DNA of 64,000 nucleotides, taken from contig OZ320321.1 in NCBI GenBank assembly GCA_976226885.1, forward strand, positions 57,908,001 through 57,972,000. The letters are read 5' to 3'. The translations under genes and the position numbers were made by a program. This stretch comes from Iphione sp. A-MEVVRFRX5 (lineage: Eukaryota). The notes under the pieces are model-generated. The model saw only the letters and a program-made list of their open reading frames with translations, did not search any database and was not told the origin of the DNA. This document shows, piece after piece, positions 1 to 64,000 of the stretch (position 1 is the first letter of the stretch; each line of letters starts with the position of its first letter).

Positions 1-1329
1 TTACAGGATCAATAAGGAACCATAATCGAGATGGGGAGTGCCTCCAGGGAGGGATATGGTAGTAACTTGTAGGGGGACTGTGGCACCTTTTCAGGTATTG
101 GTGCGAGAGAAATGGCACTGCGCTACATGTTAGGGCCATTTAAGGAAAGCGACTGTGGATTTGATAAAACCTGCTATGCTTGACCCTACAATGTGAAAGA
201 CCCCCATGGACTTCCTTCCAATTGAAGTATTGATGGGAGAGGACAAGCTGTGCGGTTTGAAACGAGACCGTACAGCAGATGGAATTTAAATTCAATGACT
301 ACAGTTTAGATCTCTGATAGAAGCAATATCTAGGGGCTATAGCGTAGAACAAGCACACAAAGAAAAAGGACACCTATAGATACTGCTGATATAAATGCGA
401 AACTCCAGCTCCCTTGCCAGTATCTAATCAAGAATTTAAGCTGTGGTATGTGCCAACACTTTTATGCGTATTTTAAAGATGTGATTCTCATCATAGAGTT
501 TCCCATTGGAAATTTACATCAACATGTATTGAGTATTTATACAAAATGTATACAGTGTACTGGTACATGTGTAAATACTTCTTTCCGATGGGTTGCCCAT
601 ATTAATATCTTTGAAGAATGATTTAGTTGTTTACCTACAATCTGACCATTAGCTCAATATGTGACGCCATTTTAACTTTGCACCATGAGAGGTTGTTATT
701 TTTGTTCGCTATTTCACTTAGAATGGTCCGATTTTGATGGTAAAACGTTCATATGAGTCATACTAGAGCTCTCTATATTTATTATTTACGAAAATGTGAC
801 CGCTTGAATTTTTAAGTTGGCACATTTCTACCATTTTGTTTGTTTATATTCCGAAGTCGAAGGCACAGCATGCAGTATAAGAACAAAATTACTGCATGGC
901 TCGCAGTGTACAGTATACATGTATGCGCCCTGAATACACACGGGCATGCAGTTTTCACGAGTTATCGCTAATTTTTGTCTTCAGGCAAGGCTCTGGGGCG
1001 TCCTGCTGTTTGTTATTTCGAACCCACAGAAACAAAATCTTTAAATATGCAATCTTTTAATCTAAATATAAACTTTGTCGTATCGGGCGTCGTAATTTCG
1101 TATCACGACATAGTGGATACCGTGCAGATACGGAGCTAAGAACACTGCAAGTGATACATATGTAGACGTACTGTATGCCAGTTTAAATTTCAAAACCATG
1201 TGAAATAGTTAACAGAAACATATATGTAACTGTATCATCCTGATTAGACACAATTTAGAAGTAAATTACGTTTTGAAAACAGACGGTGTTACGAGCCAAA
1301 AAAATCTGCTCACGGCTATAGGTGTCATG

Positions 1330-1510
1330 TTTAGCCGATAGGAAGAAAGAAGGGGAACACTGATTGGGCAGCGGAGGTCACGCGACCAGGGCATGCCATG
1401 TTGGCCACATGAAAGAGACAATTTACTTTTCTACGAGGAGCCCTAGTAGATTCAGACATTTTATAGAAACAAGGTGGAACATCAAGTAGACTAAAACAGA
1501 GATGACCAAT
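1330..1510 (+). pseudogene. Possible RTE-type LINE 3' relic
   Basis: Translations such as GHATR / KRQFTFLRGAL...KQGG..RLK resemble the RTE C-terminal WAGHV.RM...PKQL.YGEL...KQGGQ pattern. Weak. Confidence 0.25.
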
Positions 1511-4500
1511 AGTGTTTTTGTTCGTAGTAATTGCTTTCATGGTGAATCTTTTTTTAGACACACCATTTTACAATCTATTTTGAATAAGCAAGTACAGTAG
1601 GGTATACACTATATACGGTGACCTTTTCTTCTTTCCATACCCTACTGTGACAGTCCTAGGATCTCTGTCATATTCGTATGGGAAAGTCCTCCTCAGGGCG
1701 TTAGACAAAGGAGGGTATCCATAGTTTTTAGAATTATTTTAAAACCCAAAGTCGCACTTTCTCTGCAATTTCCATTTATTTAGTTGGACATAGAGGAAAC
1801 TTCAATAGGCAGTTATGCCAAAACCAATGCGACCACATTGAGAATTAGCAAAATCATATTTGAAACTACTGTACACTCAACGTGACACTGAGTTGACTAT
1901 AATGTTGGTGTGCCCCTGCAATTGGTTATATTCAACATGGGAGCATATGCCAAAATATTCGGCTTCTTCCAAACTCCACTGCCTACCTGATCTGGCTATA
2001 TTGACTTACACTCTTTTTCGTGGAAATATGTGTTTTCCCATCATATAACAATTGTAGAACTGATGGGGTGATGTTTGGTCTGCAAAAAGCATGATCAAAA
2101 TGCTCACCCTAAATTAAGATCAGTGGACTGATATTTCGATAATCGATTATCGTGGAAAGTTCTTTTATTGGCTACACATCGTTGCTTAATAAAATAATAT
2201 GCTCACATATATAGCCTTTGTTAAGAAGGGACTACCCTGTTATGTTATGCACCCACTCCTGTAGACCAATCGCTGGCAGTGAAATGATATATTTGCATTG
2301 GTGGATAGTCTATTACGATGTCACAAAAGGCAGTTAAATTGTGTCGTGGCAGGTTGTGAAAGAGAGTATGCAGCCTGGAAATATTTCAGTTCTGTTGCCA
2401 TAACATGACATCAGTGTTTTCAGACAATCCAGCCTCTTCACCGAGTGAGTCAACTAGGCTGTGCATTTTATTGGTAATTTAAGAAATGATTATGATGTTT
2501 ATTGTCATGTTCAATGTGTTACAACACTAGTGTCACTATTGTTGTTCATATGGCACTTTCTGTTTTTATGCCATTGGAAAAGGTTTACTGCGTTTGACCC
2601 ACGAGCCTCAATGGTAATCAGGTAAATGACTGCATGCATTGGACTAATCCCAATACTTCGTCTCAATCGAATTGGACTGGCTGGGGTCTTAAACCACAGT
2701 GAGGAACGAATCGAAAAAATAAAATAAAACAAATGGTTTCATGAAAACATACGAATTTCTCAATAGTGAGGAGAGATATACGATCAAAAGATGCTTAAAA
2801 AAATTCAAGGGAAAATTAGAATCAACCTTGTTGTCAGCAGTTTGTAGTATATAAAGTAGTTCCTATATTTGTCAATTTCCTGATTAGAGAAGTGAAACCA
2901 TGAGGAAAAGTAAAACCCCGTAAGAAACTAACGAAAAATTAATAATCAAAGTTGATATTGTCTATGTCTTAATAACGGAGAAAAGAAAAGTATCTGGGAT
3001 TGGTAGTATCTTGCAAGCATTATCATTCTTGCTTATTATTTACCATCGTTATCGTAACTGAGCTGTAGGAGGTCCCAGTGTGGTTAGGGACATGCTAGCT
3101 TCAGAATGTAACTACAAATGCAGCGCTGAGCTATGAGGTAATCTGGGTAATATATATATAGCACTGTTACTTGTACCTAGACTGTATGAGGCTAGGTTAG
3201 TACCTGAACTATACGTGGGTACGGTGAATCTACTTCAGTAAACTGTGTAATAATGTATTATTTGTCTTGTCGAGGGTTGTTACTTTGTAATTATTTTCAT
3301 TTCTAAATATCGCTTCATAGCCGAAGAAATCAAAAGGAAACCAGCCCTGACACTTCCTGTGGCAGGTTCTGAGTCATCCTAAGTGAGCTCATCCTCAGTG
3401 AAAGGAATAAATCTACTTCTACTTGGAGTCAGTTCATGAAAGCAGAATTACCCATCAGGGCTTTGGTCAACATTTCTCCAGGCAGAGGTCTCATCCTTCA
3501 TTTCTTGAATGTTTTGTGCAGTTTGCATCCTGCTCAATAGCAGAATGCTTTTAGGCACTGCCCCAGCACTCCAGTTAATATGTACGCATGATCTCAGCAT
3601 AAAGCGACGAGCAGCAAACGAGAGTAACTGCCAAACTTCACTAACATCTTCAAACTTTCTCCACCACAACTGGACCCCTGGGCATGGACGACCATGAGGT
3701 AGTATGTACAACAGAAACTGAAGATGTATTTAAAGCATTCGCAGTCCGTGCATTGATCACACGTTAGTGAGGTAAATCTACGTGTTCACATTTCAAAGAA
3801 GAAGCATACTACATGTAATTCTTTTCTTGATGTCAGTAGACTTCTTGATCATGAAAACAGACTGCCCGAAAGAACTATGATCGTTGAATCAGTTTAGATT
3901 CAATAAGTAGTTTCCTCAGATAAATATCTGACAAATTAGTGACTGCAATAGTGCATTAAAGAGAGATAACAAGAGGAGCTTGCACTTCCGCCATGTTGGG
4001 AATGGTTTTCAACTAAATATAATAAACCTGAACAGCTGAAGCCTAGCCTCCAGATCCAGACTGTGCCAGAGACAGAAAAGTGATTCACCACAAAATATAT
4101 ATTTGTTTATGTTGCAACTTCCGAATGGAAGTTTCGACCAGCAGTGTAACAATATCTTCATTCCCTCGATGTGCGAAAGGGCTTTTAGTGAAATAGTGAC
4201 AATTTAGCGAGCGGGTGTTGACTTATATCTCCTTATATCCTAGCTTGATGAACTGTTCACCCCTAAACAAAGCACTTTGTGGTATACAGGAGGAGGAAGA
4301 GGGAAGGAGCATGATCCCCACATCTACAACATACGTGCATATTATTCACTACACCTCCAGTGTTTTTATACTGAGTATAACACACCGTTAAGTGACGCAC
4401 TGGTAGCCAAGGAAGCCTAATGATGCTCCTGCCTTTCTAATATTATTCGTTGGCTTACATTCAGAATAAACACGAGACACACTAAAAACATTACTTGATC

Positions 4501-5914
4501 CACATCAGAATTATGCAGTCAAGAGCCGTTTCACTGTTCTGCCTTGCATCAATGTGATAATGCGACGGCATTAGGTGGCTGCTGAGTGCAATGGGGTTAC
4601 TTGGTAGACCCCTTTGTTGCAGGAGGAGACAGAGTGGATGGTGGGGGGGGGTGTTTCCTCCTGGGTATGTGCCTGCCACCTGCCGCCCTCCTCCTCCTGA
4701 AGGTTTAGCTTCCCTCGAAGGATTCACGTATACCAAACGGATGCTTTAAATACATCGACGTTACTAAGTACAGTACAGACAATGTATTGTACGGCCACAG
4801 AGTCTCAGTCATAATTTGTGGAAGAGAAAGGGCAGTTATTGAAAGGGTGTGAGTGTAGCGTCTACGAACCTACTCGTCGTTATATGCATACATGTATGCA
4901 TATGCAAATGTATAAGTAACTTTTTGAATACGCCAGACTGAAAATATACCACGCTCAAGAAAATGGGAGGGAGAACAAGTAAACACGTGTTGTAAAAATG
5001 AGTATGAAATATTAGTGATGTCAGTATTTTACATGAATGGGTCAATTTGAACTGGTCGATAGGCCAGACATGTTTGTCTCAAGACGAATAGCAATTCAGG
5101 AAAAAATCATTGTCCGGTTTGAAGGGGTTGTAACGATTGATAAATGCAATGTCTGTGGTCACGGATAGCGATTCAAGAAATTATTGGTTTCGAGGGATGT
5201 AATGGTTGATTAATGCAACCTAGATATCGTCATATCACTCTGTCTCCAAAAAGTCACACATGTAGAAGAAGTAGCTGTTGAGAAGGCAGATATAGTTGGA
5301 ACTTCCCATGGCCTAATCCTCGGGGGAAAAACGGTTTAAGTAGCGTTTTTATCTCTCGCGTTGCGCCAATCATCCGCTTATATTAATCTACCAGCAGTGG
5401 CATCGGCTTAGAATTATCGCCCGATGGAGTTTGATTCCCCTTGATTTTCTAGATGGCGTCTGGTAAGCGGGAATCTGTAACGGCGTTTAATTCCCACCGT
5501 TTCTAGGAGCTGTCTCCGATGCCAAAGGATACCCGACTCTCTGGCGCCGAGGATAATCCTAATCCCGCCGTCTAGATAAGACGTGTCGAATAATGTCGAT
5601 AGCAAACGTAGAAATAGGCGGGTTTTTTTAGTGGTTTCACGCTATGCTCAGCAAAGGAGATGGACGTTTGACCGATGGAGATCACTTTCCTTTTAAACCA
5701 AGGTTTTGACAAAGGTTTTTTTGAAACCTGTCGAGGAAATCTTGAAGCGTGGGTGAGGAATGCCCTTTCGAGATACTATTTCCTGATGACAACTTTGATT
5801 GATAACCGGAGCAGAAGAACGACAGCTATGAACAGTAATGTGACGCGTGATTTCCGACTTCTACCTCTGTGGTTTTTGCAGTCCACATTGTATATACAAA
5901 TTCATGTAAAACGA

Positions 5915-6006
5915 CATACTTTATTTCGAATCCACGATTCTTTGCGGACTACAGTCAGCACATACTTTATTTCGAATCCACGATTCTTTGTGGACTACAG
6001 TCAGCA
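5915..6006. repeat. 46-bp tandem duplication (one mismatch)
   Basis: CATACTTTATTTCGAATCCACGATTCTTTG(C/T)GGACTACAGTCAGCA x2. Confidence 0.95.
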
Positions 6007-9000
6007 GCCTGCTTGGTCTCATCGTATCTTCAAAGAAGTGAGAGTTGGAGATCAAAGTCCTGACCACAGAAGAAAAAGCGCACCATATTGTATTTGGCCG
6101 GCAACTTTGTAGAAAAGGCAAGATGGGGATCGGGGAATAAGCGCATTTTGAAAAAGACTAGCCTTTCGCTGCTAAGCTCCCAAAAGGGGCTCCGTAAACA
6201 AGTGCCTGTGACCAAGTGATAGGGGAGGGACTATTGACAGTCGGGTTTAGGTTGTCCCTACTGTGTCCTCGTACCCAGCCGATTCCCTGATGGCGGACAG
6301 AAAGAGGGTCGGTATGTTGTGAGGTACGACCAGTCAATAACTGGGCCCAGGCGGCCTGAATATGCATCCCTACGGTACTCCTCTTCAGTCCCCTACCTAG
6401 GCAGGCCCTGCTAATCCCCCCTGTACACTTTTGAGTACAACAGTGTCTTTTTGACCGCCCTGCTCCCCGCGGATGGCCAGGTACCCACCACCATCCATCA
6501 CCGCAACAACAGCTTCCACGTCAATTGCCACCACGACATCCCAAAACAACGCAGCGCAAGCTCTTCTATCTTTTGCAATGTAAGACCCCAAACGGCATAG
6601 GGGAGTATTGGGATCGCCTTGATCCCCTTGTGCTGGGCTTGGATCACTGTGTATATTATCCCAGTGCTCACAATATTCAAGAGCAGCTCACGGCTAGGAC
6701 CTGAGCTGCTCATCTCCTTCTATTGGATCTGGCAGTCAGCAGCTGATGCTGGAATACACACACCATTAACATTCACCAAGGGGTATCGTCGTATGCGCAT
6801 TACTATCTGCTTGAGCGTATGGAGTATCGTTCTATCATAGAAGATAGTGTACTGTTAATGTATGAACATACCCAGCCCATTTATATCGGGTTTGTGTGAC
6901 GTTATGTTGGGGTTTTCCCCCATTATTTCAACCAAGTGGATATACATTGGCTTCAAAAGGAGGGTGCATTTGAAAGTATGTGGGGGGAAAGCACCTATGC
7001 ACATGGATACTCACTGATAGGCACATACTTCATGAATCCTACGAGTATGAACAGCAAGAAAGTGTTTACTATGATAAAAAGCTGTTATTGAAATCGAGCC
7101 AATGCTTGCATTCGTTACATTCTAATCATAAGGTATCTCATTTCCGCGATAAGAAGCCTCTCAAGACATATTTAAATGCCAGGCCTCCTTACTAACAGAA
7201 GGAGAAGAGAAGAGCCATAGCATATGATCTTCTTTGCCGTAAATGAATCTTGATTTGATGGAAACAAATAACTCAGCCTGTTCTGGCTGATTTATAACAA
7301 ACACATATACATACACTTCGTATATGCTTCAGATAAAGAATGTACATGCTTTAACTAAGTCAAGTATGTAGCGTTAGATCATTTAGCATACAGAGGAATG
7401 TATTTGCACACAGTTGCTACAGGAGCCTGCTGACAGCCTGTAACAGAATGGCGGCCCGGCATGGGTTGAATGGAACCAGTTTCCTAACTCCGATGTCCTC
7501 CATAGTCGTTTTAACGTAACTATCTTACTTGGAAATCACCTATTATGATTAAAGTGATTGCAAACCACGCAAAACCTATTACTGCGCCCGGTGAGTGAAT
7601 TTGCAAAAGGGCCCATGAGGTTTGCTGAGGACTTCAAGTCAAAGGTCAGTGGTCGATGTTGACATTTAAAAACTGCCACATCATTCTCTTCCCGTTTACG
7701 CTGCCGGACACGACCTTTAGTAACTCGTCACACCTCATTATTCTCCATGGACACGGGGAGAGTTGAAGAGTTTCCCTTGGTGTGCAGGGGTAGGACATGG
7801 GCGCCTGAAATCAGCAGGAGTCCTCCTAGTATATGCAACGTATAGAATACCTCCCGGTTCATTTCATGTTGCTTCATATAATATGACGAATTTCAAACCC
7901 AGTAGTCAGGTTTTGAGTGAAATCCATAAGAATCATTCAAGAATTAAAACCAAATAGAGGAAAGATTCATTCAATGACGTTTTGTCCTCCTTCATATGGT
8001 TTCTAGTACTCTGAAATAAAAAAGCCTTCCTTTAAATAGTGTTCTTTCTATAGCATTTCCCTATAAGGCTGTATGTCTTTTATATTCATTCGACCGTTGT
8101 AACGGGTAAATATCTGCTCTGGCCACAGATCGAAATAAGGAGCTGGTGCACTACTTAAAGCATAAAGTTCGTGTGAACATTACCCATCAATTATGGGCAA
8201 TCATAGCTCAACTTCTGTAATTCTTGTACTTACCATGGAAATTGAAATAATATTTCGCCACGTTTTCTTGTGTTGCCTTTAATCTCTTACCTTTAGTTCA
8301 AAAGATTGCCGGGCTAAATTAGAGGGCCCCGTAAAAACAGAAGCCGATGAGTTGAGGCTGGCGAGATTGCGTTTTCTAAAACTGCGGCGGCATGCTGCGG
8401 GACTGAAAGCTTTCTCCTCTCAATGATTGACTTGTTAGCCTGTGCTTATAATTTATCACTTCCCAGATGATGCAGCTGACTGTGGCAATATTTTGAAACT
8501 TCTGGTTATTTTTATTGAACAGATTCCTGTTGGAGGTAAGAGCCGAGATAAATCATATTAGAGTGCATGCATTTCGATGTCAACAGTTGCCGGCACTGCA
8601 TAAATCCTTTCAGTTTTGAGGTCTTTATGAACGGGCTTTTGCCATTGAAGTCAGTGAGGTCTCCTTGATCAACCTTTACCATTTTACCAATTAGCATGTA
8701 ACATCAATTTGACATAATAGTATGGTAGATGAACAGGTATTGTCGGCTAACTGCAAATCGATCGTATCGATCGATGGTACACTACAGGGAGGCCTTCCAG
8801 CTACATTGGAGAGACTCTGGTACCGCACACGTCAGGCCTGTTCACCCCTAACAGTCGAAGAGAAGAAGCTGGAATTAAACATGTAGATTAATTGGAACTA
8901 GTAGACGGATAGATTTAATGACGTATTGGTGTTGATAGTTATATAAAGATGTGATAGTTATATAAAGATATTAAGACCCAGAAGTTAATAAGGAAGAGTT

Positions 9001-9759
9001 AAGGCAACAAAGATAAAGCCTGCCATTTCATACAGGAGACAGAAGCACATGGAGCAAACTTCCATACCCAAGGAGAGCTGGAAGTAGGCCTGGTTTCCAT
9101 ACCTGCAGAAGGCTGCGGAAGGCTGTGGAAGCCTTCCGTGAGGGTTGCTAGGCATTTTTGTTTTTCCCCCAGTTTCCTGCAATCCCCGCACAGGGGTGCT
9201 CCATACTTGCCTTGTATGTTATGTATTTGTGTGTGTGAAATAAAGGGAATAGCAACAAAACCAGAGAATTTCACCAGTGCAAGGATAAAAAAGGAAAAAT
9301 CTGATGGGAACAGTAGTAAAAGCCAGGGAATTTTACTAGCTAAAGGATTAAAAAGGAGAAAATTGTGCAGAAATGTGCAGTAATGCACAGTTATGATGAA
9401 GAACAGTGAGCACAAGTAAGGAAATATAAGGAAATATGCCTGATTCAAGACTATCTGTTGTGTACTACTGTGCATTGGTGAGTGCTGTGCTGAAAATAAT
9501 TGGACCTGGTCTGAAAATGGGAAACGCATGTCAATGCACATCAATGCACATGGAAAGCTCACGTACATAAAGAACACTCAACACTGATTGCCTATTATCC
9601 AATAATAATGCATAGGACCACACAGAATCACACACAGACATTGCTGCATGTAAGGAAACCAGGCAATAGTAAGACAGAGATAGCCAAGTATGTGCTGCTA
9701 AGGTAGAGAGATATGTTTTGCAAGACTTTTATCCCCAAGGGTTTTGCAGAGCTCATTAC

Positions 9760-10848
9760 ATTGAGGGATAATGAACAATCAGGGCACACAAAACAGTAAA
9801 CGTGTGAAGTATTTCACCCCGGTGTGGGCAAAAATGACCTTTTTGTTATGGAGATGGCATTCAAAAAGTATTTCTCCCATGGTACCTAGTATTTTAAACA
9901 TTCAATATCATATTATATATTAAAAGAAACCCTAGAGATGTGAGTTTATTTTAGTACCAATGATCACTTAAATACTTAGTTGTCATGGCAACAGGACAAG
10001 CTTGAGAATGGCAAAATTTTCATAAGATGCATCAAATTTTCACTTTTTCATAAATTTGGTCATAAAACTTTGAAAAATATTGAGTTTACAGAAAAATTTC
10101 CATTGCAACAGTGTAGAGGAAGTCATTTGCAATCTTTTGATGCCTAAATCATTACTTTGTAAGGAATGGTTAGTTTTTATCAAGGTCTAGGTCATTATAT
10201 GTGCTTCATTCAAAGTAAGCATCAGGTGCATCACTGATGCAACAATAGCAACTTTGAGGAGATGATAATAGTAATTAAATTTAGTCTTCATAATTTATTT
10301 TTTGGTTTTTATATACTTATTTGGCCGAAAAAAATCATTGAAAGAAAAGTTGCATGGCCTACAGTGTATAGAAACCAATTAGCTAGAAGCACCTTTTGCT
10401 GATGCATATACATCATTTGAGGTAGGCCAAAGCACTGATTTATGCTAGTAATTTTGTCTTTCTTGATGAATGAGATCAAAGTTAAATCTGTCAAGTGATT
10501 AAATATATTGAAAGCATCAGTGAAAGACTTTATTGAAGTGTGACAATGTATAGTAATTTATGGAGGTATATACAAAGTTTGAGCAATTACTGTTCATTGC
10601 AGTATATGTGGTTAGTGGTATTAATGGATTTTCAGGCAAATTAGGATATTTCCAAGGTCATGTGACCAGTTTTTATATCACAATCATTCCTTATGAGAAA
10701 TAATATCTTTAAAGTTAAAGAAGAGCTGCAGTCCAACCTTGTTTGATAGGAAAAAGGATGTGATGATATTATATTCTTTATAAAATAACAGCCTCAAGTA
10801 TGCACAAAATTTGGCACTTTTTTCTATGTGTGGACCTTAAGGGGTTAA
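9760..10848. mobile_element. Possible non-autonomous piggyBac-like element (AT-rich)
   Basis: The right end ACCTTAAGGGG|TTAA reads as TTAA-CCCCTTAAGG on the minus strand, resembling a piggyBac terminus. No matching left end was identified, so the left boundary is a guess. Confidence 0.2.
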
Positions 10849-13800
10849 TTAAATCCGTCACCCTTGTAGTGGTAATTATTGCATGAAAAAAGCAGGTATT
10901 TTTCTCTGGATGATCTCGGTAGGTGTGTATACTGGAGGGAAAAACAGCACCTGCTCTGGACGTATACATTAATCAGTACCACCATCGAGAGCAGTCAACT
11001 CCTGGCTATTAGATCTACCCACGCTGAATCTCATCACCCACTGCACACCTTCCCTTCAGAAGCCTACTTCATTACACGCGCCTGACATTTCATACCGAAC
11101 AAGCCATTATCAATCTACGCCTCTGTGGGCTGAAATCAAATCTGCCTTTAGTGTTTAATCGAAAATGCCAACCGTATGCCTGTTTTTTCGTTCCGAGACT
11201 GACTGCACGGTGTGTAAACCAAGATCGTGTATAATCTATGCTTCATGGCCCTGCCAATTTGCCGCTTTAGTTTATGTCATACATCTTGGGAGGAATAAGT
11301 CCATTGTTGATTATAATTATGGAAACAGTGGGCCCAGCGATTGCCCGAATGCATGTTTATATATATATGTATATATATGTACGCCACACCAATGCTCACG
11401 CTTAAGGCGTTGGACCTCCATGAGCAGAAGAGTCCTTAAAATCGTTTTCAAAATACAGCGCCTCTGAGGAAATGCTCCTCGGATTTCGGCTTCGCCTGCT
11501 GCTGCCTCTTTTCCGGAATGGTAATCATTTCCTTTCACGATGTCGAACAGGAGGCCGCCGTCCTCCCAGCCTTCCTTAAGCCTTCTTTGCCACCTCTGTT
11601 AGCAACAGGTCTCCCGAGTGCCTATTTTCCACCTTACCACTCAGACCGGTCACTTTGGTGTTCCTTGGCCATATTGAATGGACAACAAAAGCAGAAAAAG
11701 GGTGGGGGGGGGGCTGTGGCCAGTGGGTTAGCAAAGCTATATTTACGCTGGCAGTGAGCGCCTAGTGACAACGTCCGTTTAAAATGGAGGGTGGCCTTTC
11801 ATGTGGGTTAGCCACCGGGACCTCCATCAATCAACCGCTCGACAGCTGGAGGTGTCGCACCCAGAGTTATTACCTTTCAGGGCGCACCACAAACGGTCAT
11901 CTGCTTTCGTTGGCCTTACGCTGACCCACGAGCCGTTGGGATGTGCTGCTCGTGACTGCTCGCGGCTTTTGCTCGTCCCCCCTCCCCCCTTTTTTAGGGT
12001 GGAGTGACTGTATTGAATAGTAGGGGAAGGTTAGGCCGCTTTATTGGGTTCACGACAGATGGCTTCGTTCTGATTAAAAAGAACAGAGAGCAAGAATGAG
12101 TCTGTAGCTAACGCGCCGGCGCACCCGGAAGCCCAATATAACCCCGTTCACTCTATCCAGGGATTTGTGCAGGTAACAATTGATCTCTCAGTTTTCGATT
12201 TCCATCCGGCTGCTCCTTCGCATTGATTGAATGTCACCTCCCCGCCGGTGTAGGCATGTATATAATGTGGGTTGAAATGTCCAATGGCCCAAGGGTTTAT
12301 ATCTACGGTTGCATGGCCTGCTAGGGAGAGATCAAGTCACTAACAAACTGCCCGGTATAGCTGGCCCTTAGAATATTCAATAAAAGCGTTCGGTGTCAAT
12401 GAAAAGTTTCAAACAAGTTAAAATACAAGCTAGTTCCTTTTCATTAAAATGTCTGCCTCCAAATAGGAAATTGTATTTTAGTTGCTAACAATTTAAAACC
12501 TGATTCTTGAATGGGCAATACTTTTACCGGTATCACTAATATGTACACCATGAAGTGTACTTGTTGGTTCGTCGCATTTGGGAGAACCTCGGGAACACTG
12601 CTGTCCGACCTCCGACAATAAATAAGGTTGTCTCTCTCTCAGCCCTGTGCATTTAGCTCCATATAAACGTTTGGGTCGACCCTTTGAAATTTGCATCGGC
12701 GCTCTCTACTTGAGGGACGATGCACCACACCGGCCAACCTGTTTATGCTGATAGTAGCGAAAAGTGTACATTTGCAGAACATATCACACATCGTGAATTA
12801 CAATCGGTATTCAAAATTCATAGATTATCTAATAAGTCTGGAAGGGGATATGTAGACTATTAAAAGACCTTAACAGGTCAACCGGTCCAACAGAGGGAGG
12901 CAAAATATAGCAACACAGGTCCAGTCAATAACTCAGAAGATGTACTTAAATGATATTTAAGGCTGTCTCCTTCGTTTGAATTCATCCGGTTAATATGCTA
13001 GAAAATTTCACTCGGGATTATTAGCTGAATAATGGCTGAAGTGTTACAGGGATATATAATTGGAGGTAATCATATATCCGTTCGCTGGTGTGCAATCTAA
13101 CGTGCAGAGACCCCTTGGGGCTATTGGTGGCTGTCTGGCTGGTACTACCTTTTCCAGGTCAGGTCCCCTACTGCATAGTCTGCCTACTCACACATAAATC
13201 CAACTGTTTGTAGGCTCTACTGTTGTGTCAGCAGTCTGTTTTTTCTTTTGTATTAACTAGAAAAGAGCAGTTCAGTCCTACATCCACAAGCGCCAACTCC
13301 CATTAAGTTTCCTTACTTATGGTAACAATTGTAATCGCATTAAACTTGGTATAGTCATACATGTAACGCCTTGACTACTGTCTTCGTTGAGATTTTTCCC
13401 GTAAAAGCCGTTTTAGGTATAGGCAGGTGTTTATGATAGTCGTGTACTGGTAGATTTCCTCAAACTCTGCGTAAATCTATTAGTTGCCCTGCTGCCCAAG
13501 CAACATTAGGTTGCATGCTATAAAGTGAGCGGCAATGGCCCCTATGAAATGCTGCTCCGGCCGATGATTTAAAGTGGCCGCTGGGCATAAACTGTCGCAT
13601 ATGTATGCACAGCACCTCTCCTGATCATATTTGAGATGAAAACGTACATGTGCACAATTCTAATATATCAAAAAGAGTGTCTAGCATGTTGGCCAACGAC
13701 ACAGGTAGGGAATACTCTCTGTATAACACAGCCAATACAGCTCCCTATTGCCAAGGGTGGGTCGTCAGCATGAGGTCCAGTTTCAGTTGATATTAAGTGA

Positions 13801-14429
13801 GTCCAAAACGAGCATACGAAAGGTAATAATTATTTGACGGCATACTCAGCTTATATACTCACTCAGGACAGCATATATTATGCAAGCAAAACTAATAATA
13901 CATGAAACGGCGGCCAGAATATTAGTGAAACACGAGTATTTTATATGTTCATCAAATGTGTTCGTCACATTTTGATCCATGCACAGTCAAGTTGTGGTTA
14001 CCGAACATTCAATATCCAAAAGTATTTAATTTCTGAATGAATGTTTATGATATAAACAGGTCTTTCTTATAGGAATGACACCAAATATATGAAAATACTC
14101 GATTTCCGAACAAAATGTTGTGGAACTGCGATCATTTGCTATATAAGTTTTGACTGTATATGCAATTCCATTCTAATTTTAGTTAACGCATAGGAGCCAA
14201 ATGTGTTCCTATTTTGTAGACTGACATTTATGTATTGAGTTTTTAAATGTTAAACCTAAAGGCCAAGTATTTCAAAATAAGGACACATCTGTAGGATACA
14301 AGGCCTCCACAAGGGTGAATTCTATTAAACTGCAAACGAGACATAGAACATACTGGCCCAAGCTGACTGTTCAGGATGTTAGTATCAAACTGAGATCTAT
14401 AATTGCAATCAGACAATAATCCGTCAAGA

Positions 14430-15350
14430 TATTCTGTTTGTATTGACATTATCTGCTGAGTTATTGCTACCCCTTATTACGTATATCGAGGAGGCTGCAT
14501 GGAGCCATGACATTCATGTTCTATTAGCACGCCTACCAGTCTCCACTCTATACGTCATGTTCATGTTGGTAACTGTCAGTAATATATCAATGTGATGCTT
14601 TTCAGATCCGCCATTCTTCAGGTCTGGGACAATTACGCACAGCGTATAAACATTGATAGGGTGTTCCTACAAGTAAAAGATCGCACCCTCCCCTATGCAT
14701 TAATAGGCGACATTATATACCAAATAAGTAAACATGCGGCCAAGGAGCCAATTCTGACGACACTACGCACTGAAGTTTGTCAGCGATGAATCAATCTTGT
14801 GTGCTTGGTGAAGTCAGATGCCATCGTCCTCAGCATGAAAAAATACAGAGAAAATGTCATCCCGTGGATCAAAACCAGCATGAAACAACTGTCAATCATG
14901 ATTTCTTTGTGCCTGGGAAAGCATTAACAATGCAAAAACAAGTCTTTTTGTCCTACCCTGAGCCAAATGAATGAACTGTGTAATTCTTCTGCCTTTTTCT
15001 CAACTTCACGCCAAAAGAATCCACCTCAGTCCCCGAGGACGAATGCATTTTATCATTTGCATAGTGACACATTTCAAACTGAATATGACACCGCAACATA
15101 TTCAAGTTAGAGCTGGAAGAAGATGTGAAGTTAAAACATGCCCTTTTAGCAACGGTAAACAGTGTTCTCTTCACAATAAGAAAATATTCACAATATTACA
15201 AACGGACGTGAAATCAAATGGACAGACCCCAGGAGGACACAACTGAAGAGTCCAAAATTCAAATCTAAAGCGGATAAACATTGATCCCTCACTAAGCTGA
15301 ATAACAGCACCATATATTGGATGTGATGATGCTTGGTAATCAAAATGTGC
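14430..15350 (+). pseudogene. Highly decayed LINE ORF2 3' portion
   Basis: Residual GVPT (14659, GVPQ position), SDDT (14753, ADDT position) and a C-terminal PGGHN/LKSPKFKSKADKH segment resembling TRGH.LKL..P......KH, with many stops. Confidence 0.45.
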
Positions 15351-18300
15351 TCCAGGCATTTTAATCTGAGGCAAATATAATTATATGCAATGTGGAAAAA
15401 AGTACCTTGCAATTTCTTAGCTTTGCACTTATGAAGCAGCATAGCCACTTTGAACAGAGGTCCTACCACGCCTATAACTTAGACCCAACTCTACACACAT
15501 ACCCACATGCACACACATACACACCTGGGAGAAGCAGGACCATCCCCCCGTGCAGCCACCCACGTGAAAGGGGTCAATCCCGCTCCTTTTAAGACACGCG
15601 CTAACCACAGGGTGGTCGCCACGCCACCTGCATTGAGTTAAGGGTACCAATCCGGGCCGATTCACCTTGGCCGCGAGGTGGTGTTGGTGCCTGGGGGAGG
15701 GGAGGGGGGGTCTTTAACGATCTCGACCGGAGTCGTGGGACCTCCATTAGGCGTGGGCCATTGGTCGTTCCAGTGTTGTGATTGAAAATGGATAATTTGC
15801 TCGGTAAATGGGCGCTTCTGTTCCGATTTTATGCCAGGGAGCACATTGGGCGGGGACGTTATGCCGGAGGGTTGGCGGGGTAAAAGGGCTGAGGTTGTCG
15901 TGAGGGGCACAGTAGAGCCCTTGCCTTACCGGGGGCTCCATTGAGGGGGCCTGTGATGTTAAGAAGGGCATGCAAGGATCGCGAGGATCATAGATTAGGC
16001 GCCGGACAAAGATGGTTGGCAATAGGTTCTTTCCGAGAGCGAGGCATGCAAGGCGCCAATGACTCGACTTGAAGGAATGGATTGGCACCTTCATGGCTTA
16101 AGATGGCTACAGGTTCGATCTATTCCTACATATGGCGCCTATCCTTATGTGAGAGGTAGGGGTTGTCGGCCAGAGCCCTTCCATTCAATTGCCTACGTGC
16201 TTTCTGGACCCTCGAGTTTAGTGGCCTCTTTAAGATCCATTAGTCTGTCAAGGGGTACTACAACTTCACGAATAGATACCACTTCGGTATCACAAAAACT
16301 GAAGTGAATCTAGTGATAGAGAAAGACCAATTCTGCTACTAATGTTATGCATAGAAATAGATAATTTATCATATTACACCATGATCTATTTTAACTTGTT
16401 CAAGATTACAGTCTACCAAAACTTTAATAACATACTGCACCTTTGGACAGAACGAAGAAAGAAACCTCACCGAAATAAAAGGTATGGGGAATTCTGAGGA
16501 CATAGCTAAGACATGTGGAAGAAACACGGTTTCTCGGACTGTCTTTCTTATTGTAACATTTAACATGGTGAATATTTTGGAAACAGGACATTTGAATAGA
16601 ATCACAAGGACAGGAATGCAGTCCTCTTCCGGCTTGTAAATCATTCTGTCCTTTTGTAATTATTTGTATTTATACAATCTAACCGTATTTATTTGAAGGC
16701 CATTAAATAATCTGGAAACAGGTTGTCATCAAATGTCATAAAAAAATATTTCTGACATTCATTCCAAGGCTATTGTAATTATTCTTCAAAAGGGAACGAG
16801 CCGTTAAGAACATTAAAAATATAAAGGAAGTAACTCAGTTTTGAAGCAGAATTTGATTAATGTGCTTTTAGGAGCTGCGAGATTATCTATTATTCACGTC
16901 TTAGACCATACCGCAGCATATGGAAAGACACCACACAATGTTTGACATTTTCCATGAAGCAATACATCTCTGCTTTCTGTGTTGAAGGCAACGTTAAAAT
17001 ATTCATTTTTACACATGATGTAGGATGAAAGATGCCAAAGTATGTCTTTTCTGTATACGTTATTGCCGAGTGCAGATTGTATATCTCTAAAAGCTATACC
17101 ATTTCCCCCTTTGTGTTCCGCTTTGAGTAGGTTTATGTTACCGTCATGTGAAGTCGGAAGAAGCTAATGCTTGGTCCTGTGCATAAGTTTACCTTATCCC
17201 CCCAACAGAGCAATTCCAGTCGCAGCAATAAAGAAAAACATGTCAGAAGCATATTCCTGAGTAGCCCCCCTCGGCAGTCACTCTTCGTTATATCGCGTCA
17301 TTGTCAGCTAACTAATGTGCCGACACTGCTGCGAATGAGGAAACTTTCCACATACTACTTGCCCTCTGGGATTTCAATTATTATGAGCTACGGGTCGCGT
17401 GCATTTCTCAGACATTTACTGCGTGTATATCACGCACGGCGTTGCGCACGCCATATGGTACCAAAACCGCACTCATATTTTTGCCTCTTGAACTCTGTAT
17501 GACTATAATGGGGTGTATACTTTGTAACTTTCCAGTCCATACATCCTGCACTTCAAGACATAATGCGTGATGGCGGGGAACCTATGGCGATGCAATGCAG
17601 ACATTGAATTACATCAGGGGGTGGGCTTGAAAAAATACATAGTGTACCCGTATTGGTAATATCCACACAAGGACTGAAGATATCACCTTTCTCTAACGCC
17701 GAATGATTGAGACACAAAGCGTTGTCTTTCTTGCGCGGAGAGGGGGCTGCAGGCATGATTGGAACGCACGCTCTGAAACGTTGATGCCGTCGAAGTGACA
17801 ACACTTGATCGGCCGTCTCATCAGGTGGGACAGTGACCGATGAGGTCCCAGTCTTCTCCGCCACGGCAGCGACGCAGACATCGGCTCCTGCTCGGGACAG
17901 TTGCCAGATGTTACACCGGTCTTATTTAAGTTGGCCGCAGGGCCCGTTGCGACCTTGGCGACTCCCTCCCTCTTTTCCTCTAAGACTGAGTTCATGTCCA
18001 TATTTAGGATTCTAACCTTTGCATGCTGTCGGAGCGTTTACCTTTTTACTCCTGCTTCGAGGATCGGTCCAACGACAGCATGTGGTGTTCAGACTGTTAC
18101 GAGTTTACAAAGTGAGGGTTGTTGATATTGGCGGAATCTTTGACGATTTTGCTAAGGTGCTATTGTTACAGAAGTTGCATTCCACGTTTTACAAATCTAC
18201 CATTCTCTAGGTATGAATCAGATATTATACGTTCGTGTGTGGTCGATAAGTTAAACAGTGGGGAAAAATAATCATAATTATGAAAATTATCTACATCTAT

Positions 18301-21300
18301 ACATGCACATGTATTATAAGTCTTTTTATGGGGATATGCATGTGCTTCCAGCGGAAATAAAAGTCAATTCAAACGAAAATTAATGTGTTCGTGTATTCTG
18401 CAAAAAAGTTCTTTCGCTAGACATACATGTAAGTTGCGCTTCCGTCCCTCTCTCAGTGAAGAGTCAGGAAACAAATGTGACCGAGCGTGGAGTGTAGTGA
18501 TCTACTGGCGGACTAAGCTGGTGTAAAGTGCGCCTCTGCCTGTGATCGGGATCCATGCCGGTCACAACGCTAAGTAAGTGCTAACACCTGGATCAGGGCG
18601 GGTCGCCCGGCCCAGGACCCCGGTAATCTCTGCCATATAGGGCCCGGCTCTGCCTCCTCCTTACTCCTCCTCATCCGGTCAGATGAGGTGCTATCCCGCT
18701 CGGCGAACGTCAGCCATCAAGCTACCAGGGGTGCAATACGTCTTCCCCCTGTCACGTGCTCTCGGGGACACACTCAACGAGGCCAATCAGCGACGAAATT
18801 CAGCTGCCACTTTGGAATGACGTCACATTCCGGCTAAATGGCATCGTTTGGATTGACTCACATTGGTTGGAGTGACAGGTGTGAGGCAGCGCCTGATCAA
18901 GGGGGGGGGGGGGGGGGTTGTACGTGGAAGGAGAGGGGGATCCGAATGAATCGAGAAGAAACCACTTAGGGTGTCCACTCGCAACGTTACAGCGGTAAAC
19001 AACTGACGACAGAAAGTCGAAGTGAGTTCGTGGGAAAAGTTTCGCCTTGTTCCGAGAGCGAGCTAGAGCCAACAGGTGCATGATAATCTTGGCAACTACT
19101 ACGCCAACAGGTTCCGCATTGTCCATCCTCTTATAAATCACGAGGTTACGTATTTAAAGTCAGTAACTTCTTGTATCTGATCCGTAAAAAAAATCAAGAA
19201 TCCAATAATTCATCTCCAATTAGATATGATCCCTTTCATTATTTTGATGAACTCCTGTGGGTTTTTAGGAATATTTTACCAGATTGGAGATATCAAATCA
19301 TATTAACTTAATTTTGTGCTCTTTTTAAAACAATCTTAGCTGGGCAGATTTTACATGTTTACAAAAAGGTTGTGACATGATTTGATAGGAATTTGGAGAT
19401 CAAATAAACAATACATAGGGGCCGATACGTGAAAAATGACGAAGATAGAGGAAGATACTAAGTTGCAGCAAGAAACCGCTTTAAACAGAACAAAGGCAAC
19501 AATTTAAAGGCAATGTGGATGAACTAATTAAATATAACATAATACCGAGACAAGACAGATAAGATTAATAGAGTAAGGAAAGAGTAGTATGGGTGTATTA
19601 TATCAAGATACAAGCAGTGATACATTTACTGATGATTGATTCAAACAGCATCGACTTTCAAATAATAGCAGACTGAAGACAGCTAATCCCGATTTGATTA
19701 ACTATGATCGAAACAACACAGAAACCTCAGTTTCGGAAAATAAGTGATACTGTCAGGAAACATTCATCTATTGTTTCTCGTTCTGTTCTCTTCGGCAAGT
19801 GCACAGGATCCAGATCTGACTAAGAAAAAGCTGTACACAACAAAATGGTCCTGAGTGGCTTCGTAGTTCCATTATACTATATTGTATCTGTTCCGTTGTT
19901 ACAATATTCAAAATCATATCGTTGTTACGCACTTCAGGGTGCCCGGCAGGAGAACAAAGGATTTTGCACAGAGGATGACATTTCCAAAGACATTGCTAAT
20001 ACATGTACCTATGTGTGTTTCCAGGCCCCCGCACGTATACCGCTTGTCGGACTCGTTAGGAAGATCGCGCAAAGGTCACATGACTCCTGCTGGGCATGCG
20101 CTGTGATGACGCGGGGATAAAGCGAAGCGCCATCAAACGGCTGTCGTGAAAGTTAGAGTGGAACCCTTGGGGCAGATACACAGGAGAAATTATCTTCGGG
20201 ACGAGCATCCGAGGAAGCTTGCTATTTCTATATCCGGACCAATGTTGCCATTTTGGAATGGAGGAGATAGCAGGATTATAAGGGAAGAATGCCATTGTGG
20301 ATAATGGCGCACGCAGGGCGGTTTTTCATCACGTGCAATCATCACATCGCGGGCTAGTCTTATTTTCTTATGGCATTATGATTTTTACCCACGGGATAAA
20401 GATTTAACGATACGGTCTGCGGTGCGTTTTAAAGTTCCCTTTTTGAAAAAAAAAAATCGCGGTTGTTGGGTACGGGGAAGGGAAAGACTTGCATGGGCTT
20501 CAAATCCCATCGTACTAGACGACCTCTGCCTTCAGCGTGAAGAATTAGAAGGCAGAATTGCGAATGCCGGACGGACGCCGATACGTTCAAGGCAGACGGC
20601 ATTTTGATTCATGATGGCTGGCGATGCTCCAGATTAGGACCAAAAGAGGGAAAAGTGCACGATAACAGAGGACGTCCCCGACAAAAAGGCGTGAATATAG
20701 CGCCTGGCTGAACCGGTTTATCGGCCGTTCACCGTTATACGAGTGTCGATGAAGTCGGTTAAGTGACAGGGCTGCGGCATCTCCATCAAACGTGCACTAT
20801 GAGGCAGGTGAGACGCAACATTCATTCGTGGGTAGCAACAAGTATATATACTGTCTCCTGAAGCTTCTCTGAAAAAAAGGTATTACATTAATAGCTGTTT
20901 AATTAACGAAACATACCTGTTGCTTGAGTGGGAAAATCTGCGTTATTAGATGGGGGGGCGTGAGGGGAACAAAGTGGAACGGCATACGGAAATAAAGATG
21001 ATGTGACCCAGAGGAAGAGAAATACGATAAAAAAACGCAAAGGGATACGAATATAGATCTGAAAAGACAGGTATACAGATCGGGCACGCTAACGGACACA
21101 TGGAGACTTCTGGAGATAGAGCCAACGCACAGTTGGTTAAAGGGAAACAATGGGATACACCACCCGGTCACATACCATGCTTCTGCACGTGATTCGTGCA
21201 TGCCCTCTTATTTTAGACTAAATATGGAAGCGTACGTTAATATGAGATCCACACTGCTACCGATGCAAATTGAATAAGCTCGGTATAAGTTATAAAACAA

Positions 21301-24300
21301 ATATTAATACTGGGCGTTTATATACAAACTTATAGCAATGCTATTCCAGAGAAGCAACCTTAGTTAATTATGAAAACAGAGGCCGCTGTTCAGGAATGCA
21401 AGTCCTTCAGGTAACGGCGACCGATCAACTAGTGAAGTGTGCAATAAAACTTTCGACTTTTATGCTAATCCAGAGGAAATAGTTTTAACAGAAGGGCCTT
21501 GTTATACCACTCTATTTATTTTGGTCCCCTAGCATGTTGTTAAAGAATGACTTACTTTAATACTCAGCTGTCATTCTCCACATGCTATGTCTTCGTCGTC
21601 AGATGCGTGTATTGGCGTGGACTTTGGGGACAGTTTTAAATGTGGGGTGATAAAAGAAATAGATCCAGCACCAAAAAGAACCTTTTCTCCGGGTTGATTG
21701 ATGTGTGCAATCTCCCGATTGGTATATATTGTATTGTTTACTGTAACCCTTACATGTTCATGTCCGTGTACATCTATTATTAATCTACATCATGAAGTAC
21801 TCACTCTATCTTTACACTTGCCTCTATGTTACAACCCTTCTATACTTTGCTCTCTAATTCATCTACCTCTGCCGCTGTGTGTGTTATCGCTCTTCCTCAT
21901 TCCATGCGTTCATTGGCTCGTATCTTTTGCCCCCCCCCCAGGCAAGAACGTGTGCCTCGCCGACGGCTGCCACTCCCACCGGTGCCCCAATCAAGCTGTC
22001 AACTGCGCTCAGCGAGCTCATCTCTTTGCTTCTATTTGTTACCCCCCGCGGGAGCCGAGGTGCTCGGCGGGTCACAATAGGGGTCGTTGCGAGTGGCGCA
22101 CTCTGATTGGCTGATAACAAGAGTTGAGGACAATCTTTGCCCCCCCCCTTTTTTTTACATGATGCTTGCGGAGATCCACAGACGTTGCTGGGCATCACGT
22201 AACATTTCCGATTCCCGTCCGACTAGCCCTCCCTTTACCCCCGCGAAAAAGCCCGATGTGTATACGTCAGGAGCGCAGGAGGTCAGTAAGCGTATGCTGC
22301 GCTTATGTTCAGATATAAATCATGCATGCGACTTACATCATCCCAGACATTGCCCTCAGGCACAGGAGGGGGACACAATCAGGTTAAGCAGCATATGACT
22401 TGCATGCTGCCGGATTAAAAGGGCGCCTGGCAATGTCGCTGCGCGGGCACAATTAAGGGTCAACCCCGATTTTTCTTCTCTCGGTAAAAATAAAATAACA
22501 TTTTTTTTTTCGAATCAGAAAGCGAAATGAGAGATTGACGACGGGAATGAAATGGACGAGGTCCTGAATTAATAGAAAGAAAACTTCTGCTGAGTCAAGA
22601 TTCAATAATTCTAAAGTTTTACCAATAAAATTACACACCACTTTGAAACAAAGCCTTCCTTAGGATCAGTGATGATATAGAATACCTTATATACGTTGTA
22701 CTAAAGTTGTATCCATTGCCAAAGGGACATCTGGAAAACTCTGTGTAATTGCACTGACTTGGCTTCCTTGCTCAAGCAAGGCCATGGGTTACTGCCGAAG
22801 GAATGGTCCATGTAGACACTACCAGGGCCGAAAGCCGGCGGCGGCTCCAAGCTGGCTCGTTGATGGTTTATGCATGAACGTGTAAATGGCTACATATCCT
22901 CTACTGCACCCTCGCTGCCATTAAGTGATGAACGGGCAGGGGGAATTCGTTGACAGTGGCCAACTGGGGAGATGCCCTCATTTTAGCGCCAGTCTATTCT
23001 AGGTTAAAGGCGTTGGAAATGCCCCGTGGTAGAGACGTGCGGAGGTAATTGAAACAATTAGTGTGCATTTACATGTGGCAATACCTGGAAGAGAACTTCG
23101 CGAAAGGCCAACCGGGATATTTCGGTGGAACTGATTTCTGCAGAAAATAATGAGTGGGGTGACATGAAATCTAACTTCCCTTATACAAAGATAGGACATT
23201 GTCTTCATGAAGAGAACAGTGAGAACGGCGGAGGTGGGGGTGGGGAAGGACTGTTTGTGCCATCAACTTACAAAATAGTTATGGGATATTCCCATTGAGT
23301 ACTTCTACCGTCTTTCCTTAAATCAGAGGGCCGTTCATGTAGTGATTGGCAGGGCCCATACAGCCCGGATCCTAACCCCGCCGCTCATGAAAGCTCCTTG
23401 CACACACGGTGTAAAGAATATAAATGTGCTTCTCCGGAGTAGAATGCTCGCCTGACAGCGGGTAGGATGTAGCACCACTGTTGCGTTAATCAGTATCTCC
23501 TTCCCCACCCACCCACCCGCCCCGGTACACCCGACATTGATGTGAGTGGGAGCTTCTGTGCGTACAGCGTCAGAGAGACGCTTGCATAAAGCATCAATGT
23601 CGATAAATATTGGTGGGGCAGGCCTCACCTTGCCTCTCTGCATCTTCAGTACCCATCGGGACATCTTATATGTTCTTAACATTGTTTTGCGCCACTCAAA
23701 TTGTCCATGAATGGGTTTTATCTCTGTGAAATATGTCCCTCTAGCAGTGTATAGGGATTCCTCTGGTCGGCTGCACTTTGGTCCGTACCTGACAACTTTA
23801 CGGATGTATAACCTGTCAAGAACGATTTCCCCATTCGGTTGGCCGCGAATTCTATCCAGGCTGTCAGTCTACACTGTGCATTGACTGTAGACTGATGCAC
23901 TCGTCATTGGCCTAAAAGAAGACTGCCACACGATAAAGATGAAGAACAACACCAAACAAGCGAAGTGAAGACAAGCATGAAATAAAGAAGACGCCATGAG
24001 CGGACGGAAGGCTTCCGGTGCGATCCGGAAACAAAATGAATATATTATCATAAACAGGGGCGGTATTTGTCCGTCAAGATAGTCTGTTTCCAATCCTTTC
24101 TCAACAGTATATACAACACCAAGGTATCTTGGGCTACATGTGTGGTCATGGCAAGTGAATGTATGGGATACATTTAAGGCTTGTAAAAATAATCGTTATT
24201 GTAAGTGTAAGCAAATACCCTGAAAAATCTTTCCTTCCGTGCCCCATTGCCACATGATTCTCGTCCGCTACCCCAGCAGTTGCCTTCATACAAAGCGATT

Positions 24301-24392
24301 GAGTTCTCCGCCTAAAAACAAACACCCTGGGACACGCGTGGCCATGATTTATGGCCGCCAGGTATTGATTGCAGGCAAATCTGTAGGGACCG

Positions 24393-24406
24393 TGGGAATT
24401 GTAGTC
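24393..24406. promoter_or_regulatory. ZNF143/Staf-associated ACTACAATTCCCA motif (reverse strand)
   Basis: The plus strand reads TGGGAATTGTAGTC, an exact match, next to a GC-rich low-complexity tract. Confidence 0.4.
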
Positions 24407-25259
24407 GCCGCCCCCCCCCCCTTCCCTCCTTCTCCTCCTCCTCGTCCTCCTCGTCCTATCACCATCGCCGTCCAACAACATCGAACCACCGACCCACTCA
24501 CCCCCCCATCCCGAAAACCACCCACAGTCAGTCCAGCGACATGGTAAAGGAGCCATTGCACCAGTAGACATATACATCACCCAAGCGTCAAACCCCTGCC
24601 CTAACTCATAGTGCCCATCCATCCAACCAACGGTCTGCCTACCACCACTAAAGCACCCTTCGGCTGTTATGAAGCACCCACGTAACACTTAAAACACTAT
24701 GGCACTGCCAAAGCATGTATCCACCGTCAGACTATGCATGGACGGCTCAAGTCAGACGTACACAGCCTCTATCGTCCTCAAGGAACCCAACTTCCCAGCC
24801 GCCACAATACACCCAGCCAATGCCTGACCACGAGAGCAGTACAGAGACAGTGTCTAAACCGCCGACAAAAGTCATTCAGTTTTCACCTCCCTCCTCGACC
24901 CAAACGGCCATCCAGAACCAAGCCCCAAGCCACCAACTGCCATCTCCAGCAGCTGTGATGCCGGAGACAGCCATATCAGCAGTCCCATCCGGGCCCGACC
25001 GCAGGCGTCCTGGTAGGCGAGGACGGTTCCTCCAGGGGAAGGAACATGTCCACTCTGTCCATAAAACCCCTTGCATCATCAACGTCCCAGAAAACAGGGA
25101 AAAATCCCACGCCGGTCTCGGCTGAGTCTAGAGGGTGGCCTTCTCTCCACTTTGCCCATGAAATGCGTCCCTCCTGGGACGTCGCCCTCTAGACGAGTTT
25201 CGCGCTCTGTGTTTTGTCGCGATTTTATGATTGGCAATAGAATTAAGACAGACGAAAGC

Positions 25260-25306
25260 GGAGGAGGAGAAGGAGGAGGAGGAGGAGGAGGAGGAGGAGG
25301 AGGAGG
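25260..25306. repeat. (GGA)n microsatellite
   Basis: About 15 units with one interruption. Confidence 0.95.
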
Positions 25307-28300
25307 CGTGGTGGGTATGAAGGGCGGTGGGCCGGTAACGCGTACTGCTGGGACACGTAGGCGCAGCAGTAGGTAGGAGGCCCAGGCGTTGGAATGGGTC
25401 AAGAGGGGAGTATCAATAACTCAAACAATGGACGTAATTACTGCTAAGTGCCACTGTTGGTTGATTAATGCACAACAGGGGAGAACAGATAATGGGGTCA
25501 GTCGGCCGATGTAGAGTGTTCGCCGGCGTAGGGACATCTATATTGTGGGAGCGGGTCGCCATAGGATGAGCCACTCAGAGCAGATGTTCCGCTCACCCCG
25601 TGCCGCGAGGCTTGCGTGACGGTCACATGGGTGGGTCACGTGAACCCAGCCTGCGTCGATTGGGCCACGTTTGATGCTCACATCGTTTTAGGGATAGACC
25701 CTCCTTATTTACTGTTTTTTACATCAAATCTTGCGAGTGGCGAATAATCAGTTGGGCAAAGATATCTGTCCGCGTTTGAAGAGGTTGAAGGTTGACCTTT
25801 GTACCAGCCTTTTATCGTTTCATGAAGTATTATTACAGATTGCAGAAAGAGTACCACAAATCATGCGATCATGTAGGCCTATGTCTCAATTCAGTGTAAA
25901 ATCGCGCCATAGCTTGAGCATTGGTGCCTTATTGGTAAATCATTAGCTTAAACTTTTGAGTCTACATCCGCATTTTCCTGATATTTTCAGTAATCCCATG
26001 GCATTTATAGGTGTTATTTGCCTAGAGCAATTACAGTTGAGCATTTCATTCTCCAAGTATTGTAATCAATATTTATATAGCTTTTCTGCCTTGAAGAGAA
26101 AATTTTGTGACAGTCATTATGTGTAAGCACTTCCTGAACATTGCATCTTCCAATGCTGGAAACATCCACATCTTCACTAATAAAATAATTCCACTAATGC
26201 GCCAACACACTGTCATTAAGGGATATCATGGTGATAAAAAGAATCCATTTCATCTTTATGCAAATTGTCCATCACAAATTAAATTCGTAAATAGTAATTA
26301 TCCTCATGGACTGGATGACAATGAAAAGTCATTAGTATAGGACAAGGAATAATGGACTCATTACAGCACATCTCGACATGAATGTTTCTCCAACATATGC
26401 CATCCTGCAGAAGATATAGTGTGCATGCATGGGACTGGCTGGTACTAACAAGGACATAGTTTTTTTTCAACTAGTTTCATTGTGGTGGTTGACTGTATTT
26501 GGTTGATACGAATACAACTGTCACGAAATATGTTGGATAAAGAAAGTTAAGCCTCCTTATTCGCACCGCTGTGTTAAATGGCATTTTGTTCTGATAAAAA
26601 GACATGATATGGTTACTGGAAGAAGTAAAGAGAGGAAAATCACCCTTTTCAATTCAGTCATATTCACAGTAAATTGTTAAGCATACACTGAGTGTTTCCA
26701 TTCTCAGACCAGGGCCTGATGGAGAAATTAAGGTGATGGTATCGTTTGGTCTAATTTTATCCTTGCTTTTTATTACATTGTGGAAAGCATTTTTCAAACT
26801 TTTAAATACGTCCCTTAAGCTACAACACAGATAACATAGTGGATTATACATCCATATTGTCTCCTATTCAGAGAACTTCCTCAAAGGAGATGCGTTTCAT
26901 CTCGTTTGGAATATAACGGAGGCATAATGTTAAAAGTATGCCCTCAAGAGGTGGTAAACAGTGAGCGAAATGAGAATCGTTTCATTATTGCTTCACCTTC
27001 GGTGTTACCAGGGGTAATCTTCAATATCAACTGGAAAATTCCGATGAACCTACACAAAATGTATGCATCATTGGCGACCCCTTTTCAACCAAATGTTCCT
27101 TCACGATAACATGTATACAGCGGCCTTCGAAGTGCTCGAATGTAAGAGACGTCAACTCCATGCGTGCCTGGTGGTTTTTCAAAACGGAAAACGCAGAAAA
27201 GAAGACCATTCGGAGTATACAGTCTAATAAACCAAAGAGAAAATAGGAGGCCGGAGGGGAGCAACCTCTGTAACAGACGGTAATGTTAAAGGACAAGACT
27301 CGGTGGGATTCTCTGAGCGGTACATTGTTAGCTGATACCATGCTTGTCATCGATCTATAGACGAGACAAAAGTGCAACCCTATCCTCTGGGGAGTTTCCA
27401 GACTGATGACGGGAATAGTCCCTTAATTCTAGGGAGGTCATTTCGGTGTGCCTCTGGTGAGTGTATATAAGTACATTTATGGATTAAACTATACCAGATC
27501 TGCAACAAAAAGCAGTGTAGAAATTACATTAGTAGGCAATCATTAAACCCGGTAAACTGTTCGGATAATGTGTACTGTCATATGCATCAAGTAATTAGAT
27601 TGCCTCACTTCACTTTCCTTGACGTTCAGTTAAAGGCTTTTAGACCCGTTTATCCTCATAATTATACAGATACCACTACAAAAACCCCTGATCTGCCAAA
27701 TTAAACCGTATATTTGTACTCTTGCCTTGTCTCCCATTTCCTCCACCAATCGTCAATACTACAAGATTATGTATACATATGTACACACGTAAATATGTAA
27801 CTATTCATATTGCATGAAATTTATGAGTTTCCACGAAATTTATCTTGCCATTCAAGTTTTATGTTTCGCTCCGTAAGAGCCTTTCAGCGAAGTCAAACCT
27901 CCAATGGTATAATGGGTGGCCACTTTTCCTATAGTGGGCACAATTCCTTCTTACTATGCGTTATTTCTTCAGTATAAATTGTGGGCAGCTTTGCATGTAA
28001 TAGGACATTAAGTGCCTCTAGTCCTGTCTTCAGGGTGCTGACAGCGGTTCGTGGTATAGAATGAAGAGCGTTCAGCTTGCTTTGATAGCATCGCCCTTAA
28101 CGATGGCATTCTTATCCAAATGAGTCTTCGCCCCCACTTAAAGCAACAAAGCATACGCCTTGAAAATGGCCATTACAGCCCAAGGGGGGAACTGCCAGAA
28201 TGCAGTTACCGTGTGAAAATTAGCGAATACAGATCGCCTCTCGTGGATCCCGAGCCCGTCTCCGTAAGCACCTCGCTCGCAAAAGGCGAGCTTTCCCATG

Positions 28301-30250
28301 TGATGGTTGGTGACGGATGGTGCATTCGCACGGCCGACACCAAAAATATGACACAATTAGTTTAATAGGGAGCGTTATTAGCAGTCGGGGGGGGGTGTTG
28401 CTGACGTCCGAGTCTCGATAGATGGTCCCAGGAGGCTCTGGTCCATCCGTCATGTTTGTTAACTGACGAAGGGAGTTGTCGGTTGGGTTTCGATGACATA
28501 ATAAAGGAAGGAGTCAAGGTGGGGGGGAACTCAACTGGCAACTAACGTGTGTGGAAGGCTTTGTGGTCTAGTTCTTTTAAAGGTACGCAGGCTGCTCGTA
28601 TATCAAGGGGAAAAAGTTAAATGGATGACCTGATTTTGCACCGACAAGCTGGTGTTTTTGTTTGTGATACTAGGTTGCCTCAGAGGCCTCATAGTTTAGT
28701 GTGAGATGTCATATGACAGGTGGTGGTGGGAATAACGCATGGGATGACATGGTTACTGATTCCATTGATGAGTTCCTGGTGTGGTTTGAGATGTGCTAGC
28801 GATGCTGGAGAGAGGGAGAGGACGAGAATGTGGCACCACAGTTTGCATGCGAGATTAGCGATTGAATTTGGGATGTGCTCGTTGTAGCAGTGAGTCGTCA
28901 CAGTGAGTGGAGGGAGAGTGGAAGAATTACAGGTTTCATCTAAGGGTTACTTAGCAGGTCAACTTAGGATGGCTTCGTGAGTGATGATTTAGAGAAGAAT
29001 GTTGGGCATGGGAGCTGATGCATTGCTGGTTGCATCAAGGGATAGTTATTTAGTTTCAGATGACACGGTAGTTAATAGTGATTGGGATAGGGTCATTGGA
29101 ATAGAACTGAAGCAGCGCACCTTGTGCAAAAGAATTAAAAGTTTAGTTTCTAGATACACTGTATCCTAATTGGTGGTGGTATTTGGAATAGTGAGACATC
29201 GAAGACGAGGTTCTACAGACAGCACCAAGGAGCCGGTGGCTTCATTTGAAATATCACATTGTATGTCGGTGGTAAGAGAGTATACCTTCAAATCTCTCTT
29301 ACCACCAACAAAAAGACTGTCAAACCACCAGCCAAAAGGCAAGTAAACTTTCAGTTAAGGTGAATGAATTTCAACGACATATAATTGCAGCCTTATTCGC
29401 GAGGGTGATCCACAAATAGGCCTGATGAGAAGGCTCTTCAGCATACCACAGTGCTAAGTGGGATAAACATACTGGGCATTTCGAGAGGTATTTATAACAC
29501 CTAGCTATTATATCTATACCTACTTGTTTTCTCCCCACTCAACCTTCGCAAGTGTGTTTCAACTGATTTCATTCAGATGACAGGATGTTTATTATTACAG
29601 ACAATCCCATCAATACCAACGTTGTCCTGTCTGCGGCAAAAGCACAGTAGCAAAGCAGCAGGAGCACTAGGTACATCATAGCCGGAGGAGTTAATAGAGG
29701 GAGGCCATCAAAAAGTAGCAAGAGCAATAGACCTAGGACATAAACATAGCAGGAGCAATAGGCCTAGGTTCATCACCGCAGCAGAAGCAGATGGCTTCGT
29801 GGCCATAGTGTATGTACCCAAACCACTGCAAGACTTACTCCCCTAGAGAAGATACCTAGCAGTGGTAGCAGACACCTTGGTGGCTACTGGGGCATGTAGT
29901 AATAGCAATCTCCAATTGAGGGTCACCTCCAGACAACGATCATAACAGGCCAAAACTGCAGCTGGCATTTTGAGAGAGTTACTACCGCACTTTCATGTAC
30001 AAGTCGAAAAGTTGTGCAGTCCCTCCAAAGATATTTACTGAACATAATGGAACATTGGCATATATATTGGGCATGATAGGATGAGACTTTAATAGCGAGT
30101 CAATGGTTCCTCCCTGGGAAATTCTGTTTTCTTAGTTAAAATGGTGAACAATGACGCTAAAGCTTTCGTGGGCATCTGTGACACCATTAATAGCAGTGAA
30201 TTCTTTTTTTTACTTCAAAATCCTATGCATTGTCTTTACCATGAGATAGA

Positions 30251-30280
30251 TTTTTTTTTTTTTTTTTTTATATCTTTATT
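30251..30280 (-). terminator. Polyadenylation signal and retrotransposed poly(A) tail of the LINE
   Basis: The minus strand reads AATAAAGATAT followed by 19 A (plus strand T19 ATATCTTTATT). Confidence 0.9.
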
Positions 30281-30761
30281 CACCTGATGGGTTATACATT
30301 GCGTACATTTTGTCAGGTCTCTGTCATAGTTATGTTCACATTACAGTTATATATACACTGGATGGTAGGATATAATACAGTCTATTTCAGGGTGGTTTGA
30401 TGTGGTTTCTTTACTGTTCTACTATTGGAGTGTGGCAGTTTTCCAGGGATCAGACAGCCGCCCAAAGTCCCCTGATGCTGCTGACTGGATAATTCTGACG
30501 GTGCATGGACATTAGCCCTTTGCCCCACTTGTCAGCTACGTATTTATCGTACCTTATCTTAGCTACTCAGATTTGAGGTATGTGGTATGTATTGTGTTGT
30601 GTTGTGTGAAGGCGAGTGAGGTGATTTTCCATGTATTATTGTTGCTCATTTCCTAGTGATAGACAGTAGCCCAATCACCTGCAGCCTGCATGGTACCGTT
30701 GTGATGGACAATAGCCCAGTCACTTTAGCATCCTGCGTTGGTCTTCTCGAGTCAATTCCTC

Positions 30762-33560
30762 TCATGATGTGTACATCATTAGCCTGATCTTCTGTTTGAA
30801 TTTGCTCTTTGGTAGTTCTACAGTTGTTTTTGGTAGGTCGTTCCATAGTTTAGAGCCTTTATATTTCACACTCCTCTTGTAGCTTTCAAGATTTGGTCTG
30901 TCCATGACAAATTTAGGTGCCTCGTCTGCTCTGGTTCTGATGTTTCCTCTGGCCGTGGTCTCACCAGCCATGTGCCAATGGTGCATTAACATGAGTATCC
31001 TCATATTCCTACGTGCGTCAAGGGTGGGAACTCTGCAAAGCTTCCGAGCAAGTGAGCTTCTCAGCAATTGGGAGAACGGAGACCGTGCGATCCTGTTGTA
31101 CATTCTGCATACTCGTTGATAGTTAACAGAGCGGTCATCGGTTAACAGGAAGAGGCCATACTCCAGGATCGGTAGTATGGTAGTCTTTATCAGTAGGATG
31201 CGATCACTTTGGGTGAGGATACTTCTGATTTTTCTGAAATAGTACAATTTGCTGCTAGCTTTTGCAATCGTTTTGTCTACTTGTGTATCAAGGCTTAGGC
31301 AACTATCCAAGTGGACACCCAGGTAGTTGTAGCTGTGTACATTTTCTAGCTTGTGGCCATTATATTCCAGTTCTGGTTGGTTTCTTGGTTTGTACCTATA
31401 CCTATACCACATTGCTTTTGTCTTGTTTTTGTTGATACATATTTTGTTTTCTTTTGTCCATTTGGATATTGAGTCGATGTCATCCTGCGCTTTATTTCTA
31501 GTTTCTTCGCTGTCTTCTGCTGCGGTGGTGATTACCATGTCGTCGGCATATAGTAAGGTTTTGCTGTATCTACACACCTTAGATATAGGATCAATAAAGA
31601 TAACAAACAGTAGGGGTCCCAGCAGTGAGCCCTGCGGGACACCACACTTGATGGTTGCCTTTTCTGATAGCACTCCGTTGGCAATAGTACGCTGGGTCCG
31701 GCCTGAGAGATAGTCTTTGAACCATAGAAGCTTGTCTACAATACCGAGGTCATGTAGTCTCTGTAGTATCGCTGCATGGCTGATGCTATCGAATGCCTTC
31801 CGGAAATCGAAATACACACTCACCACCTTGTTATGCTTGTTTAGGGCTGTGTGTACATTGTCTGTTAGTCTGCTGATTGCCAGGTCTGTCGACAGCCCCT
31901 TACGGAAGCCAAATTGGTTGCTGCTTAGTAGTTTCGCGTCTTCAAGGTATTTTGAGAGCCGTGTGTGAACGAGCCTTTCCAGTACCTTCCCCGGCATTGG
32001 AAGAATGCTAATAGGACGATAGTTACTGACATCTGCTTTTGGTCCACCTTTGTGTATCGGTGTCACAGTTGCACTTTTCCAGTCAGTGGGGATTTTATTG
32101 CTGTGCAGCGAGTCATTGATGATGTTTAGGAACTGTGGCATCACATGGTATAGTAGTGTTTTCAGGTGCCGCGTGGGGATAGCCGTGTAGCCAGATGGTT
32201 TCGTATCTTTCTGTGACTTAATGGTCTTGTACAGTTCCCAACTGGTTACTGGAGTCATGTTGAACTTGTTCTCAATGTTGCCGTATGCTGGCTTGAAGTC
32301 CCCTAGTTCGCTCGCAATAGTATCCCCTATGCCAGTGAAGAATCTATTTATGTAGCTCGCTGTATCATTCTTCTGAACTTCCTCATTATTGTTGACCAGG
32401 TTAATCTGCTCCTTCGAGTTCTTACCTAACCCTAGGTAATTCCTCATTTCTTGCCAGAACTTCGCTGGACAGCTTCGATGTTCTTCTAACTGGGTCCTTA
32501 TGTATGTACGCTTCCTATGGTGTATCGCCCGACGTGTCGCAGTTCGTAATGCTTTTGCTTCATCCCATATTTTGGCATCCTTCGTCCTGCTTGCTTCTCT
32601 GAATTTCCTATTGCGCTGCTTGATTAGGCGTTTAATGTTATTGTTTATCCAGGGTGCATCCCGTTGGTCGTTAGACCTATGTTCTCGCATGGGACATACC
32701 GTGGTTACGATCAGCATTAATATTTGTAGCAACAGCTCCCATTTTGCATTGACATCTTTTTGTGCCCAGAACTCGGTCCAGTCTGTACTTTGGATGCTGG
32801 TCCGGATCTTGTTGCTGGTTAGATTCTTCCACATCCTCTTTCTACAGTTTGTTCGTTGTGTTTCTGTTTTCCTGGGATGTTCTGTCAATAGACGGAGTTC
32901 GATGATGTGGTGGTCAGACATGGAATCCTCTATCACCTTGGCATGTTCTGGGTGCGCATTGTTTGTTATGATCAGGTCAATGGTGCTTCTGGTATTTAAT
33001 GTTACCCTCGTTGGTGATCTGATTAGCTGTTTCAGGCCATTACCTTGTAGCCAGTCTTGTAGATCACGTGATTGGGTGCTGATTTTCGCCATGTCAGCGT
33101 TCATGTCTCCCAATATGTGAATTGTTTTGTTGACTCCGATTACCCTTAGGTCGTTTTCAAGTTTATTTGTACATGTCTGTATGCTTCCTGTTGGTGGTCT
33201 GTAGACTCCACAAAGGTAGAGTTTCTGCCCCACCCCAACTCTGACTTCTAGCCAGAGTTTCTCTATGTCTCGGTTGCATTCACTAAGGTCCCATAATGGA
33301 TTTGTATTGTACCTATTGTCACATTTGGTATAGATTAGGATACCTCCTCCTCTTGATTTACAGCCATTACCGACTGGCCTGTCTTGCCGCGCTAGGGTAT
33401 AGCCAGTGATATTAACAGCGGCATCTGGGACTGCGCTTGTGAGCCAGGTTTCTGAGAGAATTAGGAAGTCAGGCTTACGCTTATCGATCAAAAGCCTTAC
33501 TTCATCAATTTTGGGTAGTAGGCTGCGGATATTCAAGTGCATGATCTTGGTATTATTCAT
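30762..33560 (-). CDS. LINE ORF2p: apurinic/apyrimidinic-like endonuclease + reverse transcriptase (932 aa)
   Basis: APE motifs HLNIRSL, LSETWL, RGGGILIY, GVYRPP, LGDMNAD, PTR..STIDLI and SDH. RT motifs WKSATVTPIHK, NYRPISILP, QFGFRKGLST, DFRKAFD, GVPQGSLLGPLLF, YADD and YLGVHLD. C-terminal GSKLWNDLP is typical of the CR1/L2 group. There is an in-frame TAG 21 codons upstream of the ATG. Confidence 0.97.
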   Translation of the reverse strand: MNNTKIMHLNIRSLLPKIDEVRLLIDKRKPDFLILSETWLTSAVPDAAVNITGYTLARQDRPVGNGCKSRGGGILIYTKCDNRYNTNPLWDLSECNRDIEKLWLEVRVGVGQKLYLCGVYRPPTGSIQTCTNKLENDLRVIGVNKTIHILGDMNADMAKISTQSRDLQDWLQGNGLKQLIRSPTRVTLNTRSTIDLIITNNAHPEHAKVIEDSMSDHHIIELRLLTEHPRKTETQRTNCRKRMWKNLTSNKIRTSIQSTDWTEFWAQKDVNAKWELLLQILMLIVTTVCPMREHRSNDQRDAPWINNNIKRLIKQRNRKFREASRTKDAKIWDEAKALRTATRRAIHHRKRTYIRTQLEEHRSCPAKFWQEMRNYLGLGKNSKEQINLVNNNEEVQKNDTASYINRFFTGIGDTIASELGDFKPAYGNIENKFNMTPVTSWELYKTIKSQKDTKPSGYTAIPTRHLKTLLYHVMPQFLNIINDSLHSNKIPTDWKSATVTPIHKGGPKADVSNYRPISILPMPGKVLERLVHTRLSKYLEDAKLLSSNQFGFRKGLSTDLAISRLTDNVHTALNKHNKVVSVYFDFRKAFDSISHAAILQRLHDLGIVDKLLWFKDYLSGRTQRTIANGVLSEKATIKCGVPQGSLLGPLLFVIFIDPISKVCRYSKTLLYADDMVITTAAEDSEETRNKAQDDIDSISKWTKENKICINKNKTKAMWYRYRYKPRNQPELEYNGHKLENVHSYNYLGVHLDSCLSLDTQVDKTIAKASSKLYYFRKIRSILTQSDRILLIKTTILPILEYGLFLLTDDRSVNYQRVCRMYNRIARSPFSQLLRSSLARKLCRVPTLDARRNMRILMLMHHWHMAGETTARGNIRTRADEAPKFVMDRPNLESYKRSVKYKGSKLWNDLPKTTVELPKSKFKQKIRLMMYTS

Positions 33561-34333
33561 GGCTCTAGTTCCACTGAGTGCACTTTCGGGGGTCGGAGTG
33601 CTAGTCGAGGTGTCGTTGAGCTAGGCTGTGGATGGCAGTATATTTACAGTGGTATGTACAATCAGTGTGTGATGAGGATGCAATTATTCACAAATGTATG
33701 AGTCAAATAGACAATGTACAATGTGTCGGTGAGATCAAGTTCCGTTCAGCGAAACACTTATGGGTGTGTGTTTTGCGGTCACTGATAGTGACTTTGATGG
33801 CGTATATACAGTTTGATTTTTGTACGGGGTGCGGTTACTTTTACATTTCGTACTGTCATACCCATATAGAGGCAGTTTGGACGGTATTATTAAACGATTG
33901 AATATTGGTGACGAACGGATAGTGTGGCGATGTGGTTGTGTAATAACATGACAGTCTTACAACGTTAGTAAAAAATGTGGCGATATCATGCAAATTCAAC
34001 TTGGGAACTTAGAAAAGACTACCTTGACAAATATTTGGTCACGATTTCATCTTATCAGTATAGGCAATTACTGAGTATCGCATGAAAGTCACACTTATCT
34101 TTATTCACGTTACCGGTCTCACGGCCCCTCTTGGATCGACGGTCAGCACAGAGGTTTTAGGTAATCACTCACAGATGGCATGCATCACAGCCAGTCAGCC
34201 AGACATTACGCCCAGGCCCACCGGGTGTGCTACGTTATATCCACTTTGTTGTAGTGCTGTCTTACTAGTGCATTGCTGGACAACCGCCCAAGCACTGCCA
34301 TGACAGCCGATCCGTAATGTACACCTGATGAAT

Positions 34334-34999
34334 CTAGTGATCGGGAATGTCCTGAACGCGTTTTGCCAGCCAGTCGCCTATCTTCTCCCCGAGCTCGATC
34401 GTCTCTTGCCTTCCGAGGTGGATCCCGTCATACAGCTTTCCATATCGGTAGCGGGCCTTTCCCTTATGCTTCGAGTAGATGAGCCTGGAGCACCAGATGT
34501 TACCCTCTCCATTACTGGCATTTTGCACGGTGATGATGTAATTCAGCTCACGGACAAGTTTTTCGACGAGTGTTTGACAGTCCCGGTATCGCGATGCCTC
34601 TTTTTCTATTCCGTTGAGCCAAAAGTTATATTTCAGGAGATGCATACTGAAGACCGTGGCAAACACTATTCGCGTTGCTGGGTACAGCGCGTGCAGTTTC
34701 TGGTATATACCTGTTACTTTCTTCTCCAGCTCCCGCCGTCCTATTCTCACAGATGTATAGCGCGGTATAACCCATCGCTTCCCATCCTGCTTGACCAGTC
34801 TTGTTATGTTGTTAATTCCGGCCATTACCACTAGGAAGTGGGGGTGTGGGTGGAATCGATGTTTACTCACGTGAGTGTACAGTGATTTGAAGTTTCCGCC
34901 TGGTATAAACGTTACACGGCCTGGTAGACCTAAGGTATTCAAAGCATTCTGTAGGTGCCGACCGCGACTGTCAGTTAAATACACGATGTCGCCCTCCAT
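34334..34999 (-). CDS. Stand-alone SGNH/GDSL-type hydrolase (esterase-like) ORF inside the LINE (221 aa from ATG 34999)
   Basis: All four SGNH blocks are present in order: IVYLTDSRGR (Ser), TFIPGG (Gly), VVMAGINNIT (Asn) and LYDGIHL (Asp/His). The ATG lies 13 nt after the ORF1 stop. Confidence 0.85.
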   Translation of the reverse strand: MEGDIVYLTDSRGRHLQNALNTLGLPGRVTFIPGGNFKSLYTHVSKHRFHPHPHFLVVMAGINNITRLVKQDGKRWVIPRYTSVRIGRRELEKKVTGIYQKLHALYPATRIVFATVFSMHLLKYNFWLNGIEKEASRYRDCQTLVEKLVRELNYIITVQNASNGEGNIWCSRLIYSKHKGKARYRYGKLYDGIHLGRQETIELGEKIGDWLAKRVQDIPDH

Positions 35000-35012
35000 G
35001 GGTGTCACTTCT

Positions 35013-36773
35013 TTATACAATCTTGGAAAGTTCCCGTAGCTCTGCTCGAGTTAGTTCTAGGACCTGTCCTGATGTGTTCATACCTTCGTATGACCTCTCT
35101 TTGATCTGGGTTGAGTGCAAAGAGGCACCAGCGCCCCAGTAAGTGTCATTCGAAGCTTCGACAAGCGTTCGTTCACCTGTATCGAGTAGCGCCTCGCCTG
35201 CAATCGGGTTTTGTGTAAACTTATGTAACGAGAGTTCTTCCATTATTGCCTGCTGTTTTTGTTTCCATTGTTTTGAGTCCTTGACCTTCTTCTGCAGTCT
35301 TCGTACACCCAGGGTTGTTTGGCAGTCCCTAATCGCCTCCGCTATTTCGTTCTCCCCTGAGTCGACTGCTCTAGCCCATTGATAGGCTTGTTCCGTGCAG
35401 TTGAATGTGTTTTCTCTCCAACGGAGGTTGCATTTATATAGGCTGGACAGTGTGTGGTCTTCTCCGGAGTAAAATAAGTATTCATCATCCTTGATTTCCC
35501 TCGTTCTTTCTAGCGACAGTTCCCTCGGAAGATCGCATAGTCTGTCATGTTTATATATACGGTCTTCAATTTGAATAGCATCTCCTTTCATCTGGACCTT
35601 TAGATCATGCTCCTTCGCCAGTCTTGCTACGGCTCTCAGGTTCGATTGTCTCTTGCGTTCTTCGGCGGTCTGGTCATGGTTGATCCAAATGTTGCCTGTG
35701 CCCCTCACGTCTTTAAGTTTTCCTTTCTTCTGCATCAGCTCATCCTTTTTTTCATTATCTTTGAATGATAGGAAAACTCCAGGTGTTCCATTGGGGTCTT
35801 TCCTTCCACTTCGTCTGCACTCCGCTAGATCCGACTTCCTTAGCCGAACACCTATTTTCCCCGTCAGGTCTATCACTTTTTGCTTCAGATCCTCGCCATC
35901 GGTGTGCTGTATTCCATCGATATATACATTCTTTCGTCTGCTTTGCCGATGCAGGGAATCAACGCTTCTCTTCAGGTTGGCAATAATTTCTGATTGAGGT
36001 TTGTCCGTTCCTTTGCCATGTATCATCGCCCTCAGCTTTGCGTTATCATCTTCTAGTGCCTTTACTTTTGCCTCCAGTGACTCCACTTTACTCCGAGTGT
36101 CCGCGGCCGATTCCTTCATATTCTTCCTGTCCTGATCCGCTGCGGTTACTTGTTTTTCTAGCGTTTTGACTTTCTTGTCTATACTCTGGCGAGTTTTTTC
36201 CCCTTGGGCAAGGACAGTTTGTAATATATCCTCAAGCGTTAATGGTGCGTCCTTTTCTTTCTTCTGCACTGGGTCCTTTTGAACTCTCTTTATCTCATCT
36301 TCTGTTCCCGGACTGTTCGCCTTTCTTTTCTTCGCCTCCGATCGCCCTCGATTTGCCGGTATTTTGAGTGATTCATCGTCTGTGACATATTCATCGTCGT
36401 CATCTGGTCTTTCATCATAGGTGTCCATTTCTTCGTCTCCTGTTAGGTCTGTCTCATCGTTGTCACACACACTAGGGTCATCTGCGCTCACAGAATAATC
36501 GTTCGTTGTGTCTTGGTTCGCCTTTTTTCTGATTAACGCGAGTCCCTCTGCCAGGCTTACCGGTGTAGCTTTAATTACATTTGTCAACGTAATTGAGGCA
36601 TCAGTCGGAAGAGAATGACGCCGCCCTCCTTGAAGGCGTTGTTTACTAGGTTGTTGGGTTAAGGTTTGTTTACTTTTGCCCGAAGCGTCGGTGGGCCGCC
36701 CCGACCGTTGTGACCTAGATGCCCCGGTTTGAATGGGGTCGTGCAGCTCCCTACCTGTACAGGCCTGCGACAT
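35013..36773 (-). CDS. LINE ORF1p: acidic/basic N-terminus + coiled coil + L1-type RRM/CTD + C-terminal NADAR (YbiA-like) domain (586 aa from ATG 36773)
   Basis: Heptad-rich segment (LEKQV...KVESLEAKVKALEDDNAKL) leads into SRRKNVYIDGI..GEDL, ECRRSG, VFLSF and IWINHDQT, the L1 ORF1/Transposase_22-like pattern. From 35483 the NADAR motifs follow: FYSG..LSSL, FNCTEQAYQ, KFTQNP, LLDTG..LVEASNDTYWGAG and GMNTSGQVL..TRAEL. Confidence 0.92.
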   Translation of the reverse strand: MSQACTGRELHDPIQTGASRSQRSGRPTDASGKSKQTLTQQPSKQRLQGGRRHSLPTDASITLTNVIKATPVSLAEGLALIRKKANQDTTNDYSVSADDPSVCDNDETDLTGDEEMDTYDERPDDDDEYVTDDESLKIPANRGRSEAKKRKANSPGTEDEIKRVQKDPVQKKEKDAPLTLEDILQTVLAQGEKTRQSIDKKVKTLEKQVTAADQDRKNMKESAADTRSKVESLEAKVKALEDDNAKLRAMIHGKGTDKPQSEIIANLKRSVDSLHRQSRRKNVYIDGIQHTDGEDLKQKVIDLTGKIGVRLRKSDLAECRRSGRKDPNGTPGVFLSFKDNEKKDELMQKKGKLKDVRGTGNIWINHDQTAEERKRQSNLRAVARLAKEHDLKVQMKGDAIQIEDRIYKHDRLCDLPRELSLERTREIKDDEYLFYSGEDHTLSSLYKCNLRWRENTFNCTEQAYQWARAVDSGENEIAEAIRDCQTTLGVRRLQKKVKDSKQWKQKQQAIMEELSLHKFTQNPIAGEALLDTGERTLVEASNDTYWGAGASLHSTQIKERSYEGMNTSGQVLELTRAELRELSKIV

Positions 36774-39700
36774 GTTACACACTGGTGATCGCTACTTTAC
36801 TTTTGGATTTACAGTCTCACCTTGTCGTTTTGTGTGTTATTATGCCGCTGTGGACGTTCCAGGTACAGTCACTGTGTCGTCGGTATCCTTGCTTTTGATG
36901 TTGGCCTCCTTTATTCCTTAGTTTTGGTTAGTGCTCATCGCTCCCGCTCCCCATGCATGTCTGCTCGCTACGCCATCATAAATGAAATACGTATTCCCAT
37001 GTACTCGTGAGAAACTCGTCAAATAAGCCCCGGTGCTAAACGAGCAAAGTTATTTCTTTATGCGAAGTAACTTGATATAATAACTATACTTATTTACAAG
37101 ATGAACTCTTTATATACCGTAAAAGGACTAGATTGTAAAGTCTTCTGTGTAGCATCCTTCTCCTGGGAGAATGTCGGCACGCAATACGCTTGAGTCAATG
37201 GACTAGTTGTTTGCCGCCATACTGAAGACTTCGACACCCTGCGGGTTAAAACCTTATTAAATCTAATTCAGGAGATATTAATCTGTAGCCTGAATCTTAC
37301 ACAAAACACTTCAGCACGCAAGCCGCCTCAGTATCCTCTTCAAGTGTAGTTCTCATGTATTAACATGATACGTCGTTTCCGAAAGCATGTATCTAAATGG
37401 TGGATTTTGTTTTAAAGATGTATTACTTGCCGTATCATCCAGAATAATCGACATCTTACGCATCAAATTTGAGTGGATAACATCAAAGTAATTTTAATTA
37501 GCAACACGACCATGACAAAAGCTGTGTAATTAACTATTCATTTCTATATTCACCAACGACAGGAAAAGGCAAAGGAAAGCAAGGAGGCCTTGGGTTGTAG
37601 CGATGTGGACTATTAAGAAGCGGTGGGGGTGGAGGCAAGCGCTCGGTACGGCAGGCGGTTAGACAAGCACTGCCGCCTCGACAATTAGGCCTGTCACTCG
37701 TCACCTGTTATCATCTTCATTGTGGACAGCCGCGAGTGGCAGGCCTTCTCCATCATGCCAGCAGGCATCGCACATACCGACACACGTTCTCACACGCGCG
37801 AATTGAACACTTGGAGCTTGCCGACGACGGATGCTCGCTCGCTCGTCGAACCAGAACACGCAGCCTTTTAGGCATTGATATTCACATATGCATAGGTTTT
37901 CACCCACTTTTATCGTTTGTACTAAAGCCCGACAATGTCGTAGAGGGGAATATTCCCCGTTTCTCCCTGCGCGTCAATCAATAACGACCATTTTCGGTAC
38001 ACAACTCCAGACAGTAAAATGATTCTGATGATAAAGGGTTAGGGGAGAGAAGGACGGAGCGTTCACAAAAGATACAAGACAGTAACACGGAGAAGGTGAT
38101 ATTGAGAAAGTAAAAGGCACAGCAATAACGAGAGAACAGCCATTAAGAGAAACTCAGACGACATCTGATAGAGGTGGCAAGATGAACGAAAAGAGATCTA
38201 CAGGCCCTAGAAAGACAGAAAAGGTAATTCTATAATAGTGGATAAGCATGGCAGATTGAGTGGAACGGTTTCGACATCATGCGACAAGGCATGCAGAGAA
38301 GAAAGCTGTACAGCTCTTTTCCAAAGGACGACCCTGCATATTGTATATCAGCAGTGCGATAAGTGGCTTCTGGAAATTATGACGTTATGGGCAGAATTCT
38401 GTGCGGGCATTTTGTATACAGGCATACAAGTGAGTGAGCTATGGAACACAGGAAATGCGGCTTAAGATCCCAAGCCATTATCCCTGTAGCCCCACTATTG
38501 CACGTGTGCATGTCTGCGTAAATTAGGATGGAAACAGACTACCAGGCCGGTACTACCGTATTGCACGTCCTTGCGCAATTCCGCAAGAAGGCCTTGAAGG
38601 TGGATTTAATGTGTGTAAGTATTAACTGTATTTGGGAGACCGTTGTCGAACCAGCCCATCGACTGGGAAGATACAATGGAGGGGCAGGTGCCCGAGCCTA
38701 ATGTATGGGGCCAGTCATTGGGGCGTCTTTACTGAATAGTCTGTCGATACAATCTCGCTAAAAACAAATGCCTTTTTCAGTCGGTGGCAATTTAATTGTT
38801 GCCATCAGATTAGGCAGCCCGGCAATTCCTCCATACTACATGGTCTTAAGACAGTCATTTAATGTCTTGTTTCCTGGTCGTTTCTGGTACTTAAGAAGGG
38901 ACCTGTTGATGTAGATAATATTTTTGTCGCCAAAAGTGTGTTTGCCAATGAAACTTCCAGCCTCAATAGGAAAGCACGTAAATGACCTCTGAATTCAATT
39001 CCGGTGCGTTTTTATATGGCCTTTGTGAATGCTACAACCATGGTGGTTATAACCGTGTGATCGTAACGTTTAGCAATGAGAAATCCTGTGGAAACATGTG
39101 GCAGTCTGTAGCAAAGATTCACTTCTTATAAAAGAAATAACAGTAAATATCCCAGCAAACAGCAAAGACTATCTCAACTCGCACTTTAAACACAAGTTCA
39201 ACTTCAAGGGAAATGGAAATATGGCTTTCAATTTCTAGATTAACTCTCCAGATAATCTCTCTAATCACTCTATCTTAATCAGAAGTATTGCATTCATTGG
39301 GGGGGTCACAAGAACTCGCGAACTAGAAGAGTAGGAATCGCAAGAGGAAAGAGTTGCAAGGCAGAGCAAAGACCATTATTATCATTTTCATGCAGTGTAG
39401 CCCCAGTTTGAGACAGATCATAGCGAGATCAAATGAGGAGAGGGACAAATATTTCTAAGACCAAATATTCCATTCCCCATGATATAGAAAAGATCAAAAG
39501 AGACCAAATCATGGAAAAGCCACGGTCCTCTACACGGGTCTCAACTGCATCCATGTTATATCAGCCCATTTATTAAAAGTTATATTTTATGTACATAACC
39601 TTGGACATATCAGTCAAAGATGAAATACATGTATTCCTATATGCTTAGAGTGAGAATAAAACAATGTAAAGTATGAAACATTCCCTCCGAACTCTACTTT

Positions 39701-40076
39701 CCTATATTTTGCATTAGTTTGGTCCCCTAATACAAAGGATGTATTTAATTCTCCATCATTGGTCCCTTTATAGATATATTGCTGTACTCCGTATAGCATG
39801 CATCGTACACATAAACTAGATGGTAGGTTATCTACAGTTGTCCTAAATTTGGCCTTCGTGAATTATGGGAATCGCCTTTAACAGTATTGATTACGTGATG
39901 AATCTCTATGGCCTTCGCTTTTTTGTGTTTTCGTCAAAGAAAATCGCGACCATGCGAAACCTGATAGAAATTCTACATTCCATTTTTAAAAAAACCTATA
40001 GAGGTAGAAACATACGGTACAATCTAAACCTATGCGCACATTCAATGCAAAAGAACATTCGCTTTCAAGTACCAAC

Positions 40077-40143
40077 CTGATGTGTACAGTAGGACATGTA
40101 CAACTGACAGTAAAAAGACGGCGACGGCCACACTCCCTTCCAT
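40077..40143 (-). CDS. Candidate signal-peptide coding segment of a secreted or membrane protein (MEGSVAVAVFLLSVVHVLLYTS-G, phase-1 intron)
   Basis: First in-frame ATG after an upstream TGA; a hydrophobic 22-aa stretch; ends at CAG|GTTGGT. No downstream exon was identified in this window. Confidence 0.4.
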
Positions 40144-40379
40144 GAAGTCTGCACCAGCTGCTCGTTCATGCTCCTCCAGGCCTACGGAGCTGCTCACCCG
40201 CCCTGTGCCCTTTGGCCGAATTCATCGGCCCAGTCAGTGGTCCCCAAATGAACCGTGTGCCGCCTACTATTGGTCTGGGAGTGCACCGAGAGGTCCTGCC
40301 GTCTGAAGAGGGGCTCGTCCGATGTGGGAATGATACTGTCTCGAAGCCTAAGATCGTCTGCTATTGTTGTTCTTGGGCG

Positions 40380-40520
40380 NNNNNNNNNNNNNNNNNNNNN
40401 NNNNNNNNNNNNNNNNNNNNNNNNNNNNNNNNNNNNNNNNNNNNNNNNNNNNNNNNNNNNNNNNNNNNNNNNNNNNNNNNNNNNNNNNNNNNNNNNNNNN
40501 NNNNNNNNNNNNNNNNNNNN
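40380..40520. other. Assembly gap (141 N)
   Basis: A run of N inside the candidate exon 2, flanked by a low-complexity (GGT)-rich tract. Confidence 1.
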
Positions 40521-40965
40521 CTGGCGGGGGTGGTGGTGGTGGTAGTTGATGTGGTTTTGTAGGTGGTGTCGATGGTGGTTGGTGGAAAGATGAAGATATT
40601 ATGGTGAAGGTTTGGTGAAATGTAGGTGACAAGTGGTGTTGGCTGTTGCTGCACAATTTCTCTTGTAGGTGGTGCTCACCAGTAGTGACTGGTTGTATAT
40701 TCTGATGTGTGATTGAAGTCCTGGTGTACGTGTTATAATCACGTGGTGCTTCGCTAGTGGAAACGAGGAGCGGGGGCAGAGATCAGGTGTTTAAAAGAAA
40801 AATGTACGTCTCAGTCCCACTGGAGTAGTCCTCTAGTACCTCTCACCTAGAGCCCCCGCCACCAACACGACGACCACGTGCTCCGGCGTCAGAAAGCCAG
40901 ACGTCCTGCGTCTGACAGGACGCTTAGTTCTGTCTCTTGCAGGTGGTGGCGTGCGTGTAGCTTAC

Positions 40966-41070
40966 CCTGGTGATTCACCCCGCGCGGAGGCACGACGGGT
41001 CGAGCTGAAGTGGGTAACACGTGAAGTCACAGAGATCGGCGCTGCTGGCCGGGGCGGCTGGCTGTAGTAC
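40966..41070 (-). other. Candidate non-coding first exon of a host gene, followed by a 212-nt intron (40965-40754)
   Basis: Donor CAGG|GTAAGC at 40965. Acceptor ...CCTGAT CTCTGCCCCCGCTCCTCGTTTCCACTAG| at 40754 has a branch-like CTGAT and a pyrimidine tract. The TSS is inferred from the TATA position only. Confidence 0.4.
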
Positions 41071-41094
41071 GGCAGCCTCCGAAGACCGAGCCAC

Positions 41095-41102
41095 TACTTA
41101 TA
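41095..41102 (-). promoter_or_regulatory. Candidate TATA box (TATAAGTA) of a minus-strand host gene
   Basis: It lies next to a long (CT)n tract and downstream of a GC-rich region with a GC box (CCGCCCCGCCC), an E2F-like TTTGCCGCGCGCGAAA and TAAT motifs (41290-41700). It is ~135 nt upstream of a strong donor CAGG|GTAAGC. Confidence 0.4.
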
Positions 41103-41117
41103 CAATAGAAGGAGAGG

Positions 41118-41121
<4 letters not shown>

Positions 41122-41186
<65 letters not shown>
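41122..41186. repeat. (GA)n microsatellite
   Basis: About 32 perfect units. Confidence 0.98.
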
Positions 41187-41188
<2 letters not shown>

Positions 41189-42565
41189 AGTGCTAGCAGT
41201 CGCAGGTGCCATTCAGAGGAGCTCCCTTCTTCTCCTCCTCCGGGCTGGTGGACGAAGGTAGGCTGCTTGGTGTTGGAAGGAGGCGGGCAAAAGGCGATCA
41301 ATTAGCAATCGGCGACCATTGAGCAGCCACTAAGCCGCCGCTCGGCCACGCCCGGTATGAATACCTAATGAGGCAGTCAAATGTTGGCGCCCCGTTTGCT
41401 GCCCTGTCCTTCCGCCCCGCCCGCCTAATTTTGCCGCGCGCGAAATTACCCCGCCGCTGCCCTGTCCTCCAGGGTGCCTGAAGGAGGGAATTCGCTGCCC
41501 GAGGTAATGTCCTGCCTGGAAGGGGTCTGAGACGCCGTGTACTGCATACCTCCAGGTCGGGGCAATCTGGCCCCTCCAGGGCGGTACAGGGGGCCATCTA
41601 AAAACCATCGAACCTCACTAAGGTGGGACAGCGGCGGCCGGTCATTGATGCCATTACACCAGAATGTGGCGCAAGCCATAAAAGTTGGACGATGAGCCAG
41701 GGCCGGGACTGAGGCGAGGGGAAGAAGGTATGCTGGGGCGAATGTAGACGGGGTGGCATGTGGCTGGAATCCGGAGTGGTGTTCCCCGGCATCAAATTGG
41801 CGAGAAATATGTTTAGCAGGGAGATTTTTTTAACCACCAAGGCGAGCCCTGCTGTATCACATGTACTGTTGGCACGTACAAGGCATATTTAACGCCAGCG
41901 GACAGCAGTAGATAAGGCAGGCACGTACTTGTAAGTGTGTGCGGCCAATGTTAATTAGAGCACCCCAAAAGGCACCCAACTCATAATAGGAGAGACGATA
42001 AAGTGTACACAAGGCGCAGTCTATTGATAACGATTACATATTAACTTTCATTCTGCTGTTTTACCCAAACCTTTTAACAACACGACGCAGGTTTAGTAAC
42101 TAGGAATGGTCAAGATAAAATCAGATGTGTAAAACTGGGAAGAGCCGACTTTTGTGGGTTTTTTTAAATATTTCTTCATCTTAATCTATACGGAAAGGTA
42201 GACATGCAATATTGCATATACATGTAGCTTAAAGTCATCTTACAATTTTGCTTATTACAAATAACTTCTATGAGAGATAATGATCTAATGTTTAGCAAAA
42301 CTGTCTCAGAGTAACACAAAAATTACAATTTGATTTGATACAAGACAATTTACACAAAACAGTTTATACAATACATTGAAATTACAATAGGATTTTATAC
42401 AATGGGACATGAGACTATGTATTCCAGTACAGGCTTTCATTGCACTTACGCTTGCTGATGGTAATTGTATCTCAAGTATTTGATTACTCTATCTATATGA
42501 AACGCTGCCTGAAAGTACTTCCAGACAGTATAATAGGGGAAATCTTACACGAGATTTGGTGAAAC

Positions 42566-42655
42566 TCTGTCTGTCTGTCTCACTCTTTCTCTGTCTCTCA
42601 CTCTCACTCTCACTCACTCTCACTCTCTCTCACTCACTCTCTCTCTTGCTCTCTT

Positions 42656-42703
<48 letters not shown>

Positions 42704-42705
42704 TG
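42566..42705. repeat. Imperfect (CT)n/(CTCA)n microsatellite
   Basis: Directly visible. Confidence 0.95.
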
Positions 42706-43559
42706 CTGTCTATGTTGTTGTACAATTCGAACCAGGACATCACGATGTATACATTTGCCCCCTTTCGGTTTAGTGCGCATGGCTACTTCCTAACGCCGAA
42801 GGCGCTTGTTTTACATTATCATGGTACAGGTTCATGGACTCAATATGGTCTACTTTAGAGGCTATACTGGAGCATTTTTTCTAGACAGACAGTTGAGGTA
42901 TACTGTATATTTGATGGTGACCACTCGGTTTTTACATATTAATGTACACGTACATCCAAACACTTATTTAAGACCACTCATGCGGTCTACTGCATATTAC
43001 ACTAAAAGAGAGGTGCTCAGTGTTGATGTGTAAAAGAAACTTTCCTTGCATCTTTTGGATTGTTCTTCATGGTAAATAGTACACGCCTAACCATATGTAC
43101 ATATGGACATTCAGCAGGAGCGCTCTGAGGCCCAGTTTCCATGTGGCCGATGGACTCCATAACCGGGGCAGTAAAGTGCAGGTGCATTTTGAGTTAGTTC
43201 TTTTCTCTCAGGCTTGCTTTCCTTACATTCCTTGCATTGCTCTTCTCTTATGTTACCTTGCATTACCTTGCATTATTTTGTATTTTGATTGAACCAGTGA
43301 TATATCTATTGGGGGCCTGTCTTCTATATGCATCTGTGTATCTGTGCATTGAGGTGCATTAGGCACCCATTCTTTATTACACATTTACTCACTTTCCCTC
43401 AGTTCTCTATACTGTTCTCTGCACATTTCCTCATATATCCATATAAATTCACCATTTTTAGCAATTTTTCCCGTCAAATTTGCCATTTATAGTCCTTTTC
43501 CCAGGCAAATTTGCTGTTTGGGCCACTGCTCCCATCAGTTTTTTTATATTTTTATGCAG

Positions 43560-43643
43560 CTCCTACACAGCTTTCGTACAACCTCAACACAAGCTCACAA
43601 GATAGGCCTGTGGATGAGCTTGCGTGTGAGGTTCTTGTAAAAG
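43560..43643 (+). other. Orphan 84-nt exon-like segment (phase 1-1: PTQLSYNLNTSSQDRPVDELACEVLVK)
   Basis: Strong acceptor TTTTTTTATATTTTTATGCAG| and donor AAG|GTAAGA; length is a multiple of 3 and the frame is open. No partner exons were identified. Confidence 0.3.
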
Positions 43644-44762
43644 GTAAGAAAGACTGTGAACATATGTTAGATAATGTAAAAATACTTAAAAGCGGCTAAC
43701 TTGATGCAAAGATGTTCTGAAAGTCACACATTTGATGTAAAAATGTGGTGCAAATATGTAGAAATGTGCAGGTTTGTGCAGTAATCATGTATTTTTCCAT
43801 ATCTTACGTATGTTAGAGACATTTTCTTGCCTTCTTCAAAGACCATCTGCCATATGCTACTCATGCATTGATGTGCACTGCGTGGAATTTATCAATGTCT
43901 AAAAACAAGTAATGCATGCCAATGCATGTTAACACACTCCTGCCAATGCACATATGGAACAATGATTTCAACCTATTTTATCAAAATGCCTGCCAGTGCA
44001 CCAGAGGCCAACGCATAAACTCGGGACTAAAACAGCCGATGTGCATTCAAAACTGAATTGTCCATTGTACAGAGGTGACCGTTGATTAGAGTATGAAAAA
44101 CGCACAATTTAATTAAACGTACATATTTATTGGATGTATTTCCTCCCTGCTCAAGGCTTAGAGTTCCATACTTTAAAATTCAGGGAAGGAATGACATCTC
44201 TGCTGTATATTTTTTACAAATTATCAAAATGTAACTCACAGCCTTTCATAGGCTGATTATTTAAAAGACATCTACCATGTGGAAAATATCTGAAAAGACA
44301 TGGGGAAATGCATTTATCTTACGTTATCTGCTTAGAAAAGTTCTTACATCCATTGATATCAACCAACCTCTAACTAGTTTGAAAAGGTCCACAAACATAA
44401 ATATCTGTGCCACGATACATTGTATGTTGCCTTCACATACCGACATTGGTGCTTAACCTGACGAGTTAATGACGTCAGTACAACGGTTGTTGTCGTGGCT
44501 GTGGTCCTAGAAAGACGTGCGTTTTTCTCTATTTAGTATGATTGGTAATGTACTGCCCAAGCTCCACATAGAAGGTCGTTAGCTACCATCATAGAATGCT
44601 CAGCTGACAGAGTATTTCCTGCTGTAGAATTATATAGAAAAATGGGGTTCTCTTTGTATTTTACAAAAAGTGGCCATATAGTACTGGCAGATGGGTTTTT
44701 ATCTGTGATACGCATTGCCACATTTACAGACTTCAGGTTGCCGGCATCTAAGTAGAACTCAG

Positions 44763-44820
44763 CTACTGTGTAGGGGGTCCTCCGAAATCCACTACTGTAT
44801 AGGGGGTCATCCGAAATCCC
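44763..44820. repeat. 29-bp tandem duplication
   Basis: CTACTGT(G/A)TAGGGGGTC(C/A)TCCGAAATCC(A/C) x2. Confidence 0.9.
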
Positions 44821-45331
44821 TTTGTTATGGACCTGCAACATTCATGGGGCAGAGGCTGCTGCCTACTAAAGGCACCCATTAACCGAGCTTTGCCTGTCCA
44901 TGTGTTCTATTCTTGTCCAGTTTTATTCAGTTATACTACATAGGAGAGCGATATTCCACTTATACTGCACATATTACCTATACTTTTGATGTCATCAAAG
45001 ATAGGAATAAAAAGAGGTTTCGTTCCTAGTATGGAAGTGAAGAAAGAAATATTTATTTATATATCCCACAAGTATACTAATTATCGCCACATAAGATTCT
45101 ACAAAATTTGAAATTCTGTCTACACTTCCGGTCAGTGGCAGTGTTCTCTTACAAAACGTGCAAGTATTCCTTTTTCACTTGAAATGACAAACAAATTTAA
45201 TATTTCATACTTCTTGGATTATGTTTTGTCCTTTTTCATTTAATCATACTATGTATATGTTATATCCCAATGAATACTGAATTTGCTAGTAAAGCAGCCT
45301 TTTAATCTGACATTGTACATGCAGAACAGTA

Positions 45332-47344
45332 TAGTTGAGCACCTCCAAAGAGATGTGCCTGGGATCGGGACATGCCTCTAAATTGGACAGTTCAGGGCAG
45401 AATGGAAATATTTCCTATATTTCCTATATAATCATGTTTAGGGGAATGTGTTTTATAGAGACATTCTGTAGGGGTGAGCACCTTCAAAGAGACAGTTCAG
45501 AGGTGTGGGAAAGGCGTGAGTACTTTAATCGAGCATTACAGGGTGGCCGAAGGGGTGAGTAGTGCAAGGAGAACAGCTCACAGGGGTTGGAGAGAGGCAC
45601 TACCACTTCTGCCTAGCACCGTCAGTAGTATATAAGTTGAAGTCCGGAACCGGAAGTCAACCGGAAGTCAAACACAAGATTTCGGAATCTCTCTTTAGTT
45701 CATAGTAATTCTGAACGGTACAAATTCAACATATACATACTTCTATCATCAGGCAGCTGGGGTGCAATCATTTCAACTGAGCTCCTTCTGAGGGCCGGAA
45801 TCATCTTAAAGGTGTGGGAGAGAGGCATGATCACTTCAATCGAGCGCTGCCTTCAAAGGGACAGCTCAGAGGTGTGGGAGACAGGAAACCTTATAAAAGC
45901 AGAGTAGAATCAGAGCAGGTCATTCAATCACCAGAGGCCAACTGCTGCTACACCTACTTGCTGTCCCTGCTGTTCCTGCTGCTTTATCATGGTATGACTG
46001 ACTTCAAAGTCTCCTCAGAATGGCTCAAAGTCTCCTCAGAATGGCTCAAGCACTTCATGAAACGGCACAGCATTGCAGGCTTTAAGGTCTGTGGGGAGGA
46101 GGCTTCTGTGTCTGAGGTTGCAGCAGAGAAGTGCTGACAAGGCAGCCCTTCAGTGTGGAGGGATATTCAGCAAGGGTCGTGTACAATGTGGATAAGATTG
46201 CGTTATTTTGGAAAGGGGTACATGAGAGGACCTTGTCAGTCAGACGGTCTGACAGCAGTGATGGTAAGGGAAATCAAGGATAAGATCACCTGCATGTTCT
46301 ATATTAACATGGCAGGTGATTTTGAGAGAACACTGGCAATAGAAAAGGCTGCACATTCCGGCTGCTTCAGGAATGTGGAGCTGAAGTCGTGGTCTGTCTC
46401 CTAGGAACACAGCAAAAAGGCATGGACGATCACTTCTGTCTTTGAAGAGCATGTAACCATAGGGATACAACATGTATGCCAGGGTGTATCCCTGGAGATA
46501 CATAGCACATTTTCCTCATGTATGAGTAATCACTGACCAAATTTTATTTAAATTCCTAGGTTTGGGGGGAGAGGGATAAGAATGTATGAAAGTCAATATT
46601 TATTTATGATTAGTAATAATTTAACTACTATGCTTTACCCGGGTGGACAGTACTATCGAGTTTACCAGAAGGAGGGCTACCCAGGGAAGGAGAGTGCTAC
46701 TCTAAACAGATAATGCCCCCTCTCATCTTCATGGGATTAATTTATCCCATGTGAAGGTGGTCTGCCTAACATCCAATGCCATCTCAGTCCTCCAGCCCCT
46801 GGATCAGGGTAAAATCCAGACTGTAAAGTTGCAGTACAAGAAGAGACTCCTCCAGTAAATCATCAATCACACAGAAAGAACTGATTCCAATTCAGCCTTG
46901 GCCAAATTTGACCTTGGCCTTGCTGTACACTGGATTAAAGAAACTGTTAAGGCAGTGGACAGATCAACTGTAGAGAGGTGCTTTGAAAGATCAAGCAAAA
47001 GGAACATTCCATGAATGTGACGACTAAAAGAACCAGACAAACCACCATTGACAGCTTTTGCAACAGAGGAAACGAGTATCATTAACTACTTTATGCTAAA
47101 ATTATCGTTTATAGTTACAATACATTGTCTTTGTATTGCTATTTGCATTACATGTGCATAGTATCAATTTTATTTATTTCCCAACCTATGTACTTCCTTC
47201 TTTTTTTCCCGAATAACTGCACGACTTCTACTGGATCACTTGTACAGACTGGCCTTAGGCCACAACGTGTCGAGTAGGGATACGCATCCAATCCGGACAG
47301 CTGTACTCAGAACGGAGGGTGTCCTGTTTCAAGGCGCCCCGCTG
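45332..47344 (+). mobile_element. Decayed pogo/Tigger-type (Tc1/mariner superfamily) DNA transposon
   Basis: Broken transposase: FKVSSEWLKHFMKRHSI..KVCGEEASV, KDKITCMFYINMAG, CFRNV, KKAWTITSVFEEH (46000-46455), then QGRRVLL*TDNAPSH, VLQPLDQGKIQTVKLQYKKRLL, ERCFERS (46665-47000). Degenerate TIRs (TAGTTGAGCACCTCCAAAGAG vs reverse complement CAGCGGGGCGCCTTGAAACAGGAC) are each flanked by TA. Confidence 0.8.
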
Positions 47345-50076
47345 TATAGGTCTCCCCCTTTCAGTATGTCACGGGTTGTATAGTCCATTCAGTCAAGGCT
47401 TGAATCTGAAACTGCAAACTTGGAGTAATTGACCATGCACAAGAAGGTTCGCGTGCAGAGCCATTTAACATAGCTTTGCCATATTTAATGTCTTTATTTA
47501 ACCTAAAGTTGACAAACATAAATATTTACATCCAGGATTTGGCAAGTTTATCTGCCTTTATATTGATCTGATGGTATATGAAGTATAATGGTTATATATA
47601 CGACGAGATGATAGATACACTTGCTTCTTTTTAACAATGTGATCCAGGGACAAATCAAAGAAAATACAATACCTAATGTACCATTTCTAGTATGCCAACC
47701 AGACGACGCTTATCTGGAGTAGTAATCCATTTCCTTCTTATGTCAATTAAAGTAGGCATTGATTAGAATATAATTTCTGAGAGGTTATCCTACCCTGTCT
47801 ATTGTGATATAGTATTAGCTCTGCATTCAAGAGCAATTGAGATGAGATCTGAACATGACACTAGATAGACAACGCTTACCCGATGTCTTGGTCTATCTCT
47901 TTACAGAATGTCGTGATAAACCAACAATCAATAATAACATAATTATTGCGTTCCACATACAAATTAATTGTATATAAAAGAGAGTGATGCTAAGAAAAAT
48001 ACACATTATGAGCCAGCCTGTCCTTTAGCACTTTAGACATTTCTAAAGCTGTGTTTCTTGAGGGACACCATTCCCTTGGCGATCCCATATATACTATCCA
48101 CATGTTCCAGCGAGTTCTCGAAACCCTCACGACGAGCCCGTTCCTTTGGAAAATGTACTACAGCTTCGCTCCTCATCCTTCCTTCTAATACGCAGGTCCC
48201 TTTCCCTTCTTAAGTTATATATTGTACATATGGAGTAATATTGCCTGGTCCCTTCTTGTAACAAATTTCTGACACCCTCCTATGGTTAGACTACTTTCAG
48301 TACTATGAACTCCTCCCACCAGTATCCTTATCACTGTAGGATTGAAAGCCGCGTCAGGTGATAATTTTAAGTAATAGCTTACAGACTATATGGGGAAAAT
48401 ATAAAAATTAAAATTAATACCGTAAAGCCCACTTTGTTTTAAAGCCGTACTTTGTTTATAATCTCAATTAATAACACGTTGCAAATATGGTTTTCAGGCA
48501 TGTTTGTCCAGTGAACGTAACACTGTAGATTTAACGAATGACAAATATACATTTAGAAGGATTTCTGTTTGTTTAAAAACAATTTTTAAATTGATTTATT
48601 ACTAATTATGTTCAGCTGAATAAAAGGAAATAGGCTAAGGAAAGATATTGAATAGCTTAACAGTTATTTAGAACACCGTAAGTTCGCATAATTTCCATAA
48701 TCCAAAAGATATGTCGAGGTATTCAAGAAAACTTGTGGAAGTCAGAAGTTGAGATTTTGGAAACATATACATGTAAATATCTGGATCGTAGGGTGGGACG
48801 TGGCTATTCCTTTTTCCCCACTAAGTGCAACCAGGTTCTGTGAAGCCTTCCTTCTTCCAAGCTCTATATGTATATGTTGTCATGAGGTTGCTAGGTGACC
48901 AGTTGTCAGCAGTGAATCTTTCTTGCTATCTCATTAGTCCATATACATTAATATATAAATATTTATATATGTAAAGCTGGATCACAGAGGGTTCTCCCGG
49001 TTTCGAAATCCATCTCTTCAGGCACATTTGATATTTATACTCTGTATAAATATATACAATATATATAGATAGGTTGCATTACCCTCTGATAGAAAAAAAA
49101 TGTAAATATATGGATGTACCTTTGCTAACAAGGTTTCAATAGAAGAAATTGCATGGAAGACTTTATAAATCTATTTTGCTTCGTGTTGTATAACGTGTGT
49201 TAGTACTATACGTTCGAGTTTTAGGAAATCTTATGATTTCGTAAAGAAACAGTTAACATAACATGCGAATCTAAATAAGTAGGTGATGAGATGACCCCCG
49301 TAGATTGTGTAGCAATACGGATAGACAGATGCTCAAAATTCATTATAGGCGATTAGTTTACATCCGATCTCCAAGTGAGACTTAATCGTTCGAGCCAGAT
49401 CCCAGCAAGTTCGGGTATGGAGTAGTAGACTACCATCTGTACGTCGGGTACGGCGAAGGGTTGAATTTAACGCTGGACACGTGGCTAATAGCTAACGTAA
49501 TTCGTCAACCTTATCTCTGTCACGTACCCTTGCGGAGTTGAATGCATGTACATAGCATTGTTAAGTACTACTACTACAAGAGCAATTTGGCACGATATAC
49601 CCTTGACACTTAGCTAAATTGTCTCCACTCAGAGGGTGTCTGACTCTGAAGTGGAGTGTATTTTATGAGCACACGTGCACTCCCCGCTAAAATGTTACTG
49701 AGATTGGTGCTTCACATAATACTGACGTTTTTATGTTTAAAGAGTCTGTTATCATCTACGCGAGGTAACTTTCCTGCACAACACCTTACTGTGATGACAG
49801 TAATAATATGAGTTTGGAATATGATAGATTTTAGCAAGATAATTCATTTCCTTATGAGCAGTAAACCTTTGTGTGGTATAGATTTAAAACTGAATTTGTG
49901 GCATATTCTAAATACAGAACTAAATTTCTCAGCTCAATACATGTACAGAATTAAATTAGGCCTACTAAATGTGTGTACCGTTGTATCTGTATACACACAT
50001 ATTGCGAGGAGAAAATATATCACCGTTTCATCCTCCAGTGTATAATAAGTGTACTTTTCAGAGAGCGCCCTCGCTG

Positions 50077-50317
50077 CTGCCACCTAGCGGCTATCGACTA
50101 TGCATCGATACTTCACTCCTTGAGAGTTATCACCTTCCATTTTAATTAACGTATGTGAAATGACGTCTCTGCTGAATGTGTCGCAAAGAATATCAGATTG
50201 GAGAACCGTGCATAATAATTGACCACTGGGTTTAATAAAGATATTCAGGATGTTGAGATCACGCCATCTAGTAGATAGTTCACGTTCTGTGCTTCCGATG
50301 TCTCCCACTAGGTGGGG
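50077..50317. promoter_or_regulatory. Cluster of three CTCF-like motifs
   Basis: CTGCCACCTAGCGG (50077), ACGCCATCTAGTAG (50261) and, in the opposite orientation, CCCACTAGGTGGGG (50304), compared with the core consensus CCACYAGRKGGCRS. Confidence 0.4.
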
Positions 50318-53300
50318 TATGTGAATGCATCTTGCCTTCCTTCGGAGACAGTCGATCAAAGCACTCGGGGTAAAACCACAATTGTCTGATCAATTGATAC
50401 TAACAAACTGGCATAAATACGTTCAAAATCATGTCACGTATTTCAATTGCAAACCTGGTTAAACATTCTCCATTGTCTTTGTTGTTTTTCCGTTCTCACA
50501 TATTTGCAGAGGTTTCCACTGAACGTCAAAAGTACATGTACATAGGCCTACATACATATATACATTGAATTTTCGTTGTACTGTAGTGTTTTCTAGATTG
50601 TGAAACATTGAAATAAATAACTGTCGGTAACGTAATTGTATTTACTCATAACCTTTTGTCATACCTACTATGATTTATATAAGTGCTAAGGTTAAGTTAT
50701 ACGTGTACATATACATATAGACTGAGACTGAAAGATTTTTTCCCGATAACTGTTCACTAGAAGCGTTTGGTACTGACTGTTTGTACATAGTCACTGGAAA
50801 ACAACGACCTTGATGTGAATAAACTTGTCTTACAATTTCAAGCTGGACATCTGAAACGAGTAAAATTATTCTTGTCCAGAAATCAAATATATATCCTCCT
50901 CCTCCTCCTCTTCTTCTTCCTTAATCTCCTTCGCCTCCCTGAATTAGCGTGTGCCAAGGTCATAACTGGGAAAAGATAAATCTCTTTCCGTTTATATGGA
51001 TCGCTTCCTTTTCTTCACCTCCAAGAAAGGAACGACCGCAAGACATTGTGGCCGCTTTGAGCGACGTCCTCGGACAGACACCAGTACTCGACCGAGAGCA
51101 CTAAAAGAAAGGCCTCTTGTCATTTGCGGTAGGCTCGGGGAAGTCCGAAATACTTTCGAGATGGCAACCACGTTCGGAGCAGGCAGCCTGGGTGTAACGT
51201 GACAAGAAAAGACCGTCCTGAATCCGGACCAGAAAGAATTTACGCTCGCGACTAACGAGCGCTTGATGCCTCATTTAGTGGTTTGATGTCGGTAAGATCA
51301 ATGAACAATACCAAGGTCGTAAGGGGTAAGAGTGGAGATTTAAGGTGGAGGGGGGCGGAGGAGGGGAGAGTTAAATCTGTACCTGATCGGTCCAGGGAAG
51401 AGTAGCCACAGGTATTTGACCATCGACAACAACCAATGGCAACTCACCAGTGTTTAGTACATCGCGGTGAATCTTATTACATTGGACCCACAGCTTGACC
51501 TTGTACAATAGATCAAGGAGGCCCTTCGACAGGAATCCAATTAGCCTATAAAGGGCAGGTGGATATAAAGATGTTCCTGTGTCATCGCTTTGGGCCGACC
51601 CCTCTTTTCATCCCACGACAGTTCCCTTGCCAGGTTGGCCTCTTTGCTTTTACCCTCTGCGACGCCTGTATGATGCCTGGGCGCCACTAAGCGCCAGACA
51701 ACCCACTATTAAAGCGAATACCAACGATCCTCGGAGGAGTGTCTGTCGCCAGGGCCGACGGTCATCAAGTGAAATGACTGTAAAGTTGTGTAACGGAGTC
51801 GCGATAGGCCAGACAGTGGTTATGTTCAATTAGTTATTTGTCTGATACCAACAGAAGCCCACTCATCCAGCTATTGCTGCTAAATACTTTAGATGTAAGA
51901 TGCAAGCGATTAACCTGATATATAAGGGACTGTGTGATATATAAGGGACCGTATATATCAGCACTTTGTTTTGCTTGGTGGCGCTGTAGCAGAAATATAT
52001 CTCTGAAGGTAACACTACAATTAAGTAGTGGTTATTTTCTTCGATAAAAGTTTCCTCAAATGCAGGATTGTTATTAATTTGTTGTTTTACCTGGTCAAGT
52101 AGATCAGTATCTCCAACAGGTATATCTAGTAGGTGCATTCAGTAATGCCGGTTACACGTCCGTAGGAGACCGAGGCTTGGAAAGGTTGAGAAATTAATGT
52201 TTTATCATTCATAACAGTGTCCAATTGTGTTTAAAATCTTCAGGTTCAAAAACCATATGTTGGCCACCGTAAACAACCATGCTATAGCTATAAGTACGAG
52301 TCTGTTCAATCTTCACTTCATTCTTGACGAGATATATTTCACAAGGAATGTCGAGAAGGCAGGTTACACAGTCATCACAGGAGAACAATATACGACTGGG
52401 CGAGAAAGATTAGTTATCTAATAACCCGTCACTGTGGATACCTTTAATGGTCAGTATTCGAGTCAGATTTTGATGAAAAATTGAAAATCGTGCGAAGCAC
52501 ACTGGTTTTTATCAAAATCTGATTACTAAAAATGAATTCGAGTCCAGGTATGTTGTGTTAACATAAACTGGATGTATTAAGCTACTTTCAGGTTTTCTCT
52601 AGAGACTCTCTCAAAGAGAGACGTGTTCAGATTTCTTTTAAAAACAGGTCTACTTTTATCTAGTATTATGTTAGGTTCTGGATAGATCTTCCAGCTGCCA
52701 TGCCCATGTCAATGGCGCGCTATCAACAAAGAAGCCCACATGCCAGATTACAGGGTTTTATTTAAACACGAAGCACAGATCCATTGGCTTCTTTAATACA
52801 CAAGGCTAGGCTATGTACATTAGCTGAAGACTGCTAATCGGTTTGTCTAATACGTTACACTTGCGAATGCCACTGTGAGATTATTCCGGGTAGATAGACG
52901 CTGCCAAGCTATTCACAGCACACATCTTCCAGGTTAAAAGCAGCCGGTTTGTTAAATGCGACAATGATGCACGTGATAACAGTGATCTAGTTCATAATGT
53001 ATTTGCTATACATTGTATACTGCAGAATGAAATCCATATTAAAAAACTGTCTTGATAGGAAAGACACAAAGGCCTACACCATACCGGAGAAATAAATAAA
53101 TAACAGTGAGATTGTCCTTAGTGTGCAAAAACAGAAGTAAGCATGTCTTAATCTTATTCTGAAGAGTTGGTGTGTACATGTACATATACAGGAGAATCTT
53201 ACTTTCCGACCACCACTTGGGTCGGCCAAAAATGGTCGTAATTCTGAATATGGTCGCAAAGCAATAATTTGAGGTGAGAGAACATCAGAGGGGTCGCAGT

Positions 53301-56300
53301 TGACGCCCCCGACCACTGCCGGCCAGCCCTCTCCAAGGTGAGAGAACATGTATTGTTTATAGAACGTATTTTAGAAATGGCAATATAAACCAGGGAATTT
53401 GACAGGATCTCTATCAATATAAATTATCACGAATTCTCTTTCTGGTTTCCATTAACACAAAACATTGCTCTCTGGGAGAAGGCAAAAAGTGGGATTGGGA
53501 TTTATCATCAGTCCAATTCCATGTCTAATTCCTACTATAATTCCATTCCCAGTCATTTACTGTTACATGCATATCTTTGTAGTAAAACAAAACATTAGAA
53601 ATTGGTTTTGTTTGAGAACACGTCGTCCTTGTCATGTAAATTTTATAGGACGGGCTATACTTTTTCACAATTTTACTTCTCGACGGCTGTATTCTGGGTT
53701 TAGGTGTGCTTAATCCATTAGAATCGTCTCGCATGGCTGCTAGGAAGGGGGTGCTGAAATTTTAAGCGCGATTTGGCACTGTGTCGTGCAACCCTACGGT
53801 TCCCCAACACATGTAATGGCACTGATTTGAAAGAAACAGTTTTCCGGGAGGCCCCCATCTCCGATGGCTCGCCGGCCGGCCGGCCTCCTACACGAGACCG
53901 TAAAGGTAAATTAGCGCTGCATATTCAGTCCCTGTAGGCGCGCCGTTCACGGTCGCCTGGACTGCCTAACCCTTGCATTGGCCGCCACCGGCTGATGCCT
54001 TCCACTGAGGTGTAACAGGCCGCCCGTCCCTCATTCCTGCAACGTGCAGCAAAAGATCTATATTCACCGAGTTTTAGAGCTGTCATGATGGGGATGGTGT
54101 CCGCGCCTAGGGCTGGCGCAGTAACAATATGCGAAAGAGACCAAGTGTATGCCGCCTATCTAGAGGTGTGCACGCAGACGTTTTGCCTTTACCAAATCAA
54201 ATTAGAAAATAAGTTATAAAATTTTCATCAAAGTATATTTCCCATAATTAAGAGAGCATGCGTTCGAGGAGATTGTTTGACTGATCAATGTATGGTAAAG
54301 CATAACAGACGGGACAGTTTGACGAAGATACTCACATTTCTTTTTAACTGATGCTGTGTAATATTGTGAAAAAAATCTGCTCAGGACCCTTGGAAATACA
54401 CACGTGTATAAAGATGGAGCGATTCGAAAGGTACTTTATAAACAGCTGGGCGAAATGCCAACTTAACATGTAAATATTTCTTTAGCCGATCAGAAAATGC
54501 TATCATCAACGTCTCCCGGCGGAAGTTGCGAACGCGGGTACTTTGGTGTATGCCCCCACTCCACTTTGTTGTATCGCCACTACGGGGCGTGGCAGTACCT
54601 CTCCCGCCAGCCGGACGAGGAGCGACAGGACCAGGGGCAAGAGTGTTCACTTAAAGCACAATGTCCTCACTTTCCGTATTCTATGACAAATGATTAACGT
54701 AAAGAGGCCAATTTCTCACCTGGTTGAAAAGCATCAATTTCCTATTGGAACACGATAGCAAAGTTTGAAAGCACATCAGACAAATGCCATTTGTCCGCGA
54801 CACGCGCCCAAATTAGTGGCATCCACCTTCTATTGAGATTAAATTTTCCTTAGAAATCTAATTTTCTACATAGGTTCTCTTACATTTTTATGGCCCGATG
54901 GCTGATTGTTTGACAGCATAGACAGTAACACTGGAGACACCTGTTTCGGATGGACTCTCTTTGGGAAAGACGGCGCGAGGTATAGTTCTCACATACAGTG
55001 ACACGTCTTCAGTAATGTGAGGCAATTTTTAAGATGTATTAATACACTTCATAAGATGTTTAAAGTCATAATTACACATTTTTAGGACAACTGGAGAGGA
55101 CGTATCCATGAGCCTAGTCCATTTTCTCCGCACATATTTCACAACCGCTCAATCCATTGTGATGGGGCCGTGCTGTGTGGAACAATAACTTTCCATAGTG
55201 CAAAAGATTCTCATTACCATTACATTCTAATATTGATGTCAACACATTGTTCACTACCCACATACACTTTATCTATACAGGTAGGTGTACACATGTATGC
55301 TTATGCAAGGAGTCAGAGCTTCTATTGTAAAAAAACTTGTATTGGTAATATAGTGGTCTCAAAAACTCAAATTCAAATTCAAATTATGATGTTCCAATAA
55401 TTGTGATAATCAGACATAGCTTTGGCTGTCCAATAGTTCGCCTCTGACTCTCTTTTTTTCGGCAGAGACCTGTATGGGGCTCTATCATGCGTTCAAAAAC
55501 TAATAAATAATCTTCGGAAATGGCGGGGGGGGGGGGGTGAAATGGCGAAGAAGCCGTTTTCCGCGGGATTTCACGGTCGGGCTGGGTCGAGGTGTTCTTG
55601 GGGGGTCTCGACCTGAGGTCGCTGCCGGATGCAGGAGGGCACAGTGACCATCTGGTGAAGAGTGGTCAGTGGGCAGCAGCAGGTCATCAGCCAGGTGACC
55701 ACCAGGTAAGGTGGAGGGACGGGGGGGAAGGTGGGTGGTGGTGGTGGTGGGGCTGTCTTCGTCCTCTATAGTATTACCATAACATGTGGGGGCTTCAGCT
55801 TCCATCGAACCAGTTACACATACAAGATTTCAACGACCAGAGAAAGCCCGAATCAGATCACAGACTGGAAATACAAGAAACCTGAACCCCGGGAAGATGT
55901 AGGTAGTTATTGCTGTATAGGAAACTTCCCTCGGAAAAACTACTGAATTGTTTCATGTCAATCCTGTTCGTGATGCATCTAGACTCTGTAATCGGTACGA
56001 CGAACAACGCATTTAAAGTATCAAGAATAATGTCCATGACCCAAACGAATAGCTTATATACTATTAGAATGTGTAGTAACCAAAGCTGCATACATCTCAA
56101 ATCCCTGTATTGAACTATTCTAATAATTTTACGAGGAAAAGAGCTGTGGTTCTCGGTCCGAACTGCTTTCACCATCTCATGCGTGAAATTATTTACTCTG
56201 GAAACCTCAGAACAAAAGTTACACTTACACCTTCATATACATAGATAACTGGTTTGATTCCATTATCTTTGTACTTCACCAACAGGCCGGTCTAGTATAA

Positions 56301-56917
56301 GATAGATATGTGTGTGCCGAGCTCAGCGTGTGGCATAGGTAACTACACGGAGAGGAAGATGGCCGCAAGGGTAGTATACGGTGAGATCGCTGACTGAGAT
56401 ACGAGACCCAACTCCCGGATAAATACCATTCCTGGTTTACAAGGAAGCCACCTTTGTCCTGATAATTTCACTCTGTCACCAGATATTTGGTGTTAATGAC
56501 GGGGTATACTTGATTGGGGACGTCGGGCATTTCCGCTGCAGAATCCGTACCTGTCAGAACAAACCGTCGGCCCCAATGTTATAGGAATACATAGACATGT
56601 ATCTACATGTGTGTCACTCTGGACTATCTCTGGTTAAAAACGAAGTAGTTAACTGTGTCTAGTGTGACGCGATATTCACTGGTGGGGGCGGGGGGGGGCA
56701 GATTGTGCGAAGTTACAGTCAAAGACCTTGTCTTGTAAGTGTTAGTTTCCAGCATTCCCATTTTTTATGAACAACCTACATACTTGCTGTAAACATTAAT
56801 GGTAAATATTTTCCACAGAGGTTTTCTTTTAAATAATATTATCCAAATTGATCTAAACTCCACTACTCACCATTGAAATTTTACTACTGATCGTCCTCAC
56901 TCCTCACCCCCATCCGG

Positions 56918-56920
<3 letters not shown>

Positions 56921-56959
<39 letters not shown>
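56921..56959. repeat. (CA)n microsatellite
   Basis: About 19 units. Confidence 0.98.
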
Positions 56960-56961
<2 letters not shown>

Positions 56962-59900
56962 CGTCGCTACCGATACGAGCTGCAGGGGAGGGTACCAGTG
57001 CACACATTCCGTATATAGGACCTGTCCGGTCAAATTATCGCCTGTCAACGACCAGCAATGTCAGCCCTCCGTGTAATGATCCCCAAATACCCCTATAAAG
57101 ACGCCGCCATATTAGAAGCGCGTGCGGGATGCCCTCTGCAGGGCGTCCGGTGAACGACTACTTCTCTGTCTACAGGAAGCAGACGGTACGGCGGGTGGTC
57201 CGGGGCTGCGTGAAAGGCAGCGAAGTGTGTTTTGTCTCATCCCACGGGCGGGCTGCTGATATCACAGTCCGTCCCCACCTCGGAGACAATCAATCTACCT
57301 CGCTGCCATTCCTTCCCACCCACTGTCTCAAGCCCCAGGTGCTGGAGTAGTAAGTATGAAGAGATGGGTTTCAAGTAGAGAGAATTCATAATCAGTCTAC
57401 CCGGTAATTTATCCGCAACAATGGTATAATTACGAGATAGGTTAGAGACAAAGAAATAAATATTGATCAAATATGGAATGTTTTCACATTTTGTGCATAG
57501 ATCATGAATGATGTAGTGTTAGTGCAGGGTTCCAATGTGAGTTCTTGGTCCATGGTATCTCTGACAATACTTGCTAAACTACCATTGTAAGGTCCTCAAA
57601 CTTTCTTCTAATATGATTTATTCTAACTGTGACTGTCATTGGTACGGAGAGATCACAATAAATAAGTCGACAATGAAAATGTCCGCAGTGTAATCCAGTG
57701 GAATGAAAAAGGCTTTTTTAAATAGATAACATACCTGTGTAGCATCAGAAAGTTGTAATGCTATTTGAGTATTGGGTTGTCAATTTTTATAGTAAAAAGC
57801 CATATCACTAATCAAAGAAGTGGAAAATAATTAAGATATATCAAACACAGGCGGCAAATATATTGGCACAATATTTATACTGAATGTCCCAAATACTCCA
57901 TTGAGAATATTGGTGAAGTCAAGGTACATGCAGAGCAGACGACGTGAGTACATTGTGCATGGCTCCTAGATAACGGAAGAGGCAATTGACAAAGATGGGA
58001 AATTTTAGTGAGAAATGTTGGAGTCGGCGGGTTAAAGTGGCTGAAGTCACTGAGATCAGTAAGCACACTCATATTGACGTGGAATGCGTATCAGAAACGC
58101 ACTTCTAACAATAGGCTACAAACATTCACAAGGACAACAATTCCCTACTTTCACAGTCTAGTTTTCTTCCTGCTCTCCAGAGGGCGGTCCTGGTGCTTGC
58201 ACAGTTGGCAACAGACCCATTTCTTACATAGAAGCCATAATTAAGATAACTTCTGCAAGTCTTTCGCTTTCTTAATATTTAGGAGCATACTTTATCAAAA
58301 TTTCTACCGTTCATACACTGAACAGTTCAAGCGCCAAAGCAACTTTTTATCTAATCAGAAGCAGAAGTGAAGTGGCTGTTATGTGAAGATGGTTGAGGAG
58401 GCAAAGCTGAAAAAGAACCGTAAATTATTCAAAGTCCATAAAACATAGGTTTATGAACTGTATGAAAACATAAAGTGTATATGTCTACCATGAGTCCATA
58501 AAGTAAGGAACGCTGTTAAAGTCAAGGAAAAAATGAAAGAGGGATGGTGCATAATTTGTGATATTGGTCTAGGTCTAAACTGTCCCTGTGAAAAGATTGC
58601 TGTCTGTAGGTACTGGCAAATGGGTGTGCCCGTCTCGAAATCAATGAATGTAAACACGCGAAACATACGAAGTACCACGCAGTAAGCTGATCAGGTTCTT
58701 TGCTTTACAACAGTATCTCTCTTTCAAACATGACAAAGCATGTAAAGAAAGTGATTAACAGTCAGCTAGGGCAATTATTGTGCTGATGGTGCAATATCAC
58801 AACTGGAGTGATGAATCACCTTATTTGGGGTTCCCAATCGAACGGGACAAGTTGGGGGTGGAAATTCGCCCTCTACACGTGCTGCACAGTTAGTCACTTT
58901 GAAAATACTAACGAGGAGGTAAAATGCGCTCTGTGGTGAGAAAAAAAAATCATTAGACCCTTGCCGGCGAATACATTTCTAAAAGTGGGAACTCAGATTA
59001 TCATGTAATGTACAGATGGTAATTAGAACACCCTCAAGTTCTAATTTTGGAGGCTAGCAATCCATAAATAGCGTCAGAACTGATCACTTCTCCAGAGGCG
59101 GCATTTGATGTCAGAGAGGGGTTTTTATGGGGAGACATTAAGGTACAGAAATTTGCCGAAGGGGGATATTATCCAAATAAAGACATGCAGCCCTTGCGTC
59201 ATTAAGACCCTAATTTTAGCTATCCCTCGTGACATCGGCAGAAATTGCAGACTGTGTATGCAAATGAGGCTATTGTTACAGACGCCTGATCTCCCCCCAC
59301 CCCCCAAACAAAAAGGCCCTTACACCGGGTTGTGTAACATTATGAATCGGCTGTGGGAGGCGGGGAGGTGTTCGGCCCCAGATATGAGGATGGCAAATGT
59401 GTGCCGTGGAGAGAGAGAGGGGGGGGGGGAGAGAGGAGTTTGAGTGATATTGTTGCAGGTGTTGAGATGAAATAACACCGGCCGGGTTCAAACAAGTGAT
59501 TGGGGGTCGGCAACTGGCGATGGAATTTAGATTAGGTGGTGATAAGTCTGTTGTCAGATGTTGGCGTATATGTCGATTCGGGCCTATCGCAGATGGAAAT
59601 CCCCACCTGATAATTGTGTATTAATCGCTCTACGTGCCTCCCATGAGGCTGCAATATTTGCTGTTCGAGCGTCTGTCCGGCTGTCGGCCGTTTTAACCAA
59701 GTACAATAAGTCTCCTGACTGAAAGCTTTGTCGGCGGCCGTTACGCAGCGTCGGATGTATCGCCTCGCGTTTGTTATTGAAATGATGGCCGGGGAGAAGA
59801 CGATGAGCGTCAAACATAAATTTGAGGCATAAACTATCGAATATCCAGCGTGCGATAGACACCGAAATACTCTACATGCATGTAGGTCAACCTGGACTTT

Positions 59901-60029
59901 TCGAGTTTGTTTATTGTTAGCAAATCGTCATTATGATTTCGACAGTCCACCTATATTCAAAAGTATAGATACAAAAGACTGTAAGTTGAAATTTAATTGC
60001 ATTTCAAAGACTCTAGTCTGAGGTATTAT

Positions 60030-61160
60030 TGTGAGGCAAAAAGAGTCAACGGCAAGTGGCGTGAAGAATTGTACGACAAAAATTCTTTAAGAATGTCTGC
60101 TGTGTCATTTAGAACAATTCACCCATATGCTGAATTGTTGTCTTGGCATGTGCAAAGTGCCACAAGCGTGGAAATCATCATGCATCACACCCTTGTATAA
60201 AGGCACAGTCAGTCGTTTCGAGGCAAATTCTTATTGTCCAGTTAGTATCCTGCCCCTATGCAGTAAAATTATGGAAAGAATCTTTGCTACCCAATGTGCT
60301 ACATTTATCGAAAATGGTAAATTACTATCATCTCGGCAATACGGATTCAGGAAAAATAAATCCACAATTGATGCCTTAAACCATGTACTGCATTACATAC
60401 TAATATAAATGAGGGTATAGCAGCAGGGGCCATATTTTTTGAATATCAAAAGGCCTTTGATAGTGTACAGCAGGATGTATTTTTTCTAAATAAGAAGAAA
60501 ATGGGATTTAGTAATAGTGTCAGATGGTTTGAATCGTACTTAAATAACAGAACAATTGCTACAAAGCTCTCTAGGATTATACCTGACACTCGTCTACTAG
60601 ATATTGCTGTGCCACAGGAAGTATCCATGAGCTGTTTAGTCTCTTCATCAATGACAGTATCAAAACACTCAAATATTGTCATAGCATTATGTATGCAGGC
60701 AACACTATCATTTTGGCTTCAAGCAGATCAATACTGGAAATACAACAGGCATTAACAGTTGATATAATCAGTCTGAACCAATGGTGCAAAGCTAATGGCA
60801 TACAGATAAATTACAAAAAAAACTGAAACGATGCTGTTTTGTAATGCGAGAAAGAACAACAAGGGTAGCTGTTTACAATAGATGGAAAGGAACCAGCTCA
60901 AGTGAATAGATATAAATACCTGGGAATGATACTAGGTTCTGGACTTACAATAAAATTAGACCTGGATAGTAAGGTTACTAAATTATATGCAATTATGATA
61001 TGGTATGACATACAGTCTGAATCAGCTGTAATACAGGTCTTGAAACTTATTTTATCCCGATAATTGAATATGGAATAGGGTCCCTTCACTGTTGTAACTC
61101 CCCTAACTTCAAGAAATTAAACAGATAACTAGAAAAGGTGGTACGACTAGCAACAGGCAA
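60030..61160 (+). pseudogene. Decayed LINE ORF2 (RT) fragment, CR1/L2 group
   Basis: VPQAWKSSCITPLYKG, SYCPVSILPLCSKIMER, RQYGFRKNKSTIDAL, YQKAFDSV, WFESYLNNRT and AVPQ, interrupted by stops and frameshifts. Confidence 0.88.
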
Positions 61161-61315
61161 CACCTATCTGCATTTGGGTCCGTTTGTGTCTGCTTTTGGT
61201 CTGTTGACCATTACCAGTCCCTGCCTGATGACAGACCCAGAGAGCAGTATAGATGATATATCATTTGTAGCAGTAGTTCTGCCTCACAATTACTCACTTT
61301 AACTCACCTCTTCTC

Positions 61316-61500
61316 GTGACATTCACCAGTTGTTATACTCTTTCCCAGTGATATTTACTAGTTTTTATACTTTTTCGAGACATTCTCCAGTTTTCATACT
61401 TTTTTCCAGTGAAATTTGACAGTTTTCCAGTGATATTCACCAGTTTTTATACTTTTTCCAGTGATATTCACTAGTCTTTATACTTTTTTCCAGTGATACT
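61316..61500. repeat. Minisatellite, ~30-bp unit (CAGTGATATTCACCAGTTTTTATACTTTTTC), ~6 degenerate copies
   Basis: Directly visible tandem units. Confidence 0.85.
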
Positions 61501-61679
61501 TGCCATTTTTTACAGTTTTTCATCCATTCATGTTAGATCTTTGTTAGATCTATCATAGATTTTACATAACGTTATGCAACCTCAATGTAACCTCAATAAA
61601 CACCCGTCCGTGAGGTCCCGTGAAAGCAAAATGCATGTAAAATGCATGGACATGGACAGGGACAGCAAATGCAGGTTAA

Positions 61680-62343
61680 GGCCCAGTTTCCTTGTGTATG
61701 GATTTTCTCCCACCACAGACTGTGTGGTATGGAAAAGAATGGTATTATGAGAATGTACTGGGTGTTTCCATGTATACGTGCTCCAGACTCCAGGCTGCAT
61801 GTCCGGAGCTAAAAAACGAGCAATGTTCATAAATTTCTCTGCAGCATGGACTCTGGAGACCCACTGAGACCAGTAGGATAGAGAGATGAATGTTTTCAGC
61901 AGGACAAACACTGTCTGTCATATGACAAATTTTGTGAATTATTTTGTAATTTGCATATCATTTGCACAATTTGCACAGATATGCTTCGACCTCCACAAAG
62001 AACTGCACAATTTCCACTGATATGTTTCATCCTCCACAAAAAAAAGCACGATTTCTACTGATATGCTTTGCCCTCCACTAAAATCTGCACAATTTCCACC
62101 AATCTTCTTCAACCTCCAAAAAACATACAGAGAAACATACATACATTTCATTTCATTGTATCTTTAACCAGGAACTAGATACATAAATGCATACATACAT
62201 TCAGAGAGAGAGAGATCTGTGCATGGGTGCATATGGTACATGTGTGTGTGAAACCGGGTGTCCGTGCTTGTGTGGAAAACAGCTCATTTTCCGGACCTGA
62301 CATGCACTATGGAAAAAAAACCCATATGGAAGGAAACCGGCCC
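61680..62343. mobile_element. Candidate non-autonomous TIR element (Harbinger-like MITE)
   Basis: Left end GGCCCAGTTTCCTTGTGTATGG vs reverse complement of right end GGGCCGGTTTCCTTCCATATGG: 17/22 identical. The left flank is TAA, but the right flank does not match exactly. Confidence 0.45.
61963..62122. repeat. Minisatellite, ~40-bp unit (TGCACAATTTCCACTGATATGCTTC..CCTCCAC..), ~4 copies
   Basis: Directly visible tandem units inside the candidate MITE. Confidence 0.8.
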
Positions 62344-62600
62344 AACATCGGAGGTAAATGAAAGCCAGTACGTCTGGTGGGAGGCAGACGAGCTGATTTT
62401 AAGGCTGTGATGTCCAAAATAGTCTCTGGCCAAAATCTGAACCTGTCCCATATTTCACGTGGAGAGTACATCTCCAATGGGTTGTGTGGATCCGGAGAAC
62501 ATCTTGGAATGTCCATAATTGGCATTCTTCTTCGTTCTCTCCCTGTTCCATGCTCCTCCAGTTCATCAAATACTCCATACAAATCCATTCTGCTTCGTAC
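62344..62600 (-). mobile_element. PIF/Harbinger transposase N-terminal fragment
   Basis: HNPLEMYSPREIWDRFRFWPETILDIT...PTRRTGFHLPPML matches the Harbinger/HARBI1-type N-terminal pattern (NPLE.Y...E...RFRF..ETI..I....L...T.R...LPP.LQ). Similarity stops abruptly at PPML. Confidence 0.7.
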
Positions 62601-62869
62601 TCTCAAGGTAAATGATGGTGTCCGTCACTTGAGCCACCTATATACCTGGCTTGCTAAAGAAGAAGTCCTCCTTATCTTTTCGTGAATGAGAAACCCATGT
62701 GGGCTCAGATATTATGGCGCCGTTGGGAGGTCCTCAGGTGGGCGCTATCAGATGACACAATGAAGAATGCATTTTCCAGGGTGGACACCTTATCTTTCAC
62801 CTCAGGCGGTGGGTGACGCAATGAGGAATTGGCCATTATACATCTTGAGGTATAGAAGGGATAATCTTG

Positions 62870-63110
62870 AATTATCTGAGCAATAGAATACGGTATTGCC
62901 TCGTCAATGCAGCTGGTTCTGACCTAAACAATATAAATATTGGGTTGTCGCAGGGATCAACACTTGGTCCCCTACTCTTTTCCATGTTCATCAATCATTT
63001 GGCTAGTTCAATAGAAGCTACCACCAGTTTTATTTGCGGATGACACGTATATTCTAGCCAGCAACTATGATAAGTCACAGCTAGCTGTTGAAACTCAAAA
63101 CATTGTGCAC
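62870..63110 (+). pseudogene. LINE RT fragment (core domains 4-5)
   Basis: NYLSNR...IGLSQGSTLGPLLFSMFINHL, then a frameshift to LFADDT. Confidence 0.85.
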
Positions 63111-63254
63111 GTCTGTAATTGACAACAACAACTATTATATTCTACATGTATGTACTACTGTACCATTCTTACCTATACATCCGGGTCTAATTTTGGATTA
63201 AATAAATTATCTCTAATCTCATCTTTTAAGCGCTTCTGTATTGAAACATAGATT

Positions 63255-63740
63255 GCAGATTTGCTTACCCAGATTCACCGATTTGCTAGATGCTACGTTA
63301 CATGAAGGGGTCTTCCCAACAGCATGGAAGAAGGCGGTTGTGGTTCCGTTACATAAGAAGGGGTCATGTCTGGACAGAGCTGACTACAGACGGGTGTGAT
63401 TGTTACCAAGGCTAGTCAAGTTGCTAGAGAAGGCCGTATTGCACCAGTTGTCAGAATTTGTCAGAGAAACCGGGTTACTAACGGATTCTAAATACGGTTT
63501 TCCTAAAGGCATGGGTAATTCAACAATGTATGCTGCAGTTGTAAAGGAAGATTTGGAGTTGCTGAATGGTGGTAGGTATGTGGCCTCAGCGTTCTTGGAC
63601 TTGTCTAAATCCTTGGACTTAGTCAATCATGAGCTATTGCTATCAAAAGTATGGAACTTTGGCTCTAGGGGAGTGGTATGGCGTTGACTGAACTCATATC
63701 TCAGTTCCACAATACAACGAGTATCATGTAAGGGGAAAAT
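63255..63740 (+). pseudogene. LINE RT fragment (N-terminal RT domains)
   Basis: GVFPTAWKKAVVVPLHKKG, DYRRV*LLPRLVKLLEK, SKYGFPKG, FLDLSKSLDLVNHELLL and *LNSYLS. Confidence 0.88.
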
Positions 63741-63833
63741 TTAAAACATCCGCAAAAGTTAGGTCCATCATTGGGCTATGGCTATTTAGCATAATAATAA
63801 ATGACATTATTCAGTATGCGTTCCCGTGTGGAG

Positions 63834-63993
63834 TATGGCCGGCTTTCCATGCATACGGAAATAGTGTCCGTAGTACGGACTCCGTAGTACGGAAAAAAAC
63901 CATCTGAGGGATTCTGCTTGATGGCTTTCCATGGACCCGGGTCCGTGGGTCCGTGGTCTGGGTCCGTGGGCCGAAAACGAACCTGGGCCATAA
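63834..63993. mobile_element. MITE-like segment with Harbinger-like end and palindromic subterminal repeats
   Basis: TATGGCC...GGCCATA inverted ends; start GGCCGGCTTTCCATGCATACGG resembles the 62343 end; TCCGTAGTACGGA palindrome x2; GGTCCGTGG x3. Confidence 0.4.
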
Positions 63994-64000
63994 ATTTGTC

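What the first reader, a model, noticed from the sequence alone, without database searches (positions are those of the whole stretch)
35013..35483. NADAR (YbiA-like) domain fused to the ORF1 RNP protein of an intact LINE
Seen in sequence: the last ~155 aa of ORF1, in frame and right after the RRM/CTD, carry the NADAR signature in order: FYS, F..TEQAYQ (YbiA SEHYFQ), KFTQN, LLDT, LVEAS-ND-TYWG (YbiA LVEHTENDAYWG) and G.N..G..L...R..L. One deviation is LSSL where FSNF is usual. Established knowledge: NADAR enzymes include E. coli YbiA (an N-glycosidase for riboflavin-pathway intermediates) and DarT1 antitoxin-type hydrolases that remove ADP-ribose from guanine. Guanine-modifying ADP-ribosyltransferases also exist in animals (pierisin, clam CARP-1). 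The accessory domains I associate with CR1/L2 ORF1 are PHD, esterase and zinc knuckles, not NADAR. Inference: the element may package a de-ADP-ribosylase with its RNA/cDNA to undo host nucleic-acid ADP-ribosylation, analogous to viral macrodomains. I cannot confirm that this architecture is undescribed.
Basis: partly seen in the sequence, partly recalled or inferred. Interest (0 to 1): 0.92.

Follow-up and report, generated by a model that had tools for sequence, protein, structure and literature searches.

The report
LINE ORF1 protein carrying NADAR hydrolase
An apparently intact jumping gene (a LINE retrotransposon) has an RNA-packaging protein that ends in a well-preserved NADAR enzyme domain, of a type known to strip ADP-ribose from DNA and RNA bases; the fusion is real, old and widespread, but it has already been noted briefly in oyster LINEs and its function is untested.

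Summary
The last ~160 aa of the minus-strand ORF1 (36773..35013) form a full-length NADAR domain: Pfam PF08719 E 2.6e-27, TIGR02464 above cutoff, AlphaFold pLDDT 97, best PDB fold matches Phytophthora NADAR+ADP-ribose (TM 0.82) and E. coli YbiA. The rest of ORF1 models as an L1-type coiled coil, RRM and CTD. A separate SGNH-like ORF follows, then an APE-RT ORF2, AATAAA and a poly(A) tail, and all ORFs are open.

The active-site residues defined by mutagenesis are present (E464, R471 for Lys, E542, D546, W549). They are kept in at least 62 of 67 (W549: 57 of 67) ORF1-NADAR clusters from public data. Three distant elements from other assemblies have an ORF1-NADAR gene upstream of a collinear ORF2, two of them with the SGNH ORF between. 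The domain is therefore an old, selected module and not a one-off capture.

The novelty is limited. A 2025 Genome Biology paper already reports YbiA-family NADAR domains in ORF1 proteins of Crassostrea gigas LINEs in Repbase, and this scan flagged the same fusion in other windows of this genome.

The proposed function is removal of ADP-ribose from G or C bases on the element's RNA or cDNA, as counter-defence. It is plausible but purely inferred. Interest is moderate.

The parts
35013..36773 (-). ORF1 (586 aa from ATG 36773; open from GTG 36782), stop TAA at 35015-35013
36249..36773 (-). ORF1 N-terminal low-complexity, predicted disordered region (aa 1-175, ATG numbering)
   Evidence: pLDDT below 50
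36018..36236 (-). ORF1 long helix, presumed coiled coil (aa 180-252)
   Evidence: aligned to the L1 ORF1p trimer
35514..35939 (-). ORF1 RRM (aa 279-367, beta-alpha-beta-beta-alpha-beta) plus CTD (aa 368-420)
   Evidence: secondary structure; Foldseek 2ykp/2yko/2ldy and many RRMs. No Pfam Transposase_22 hit at sequence level
35016..35498 (-). NADAR (YbiA-type) domain, the finding itself. Key residues in GTG numbering: E464, R471, R494, W506, K521, E542, D546, W549
34334..34999 (-). Separate SGNH/GDSL-like hydrolase ORF (221 aa from ATG 34999). It lies in another frame, 13 nt after the ORF1 stop, and keeps the DSR...G...G...DGxH motifs
   Evidence: (Lipase_GDSL_2 E 3.8e-4, below the gathering score)
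33561..34333 (-). 773-nt spacer with no ORF of 80 aa or more on the element's strand (longest 47 aa)
30762..33560 (-). ORF2, 932 aa, APE endonuclease plus reverse transcriptase (YADD present)
30251..30761 (-). 3' UTR with AATAAA (30280-30275) and a 19-nt poly(A) tail (30269-30251)

Best explanation
Shown: this is a three-cistron, poly(A)-tailed non-LTR retrotransposon. Its ORF1 protein is an L1-type nucleic-acid chaperone (disordered N-terminus, coiled coil, RRM, CTD) with a complete, catalytically equipped YbiA-type NADAR domain at its C-terminus. The fusion is an ancient module of a large LINE lineage and is under selection.

Inferred mechanism: ORF1p binds the element's own RNA in cis as a multimer, so the RNP is coated with many tethered NADAR active sites. 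NADAR enzymes of all four families hydrolyse the N-glycosidic bond between ADP-ribose and guanine, and some also cytosine, in ssDNA and RNA (PMC11543638, PMC12945103). The tethered domain would therefore clear ADP-ribosylated bases from the RNA template, the nascent cDNA or the nicked target DNA. Such adducts would otherwise block reverse transcription.

The likely source of the adducts is host or microbial pierisin/CARP-1-type ADP-ribosyltransferases. Their eukaryotic CARP-1 branch is reported to be concentrated in bivalves (PMC12945103). On this reading the domain is a counter-defence, comparable to the orphan NADAR that T4-like phages use against DarT1 (PMC11257639). My confidence that the domain is a real, selected NADAR module of ORF1p is about 0.95. 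The confidence given below (0.4) is for the nucleic-acid de-ADP-ribosylation mechanism.
For: Domain identity.

Active site, mapped through the 8bau alignment onto the residues defined in PMC11543638: E43->E464, K50->R471 (a Lys-to-Arg mutant is active in vitro), K75->R494, W89->W506, E125->E542, D130->D546, W133->W549.

Selection. Among 67 ORF1-fused clusters (each below 50% identity to the others), E464 is kept in 66/67, K/R471 in 62/67, E542 in 63/67, D/N546 in 65/67, and W506, K521, G567, G572 and R579 in at least 66/67. NADAR is the best conserved segment of ORF1p: mean pairwise identity 33%, against 28% for RRM and CTD and 13.5% for the coiled coil.

Age and breadth. About half of the 150 best NADAR representatives in 1.84 billion proteins also carry the ORF1 coiled-coil/RRM part. 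L001, L002 and L004, from other assemblies, have ORF1-NADAR upstream of a full-length collinear ORF2 that is 29-32% identical to the window's.

RNP context: the ORF1 model matches the human L1 ORF1p trimer.

Independent precedents for selfish elements carrying NADAR: annelid and bivalve picornaviruses and other viruses (PMC9503650), phages, and Ectocarpus Gypsy Pol.
Against: There is no biochemical or genetic data for any retrotransposon NADAR. No ADP-ribosyltransferase was looked for or found in this genome; the scan notes contain none. I do not know the host species.

Lys50 is Arg in this copy, and the K95R mutant of E. coli C7 NADAR failed to rescue DarT1 toxicity in vivo.

The conserved residues would serve any ADP-ribose or ribosyl N-glycosidase activity equally well, so they do not select the nucleic-acid substrate.

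The comparison set was chosen by NADAR similarity, which inflates the relative conservation seen. No close copies were available, so no dN/dS could be computed.
Confidence: 0.4

Rival explanations
1. The NADAR domain hydrolyses soluble ADP-ribose derivatives rather than modified nucleic acid. Candidates are cyclic-ADPR-type immune signals made by host TIR or other NADase defence proteins, or ADPr by-products of RNA processing. It would thereby mute a host alarm around the RNP.
For: Iyer et al. (PMC9503650) propose this preference for viral NADAR domains. The conserved residues contact ADP-ribose itself and not the base or the nucleic acid. The domain is the compact YbiA-like core. The G. lovleyi DarG1 NADAR, which carries the N-terminal extension proposed to bind DNA, matches the model poorly (TM 0.46).
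Against: Tethering to an RNA-binding chaperone is more easily explained by a macromolecular substrate held in cis. YbiA-type NADARs without extensions do act on G- and C-ADPr oligonucleotides.
Confidence: 0.2
2. The domain has an RNA-processing or metabolic role unrelated to conflict. It might remove an NAD-derived cap or end modification from the LINE transcript, or act as a YbiA-like N-glycosidase on riboflavin-pathway intermediates.
For: The TIGR02464 equivalog-domain model of the riboflavin-intermediate N-glycosidase scores above its cutoff. PMC12477816 suggests processing of the RNA intermediate.
Against: A metabolite-salvage activity gives no obvious benefit to a retrotransposon. It also would not explain repeated NADAR capture by viruses, phages, LTR elements and LINEs. 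The TIGR model is a domain-level match and is not evidence of substrate.
Confidence: 0.12
3. The domain is a non-catalytic passenger or a purely structural or binding module, for example an ADP-ribose reader or a multimerisation surface. It could also be a neutral relic.
For: This copy has conservative substitutions at two Lys positions (R471, R494) and the LSSL variant.
Against: Both catalytic Glu residues and the ND.YWG and G.N..G motifs are kept in nearly all of the 67 deeply diverged fused clusters. NADAR is the most conserved part of ORF1p. The same gene order persists at 29-32% ORF2 identity.
Confidence: 0.08
4. The fusion is an artefact: a host NADAR exon read through by chance, or a misassembly specific to this copy.
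For: Only one copy is present in this window.
Against: The ORF is continuous. The same collinear architecture appears in dozens of independent clusters and in three fetched loci from other assemblies. The scan notes report further copies in this genome (unchecked).
Confidence: 0.01

Closest known systems
ORF1 proteins of Crassostrea gigas LINE families in Repbase (labelled Tx1) with YbiA-family NADAR domains, noted in Genome Biol 2025 (PMC12477816)
   Same: The same kind of fusion: a LINE ORF1p plus a YbiA-type NADAR in a lophotrochozoan. The function is unknown there too, and the authors suggest RNA-intermediate processing.
   Different: I could not obtain those sequences, so identity of lineage is untested. 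The present ORF2 is about 930 aa and has only two Cys residues in its last ~120 aa, so no C-terminal Cys-rich motif. It has no detectable match to L1 ORF2p in PDB. It is also accompanied by a separate SGNH ORF. These features fit the Jockey/CR1 supergroup better than Tx1/L1 (partly my own knowledge). The paper gives one sentence, with no catalytic-site, distribution or synteny analysis.
Phytophthora nicotianae NADAR (PDB 8bau) and E. coli YbiA (PDB 2b3w)
   Same: Same fold (TM 0.82 and 0.77). Same catalytic Glu/Lys(Arg)/Glu/Asp/Trp constellation. YbiA-type Glu in the LVE motif.
   Different: Those are stand-alone enzymes with 21-23% identity. Here the domain is the C-terminal module of an RNA-binding retrotransposon protein.
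DarG1 NADAR antitoxins and orphan NADARs of T4-like phages (PMC11543638, PMC11257639)
   Same: A NADAR used to reverse base ADP-ribosylation; in phages, carried by a mobile element as counter-defence (abstract). This is the functional analogy proposed here.
   Different: No DarT partner. Glu rather than the DarG1-specific Asp at the E125/D171 position. Poor fold match to the G. lovleyi DarG1 NADAR (TM 0.46). Eukaryotic retroelement context.
Human LINE-1 ORF1p (PDB 2ykp/2yko), a Type II ORF1p
   Same: Coiled coil, RRM and CTD architecture (TM 0.70 by target, E 1.6e-7).
   Different: 15-18% identity and no Pfam Transposase_22 hit. It also has an extra 160-aa enzyme domain after the CTD.
Esterase-bearing (Type IV) ORF1p of CR1/L2 elements, e.g. 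ZfL2-1 (PMC3905857, PMC4120745)
   Same: A precedent for a hydrolase being part of the LINE ORF1 module. An SGNH-like hydrolase is also encoded here.
   Different: Here the SGNH hydrolase is a separate cistron, and the enzyme fused to ORF1p is NADAR. The 2014 survey of ORF1 domains in the Jockey superfamily lists no NADAR.
NADAR at the N-terminus of Pol in an Ectocarpus Gypsy lineage (PMC12477816), and NADAR in annelid/bivalve picornaviruses and nidoviruses (PMC9503650)
   Same: Independent capture of NADAR by retroelements and RNA viruses, including viruses of the same animal groups.
   Different: Different element classes and different fusion partners.

Membership tests
NADAR superfamily, YbiA-type (Pfam PF08719 / TIGR02464) | Profile match above the curated threshold over the whole domain | tested here: met
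   PF08719: 96.5 bits against GA 35.1, model positions 9-163 of 163. TIGR02464: 93.3 bits against 73.7.
NADAR superfamily, YbiA-type (Pfam PF08719 / TIGR02464) | Alpha-helical core flanked by two small beta-sheets (YbiA-like fold) | tested here: met
   The AF2 model has pLDDT 97.2 and shows strands 5-14 and 29-36, a helical core and strand 115-118. Foldseek finds 8bau TM 0.82 and 2b3w TM 0.77, with no other significant fold. This is a prediction, not a solved structure.
NADAR superfamily, YbiA-type (Pfam PF08719 / TIGR02464) | Catalytic residues: Glu (E43 of PnNADAR), Lys (K50), and the YbiA-subfamily Glu (E125), plus D130 and W133 | tested here: met
   E464, R471 (conservative Lys-to-Arg), E542, D546 and W549, by the alignment and the residue roles. 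They are conserved in 57-66 of 67 fused clusters.
NADAR superfamily, YbiA-type (Pfam PF08719 / TIGR02464) | N-glycosidase or ADP-ribosyl-base hydrolase activity | not testable with these tools
   This requires an enzyme assay.
DarG1-type NADAR antitoxin | Genetic linkage to a DarT1 toxin; catalytic Asp at the D171 position; N-terminal beta-beta-alpha extension | tested here: not met
   There is no DarT and the context is eukaryotic. Glu occupies that position. Foldseek against G. lovleyi NADAR 8bat gives TM 0.46, E 1.0.
Type II (L1-like) LINE ORF1p | Coiled coil followed by a single RRM and a CTD | tested here: met
   Model segments 180-252, 279-367 and 368-420. Foldseek against 2ykp gives TM 0.70 by target over ~195 columns. 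At sequence level Pfam Transposase_22 is not detected.
APE-type non-LTR retrotransposon (LINE) | ORF2 with an APE endonuclease and a reverse transcriptase; a 3' tail | tested here: met
   RVT_1 E 9e-41 and Exo_endo_phos_2 E 1e-10. AATAAA and A19.
APE-type non-LTR retrotransposon (LINE) | Target-site duplication and a defined 5' end | tested here: inconclusive
   Only a 12-nt match with one mismatch was found, 2.7 kb upstream. That is no better than chance, and the flanks do not align. No second copy was available to define the 5' end.
Tx1 clade (the label given to the published C. gigas ORF1-NADAR LINEs) | ORF2 affinity to L1/Tx1 with a C-terminal Cys-rich motif | tested here: inconclusive
   No PDB L1 ORF2p match at E<=1e-3, only R2 reverse transcriptases. 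The last ~120 aa of ORF2 contain only two Cys residues. No reference RT set was available for a clade tree.

The most novel reading that the evidence does not exclude
ADP-ribosylation of nucleobases by CARP-1/pierisin-type transferases is an unrecognised animal defence against retroelements and RNA viruses in lophotrochozoans. On this reading a whole LINE lineage, along with viruses of annelids and bivalves and, per unchecked scan notes, a PolB-encoding element in this genome, has armed itself with NADAR erasers. That would be the first enzymatic counter-defence domain described in a LINE ORF1 protein.
Probability: 0.2. Interest if true: 0.85.

Novelty: new member of a known kind. Interest (0 to 1): 0.55.

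Why it matters
LINE ORF1 proteins are generally viewed as non-enzymatic chaperones, with the CR1/L2 esterase as the one known exception. A second enzyme class fused to ORF1p, conserved in its catalytic residues and from a family whose only established macromolecular activity is erasing ADP-ribose from G and C bases, points to a possible layer of host-retrotransposon conflict that has not been studied in animals: nucleic-acid ADP-ribosylation.

The idea is directly testable with existing reagents, namely DarT1- or ScARP-modified oligonucleotides and NADAR mutants. Even if the conflict idea fails, the family offers dozens of natural NADAR variants tethered to an RNA-binding scaffold.

The value is tempered in two ways. 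The fusion has already been mentioned in print, and it recurs many times in this genome.

Tried and rejected
1. The search for homologous proteins with ORF1 (region 430-589) found nothing. With the 59-sequence profile it found one hit. The word-indexed search was unproductive, and the exhaustive representative search was what worked.
2. An exact-sequence look-up of ORF1 found nothing.
3. tblastn of the three ORFs against the window found only this copy, plus two degraded RT fragments of other LINEs.
4. The TSD search was inconclusive.
5. The NADAR tree of 149 domains has unresolved deep branches. The fused label is clustered (27 changes against 49 when shuffled) but does not form one clade. 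Single versus multiple capture, and the donor lineage, could not be decided.
6. I tested whether longer ORF1-NADAR proteins carry the SGNH domain in frame. There were no hits with phmmer or with a 4-sequence HMM, and Pfam shows nothing after NADAR.
7. I tried to assign the LINE clade from database names, the Atlas and PDB. No names were informative.
8. I rejected the idea that the SGNH ORF is a frameshifted tail of ORF1. It is a separate cistron with its own ATG in L001 and L004 as well, and has a homologue in L005.
9. The supplements of PMC12477816 do not name the Repbase families in searchable text.
Full report
**What is in the sequence**

On the minus strand the window holds one complete-looking non-LTR retrotransposon, with these parts.
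- ORF1 runs 36782..35013 (589 aa from GTG; the first ATG is at 36773, giving 586 aa).
- A 221-aa ORF follows 13 nt after the ORF1 TAA stop, in another frame (ATG 34999..34334).
- A 773-nt spacer comes next, with no ORF of 80 aa or more on that strand.
- ORF2 runs 33560..30762 (932 aa).
- A ~490-nt 3' UTR ends in AATAAA and a 19-nt poly(A) at 30269-30251.

ORF2 has APE and RT domains (RVT_1 E 9e-41) and the YADD box. These three ORFs, plus a 206-aa ORF antisense within ORF2, are the only ORFs longer than 200 aa in the whole 64 kb. No second copy lies in the window. I could not define the 5' end or a target-site duplication.

**Check of the observation**

- Pfam NADAR (PF08719) matches aa 441-583 over model positions 9-163 of 163, with E 2.6e-27 and 96.5 bits against a gathering score of 35.1.
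- NCBIfam TIGR02464, the YbiA-type domain model, scores 93.3 bits against a cutoff of 73.7.
- phmmer against PDB finds only the Phytophthora nicotianae NADAR (8bau, E 3.8e-6) and E. coli YbiA (2b3w, E 2e-3).
- An AlphaFold2 model of the last 165 aa, built on an 82-sequence alignment, has mean pLDDT 97.2.
- Foldseek against PDB returns 8bau (TM 0.82, E 2.7e-9) and 2b3w (TM 0.77) as the only significant matches. The DarG1-type Geobacter NADAR matches poorly (TM 0.46).

**The partner domains**

A model of the whole ORF1p was built on a 59-sequence alignment (pLDDT above 90 for 356 residues). It shows a disordered first ~175 aa, a 70-residue helix, a beta-alpha-beta-beta-alpha-beta RRM, a small CTD, and then NADAR. 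Foldseek matches the human LINE-1 ORF1p trimer (2ykp, TM 0.70 by target, E 1.6e-7) and many RRMs, besides 8bau. Pfam Transposase_22 is not detected by sequence.

**Active site**

Schuller et al. 2023 (PMC11543638) define the residues that bind ADP-ribose and are needed for guanine de-ADP-ribosylation. Using the 8bau alignment (chain numbering is paper numbering plus 2), they map as follows.

| PnNADAR residue | Window ORF1 residue |
|---|---|
| E43 | E464 |
| K50 | R471 |
| K75 | R494 |
| W89 | W506 |
| E125 (the YbiA-subfamily Glu) | E542 |
| D130 | D546 |
| W133 | W549 |

Only the two Lys-to-Arg changes differ. The paper reports that the equivalent K95R mutant is active in vitro but does not rescue DarT1 toxicity in vivo. 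Arg at the first of these positions (K50/R471) is a common natural variant, at 18/67; at the second (K75/R494) it is rare, at 3/67 (see below).

**Is it selected, and is it a one-off?**

An exhaustive phmmer search of 1.84 billion cluster representatives with the domain gave 5,919 hits, with 696 at E<=1e-10 and none above 39% identity. Of the best 150, about half also match the coiled-coil, RRM and CTD part of this ORF1 (E down to 8e-23), with NADAR at or near the C-terminus.

In the 67 such clusters with a full-length domain, conservation is as follows.

| Residue (GTG numbering) | Clusters keeping it |
|---|---|
| S446 | 67/67 |
| E464 | 66/67 |
| K/R471 | 62/67 |
| K/R494 | 62/67 |
| W506 | 66/67 |
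| K521 | 67/67 |
| E542 | 63/67 |
| D/N546 | 65/67 |
| W549 | 57/67 |
| G567, G572 | 67/67 each |
| R579 | 66/67 |

Across the 59 aligned ORF1 proteins, NADAR is the best conserved segment. Mean pairwise identity is 33%, against 28% for RRM and CTD and 13.5% for the coiled coil. One caveat applies: the set was picked by NADAR similarity.

Three loci fetched from other assemblies show the same gene order.
- L001: ORF1-NADAR of 475 aa, a 212-aa GDSL-like ORF, and an ORF2 of 969 aa.
- L002: ORF1-NADAR of 571 aa and an ORF2 of 940 aa.
- L004: ORF1-NADAR of 433-446 aa, a 211-aa SGNH-like ORF, an ORF2 of 960-976 aa, and AATAAA plus poly(A).

Their ORF2s are collinear with the window's over the full length at 29-32% identity. 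L004 ORF1 aligns from the coiled coil to the end of NADAR at 25% identity, E 3e-38. The small ORF keeps the SGNH catalytic motifs (DSR, G, G and DGxH) in all four elements compared, the window, L001, L004 and L005.

The ESM Atlas holds three ORF1-sized, all-NADAR eukaryotic clusters, labelled Annelida. AlphaFold DB clusters include gene models whose aligned part spans RRM, CTD and NADAR, for example K1R4Q0. To my own knowledge that accession series is from Crassostrea gigas; I did not verify this here.

The fusion is thus an old, widespread and constrained module, and the window copy is a diverged but intact member. A tree of 149 NADAR domains could not resolve whether there was one capture or several, nor the donor.

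**What is known already**

A full-text search found one paper linking NADAR domains to transposable elements. Genome Biol 2025 (PMC12477816) describes NADAR at the N-terminus of Pol in an Ectocarpus Gypsy lineage. [quoted passage not shown]

The 2014 survey of ORF1 domains in the Jockey superfamily lists no NADAR. Iyer et al. 2022 list NADAR in annelid/bivalve picornaviruses, nidoviruses, NCLDVs and phages, but not in retrotransposons.

This scan's notes also flag the same fusion in other windows of this genome, together with a PolB-NADAR fusion. These are unchecked first-reader notes.

**Which LINE clade?**

This is unresolved.
- The ORF2 is short (about 930 aa) and has only two Cys residues in its last ~120 aa.
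- It shows no match to L1 ORF2p in PDB at E<=1e-3, only R2 reverse transcriptases.
- It is associated with an SGNH hydrolase, a domain so far described in CR1/L2 ORF1p (PMC3905857, PMC4120745).
- These features, with its C-terminal W-N-x-L-P...F-K motif (my own knowledge), suggest the Jockey/CR1 supergroup rather than Tx1/L1.
- Against that, the AATAAA and poly(A) tail, seen in both the window and L004, are atypical for CR1/L2.

Database names and the Atlas gave no help. Whether this is the same lineage as the published oyster 'Tx1' families could not be tested.

**Mechanism**

The shown facts are a catalytically equipped NADAR covalently attached to an L1-type RNA-binding chaperone, and conservation across a deep LINE lineage.

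Established knowledge is that members of all four NADAR families remove ADP-ribose from guanine in DNA and RNA, and that YbiA-type and some other NADARs also remove it from cytosine (PMC11543638; PMC12945103). T4-like phages use an orphan NADAR to defeat DarT1 (PMC11257639 abstract). [quoted passage not shown]

The inference is that ORF1p coats the LINE RNA in cis. The tethered NADAR then keeps the template, the cDNA or the target DNA free of ADP-ribosyl-base adducts that would stall reverse transcription. I put this at about 0.4.

The rivals, with my estimates:
- Hydrolysis of soluble ADPr-derived signals or by-products, the preference Iyer et al. propose for viral NADARs: 0.2.
- RNA-end or NAD-cap processing, or a metabolic N-glycosidase role: 0.12.
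- A non-catalytic or neutral passenger: 0.08, contradicted by the catalytic-site conservation.
- An artefact: 0.01, refuted by the related loci.

**Verdict**

The domain assignment and the fusion are correct. The functional idea is reasonable but untested. The novelty is limited by prior mention in the literature and by recurrence in this genome. I file it as a new member of a known kind, with moderate interest (0.55), mainly because it makes a specific and easily tested prediction about nucleic-acid ADP-ribosylation as a retroelement battleground.

Noticed in passing
window 34334-34999 (-); L001 3091-3729; L004 4686-5321; L005 4272-4874: A stand-alone ~200-220-aa SGNH/GDSL-like hydrolase ORF lies between ORF1-NADAR and ORF2. 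Its catalytic-type motifs (DSR...G...G...DGxH) are kept in four elements that are only ~23% identical. In the window it starts 13 nt after the ORF1 stop, in another frame, so it is a separate cistron and not a frameshifted ORF1 tail. The Pfam hits are weak (E 4e-4 to 9e-4, below the gathering score).
   Followed up: partly
window 33561-34333 (-): A 773-nt stretch between the SGNH ORF and ORF2 has no ORF of 80 aa or more on the element's strand. A spacer of similar length (~630-680 nt) is present in L004. How ORF2 is translated from a three-cistron RNA is unexplained.
   Followed up: no
window 60028-61146 (+) and 62870-63735 (+): Degraded reverse-transcriptase fragments of other LINEs, 26-41% identical to this ORF2 in pieces.
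   Followed up: no
P0001 (2914 aa, L003 3282-12026, NCBI GCA_013332915.1), P0002 (1075 aa), P0003, P0004, P0007: Public proteins with 2-5 tandem NADAR domains. P0002 has five Pfam NADAR stretches totalling 442 bits. They are the top hits of the domain search and form their own clade in the tree. Their function and organism are unknown.
   Followed up: partly
L005 805-4269: In a sister element from the same assembly as L004, a Copia-type LTR retrotransposon polyprotein occupies the place where ORF1-NADAR should be. The SGNH ORF and ORF2 are retained, so this is a nested insertion or a replacement.
   Followed up: no
AlphaFold DB clusters K1R4Q0 ('Enolase 4', 871 aa, residues 497-858) and K1QS99 ('Neuroligin-4', residues 196-359): Gene models with host-gene names contain an RRM-CTD-NADAR or NADAR segment that matches this ORF1p. 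These are probably gene predictions contaminated by transposable elements.
   Followed up: no
ESM Atlas structural neighbours (row 2): A 425-aa eukaryotic (Mollusca) cluster carrying Pfam Impact_N resembles an ORF1-NADAR cluster in overall predicted structure (TM 0.45-0.51). It may be another enzyme-like domain swapped onto a LINE ORF1 scaffold.
   Followed up: no
window 40380-40520: A 141-N assembly gap. It was left untouched.
   Followed up: no
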